Positions 1-10,693 of a stretch of 10,693 nucleotides of DNA are shown piece by piece. This DNA comes from a virus (taxonomy: Duplodnaviria; Heunggongvirae; Uroviricota; Caudoviricetes), in the IMG/VR virus record IMGVR_UViG_2690316325_000003; one strand, written 5' to 3'. How positions within the stretch are numbered: position 1 is the stretch's first letter; every line of letters begins with the position of its first letter. A program made the position numbers and the translations under genes. The notes below the pieces were generated by a model. The model did no database searches. It was not told the DNA's origin and saw nothing but the letters and a program-made list of their open reading frames with translations.

Positions 1-98
<98 letters not shown>

Positions 99-99
99 C

Positions 100-399
100 T
101 CAGAACTCCATCTGGATTTGTTCAGAACGCTCGGTCTTGCACACCGGGCGTTTTTTCTTTGTGATTTCATCAAGCGCATACTTAAAAGCCCTGCTAATCG
201 GGCTGATGTCTGATGCCATTCCGAAAGCACACAAGACCGAAGCAATAAATCTCCAGTCCGTTCTGCTTATCTTCGATTCATGACAGCCAATCATCTTTGC
301 CAGACCGCGCTGTGTAAGCGTTGACAGGTTAATGAGTAAATATGTTTCTGCGCGATCAACGTCGCGCTGTGATAGTTTGCTGTAACTTGTTTGTTCCAT
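100..399 (-). CDS. cII: CII-like transcriptional activator (lambda cII family), 99 aa
   Basis: C-terminus ...KKRPVCKTERSEQIQMEF closely matches lambda CII C-terminus (...KKRPAATERSEQIQMEF) as I recall it; N-terminal two thirds diverged. Lies downstream of cro on the same strand, as in lambda. Stop codon is one base from the left repeat. Confidence 0.85.
   Translation of the reverse strand: MEQTSYSKLSQRDVDRAETYLLINLSTLTQRGLAKMIGCHESKISRTDWRFIASVLCAFGMASDISPISRAFKYALDEITKKKRPVCKTERSEQIQMEF
128..156 (+). terminator. oop-like intrinsic terminator hairpin, antisense to the cII 3' end
   Basis: Stem cgctcgg / ccgggcg (7 bp, one G-U) with 9-nt loop followed by TTTTTTCTTT on the plus strand; in lambda the oop antisense RNA ends at the equivalent position inside cII. 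Confidence 0.45.
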
Positions 400-484
400 T
401 TCTTAAGATTTCCAGTAGTGAATAGTTAGTTGAAAGGTATGCGTGGAAACGCATATGGCCTTAGTTGGTCAGATATCTTGGGAC

Positions 485-530
485 TCGCTTTGTCAGCGAC
501 GTAGGACGAATGTCCATTGTGAAAATAGCG
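485..530 (-). promoter_or_regulatory. nutR-like site: boxA-like CGCTATTTT (522..530) and P22-type boxB hairpin tcgc-tgacaaa-gcga (485..499)
   Basis: Read on the minus strand just downstream of the cro stop; boxB loop GACAAA is the P22 type and matches the nutL boxB at 2677..2691. A separate 7-bp palindrome with GGAA loop lies at 438..455. Confidence 0.5.
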
Positions 531-537
531 GTGTTAC

Positions 538-747
<210 letters not shown>

Positions 748-762
748 TTAGTACATGCAACC

Positions 763-832
763 ATTATCACCGCTAGAGGTAAAATAGTCAACACGCACGG
801 TGTTAGATATTTATCCCTTGCGGTGATAGATT
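763..832. promoter_or_regulatory. OR region: OR1 (765..781), OR2 (789..805), OR3 (812..828); PR on minus strand (-10 at 763..768, -35 at 786..791); PRM on plus strand (-35 tagata 804..809, -10 tagatt 827..832)
   Basis: Three 17-bp operators tatcaccgctagaggta / caacacgcacggtgtta / tatcccttgcggtgata match lambda OR1-3 with one change in OR1. The cI ATG at 839 sits at the expected leaderless PRM start. Confidence 0.9.
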
Positions 833-835
833 TAA

Positions 836-1552
<717 letters not shown>

Positions 1553-1559
1553 CACGTAA

Positions 1560-1997
1560 ATGATTAAAGAACGTATTTCTTATATCATTCCGATTGCGAT
1601 GGATGAAGGCAACCCAGTAACTCCAGTTCTTATCTATGAAATGGATAAAGACTCCCATGAAGTGGATCTATCATTTGGCGCTTTTTTTATCGGCCTTAAG
1701 GCTACAAAAAAATATTCCATAGGCATTGAGGTTTTCAATGCTCAAGAAATACCGATACCAATTGACACAAAACTGTACTCCAACCATAAGTTTTTTACGG
1801 TAGCAGAAGCCAACGATGGAGAAACCATCGTATCAACTTCTATGAGAATTAACTTCCCAAGGGTGAAAATTATCAAGCCTGGGATATTCGAAGTTAGAGC
1901 ATCTCTGGTTAATCCTGATAAAGGCGAAGTAATTGATGTAAAAAGTTCGTTTTTTGACGTGAAGATAACAGGATCAGTTCGCGATGAGTTTAGATAA
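1560..1997 (+). CDS. Hypothetical protein, 145 aa, soluble; first gene of the rex-slot cassette
   Basis: Intact ORF starting 7 nt after the cI stop, in the position lambda rexA occupies but with no resemblance to RexA as I recall it; no recognisable motifs; looks AT-richer than cI by eye (not computed). Confidence 0.7.
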   Translation: MIKERISYIIPIAMDEGNPVTPVLIYEMDKDSHEVDLSFGAFFIGLKATKKYSIGIEVFNAQEIPIPIDTKLYSNHKFFTVAEANDGETIVSTSMRINFPRVKIIKPGIFEVRASLVNPDKGEVIDVKSSFFDVKITGSVRDEFR

Positions 1998-2355
1998 CAA
2001 GGTTGCTCAGCTTCGTCCAAATCAAAACATATCTCGCCCAATTGGACACTATTCCACTGATGATGCATACTCACGGCATGGTGGAGGAAACGGCGGAGGT
2101 AACATGCTTGAGGCTAGAGTTGCAAAGCTAGAGTCTGATGTTGAATACATCAAGCGCGATCTCGCTGAAGTAAAGTCAGATATAAAATCTGTAGATTCTC
2201 GTCTGTCAGGTATTGAGACAAGCATTAGCTCAGCAAAAATCACCATCAAGGCATCTGCGGTCGTTGTCAGTTTCGTGTTCGCATTTTGCGCCTACATTTT
2301 TGGAAGTTATGTTTCCAAAATCCTTGATGCCTTAAACGGACTCGTTCTTAAGTAA
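1984..2355 (+). CDS. Hypothetical membrane-anchored coiled-coil protein, 123 aa; second gene of the rex-slot cassette
   Basis: ATG overlaps the end of the upstream ORF by 14 nt (translational coupling). Gly-rich N-terminal stretch (HGGGNGGGN), heptad-like segment LEARVAKLESDVEYIKRDLAEVKSDIKSVDSRL, and one hydrophobic C-terminal helix ASAVVVSFVFAFCAYIFGSYV. Architecture resembles XhlA-type small membrane proteins; not RexB-like. Confidence 0.7.
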   Translation: MSLDNKVAQLRPNQNISRPIGHYSTDDAYSRHGGGNGGGNMLEARVAKLESDVEYIKRDLAEVKSDIKSVDSRLSGIETSISSAKITIKASAVVVSFVFAFCAYIFGSYVSKILDALNGLVLK

Positions 2356-2362
2356 CACACAA

Positions 2363-2389
2363 CCCGGCCTCAGCGCCGGGTTTTCTTTG
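2363..2389 (+). terminator. Rho-independent terminator after the cassette (lambda timm-like position)
   Basis: Stem cccggc / gccggg (6 bp), 6-nt loop, followed by TTTTCTTTG. Confidence 0.6.
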
Positions 2390-2545
2390 CCTCACGATCC
2401 CCTTCACCCAATAACACATAACCAATTGTATTTATTTGAAAATTAATAGATACAACTCACTAAACATCGCAATTCAGATCTCTCGATCACCTCCCAAGCC
2501 ACACCCCCCTGCAAAAAAATAAATCTATATAAAAAACATACAGAT

Positions 2546-2608
2546 AACCATCTGCGGTGATAAATTATCTCTGGCGGTGTTGACATAAATACCACTGGCG
2601 GTGATACT
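2546..2608 (+). promoter_or_regulatory. OL3 (2546..2562), OL2 (2566..2582), OL1 (2590..2606) with PL (-35 ttgaca 2580..2585, -10 gatact 2603..2608) firing rightward
   Basis: Sequence aaccatctgcggtgataaattatctctggcggtgttgacataaataccactggcggtgatact matches the lambda OL/PL region as I recall it; similarity to lambda fades about 20 nt downstream. Confidence 0.9.
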
Positions 2609-2676
2609 AAACACATCAGCAGGACGCACTACTCACCAGGGCGGTGAATATACAACGATTCGAATATGAATCTACG

Positions 2677-2691
2677 GCGCTGACAAAGCGC
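2677..2691 (+). promoter_or_regulatory. nutL boxB hairpin, P22 type (gcgc-tgacaaa-gcgc)
   Basis: Exact gcgctgacaaagcgc in the PL leader, identical to the P22 boxB RNA as I recall it; no convincing boxA seen just upstream. Confidence 0.55.
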
Positions 2692-2856
2692 AATAACCAA
2701 AGTGAACTTTGGGGTGTGGTGAAGGGTTCATGGACGGGAATATGTCGCACGTAAAGCGGCGAGGCCTGCGGGACTATTGCCGAATTGAAGTAGGCCGAAA
2801 CAGGTCGAAATGGGTCTCCCACCTACCACACCACCAAAGTTCATCAGGAGGTCTAT

Positions 2857-3240
2857 ATGACACGCAGAACTCAGTTCAAAGGCAATTCACGTTCTCGTCG
2901 TCGTGAGCGTTTAAAGGCAAAGGCATTAGCTAACGGCGTACTGGCCCGCGAAGAAGCAATAAGTTCAGAAGTATTACACCGCCCTACTCTAAGCAGAGCG
3001 CAGATTCAGGCTAAAGGTACTCACGAAACGCCTGAGCGCATAGAAGACGCTAAGCCAATTAAGTTCATGGCACAGGACGTGATCTGGCAACAGAAAGAAT
3101 ACAGACGCAATCTGGAGCGAGCGGCCATTGTGTACGCGAATGAGTTTGGACATAAGCAACCAGAAACTGGTGTATGTCTTCCAAACGTAGCTCTTTACGC
3201 GGCAGGCTACAGGAAATCAAAACAACTGACAGCGAGATGA
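2857..3240 (+). CDS. N: N-like transcription antiterminator (P22 gp24-like), 127 aa
   Basis: First gene after PL/nutL with strong RBS (aggagg); N-terminal arginine-rich motif RRTQFKGNSRSRRRERLKAKA typical of N-family boxB-binding peptides. Confidence 0.8.
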   Translation: MTRRTQFKGNSRSRRRERLKAKALANGVLAREEAISSEVLHRPTLSRAQIQAKGTHETPERIEDAKPIKFMAQDVIWQQKEYRRNLERAAIVYANEFGHKQPETGVCLPNVALYAAGYRKSKQLTAR

Positions 3241-3277
3241 CGATACCCCGCCAACTAGGGCACTAACCGACAGGAGC

Positions 3278-3421
3278 ATGACCATGAATAACGATAACGA
3301 AGCACTTAAAGAAATGATTGCGAAACTTCTTGAAGATGCCCGCCGCCTTCAGGTAGTGGAGCCAAACGCAGGGACACAATCACGCATTGATGAAGCGATG
3401 AAATTGCTCAAAGCAGAATAA
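3278..3421 (+). CDS. Small hypothetical protein, 47 aa
   Basis: Below the ORF-track size cutoff; preceded by caggag RBS; fills the gap between N and the next gene. Start could be 3284. Confidence 0.35.
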   Translation: MTMNNDNEALKEMIAKLLEDARRLQVVEPNAGTQSRIDEAMKLLKAE

Positions 3422-3455
3422 GCTCAGGCAGCAAACCACTTATTTGAGGTGAGAT

Positions 3456-3707
3456 ATGGAATTTCATGAAAGTGCGATTTATGATTTTCGCGCTAACGCA
3501 AATTCAGTAAAACCACTGCCAATTGCAGTTCTTTTTAAAACAATGGGGGCGTGGGCTGTTTTATGCTTCGCCTCTGATGACACTGACGCAAGAATGGCAA
3601 TAAGCCAAGAGATGGAGATGGACCCGACAAACGATGAATTCATAATTTATGGCGCTCCATCTAATTACTTACTTGATACCTGCAACATTTACAACAAGGC
3701 TGCCTGA
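3456..3707 (+). CDS. Hypothetical protein, 83 aa
   Basis: RBS gaggtgag upstream of the ATG; same strand as the PL operon; no recognisable family. Confidence 0.55.
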   Translation: MEFHESAIYDFRANANSVKPLPIAVLFKTMGAWAVLCFASDDTDARMAISQEMEMDPTNDEFIIYGAPSNYLLDTCNIYNKAA

Positions 3708-3765
3708 TGGTGGCCTTTATTTTTGTCCGTAAATAATTTCATGCTTATTACAATCAAGGTGATAT

Positions 3766-4215
3766 ATGGAAGAACAAGCAAACAAGATTCTCGTAGAACT
3801 ACTGCAAAAAGCCAGTAATGGAATAGACGCGGCTGTTTCATTTAGCCAGGCACAGATTCCTGATGTTGTTCATCAGTTGCTGCTATGGAATATGGTTGAC
3901 AGTCTGATTAAAACATTAATAGCCATTCTAACAATCCCACTGGTTTTCTGGTTTATGAAGAAGCAGTGCCAAAGAGTTGAGACAGGTAAAATCGGTGATG
4001 AAGGATACTCATGTGAGAGGGGAAATCCCAAATACAGGCCGACAATGGTTTGGGATAGCAAAGGAGATATTAACCTTCTTATCGTGCCATTGGTTGGAGT
4101 TTTGACTCTGTGGGGGATTTTTATTATTGGTGTAGTAACCAATATGACTTGGTTAAAAATTTGGCTGGCCCCAAAACTTTACCTTATCGAATATGCAGCA
4201 TCATTGGTTAAGTAA
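3766..4215 (+). CDS. Hypothetical inner-membrane protein, 149 aa (2-3 predicted TM segments)
   Basis: RBS aaggtga; hydrophobic stretches LIKTLIAILTIPLVFWF and LLIVPLVGVLTLWGIFIIGVV; lies where lambdoid phages often carry sieB-type exclusion genes (positional inference only). Confidence 0.65.
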   Translation: MEEQANKILVELLQKASNGIDAAVSFSQAQIPDVVHQLLLWNMVDSLIKTLIAILTIPLVFWFMKKQCQRVETGKIGDEGYSCERGNPKYRPTMVWDSKGDINLLIVPLVGVLTLWGIFIIGVVTNMTWLKIWLAPKLYLIEYAASLVK

Positions 4216-4272
4216 TTTCAGGCCGTATAATCGTCCTTCATTTTTGGCATAAACAACAGAATAAATACTGCA

Positions 4273-4304
4273 CTGTGTATTCATTCCAACGAGTGAATAC
4301 ACGG
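4273..4304. repeat. Intergenic near-perfect inverted repeat (hairpin, 12-14 bp stem, loop caac)
   Basis: gtgtattcattc-caac-gagtgaatacac with one G-T pair, extendable by two flanking pairs; no T-run follows, so not a classical intrinsic terminator. Confidence 0.5.
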
Positions 4305-4403
4305 AGCAATGTCGCTCGTAACTAAACAGGAGCCGACTTGTTCTGATTATTGGAAATCTTCTTTGCCCTCCAATGTGAGGGCGATTTTTTTGACGGAGGA
4401 ATT

Positions 4404-4820
4404 ATGGAAATTACAGATATTCTGGTTAATCCAGATAATTACGACCGATTCAATATCTCTACTCAATCAGTTGATTTGGGTTGCGCAACTGTCAGCGCAT
4501 GGCTACTTAATGGTAAACAGTTGGATAAATGCCTTGATGCACATATGACGGTTAACAGCTTCCTTGCAGAAAAAACACACTGGCAAGATGCTGGAGGGAA
4601 ATATGCTGGATGGCTTGAAAGCATGGGATTTGAATATCAATCTGATGAAGGTTGGTGGAGCCTTATAGCTGTAACGCCTGAGACAATAGAATGCTTCGTT
4701 AAATACTCAAACGACGATGACTATAAACACCAGGTGGATTCTGCGATAGAAAGATACAAAAGAAAATCGTTCAACCACGAAATATCATCAGTTCTTGATT
4801 TCATAGAAATCTTCAAATAA
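4404..4820 (+). CDS. Hypothetical acidic protein, 138 aa
   Basis: The ORF track starts at 4350, but the in-frame ATG at 4404 has a strong RBS (gacggagga) and is the more likely start; Asp/Glu-rich, no recognisable motif. Confidence 0.6.
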   Translation: MEITDILVNPDNYDRFNISTQSVDLGCATVSAWLLNGKQLDKCLDAHMTVNSFLAEKTHWQDAGGKYAGWLESMGFEYQSDEGWWSLIAVTPETIECFVKYSNDDDYKHQVDSAIERYKRKSFNHEISSVLDFIEIFK

Positions 4821-4903
4821 GCCGCCAAGCGCGGCTTTACCGCATACCAATAATGCTTCACGAGAGGCATTTTCGTTATGCAATCAAATATAAGGAGTTA
4901 CCC

Positions 4904-5038
4904 ATGATGCACTTTCAGCTCGCGGGTAGCGGCGTCATGTCCGCTTTCTACCCGCACGAATCTGAATTATCACGCCGAGTTAAACAATTAATCAGAGCAG
5001 CAAAGAAACAACTGGAGGCGTTATGCGCAATGAAATAG
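4904..5038 (+). CDS. cIII: CIII-like small protein, 45 aa (possible FtsH inhibitor)
   Basis: Likely start at ATG 4904 (RBS taaggag), not 4853; segment LAGSGVMSAFYPHESELSRRVKQL loosely resembles the lambda CIII core (IAGWPVAGCPSESLLERITRKL) as I recall it; sits immediately upstream of a kil-like ORF as in lambda. Confidence 0.5.
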   Translation: MMHFQLAGSGVMSAFYPHESELSRRVKQLIRAAKKQLEALCAMK

Positions 5039-5175
5039 CCATCAATCACCAGATGCTTCGTGCTGCACAAAACAAAGCAGTAATAGCCAGATTTATTGGT
5101 GATTCCAAAATGTGGCTTGAAGCAAATAAAGCGATGAAATCAGCTATCAACCTTCCGTGGTATCGCAGGAAATGA
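5023..5175 (+). CDS. kil: Kil-like small protein, 50 aa
   Basis: Below ORF-track cutoff; RBS ggagg; overlaps the end of the cIII-like ORF; motif ARFIGDSKMWLEANKAMK resembles lambda Kil as I recall it (unverified) and the position matches. Confidence 0.4.
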   Translation: MRNEIAINHQMLRAAQNKAVIARFIGDSKMWLEANKAMKSAINLPWYRRK

Positions 5176-5250
5176 GTTTTACAGATAACTGGTCAGACGA
5201 AGAATTCATTCGTCAGATGAAAGAATTAATCGGTAACGAAGGAGATATTC

Positions 5251-5421
5251 ATGTCACTTGCAACCACAGTGAAGGAGAGCAAGTTACAGAGACGCATGTA
5301 CACGCAGAAAGCTCTCTGGTATCGCCATAATGGTGACCGCGAAGGAATGCGGGTATGCCTTAACTTGTCCCGAGTCGAAGTATTAAATCAGCGTTATTTC
5401 CTTGTGCCGTGTCCATTCTGA
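5251..5421 (+). CDS. Small hypothetical protein, 56 aa
   Basis: Strong RBS aaggag 7 nt upstream; stop lies 8 nt before the next gene. An alternative overlapping ORF 5172..5330 (52 aa, other frame, ATGA overlap with the kil-like stop) cannot be excluded. Confidence 0.4.
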   Translation: MSLATTVKESKLQRRMYTQKALWYRHNGDREGMRVCLNLSRVEVLNQRYFLVPCPF

Positions 5422-5429
5422 GGTGAATT

Positions 5430-6128
5430 ATGGATTTGAATAAATTCGATGAGCCATTCAGCCCCGAAGATATCGAATGGCGAATACAGCAAAGCGGTAA
5501 AACACGCGATGGCAAGGTGTGGGCTATGGTGCTGGCTTATGTCACGAACCGGGCAATCATGAAACGCCTGGACGATGTTTGCGGCAAAGCAGGATGGCGC
5601 AATGAATACCGCGATATTCCCAACAACGGCGGAGTTGAATGCGGCATATCAATCAAGATTGATTCCGAATGGGTAACCAAATGGGATGCTGCTGAAAACA
5701 CGCAGGTAGAAGCCGTCAAAGGTGGTCGTTCCGGTGCAATGAAGCGTGCTGCCGTTCAATGGGGAATCGGTCGGTATCTGTATAACCTTGAGGAAGGTTT
5801 CGCACAAACATCTCTCGATAAAAAGCAGGGATGGCACAGGGCAAAACTGAAAGATGGAACAGGATTTTACTGGTCCCCTCCATCGCTGCCGGGATGGGCA
5901 ATCCCAGCATCAGATAACAAACCATCACCAGAAAATACCAACCAGAAATCTCCATCGGTTGACTGCGAACAAATCCTGAAAGACTTCAGCGATTATGCGT
6001 CAACAGAAACTGACAAGAAAAAACTCATCGAGCGTTATCAGCGTGACTGGCAATTAATGGCTGGCAACGAGGAAGCGCAGGCTAAATGCGTTCAGGTAAT
6101 GAACATCAGAGTTAACGAACTAAAATAG
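5430..6128 (+). CDS. Single-strand annealing protein, Rad52/Sak-like recombinase, 232 aa
   Basis: Central region GGVECGISIKIDSEWVTKWDAAENTQVEAVKGGRSGAMKRAAVQWGIGRYLYNLE is typical of Rad52-family phage annealing proteins; C-terminal ~55 aa (...TETDKKKLIERYQRDWQL...CVQVMNIRVNELK) may resemble the P22 Erf C-terminal domain (recollection, unverified). Confidence 0.8.
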   Translation: MDLNKFDEPFSPEDIEWRIQQSGKTRDGKVWAMVLAYVTNRAIMKRLDDVCGKAGWRNEYRDIPNNGGVECGISIKIDSEWVTKWDAAENTQVEAVKGGRSGAMKRAAVQWGIGRYLYNLEEGFAQTSLDKKQGWHRAKLKDGTGFYWSPPSLPGWAIPASDNKPSPENTNQKSPSVDCEQILKDFSDYASTETDKKKLIERYQRDWQLMAGNEEAQAKCVQVMNIRVNELK

Positions 6129-6137
6129 GCGGCATAA

Positions 6138-6599
6138 ATGGCAAGCAGAGGCGTAAATAAGGTGATTATCCTTGGTCGGGTAGGACAAGACCCGGAAGTT
6201 CGATACTCACCATCAGGTACAGCGTTCGCTAACCTGACAATAGCCACGTCAGAACAATGGCGAGATAAAAATACTGGCGAGCAAAAGGAATTGACTGAAT
6301 GGCATCGTGTTGCTGTATCCGGGAAACTGGCTGAGGTCGTGGGGCAGTATGTGAAAAAAGGTGATCAGATTTATTTCGAGGGAATGCTGAGAACCAGAAA
6401 GTGGAAAGACCAGTCAGGGCAAGACCGTTACACAACCGAGGTTCATGTCGGAATTAATGGCGTGATGCAAATGCTTGGCGGCATTGGCGACAGCAAACAA
6501 CAAGCAGCCAGCAGGCAATCACAGAAGCCACAGCAGCAATCATCACCAGCACAACACAACGAACCTCCTATGAACTTCGACGATGAGATCCCATTTTAA
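6138..6599 (+). CDS. ssb: Single-stranded DNA-binding protein, 153 aa
   Basis: OB-fold N-domain closely matching E. coli SSB ([10 protein letters not shown]..., ...TEWHRV..., ...[12 protein letters not shown]...), Gln/Pro-rich linker, acidic tail [11 protein letters not shown]. Confidence 0.92.
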
Positions 6600-6614
6600 T
6601 CATTGGGAGAAAAT

Positions 6615-7082
6615 ATGATCACTTGCAAAAAATGTGGAGAGAATAAACCACCTAATGGTTTTTATCCTAGAAATAAGGTGTGCAAGGAATGCACTAAAAA
6701 ACGAGTAACTGAATATCAAAAAGGAATAGGAAAGCTAATACATAATAATGCTTGCAAAAAATATAACAAAAGCGAAAAGGGCAAGGTTGCATTAAGCAAA
6801 GCAAGAGAGAACTATCTGGAATCTCATCGCCAAAGACAGCAAGCAAGATGGTCAGTCAAACGGGCAATTAAATCTGGTAAGTTATGTAGACCAACAACGT
6901 GTCAGAAATGCAACAGCAAATGCCACCCAGACGCTCACCACTGCGATTACAGTAAACCTCTTGAAGTGATGTGGCTATGCAAAGCATGTCATGTTGAATG
7001 GCACAAGCACAACAAGCCAATATATCCAGACGAGGAACCAGTAACTCTCCCCTTCCCTCGTCACGCTATTAACGCAATTTAA
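6615..7082 (+). CDS. Cys-rich HNH-type endonuclease-like protein, 155 aa
   Basis: Likely start ATG 6615 (RBS gggaga) rather than TTG 6603; N-terminal CxxC...CxxC zinc ribbon (CKKCGEN...CKEC) and C-terminal HNH-like motif HPDAHHCDYSKPLEVMWLCKACHVEWHKHN. Confidence 0.7.
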   Translation: MITCKKCGENKPPNGFYPRNKVCKECTKKRVTEYQKGIGKLIHNNACKKYNKSEKGKVALSKARENYLESHRQRQQARWSVKRAIKSGKLCRPTTCQKCNSKCHPDAHHCDYSKPLEVMWLCKACHVEWHKHNKPIYPDEEPVTLPFPRHAINAI

Positions 7083-7095
7083 TCAGGAGAAAAAC

Positions 7096-7392
7096 ATGCC
7101 AGCGCCTTTGTATGGTGCGGATGACGCGCGCCGCTGTTCCGGCAATTCCGTATCGGAGGTGCTGGATAAATTCAGAAAAAACTACGATCGAATAATGTCT
7201 CTACCGCAGGAAACGAAAGAGGAAAAGGAATTTCGCCACTGTATATGGCTTGCAGAGAAAGAAGAACGCGAGCGAATTTACCAGACATCAATCCGACCAT
7301 TCCGCAAAGCCACATATACCCACTTCCCTGAATATATCGACCCGCGCCTGCGTAATTACCGCTCACGCTATGGCGCTATCAGTAATGACTGA
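7096..7392 (+). CDS. Hypothetical protein, 98 aa
   Basis: Strong RBS (aggaga) 6 nt upstream of the ATG; no recognisable motif. Confidence 0.6.
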
Positions 7393-7402
7393 GGAATTTA
7401 CC

Positions 7403-7570
7403 ATGAGAGGACTTGCATACAATCCCGGCATTCTTCCGGCAGAAATGATTATTCGCCAGCGCGTAAAGCCAATGCCATCGAGAGAGGAATTGCTTAAGAG
7501 AAATTCTTTTCCGTCAGTGAATCAAAACAAATATCTGAATGCGATGTGGCGCAAAGGAGGCAACCAGTGA
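7403..7570 (+). CDS. Small hypothetical protein, 55 aa
   Basis: RBS gagga upstream of ATG 7403; in frame with track ORF 7250..7570, whose upstream part overlaps the previous gene; stop overlaps the next gene's GTG (GTGA). Confidence 0.4.
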
Positions 7571-8373
7571 GCAAGATTGACTATCAGGTACTGCGTGCCA
7601 AGGCAGAAAAAGCAACGTGTGGTGTATGGTCGCTCGAATATGGAGAGGGCCGATTTGATGGTGATGATGCACTAATTCATCGCGAGGCTGCTGGATATAT
7701 TCCCATTTGCAGAATTGAAGGAGCGCATCCAGAAAGCGGTTTCGATGAAGATTTCCAAATGGAACAGCAGGCCAATGCTGAATTCATCGCCGCAGCCAAT
7801 CCGGCTACCGTCTTGGCGCTGCTTGGCGAGCTGGAAGCAGCAGAGAACAACCTTATTGATAGTGAATGCCATGTTGCTGAACTGGAAGAAGCGCTACGCG
7901 ATAAGCAGGCGTTACTTGAAGCATCAGAAAAGCGCATAGCAGAACTGGAAGCCGAACTCGTAAGCCAAACTTACAAGTTGCCAGAATTAATCGAGGGCAT
8001 GGAAGTTTCCATTGATGTAAGCACTTGTGATGCTGATTTAGGTAATCGCTATTTCGGCACCGTCACCGAGGCGTTAGAACTTGATACTGCCAAGAATGGT
8101 TACATCCTCCTGGTTCAGGACGCAGAGCCAAACTTCGATGTAAATGGCAACTCTCCGGTAACTCCGGATGGTTGGATAAGCTGTAGTGATCGAATGCCGG
8201 ATGATGGTCAGCACGTAATTATTTTATGTGATGGCGCATTCGTTCTTTATGCGCAATATCGAGACAGTGAGTTTTTTGATGTTGTCCGCAATGGTGAGGA
8301 GTTCTTCGAAACGCAGAGCCGCAATGTAACCCACTGGATGCCGCTACCGGAACCGCCGCAGGAGGTAAAGTGA
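7567..8373 (+). CDS. Ea22-like / DUF551-like two-domain protein, ~268 aa
   Basis: Likely GTG start at 7567 (RBS aaggagg) rather than 7546; N-terminus [20 protein letters not shown] and central coiled coil resemble prophage ead/Ea22-family proteins; C-terminal ...[19 protein letters not shown]...[10 protein letters not shown] resembles DUF551 (recollection). Confidence 0.65.
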
Positions 8374-8657
8374 TGGACTCCTTCGCGAAATATACGATTA
8401 TTGACTGGATAGCATTCCTTCAGGTTTTGCTCATCTGGTTTTATATGGCTTACAGGAGTGGACAGTGGATTGTCAGTGTAGCCTGTAGCAGGGGATGGCG
8501 TTGGTGGAACCGAAAGAATAAAAAAGCACTGGCCTTGGATTCGTTTTACGAAGCATTCAATCTTAACAGCCTTCAGCCTGGTTCTGTCATTGTAGTCACC
8601 ACTCAAAGCGGCATGACGATACAAATTCACAAGCCAAAGGAGGAAGGTCGTGGCTAA
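8373..8657 (+). CDS. Hypothetical small protein with N-terminal hydrophobic segment, ~94 aa
   Basis: RBS aggagg before ATG 8373 (GTG 8370 also possible); start overlaps the upstream stop; segment IIDWIAFLQVLLIWFYMAY is hydrophobic. Confidence 0.5.
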   Translation: MDSFAKYTIIDWIAFLQVLLIWFYMAYRSGQWIVSVACSRGWRWWNRKNKKALALDSFYEAFNLNSLQPGSVIVVTTQSGMTIQIHKPKEEGRG

Positions 8658-8931
8658 CCTGCAACTTGCCGTCAAAGGTGAATACTTCAACGCCATGATT
8701 CGCGGGGAGAAAACGGAAGAGTATCGCCTGTGCAATGACTACTGGAATAAACGCCTCGTTAATCGTAAGTATGACCGCCTGATTATCACAAAGGGATATC
8801 CGAAGCGCGACGATTCCAGCCGCAGAATTGACGTCCCGTATGACGGATATGAAATCAAGACAATCACACATCCGCACTTCGGCGATAAACCGGTAACGGT
8901 ATTCGCGATAAAGGTGAATATCAATTGCTAA
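8650..8931 (+). CDS. Hypothetical protein, 93 aa
   Basis: GTG start with good RBS (aaggagg, 6-nt spacer); overlaps the upstream stop by 8 nt. Confidence 0.55.
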   Translation: MANLQLAVKGEYFNAMIRGEKTEEYRLCNDYWNKRLVNRKYDRLIITKGYPKRDDSSRRIDVPYDGYEIKTITHPHFGDKPVTVFAIKVNINC

Positions 8932-8955
8932 ATTAGTAGCATAGCATAAAGATGC

Positions 8956-8979
8956 TTGCATTAATGAAGTGTGTATAAT
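8956..8979 (+). promoter_or_regulatory. Candidate sigma70 promoter (ttgcat ... TATAAT) in an AT-rich intergenic region
   Basis: Perfect TATAAT at 8974..8979 with ttgcat upstream, but the spacer is only ~12 nt, so the -35 assignment is doubtful; first sizeable non-coding gap after a long run of tightly packed genes. Confidence 0.3.
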
Positions 8980-9044
8980 AACGCCTCATCAATAGTAAAC
9001 TACTGAAATAGCAAAAAAAATGCATATTAAAGAGGATTCAAAAA

Positions 9045-9236
9045 TTGAAAATGTTCATGCAAATAGACAGACGCATAGATATTAATGGCAATTCATACTT
9101 AGTTAGATGCGAAGAGAGGCCTAACGGTGAGTGGCGTGTATATGATATTGACCGTAAGATCAATATCAGCACCATGAACAAAGACACTGCCTTTGATGAA
9201 TGGAAAGCTGAAGCTAAAAAACAACATAATTCGTAA
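9045..9236 (+). CDS. Small hypothetical protein, 63 aa (moron-like unit)
   Basis: Track start is TTG 9045; ATG 9051 is an alternative; preceded by the AT-rich candidate promoter and followed by a terminator. Confidence 0.5.
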   Translation: MKMFMQIDRRIDINGNSYLVRCEERPNGEWRVYDIDRKINISTMNKDTAFDEWKAEAKKQHNS

Positions 9237-9279
9237 AATTACAAAAACCCTAACCAATTGATGGATTTCTTTTATCTGA

Positions 9280-9303
9280 ACTCGCTACGGCGAGTTTTGT
9301 TTT
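9280..9303 (+). terminator. Rho-independent terminator
   Basis: Stem actcgc / gcgagt with loop tacg, followed by TTTTGTTTT. Confidence 0.55.
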
Positions 9304-9316
9304 ATGGAGATGATAA

Positions 9317-9484
9317 ATGAACTTCCGAGTTACAGGTGAATGGAATGGAGAGCCATTCAACAGGGTTATCGAAGCAGAGGACATCAACGACTGCTATGAC
9401 CACTGGATGCTATGGGCGCAGATAGCACATGCAGACGTAACCAATATTCGAATTGAAGAACTGAAAGAACACCAAGCCGCCTGA
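9317..9484 (+). CDS. Small hypothetical protein, 55 aa
   Basis: Below ORF-track cutoff; weak RBS (ggaga); bracketed by two terminator-like hairpins, so it could instead be non-coding. Confidence 0.35.
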   Translation: MNFRVTGEWNGEPFNRVIEAEDINDCYDHWMLWAQIAHADVTNIRIEELKEHQAA

Positions 9485-9497
9485 TGGCGGTTTTTTA
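9476..9497 (+). terminator. Terminator-like hairpin with T-run
   Basis: gccgcc-tgat-ggcgg followed by TTTTTTATT; lies just upstream of the likely start of the next gene. Confidence 0.45.
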
Positions 9498-9510
9498 TTG
9501 GAGACAAGAA

Positions 9511-9855
9511 ATGTCAGATTTGGCTATGAAGGTTTTGAAATGGCAATCGACTGGCGATGTCGGCATCAGTAGCGCAACTCTTGCCTCAATCGCATGTGGC
9601 CTGAAAAAGAATATCTATGGTCATCACTTCGGCGCTCCACATGACGCAGCCGATTTCCGACGATGCGTTGCACTTGTTGAGCAGATTCCAGAAATCAGAG
9701 ATTCATTCGACAAGGTTGCAAAGCGCGTTCCGGCGTTCAAAGGAATCCTCAACGAATGGGATTCCCTCGTTGCTCTGTTGAAGTCTGAAATGAAGATACA
9801 CGGAAACAAAGCACCAGAGACTTACAGAAGAATCAGCGAGCTACGCAAGGACTAA
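9511..9855 (+). CDS. Hypothetical protein, 114 aa
   Basis: Likely start ATG 9511 (RBS ggaga) rather than 9484, which lies inside the hairpin; no recognisable motif. Confidence 0.6.
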   Translation: MSDLAMKVLKWQSTGDVGISSATLASIACGLKKNIYGHHFGAPHDAADFRRCVALVEQIPEIRDSFDKVAKRVPAFKGILNEWDSLVALLKSEMKIHGNKAPETYRRISELRKD

Positions 9856-10166
9856 CCCGCCTCACACTCGATGAGGCCTGTACATTTCTCAAGATATCCA
9901 GACCTACCGCAATCATGTCAATCCAATAAATGGAGATTCCAGGTGGAAGAAGAAATCTTCACTCGTGAAGAAGCTGCGTCGTATCTGAAGGTAGACAAAG
10001 GCACTATCACACAGTGGATACGAAGTGGACGACTTCAGGCCGCAAAGATAAATCCAGATAAACCTAAAAGTCCATATCGCATTTGCAAGTCAGACTGCAT
10101 TGCGGCGCTTAAGTCTGTGAGACACAATAGCGCGGTGAATGCGGTTGATGTGCAGGAGGTTAAAGC

Positions 10167-10680
<514 letters not shown>

Positions 10681-10693
10681 AGCTATAACCCCG

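Follow-up and report, generated by a model that had tools for sequence, protein, structure and literature searches.

What do two small, tightly coupled genes do in the place where phage lambda carries rexA and rexB? The slot downstream of the repressor has already yielded RexAB and BstA, and the cI-N interval is described in PMC8585504 (citing Degnan 2007) as a mosaic hotspot carrying rexAB, bstA and hicAB. In the caudoviral DNA studied here (IMG/VR record IMGVR_UViG_2690316325_000003; "the window" below means its full 10,693 nucleotides) the slot is filled by ORF1 and ORF2, which the initial annotation put forward as a strong candidate for an exclusion or abortive-infection pair and as a candidate new system. 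In enterobacterial prophages the pair turns up repeatedly downstream of many kinds of repressor; on this ground we regard the cassette as a promising, though unproven, candidate for a new module of phage exclusion.

The slot and its boundaries

Operator-like inverted repeat arms lie at 765-783 and 810-828, and a promoter scan finds a PR-like promoter on the minus strand at 791-763; together with the 97.8-98.5% identity of the immunity region to lambda and HK97, this places OR with PR and PRM at 765-828 (no strand assigned). In a lysogen, cI is transcribed from this divergent control region and so, we infer, is the cassette. The cI gene (839-1552, plus strand) encodes a 237-residue repressor of the lambda immunity type (Peptidase_S24, 6.8e-29; HTH_3, 2.6e-11), identical to the cI of the E2348/69 prophage; at the DNA level it matches lambda up to base 1548 with 97.8% identity and HK97 up to base 1552 with 98.5%.

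Blastn homology to lambda ends at 1548 and restarts at 2361, and the corresponding breakpoints against HK97 are 1552 and 2365. The segment between them (1549-2360, plus strand) has rexA-rexB as its counterpart in lambda and gp49-gp48 in HK97; the ORF1-ORF2 cassette is thus a precise swap for either pair between conserved junctions, and the earlier assignment to the exact rexA-rexB slot is correct. The swapped segment also shifts in GC content, with 40.2% compared to 45.5% for cI, 48.4% for N and 44.5% for the whole window. The extent first given to the cassette, 1553-2390, does contain it, but the true swap is 1549-2360, and 2390 takes in a terminator that belongs to the shared flank. This Rho-independent terminator (2361-2392, plus strand), which closes the cI-ORF1-ORF2 unit, has a stem of 8 pairs, 6 of them GC, at 2361-2382, followed by TTCTTTGCCT; it is part of the flank common to lambda, where it follows rexB, and HK97, where it follows gp48. 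A scan of the plus strand from 400 to 3000 gave it as the sole terminator-like site, directly after ORF2. Downstream, sequence reading and the promoter scan identify operators and promoter of the lambda type (2546-2608, plus strand), with OL3, OL2 and OL1 at 2546-2606, 89.5% identical to the lambda OL, and PL at 2580-2608 (TTGACA, 17 nt, GATACT). The order that had been proposed, a near-lambda cI, then two coupled ORFs, then lambda OL/PL, is borne out by these coordinates and by the 97.8% identity. The pair shares with rexA and rexB the cI-OL interval, the orientation of cI and the common terminator.

The promoter scan gave 6 sites inside the cassette, no excess over the 5.2 expected from shuffled sequence, and internal promoters were therefore rejected; an Rfam search of the whole window matched no RNA family. 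Co-expression of the pair from PRM, as put forward initially, agrees with this layout in that there is no terminator between cI and the pair; the layout is one of co-transcription, and expression itself is what we deduce from it. The same flanks are found in lambda, HK97, mEp234/HK106, CL707 and HK244/HK542, all with inserts other than this cassette; in mEp234 and HK106 the slot is filled by the hicAB toxin-antitoxin genes.

Properties of ORF1 and ORF2

ORF1 (1560-1997, plus strand) starts with an ATG 7 nt past the cI stop codon and encodes 145 residues. Its best 19-residue Kyte-Doolittle mean is 0.81, with neither a transmembrane (TM) segment nor a signal peptide, which agrees with its earlier description as soluble and suggests a cytoplasmic protein. 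AlphaFold models it confidently (pLDDT 86.6) as an all-beta protein, predicted to have a generic beta-sandwich fold, and no DNA-binding motif was found in this model. ORF1 falls under no named family in Pfam or NCBIfam. In a BFVD structure comparison the top match came from Anoxybacillus phage A403.

ORF2 (1984-2355, plus strand) overlaps ORF1 by 14 nt, has an AGGA 10 nt 5' of its ATG, and encodes 123 residues; both the gap to cI and the overlap are as initially annotated. Hydropathy and AlphaFold predict a tail-anchored coiled-coil protein of the inner membrane, and NCBI labels it 'hemolysin XhlA'. The glycine-rich N-terminal part, the coiled coil and the single C-terminal TM that had been noticed in it are all present. 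Residues 1-33 (1984-2082, plus strand) form an N-terminal segment that is variable in segment identities over 60 loci; in the AlphaFold model residues 1-36 are disordered (pLDDT <50) and residues 41-122 make up a single helix. The next part, residues 32-88 (2077-2247, plus strand), starts with a glycine-rich hinge (HGGGNGGGN, residues 32-40) and continues as a perfect seven-heptad coiled coil in which 14 of the 14 a/d positions between 42 and 88 are hydrophobic. Hinge and coiled coil are the best-conserved region of the family, with the conserved block ARVAKLESDVEYIKRD, and the coiled coil shows weak matches to trimeric coiled coils. The C-terminal part, residues 92-123 (2257-2352, plus strand), consists of one TM helix at 92-110 (Kyte-Doolittle mean 2.11) and a tail of 13 residues, SKILDALNGLVLK. 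Of 52 distinct homologues, 51 have a C-terminal TM, which comes in several unrelated types of sequence. Within the main type the external tail KILDALNGLVLK is nearly invariant; in the other types 1-8 residues lie outside.

Both proteins belong to PHROG families without assigned function, phrog_5893 for ORF1 (full-length profile, E 8.5e-65) and phrog_6136 for ORF2 (full-length profile, E 3.6e-46). Comparison of ORF1 with gp45 of Salmonella phage epsilon34 gives a dN/dS of 0.10 at 74% amino-acid identity. Because of this dN/dS and the full-length PHROG matches, ORF1 and ORF2 are, judged from their sequences, real genes and no chance ORFs. That they might be chance reading frames or decayed remnants is also countered by the confident AlphaFold model, and the presence of homologues in at least 12 enterobacterial genera refutes it by conservation; we regard the chance of it as negligible.

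Distribution and genomic contexts

A homologue of ORF2 lies directly downstream of an ORF1 homologue in 50 of 51 viral loci, and the ORF1 profile takes in 46 of the 54 distinct genes that precede an ORF2 homologue as its partner. The two genes are close together in 55 of 61 distinct pairs, where the upstream one ends no more than 6 nt from the start of the ORF2 homologue, or overlaps it. ORF1 and ORF2 are an obligate, strictly linked unit. The exhaustive profile search also brought up proteins of 3,360, 3,267 and 743 aa with weak matches to their repeats; as their Pfam domains are unrelated ones, these repetitive proteins were rejected as relatives. The DUF6246 protein that precedes one of the ORF2 homologues (L103) is unrelated to ORF2.

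Overwhelmingly, the pair lies downstream of prophage repressors, and these are of many types, as expected for a pair that belongs to immunity regions. Among 53 distinct upstream neighbours, 36 match HTH_3, 25 Peptidase_S24 and 11 Phage_CI_repr, and 2 are Arc/Mnt-like; all ten that were checked individually are S24/HTH repressors, most of them without BLAST similarity to lambda cI. Further copies in immunity regions include one in a Yersinia cII-cro-cI arrangement, one beside YdaS/YdaT-HTH in Serratia, and one behind an Mnt-like repressor next to the antirepressor Ant; in another locus (L015) an identical ORF1 stands behind a different repressor. Some copies are found inside tail gene clusters, one of them on the opposite strand, which by analogy with HK97 gp15 would be typical moron behaviour.

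Carriage is variable: about 16 of 5,426 E. coli genomes have the cassette, while 618 have a full-length lambda-type cI, and the carriers include EPEC E2348/69 and animal and clinical isolates. Variable presence and sharp mosaic junctions are the marks of a moron or lysogenic-conversion cassette, and so are the deviant GC content, the terminator of its own and a placement predicted from sequence to give transcription in the lysogen.

Modular evolution of the pair

Segment identities over the 60 loci indicate that ORF1 and the N-terminus of ORF2 change together. The paired identities of ORF1 and ORF2 residues 1-33 run 100/100, 74/76, 47/52, 38/36 and ~25/25%, while the coiled coil and the TM of ORF2 vary independently of ORF1. 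We thus read from the sequences that ORF1 and the ORF2 N-terminus co-vary and that coiled coil and TM are shuffled separately, although the co-variation could be a mere effect of physical linkage beside a recombination breakpoint.

Possible functions

Our preferred reading, to which we tentatively give a probability of about 0.4, is a Rex-like exclusion module expressed from PRM, in which a cytoplasmic sensor is combined with a membrane effector. We suggest that the pair is a prophage accessory (moron) module that would be co-transcribed with cI from PRM in lysogeny, its two products being made by coupled translation. ORF2 would be tail-anchored in the inner membrane with its N-terminal ~90 residues facing the cytoplasm, its coiled coil would oligomerise, and ORF1 would dock on its variable N-terminal peptide. 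ORF1 and this peptide may then form the specificity or sensor part, whereas the coiled coil and TM would act as an effector which, when triggered, impairs the membrane; the job of the pair would be a RexA/RexB-like exclusion of superinfecting phages.

This reading is supported by the operon layout, with its 7-nt gap, 14-nt overlap and sole plus-strand terminator after ORF2, by the exact replacement of rexAB, the strict pairing, the varied repressor neighbours and the low GC content, and by the modular shuffling and the retention of a TM despite unrelated sequences. In the phages examined, no placement of the pair suggests a role in lysis or replication. On the other side, no database or experiment ties ORF1 or ORF2 to defence, and one TM followed by so short an external tail does not readily suggest a pore. 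Copies that lie within tail operons and are co-oriented with them might be expressed late, in which case a role in the lytic cycle fits as well as one in lysogeny. What the initial annotation proposed as an exclusion or abortive-infection candidate thus keeps its basis in slot, layout and repressor context, but is weakened by the generic fold of ORF1, by an XhlA-likeness of ORF2 that stays below threshold, and by PADLOC. PADLOC-DB v2.0.0 (models to 2023) gives no match to ORF1, and for ORF2 just CorA-like (E 0.0039) and LmuB (E 0.034), which are coiled-coil noise. In NCBIfam both proteins find noise only, and in Pfam neither rises above the threshold of any family.

The near-invariant tail KILDALNGLVLK hints, from its sequence, at a specific contact on the periplasmic face, which would fit a block at entry better than abortive infection. 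ORF2, with ORF1 as helper, would then stop incoming DNA in the style of P22 SieA, HK97 gp15 or T4 Imm, and the cell would survive. A membrane-anchored protein in a module that would be expressed with the repressor is consistent with this, as are the strong conservation of this tail in the main TM type and the copies in tail gene clusters, the type of site in which the gp15 moron lies. However, all of ORF1 and almost all of ORF2 are predicted to be cytoplasmic and the other TM types expose 1-8 residues, so that hardly anything would face an incoming phage on the periplasmic side; moreover, known Sie proteins are single proteins, and Pfam and PHROG reveal no homology of the pair to any of them. 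We therefore consider entry exclusion unlikely. Somewhat less probable still is that the pair serves as a lysogenic-conversion factor unrelated to phages, a membrane-tethered complex acting on virulence, stress tolerance or the physiology of the host envelope. Host-fitness factors are often encoded by morons, E. coli has tail-anchored proteins that act in stress physiology, such as ElaB and YqjD, and EPEC E2348/69 and animal and clinical isolates are among the carriers; on the other hand, the fast modular diversification of the putative specificity part and the close link to repressors of so many immunity types look more like those of arms-race genes, and the rare, patchy carriage also speaks against such a role.

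The NCBI label of ORF2 leads to a further explanation, in which an XhlA-like, membrane-damaging ORF2 is restrained by ORF1 and the module acts in prophage addiction or in tuning lysis after induction. ORF2 has the XhlA architecture (a coiled coil and one C-terminal TM in ~90-130 aa), 21 of 33 family members match XhlA below threshold (E <0.01, at best 8.3e-6), and in mEp234 and HK106 the same slot is filled by the hicAB toxin-antitoxin pair. Yet ORF2 itself scores only 19.3 bits (E 0.0013) against Pfam XhlA (PF10779), whose gathering threshold of 34.7 bits is reached by 0 of the 33 members, and the coiled-coil family FlaC matches the ORF2 relatives as often, with other coiled-coil families scoring alike. 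The pair was found in repressor operons or tail modules and in no lysis cassette; the ORF2 profile retrieved 80 viral loci, and to the extent that these were examined no holin or endolysin lies beside the pair, and the E2348/69 prophage has a separate lambda-type holin and GH24 lysozyme. As to canonical holins, ORF2 matches phrog_10340 (holin/anti-holin) alone, weakly (E 0.0028) and along its coiled coil, and its TM is at the extreme C-terminus without a holin-type charged tail; type II toxin-antitoxin families gave no matches in Pfam or NCBIfam, and the beta-sandwich of ORF1 lacks the DNA-binding motif of an antitoxin. We judge a lysis-related or toxin-antitoxin-like role improbable, to the same degree as a conversion factor.

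If exclusion by the pair were shown, it would be a third, unrelated, modular two-protein cassette in this slot and a defence family missed by present detection tools. At 145 and 123 aa it would be small and tractable enough for studying how a membrane effector with one TM is governed by a sensor in the cytoplasm, and superinfection patterns of enterobacterial lysogens, among them those of EPEC and Salmonella, would become easier to explain. We may speculate further that with this pair we see the first member of a widespread but so far overlooked, repressor-coupled anti-phage family in prophages of the Enterobacterales, with a swappable sensor (beta-sandwich and partner N-peptide), a conserved coiled-coil tether and interchangeable tail-anchor effectors, possibly descended from or convergent on the Gram-positive XepA-XhlA pair; as a whole we find this rather doubtful. 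Were an XepA-XhlA origin true, a lysis-accessory membrane protein would have been repurposed as an abortive-infection effector. Even if the pair does not act in defence, it is predicted to form a conserved membrane complex of lysogens in pathogens such as E2348/69.

Comparison with known systems

The closest parallel in position is lambda RexA/RexB. Both pairs fill the identical slot from the cI stop to the common terminator, both are presumed to be co-transcribed with cI from PRM, and both combine a cytoplasmic with a small inner-membrane protein. The proteins themselves differ: RexA has 279 aa and RexB is a polytopic protein of 144 aa, while the pair here consists of a beta-sandwich protein of 145 aa and a coiled-coil protein tail-anchored by one TM, and the gap to cI is 112 nt in lambda and 7 nt in the window. 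There is no sequence similarity; up to an E of 1 neither ORF1 nor ORF2 matches a Rex family in Pfam, so that the lack of resemblance to Rex already remarked on is confirmed. Rex has an established function, excluding T4 rII and other phages by depolarising the membrane; the likeness of our pair to it is one of position and layout.

In the B. subtilis prophage PBSX, XhlA is likewise small and has a C-terminal TM after a coiled coil, and its profile weakly matches ORF2 residues 42-88; the adjoining upstream gene, xepA, encodes beta-sandwich domains (PMC6834076), a parallel that favours the lysis-related explanation. In contrast to the repressor operon here, PBSX has these genes in a late lysis cassette with the holin XhlB and the amidase XlyA. 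XepA differs from ORF1 in having 279 aa and two domains, in forming pentamers and in being exported, and neither XepA nor YomS appears in the structural or sequence match lists of ORF1; we take the relation between XepA and ORF1 as an analogy. In the papers searched we found no mention of the ORF1 and ORF2 protein accessions, nor any XhlA-like protein tied to defence.

HK97 gp15, reportedly described by Cumby et al. in 2012 as a small single-pass inner-membrane moron protein, is a comparable membrane moron, and some copies of our pair are also in tail modules; gp15 is encoded by a single gene and is not known to be similar to the pair. BstA of BTP1 and other prophages resembles the pair in lying directly downstream of a prophage repressor, apparently under a common promoter, and its locus architecture is conserved over diverse Gram-negative prophages (PMC8585504). 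Unlike the pair, BstA is one protein, cytoplasmic and associated with DNA; it has an aba site for self-immunity, no membrane part and no homology to ORF1 or ORF2.

True homologues are genes 45/44 of Salmonella phage epsilon34 (also 40/39 of g341c, and in NM-3). Here gp45 is 74% identical to ORF1 and gp44 has the same N-terminus, glycine hinge and architecture as ORF2, with the same 14-nt overlap and the same place directly behind the repressor; the repressor has another DNA-binding domain, and gp44 differs in its coiled coil (39% identity) and in a TM of another type (12%). The pair does stand outside the families of PADLOC, Pfam and NCBIfam, but its description as a new system should be toned down, as both PHROG families exist, the hotspot was known, and genes 45/44 of epsilon34 had already in 2008 been likened to rexA and rexB by their position downstream of the repressor (PMC2629481).

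Boundaries of the cassette

The window carries the early region of a lambdoid prophage in the orientation opposite to that of the usual lambda map. A cII-like gene (100-399, - strand) and cro (538-738, -) are followed by OR (765-828), cI (839-1552, +), ORF1 (1560-1997, +), ORF2 (1984-2355, +), a hairpin terminator (2361-2382, +), OL3-OL1 and PL (2546-2608, +) and an N gene of the H-19B/HK97 type (2857-3240, +); the remainder of the PL operon includes genes for a Rad52-like recombinase, ssb, an Ead/Ea22-DUF551 protein, an excisionase and a truncated integrase. The initial annotation had put a 7-nt gap between the cI stop and ORF1 and a 14-nt overlap between ORF1 and ORF2, and both agree with the coordinates (cI to 1552, ORF1 from 1560; 1997 vs 1984).

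The ORF1-ORF2 cassette, which lies where lambda has rexA-rexB, is a clean mosaic swap. In Blastn, identity to lambda (97.8% from cro through cI) ends at 1548 and restarts at 2361, the end of lambda rexB, while identity to HK97 (98.5%) runs to 1552 and restarts at 2365, just past HK97 gp48, continuing onward through N; these breaks define an exchanged segment of 1549-2360. As a shared junction, the terminator (2361-2382) falls outside the cassette. The sequence after ORF2 (2361-2392) recurs behind lambda rexB and HK97 gp48, and it serves as the conserved right-hand junction for cassette exchange, the left-hand junction being the last few bases of cI. Between the same flanks, other lambda-immunity phages hold hicAB (mEp234, HK106), gp49/gp48 (HK97) or unnamed ORFs (CL707, HK244, HK542). 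The GC content is 40.2% for the cassette and 37.2% for ORF1, compared to 45.5% for cI and 48.4% for N. The BstA paper (PMC8585504), with reference to Degnan et al. 2007, calls the cI-N interval a hotspot of mosaic diversity holding rexAB and bstA.

Outside the cassette, the immunity region (208-3241) is closer to HK97, with identities of 98.5% and 97.6% through the N gene, than to lambda, for which homology ends at 2647, ahead of N; the element thus combines lambda immunity with an N of the H-19B/HK97 type.

Two real but unnamed genes

ORF1 (145 aa) and ORF2 (123 aa) match phrog_5893 and phrog_6136 over their full lengths, both families of unknown function. In Pfam, NCBIfam and PADLOC, ORF1 gave nothing significant and ORF2 only coiled-coil-type noise. 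A profile run exhaustively against 1.84 billion representative proteins had only 19 matches, the credible ones being 131-149 aa long with no Pfam domain, and a broader profile again found only Enterobacterales "hypothetical proteins". Both ORFs are nonetheless genes: compared with its homologue in Salmonella phage epsilon34, ORF1 has a dN of 0.16 and a dS of 1.57, and the resulting dN/dS of 0.10 indicates strong purifying selection.

Among named families, ORF2 matches Pfam XhlA best, with 19.3 bits where the gathering score is 34.7. XhlA was found at E < 0.01 in 21 of 33 family members and an archaeal FlaC coiled-coil family in 23 of 33; we read even the best XhlA value among these 33 (E 8.3e-6) as below the Pfam gathering score of 34.7 bits. 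Many ORF2-family members (P0021 and P0022 among them) carry the NCBI name "hemolysin XhlA", a label that should not be taken as a function. Presumably, the Pfam description "Haemolysin XhlA" conflates the PBSX membrane protein with an unrelated Xenorhabdus haemolysin of the same name.

The features that the initial annotation had read from the two proteins hold up. ORF1 is soluble, and its AlphaFold2 model is an eight-stranded all-beta domain (mean pLDDT 86.6, pTM 0.82). Foldseek matches for ORF1 also include RhoGDI and lipid binders with an ML domain (TM-scores near 0.5), and those in BFVD are uncharacterised phage proteins of similar size; since neither list indicates an enzyme, a binding or adaptor role for the modelled domain would be a reasonable reading. 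ORF2 contains the Gly-rich stretch HGGGNGGGN (residues 32-40), a coiled coil with hydrophobic residues at 14 of 14 heptad a/d positions (42-88) and a single TM segment (92-110) followed by just 13 residues; its model has a disordered head (1-36) and then a single helix (41-122). Comparison of this stalk with trimeric coiled coils (Lpp, the P22 tail needle, designed trimers) gave E-values at chance level only.

An obligate pair behind many repressors

A cassette 99.9% identical to ours is present in a prophage of EPEC E2348/69, with both products (WP_000588958, WP_000050903) annotated as "hypothetical". Of 5,426 complete E. coli genomes, 14 contain it in full and 2 more contain part of it, compared to 618 with a full-length lambda-type cI. 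Among 50,697 phage records, both genes occur in Salmonella phages epsilon34, g341c and NM-3, and an ORF2 relative in three Enterobacter phage records. The epsilon34 homologues are genes 45 and 44, directly 3' of repressor gene 46; their position was called rex-like in the 2008 genome paper (PMC2629481), so the positional observation is not new.

In IMG/VR, an ORF2 relative directly follows the ORF1 relative at 50 of 51 loci, the remaining one being cut off. Seen from the side of the ORF2 relatives (80 loci with 61 distinct pairs), the upstream partner runs into the ORF2 start or stops no more than 6 nt from it in 55 of the 61, and 46 of 54 distinct partners enter the ORF1 family after two profile iterations, with shared motifs in the alignment. 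The two genes form an obligate unit, and what lies next upstream is usually a repressor: among 53 distinct neighbours, HTH_3 was found in 36, Peptidase_S24 in 25, Phage_CI_repr in 11 and an Arc/Mnt-type domain in 2, and the individually checked neighbours were S24/HTH repressors in 10 of 10 cases, most of them without BLAST similarity to lambda cI. Behind one of these ten, at locus L015, stands an ORF1 100% identical to that of the window, which indicates that the cassette moves between immunity types as a unit. Independent genome contexts fit this picture: the order is cII-cro-cI(S24)-pair in Yersinia and YdaT-YdaS, a 127-aa HTH repressor and then the pair in Serratia. At L094, in an immI-type region, the gene before the pair is an 80-aa Arc/Mnt-like one adjoining a KilA-N/P22_AR_C antirepressor.

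According to the initial annotation, a location mostly outside immunity regions would have counted against an exclusion role; most copies in fact stand behind repressors, and a minority sits in tail gene clusters. These lie between a tape-measure-like and a DNA-circulation protein (L101), ahead of a tape-measure gene (L103), on the opposite strand adjoining a gpK-like NlpC/JAB protein (L113) and in the baseplate region of a Providencia myovirus (L136). The distribution is that expected for a prophage-expressed moron.

At locus L043 (IMG/VR 2541047671_000003, 3944-4285), behind a cI 73% identical to that of the window, the ORF1 homologue is cut to 113 aa, with 120 nt between it and the ORF2 homologue; probably, this copy has suffered a frameshift and is decaying.

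Modular evolution of ORF2

We compared three ORF2 segments across 60 loci: the N-terminus (1-33), the Gly hinge with the coiled coil (34-82) and the TM region (83-123). ORF1 identity tracks that of the ORF2 N-terminus almost one to one (100/100, 74/76, 47/52, 38/36, about 25/25), while the coiled coil and TM are uncoupled from it. Relative to the window, the identities for ORF1, N-terminus, coiled coil and TM are 74, 76, 39 and 12 in epsilon34, 99, 94, 45 and 22 at locus L016, and 23, 12, 88 and 85 at locus L074. The most conserved features of the family are the Gly hinge and the block ARVAKLESDVEYIKRD, and a C-terminal TM is kept in 51 of 52 distinct homologues despite at least five unrelated TM sequence types. 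From these alignments we read the pair as a variable unit (ORF1 plus the ORF2 N-peptide) that a flexible hinge would connect to a conserved, putatively oligomerising stalk and an interchangeable membrane anchor. Mere linkage beside a recombination-prone conserved block could yield the same co-variation, and contact between ORF1 and the N-peptide is thus hypothetical.

Possible function

On the account that we find best supported, PRM would transcribe cI-ORF1-ORF2 in a lysogen as far as the shared terminator. Translation of ORF1 may depend on termination at the end of cI by coupling, as suggested by the presence of just a weak GGA upstream of ORF1; ORF2 starts within ORF1, with an AGGA 10 nt upstream. 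ORF2 would be tail-anchored in the membrane and lie mostly on the cytoplasmic side, given that it lacks a signal peptide, that its N-terminal part is long and charged and that the external tails measure only 1-17 residues, and ORF1 would bind to it.

The pair most likely excludes superinfecting phages. We favour a Rex-like sensor-effector abortive mechanism, with a probability of roughly 0.4, because of the slot, the layout and the diversification of the pair. That the pair instead blocks entry seems to us unlikely. Still more doubtful is a role as a toxin-antitoxin or in the tuning of lysis. In the PBSX lysis cassette, xepA, encoding two beta-sandwich domains, lies directly upstream of xhlA, encoding a coiled coil and a C-terminal TM (PMC6834076), the same gene order as here; XepA and YomS were absent from every structural and profile search, and we take the XepA-XhlA analogy, appealing as it is, as a lead only. 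No copy of the pair among the loci examined lies in a lysis cassette. A role in host physiology we rate as equally improbable as the toxin-antitoxin or lysis one.

Other features of the window

The PL operon encodes a further uncharacterised small membrane protein (3766-4215, +; 149 aa) with two strongly hydrophobic segments (about 42-65 and 100-130), which belongs to phrog_3054 (function unknown) and has no match in Pfam; some relatives have sieB in this early-left region. Other PL-operon ORFs (+) fall into PHROG families of unknown function: 3278-3421 (32391), 3456-3707 (2471), 4350-4820 (8967), 8650-8931 (625) and 9484-9855 (1229), and the last four, which were scanned against Pfam, contain no domain. 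A 41-nt direct repeat of 73% identity between ORF1 (1881-1921, encoding GIFEVRASLVNPDK) and ORF 4350-4820 (4398-4438, encoding GIMEITDILVNPDN) is probably due to chance.

The ends of the window (1-98 and 10596-10693) form a perfect 98-nt inverted repeat that matches the end of an IS100/IS21-family element just past istB; this sequence is found on thousands of E. coli chromosomes and plasmids. The integrase ORF (10167-10619) covers only positions 1-144 of a 193-position profile, and its 3' end lies inside this repeat. Either inverted IS copies flank the prophage fragment, or it ends where the contig breaks at a repeat.

Comparison with known elements

This kind of element, a repressor-linked accessory cassette expressed in the lysogen from the rex slot, is already known, and the ORF1-ORF2 pair itself has been noticed before, yet it is uncharacterised and missing from defence catalogues. 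What we add are the precise junctions, how large and how strict the pair family is, its link to many repressor types and to moron sites in tail modules, and the three-module architecture of ORF2 with its co-variation with ORF1. We rate the pair as a good candidate for experiments, not as a discovery.

Follow-up and report, generated by a model that had tools for sequence, protein, structure and literature searches.

Four exchangeable cassettes between N and cIII/kil of a lambda-immunity prophage as candidate early host-directed factors

The block of genes that lies between the antiterminator gene N and the cIII/kil genes of this prophage, a phage with lambda immunity, is best described as four independently exchangeable cassettes of the PL operon, and it is somewhat probable that their products are dispensable early factors of host interaction or counter-defence. 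The block occupies positions 3278-4820 of the window, i.e., of the whole stretch of 10,693 nucleotides that was analyzed, and consists of four ORFs of 47, 83, 149, and 138 aa on the + strand, in the direction of PL. This layout, described in a first-pass annotation made from the sequence alone, is confirmed in the ORF list, and the flanks are identified by Pfam as N (2857-3240; N_peptide, 9.8e-16), cIII (4.6e-30), and Kil (1.7e-20). The same annotation could assign the four ORFs to no family of known function, which is borne out: scans with Pfam, NCBIfam, and PADLOC (the latter covering defence systems and not anti-defence proteins) gave no match for any of them, and PDB sequence searches with the 83-, 149-, and 138-aa ORFs were likewise empty. 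Nor did the profile searches return confident homology to housekeeping phage functions, which the annotation had reckoned as evidence against its own reading. All four ORFs do have full-length matches in PHROG (phrog_32391, phrog_2471, phrog_3054, and phrog_8967, respectively; E 5e-29 to 2e-86), which indicates that they are real genes and not chance ORFs; all four families are already catalogued there as "unknown function." The sole Rfam match in 2400-5200, isrK, reached 18 bits against a threshold of 50 and was discarded as chance, being far under threshold.

To judge from the sequence, each of the four genes is a cassette of its own, and the joints fall at conserved terminator "boundary sequences." The block fills the slot that is held in lambda by ral and ea10. 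orf83 is found in the place of ral and orf138 in that of ea10, with the same bounding terminator and boundary sequences, while direct and profile comparisons of the four ORFs with lambda Ral and Ea10 revealed no homology. A terminator-like hairpin followed by a T-run (3696-3717, + strand), detected by a terminator scan, overlaps the stop codon of orf83; alignment with the 3' end of lambda ral and with the Sf6 and Gally leaders identifies it as the same sequence as that found after lambda and Sf6 ral, and it appears to mark a cassette boundary. Between orf149 and orf138 lies a conserved non-coding spacer (4216-4403, + strand), the counterpart of the one between ral and ea10 in lambda and of the Sf6 boundary sequence "bsq4," in which a perfect 12-bp hairpin (4275-4302) and, by the terminator scan, a tL2a-type terminator (4363-4384) can be found; the Sf6 record annotates both bsq4 and tL2A. 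The spacer is nearly identical to lambda and Sf6 over a core of ~160 nt (from ~4240), and has an RNA fold z of -4.95; of 24 lambdoid IMG/VR loci with the 138-aa gene, 23 have it upstream of that gene. By megablast, similarity to other phages breaks off exactly at gene boundaries, namely at 3426 and at about 4389-4406. The gene upstream of orf138 is ral in half of the lambdoid loci (12 of 24), orf83 in three, and a gp34-family gene in another three, and Nmad5 takes this place in other contigs.

Regarding expression, the block should depend on PL together with a boxB-like element (2580 to 2691). The lambda PL promoter (2580-2608, + strand) was found by a promoter scan as TTGACA-17-GATACT, with 10 of 12 matches, and the lambda operator sequence can be read directly at PL. 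The boxB-like hairpin GCGCTGACAAAGCGC (2677-2691, + strand), a candidate nutL element, is presumably a boxB of the P22 type. A σ70 consensus scan, which weak or activator-dependent promoters could escape, found no promoter-like site in 3708-3765 or 4216-4403; compared with a moron, the cassettes are bounded by terminator-like elements, and this consensus-only scan shows no σ70-like promoter before orf149 or orf138. The four genes would be silent in the lysogen, PL would transcribe the block only once the repressor is lost or a cell is newly infected, and N-modified RNA polymerase would then pass the cassette terminators at 3696-3717 and 4363-4384.

The first gene of the block, orf47 (3284-3421, + strand; phrog_32391), was listed mechanically as an ORF of 47 aa at 3278-3421. 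Its start is most likely the ATG at 3284, giving a product of 45 aa, since the Shine-Dalgarno spacing (AGGAG 7 nt upstream), an identical contig in which the gene is called with 45 aa, and the PHROG profile (4.8e-29, residues 6-47 matched) agree. The product is small, acidic, and hydrophilic, with no TM-like segment. orf47 and the N gene are one module, and megablast matches to other phages start only at 3426, right past the orf47 stop codon. Its relatives are few (14 phage records) and all distant, among them 44-aa ORFs of Pectobacterium phages, and it also resembles the N-terminus of a 118-aa ORF located upstream of kil in the early region of Shigella phage 75/02 Stx.

In the lambda ral slot, orf83 (3456-3707, + strand; 83 aa; phrog_2471, 3.6e-58) encodes a soluble, acidic protein with a pI of 4.24, more acidic than the 138-aa product. 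Many Stx-converting, HK633/mEp234-type, and P22-like phages carry it, with homologues of 72-95% identity in 56 phage records, and the length of 83 aa is intact in these, including the 72%-identical copy of a Salmonella phage; in HK633, the pair of orf83 and a gp34-like gene is found in a fused or truncated version. Its dN/dS of 0.33-0.75 was obtained at 1-3% divergence, which is too little for the ratio to be meaningful. Resemblance to Ral was found neither by Pfam, which gave no match, nor by phmmer against lambda and P22 Ral, with negative bit scores; what orf83 and lambda Ral have in common is only the last four residues (...NKAA) and the terminator after them. The 83-aa and 45-aa proteins, both small and acidic, would belong to the same general class of early host-directed factors.

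orf149 (3766-4215, + strand; 149 aa; phrog_3054, 3.5e-63) encodes a membrane protein with two predicted TMs that belongs to the Sf6 gp34 family. Among the phage proteins compared directly or by profile, Sf6 gp34 (NP_958210; Shigella phage; phrog_3054) was the sole positive, the negatives being SieB, Ea10, Ral, and orf28 of lambda, T4 Imm, gp33 and gp36 of Sf6, and SieA, SieB, gene 17, orf78, orf87, Ral, and the holin of P22. The two proteins are 51% identical overall (E 3e-41), with identical N-terminal 39 residues and the C-terminal motif WLKIW.APKL.LIEYAASLVK in both, whereas the TM1-loop-TM2 centre of Sf6 gp34 has diverged and is 9 residues shorter. The Sf6 gene also has the same position, past the ral-type terminator and before the bsq4/tL2a spacer. 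Since Sf6 gp34 is itself uncharacterised, membership in its family gives no function to orf149. As to the two to three hydrophobic helices initially ascribed to the protein, two TM segments are clear (about 43-63 and 104-127), while the supposed third is a moderately hydrophobic and highly conserved C-terminal helix and not a TM; a TMHMM count of 2 is given for a gp34-family member (Silas et al., Suppl. File 3). The positive-inside rule favours no one topology. Length is kept among 516 homologues. Highly conserved ends (42 aa at the N-terminus and 22 aa at the C-terminus) enclose a variable TM1-loop-TM2 core, column identity being 0.91 at the termini vs. 0.45-0.67 in the core. The motifs flanking the two TMs, FSQAQIPDV.HQLL.W on the N-terminal side and WLKIW.APK.YLIEYA on the C-terminal side, are invariant in 31 homologues and kept in Vibrio, Pseudomonas, and virulent E. 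coli phages. The AlphaFold model is of low confidence (pLDDT 66), and a search with it of the predicted viral protein structures in BFVD gave no match. The variable TM hairpin would anchor the protein in the inner membrane, and the two highly conserved juxtamembrane helices would be its likely working surface, acting on a conserved envelope-associated target or blocking a membrane step of a second infection in lytic growth.

The gp34 family has members in phages of both lifestyles, virulent and temperate, that infect Vibrio, Pseudomonas, Klebsiella, and E. coli, and they lie among early genes in virulent E. coli phages (Stephanstirmvirinae, genus Justusliebigvirus) as well as in Vibrio and Pseudomonas phages; in phage HF4s, the gene begins 8 nt past N. 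The neighbours are early genes in five of the six contexts examined. In phage-plasmids, the gene has the lysis cassette on one side and the terminase on the other, so that early expression is not universal in the family; in the phage-plasmid examined, it follows the lysis cassette with two other genes in between. A role of orf149 as a holin or lysis-timing protein was rejected, no holin match being found in Pfam or PHROG and the P22 holin scoring 0.8-2.1 bits. The leading regions of conjugative plasmids were also dropped as a home of these genes, since the "plasmid" matches seem to stem from phage genomes or phage-plasmids (one record of 137.6 kb, and non-mobilizable records of ~46 kb, one of which was examined). 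In phage PaulScherrer, an FtsH-like protease adjoins the gp34-family gene, and cIII lies nearby in the present phage; a link between the family and FtsH was set aside, having been seen in one lineage only.

An accessory block of this kind is ordinary for such phages, and orf138 is its only notable member. This gene (4404-4820, + strand; 138 aa), which takes the place of lambda ea10 and directly precedes cIII, matches phrog_8967 over 138 of 138 positions (1.8e-86), and all 58 aligned relatives fall to that PHROG as well; a TTG-extended form of 156 aa is also present in the ORF list. The product is soluble and mostly helical, and the initial description of it as strongly acidic has to be toned down to moderately acidic, with a pI of 4.59 and 23 D+E vs. 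12 K+R. With a dN/dS of 0.12-0.14, orf138 is under clear purifying selection. Its fold is predicted confidently (pLDDT 96.8), and the model has no match among known structures; a PDB profile search with the 58-sequence alignment also gave none. The residues invariant in the family are Y67, L71, W84, W85, G75, and G83, and its core motif is DWGGxYAxWL...GWWS...F. A Cys/His metal site (C27, C43, H47, and H125) was considered and rejected, as the wider family does not keep these residues.

As many as 115 phage records contain homologues of orf138, and the ones that were examined, all BASEL isolates, belong to the virulent Vequintavirinae. Early hypothetical proteins of these rV5-like phages, e.g., bas57_0086 and bas54_0089, are full-length homologues with 64-66% identity, all of 138 aa, although their genes belong to a long run of small early ORFs in a 136-kb virulent myovirus and not to a PL operon. 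In Bas54, the syntenic 417-nt gene bas54_0089, whose orthology to orf138 is deduced from synteny and length, was scored as non-essential, with 25 of 27 sites hit. A second homology search with a broad alignment added almost nothing new, and the distant relatives obtained by cluster look-up are metagenomic singletons only. Since half of the lambdoid loci (12 of 24) carry both orf138 and Ral, orf138 is not a substitute for Ral; a single locus has it in tandem with ea10, and it is best counted as a further cassette rather than as an allele of ral or ea10. Its product would be a soluble single domain with an undescribed fold that most likely binds and inhibits a host protein, useful to temperate and virulent coliphages alike.

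The notion of the early-left slot as a reservoir of host-takeover, exclusion, and anti-defence functions, put forward at the outset, is supported as regards anti-restriction and exclusion; counter-defence genes are frequent in this slot, which has ral, sieB, ea10, and P22 gene 17 among its occupants and Nmad5 or Ral in other prophages; lar-type genes can also be found between N and cIII. The ral region is an "accessory region" in which orf184 triggers the gop-beta-cII abortive system (Silas et al., 2023), and orf184, gnarl1-3, and abc1 are examples of accessory-region genes (Silas et al., 2023, 2025). Like those of the block, the accessory genes of Silas et al. are small, variable, and horizontally exchanged early genes of lytic and temperate phages, and none of the four ORFs is related to those bearing a phenotype. 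Two members of their library do have a counterpart here, UDP0060 being the orthologue of orf83 (95% identical) and UDP0047 a gp34-family member; an exact-string search of the library table gave no match to orf138-family or orf47 motifs. In this screen, 200 genes were assayed in E. coli ECOR strains under challenge by T2-T7, P1, and lambda, and the phenotypes reported, which concern counter-defence, exclusion, or cell death, include none for UDP0060 or UDP0047 (Silas et al.).

Other explanations of the block can be weighed against this background. That orf149 is a superinfection-exclusion protein, blocking DNA entry or aborting other phages like SieB, SieA, or T4 Imm, is unlikely. The neighbourhood was rightly pointed out as one where lambdoid phages carry sieB, which adjoins N in lambda and P22 as orf149 does here, and SieB and SieA resemble the predicted small two-TM protein in being small, accessory, non-essential inner-membrane proteins encoded beside N. 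A variable core between conserved termini would fit an arms-race interface, early genes of virulent phages would be compatible with exclusion of the T4 Imm/Sp type in lytic growth, and the location in phage-plasmids is a typical moron position. However, the analogy with sieB drawn in the first-pass annotation fails on similarity, on strand, and on the lack of a promoter-like site. Pfam is silent for SieB (PF14163) at E<0.1, BLASTP against lambda SieB gave E 0.2 across 19 residues, and the gp34-family profile scored at most 1.2 bits against lambda and P22 SieB, 2.7-4.1 bits against P22 SieA, and 4.1 bits against T4 Imm (PF14373, Pfam again silent), i.e., below 5 bits throughout. Whereas sieB of lambda and P22 is antisense to PL, has its own promoter and an internal esc start, and is expressed in the lysogen, orf149 lies on the PL strand with no promoter-like site detected in front of it, and is therefore probably not expressed in the lysogen. 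The occurrence of the gp34 family in strictly virulent phages and at other genome positions also counts against the analogy, and UDP0047 is absent from the exclusion matches in the screen logs, where UDP79, UDP183, Cor, and Imm are given "among others" (Silas et al.).

It is distinctly improbable that the 138-aa and/or 83-aa proteins serve anti-restriction, whether as DNA mimics such as Ocr and ArdA or as Ral-like modifiers of type I R-M. Such a role would suit their acidity (pI 4.2 for orf83 and 4.6 for orf138) and their position, orf83 taking the very place of ral and orf138 lying one cassette downstream, in a slot where Ral or Nmad5 is common. Against it stand the lack of sequence similarity to Ral (PF11058), the presence of orf138 beside Ral in half of the loci, and the nature of the residues invariant in orf138, which are aromatic or glycine and not acidic; no DNA-mimic fold was found for its predicted model. 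Its net charge is -11 over 138 aa, which we take to be well short of that of Ocr. In addition, the screen picked up Ral, Ocr, and ArdA but reported no anti-restriction phenotype for the orf83 orthologue (Silas et al.). We regard as very improbable that some of the ORFs, especially orf47, are decaying or functionless passengers kept by recombination at the boundary sequences with no current selective role. For orf47, tiny and of uncertain start, with its 14 distant records, this would be easiest to accept, and the uninformative dN/dS of orf83, the fused or truncated pair in HK633, and the lack of a reported phenotype in the published screen can be added. It is countered by orf149 and orf138, in which lengths and motifs are kept over wide divergence and across phage lifestyles, by the purifying selection and confident fold of orf138, and by the 83 aa of orf83 maintained in 56 records.

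On the reading of the block as exchangeable PL-operon cassettes, the products would be dispensable early factors of the lytic cycle acting on host components or defences, and would be neither housekeeping functions nor exclusion proteins expressed by the prophage. It is possible, and put forward here tentatively, that orf138 founds a structurally new family of inhibitors, recognizable by its core motif, which temperate lambdoid prophages and virulent rV5-like phages would both direct against host immunity or a conserved host factor at an early stage of infection, with the gp34 family as a second early effector, located in the inner membrane and widely distributed among gamma-proteobacterial phages. 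In practical terms, the analysis leads away from the sieB analogy and provides two tractable, well-conserved candidates for experiment. The region is a textbook case of the mosaic, cassette-swapping accessory slot beside N in lambdoid phages. Should its genes prove to target host defences or core functions of the envelope, they would be new entries in the catalogue of phage counter-defence; the best candidate is the 138-aa family, with a confidently predicted, unmatched fold common to temperate and virulent coliphages, and the second is the gp34 family, which extends from Vibrio to Pseudomonas phages.

The window corresponds to the part of a lambdoid prophage that holds the immunity and early-left genes, the plus strand reading in the PL direction. 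The minus strand carries cII (100-399) and a lambda-type cro (538-738), and the plus strand a lambda-type cI (839-1552), followed on the same strand by two ORFs in the rexAB position (1560-2355), the lambda PL promoter and operators (around 2550-2608), and N (2857-3240; Pfam N_peptide, 9.8e-16). On the 3' side of the block considered here (3278-4820) are found cIII, kil, and genes for a Rad52-like annealing protein and SSB, with an integrase at the window end. Positions 1-10596 are 100% identical to contig CYBU01000029.1 of E. coli assembly GCA_001286005.1, and the last 97 bases (10597-10693) are a perfect inverted copy of positions 1-98. The identical public contig runs on at this point into a full 386-aa integrase, so that the right end is an artefact, of fold-back or assembly, and the "integrase" ORF of 150 aa (10167-10619) is cut off artificially. 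The prophage is a hybrid in which lambda cI, cro, operators, and PL are combined with a non-lambda 127-aa N (2550-3240); a boxB-like hairpin, GCGCTGACAAAGCGC, lies at 2677-2691 and presumably represents a candidate P22-type boxB, which it resembles. Regarding the rexA/rexB-equivalent spot directly 3' of cI, it encodes proteins of 145 aa (phrog_5893) and 123 aa (phrog_6136), the latter with weak coiled-coil Pfam matches, weak XhlA and CorA-like matches, and a TM-like C-terminal hydrophobic stretch. As a lysogen-expressed exclusion or abortive-infection pair, these ORFs are better placed than the 3278-4820 block.

Four co-oriented ORFs do lie between N and cIII where the first-pass annotation had placed them, all on the plus strand: orf47 (3278-3421), orf83 (3456-3707), orf149 (3766-4215), and orf138 (4404-4820). 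It had assigned them to no family; none has a match in Pfam, NCBIfam, or PADLOC, and a PDB sequence search with the 83-, 149-, and 138-aa ORFs returned no match. All four nevertheless have full-length matches to PHROG families of unknown function (phrog_32391, 2471, 3054, and 8967, respectively). These matches, together with 516 homologues of preserved length for orf149, and a dN/dS of 0.12-0.14 and an AlphaFold model with a pLDDT of 96.8 for orf138, show that these are real genes and did not arise by chance. For orf47 the gene is real but its length has to be revised, a start at ATG 3284 (45 aa) being probable.

The block consists of cassettes in series, with conserved boundary sequences at the joints. 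Megablast matches to other phages begin at 3426, just 3' of orf47, and stop at about 4389-4406, just 5' of orf138. The 3' end of orf83 with its hairpin and T-run (3696-3717) is the sequence found 3' of ral in lambda and Sf6, and the 188-nt spacer 4216-4403 has a core of about 160 nt (from about 4240) nearly identical both to the lambda ral-ea10 spacer and to an Sf6 feature annotated "bsq4 boundary sequence / tL2A terminator." These shared flanks and spacers assign orf83 to the ral slot and orf138 to the ea10 slot, with orf149 between them as an additional cassette, as Sf6 also has. Orf83 and lambda Ral, though unrelated as proteins, share a ...NKAA end followed by the same terminator (window 3693-3725), so that the recombination joint falls inside the coding sequence, at its 3' end; ...KAA also ends the unrelated orf184 of Silas et al. 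The spacer includes the tL2a terminator and, at 4275-4302, a perfect hairpin of 12 bp; it folds far more stably than its shuffled versions (z = -4.95) and has no Rfam match. It hardly varies among lambda, Sf6, and the present prophage despite their different flanking genes, and conservation this strong suggests a function in addition to termination, e.g., as a recombination joint or RNA element. Among 24 lambdoid IMG/VR loci bearing orf138, the spacer is kept upstream of it in 23, and the preceding slot is occupied by Ral (12 loci), orf83 (three), or a gp34-family gene (three); lambda ea10 stands in tandem with orf138 in a single locus, and Nmad5 occupies the slot in other contigs. No complete E. 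coli genome has the exact block combination over at least 80% of its length.

Orf83 has matches in 56 records, with high conservation in HK633, mEp234, Gally, and Stx-converting phages. Orf149 belongs to the family of the Sf6 gene 34 protein (gp34), with which it shares 51% identity, the first 39 residues being identical and the last 20 nearly so. Across 31 homologues, mean column identity is 0.91 over the first 42 and the last 22 residues, and 0.65, 0.67, and 0.45 in TM1, the loop, and TM2, respectively. Of the two to three hydrophobic helices proposed earlier, two are TM segments and the third is a conserved, moderately hydrophobic C-terminal helix; the positive-inside rule leaves the topology undecided, and the AlphaFold model is of low confidence (pLDDT 66). 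Both juxtamembrane motifs are retained at 27-41% identity in Vibrio, Pseudomonas, and virulent E. coli phages (Stephanstirmvirinae, genus Justusliebigvirus), with loop length differing among distant members. In these phages the gene lies amid early genes, outside lysis cassettes; in phage-plasmids of about 46 kb it lies between lysis genes and terminase. Its contexts thus differ, which makes it a mobile cassette with no fixed position. In HK633 (2031-2706), the orf83 homologue is annotated as 129 aa, with residues 1-83 matching, and the gp34-like sequence is reduced to a 363-nt match divided over two annotated ORFs, which looks like a deletion or fusion inside the cassette pair. In the virulent Justusliebigvirus PaulScherrer (2983-4560), the gp34-family gene is directly 5' of an "FtsH-like protease" gene, and in the window orf149 has as a near neighbor cIII, which inhibits FtsH; this proximity, seen in one lineage, may be a coincidence.

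Orf138 is rare (10 clusters among 5.8 billion proteins). When 1.84 billion representatives were searched exhaustively with a profile, 63 distant relatives were recovered, about 125-150 aa long, all in phrog_8967 and without Pfam domains, sharing the core DWGGxYAxWL...GI...TDNGWWS..AV.P.NI..F. In an annotated phage collection, 115 records match at 64-66% identity, all from genomes of about 134-143 kb; the orf138-bearing phages examined came from BASEL and are virulent, rV5-like members of Vequintavirinae, in which the gene is one of a series of small early ORFs. One 417-nt gene, bas54_0089, presumed orthologous from synteny and length, was scored "Non-essential" by HIDEN-SEQ, 25/27 of its sites being hit (doi 10.1101/2025.11.20.689424). 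The model, built on a 58-sequence alignment, is a mostly helical domain (pTM 0.88). Family-invariant residues are aromatic or glycine, none acidic, and clade-specific Cys and His are not conserved, so that neither a DNA mimic nor a metal site is supported. A 41-nt direct repeat of 73% identity links the 145-aa ORF (1881-1921) with the orf138 start (4398-4438), both copies encoding ...LVNPD..., and is probably due to chance. With a predicted fold that is unmatched and a presence in phages of both lifestyles, orf138 is the one moderately interesting member of the block.

As for function, we lean, with some reserve, toward dispensable early accessory genes, swapped as ral- and ea10-slot cassettes, whose products target host components or defences in lytic growth. 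Transcription from PL with N antitermination would lead to expression of all four genes, and during early lytic growth their products would act on the host or its defences. That orf149 is instead a true superinfection-exclusion protein is unlikely. Its position and hydrophobic helices had suggested a sieB-like gene, a proposal that fails on several counts: no relationship to lambda or P22 SieB, P22 SieA, or T4 Imm was found, sieB of lambda and P22 is antisense to PL with its own promoter whereas orf149 is co-oriented with PL, and no promoter-like site was found in its 58-nt leader; in phage HF4s the gene begins 8 nt 3' of N. Anti-restriction factors of known type among the acidic proteins are very improbable: the block is unrelated to such families, and orf138, previously called strongly acidic, is only moderately so (pI 4.59, net charge -11). 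Least probable is that the genes, chiefly orf47, are functionless passengers; orf47 accompanies this N allele and has distant relatives only, namely ORFs of 44 aa in Pectobacterium phages and, in Shigella phage 75/02 Stx, the N-terminal part of a 118-aa ORF.

The favored reading, of host- or defence-directed accessory genes, can be set beside the work of Silas et al. (bioRxiv 10.1101/2023.04.06.535777; Nat Commun 2025, PMC12373910), in which phage "accessory regions" were defined and wild E. coli were screened with a set of 200 accessory genes. Supplementary File 3 of that work lists UDP0060 (AFM76313.1 of mEp234), 95% identical to orf83, and UDP0047 (AEW47744.1, 121 aa, 2 TM), a gp34-family member; for neither is a counter-defence, exclusion, or cell-death phenotype among those reported. 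In the same work, orf184, another gene of the ral accessory region, sets off the gop-beta-cII abortive system. A literature search found no paper that names these proteins by their accessions or PHROG numbers. The block is an ordinary lambdoid accessory region, the families of which, of unknown function, are already catalogued.
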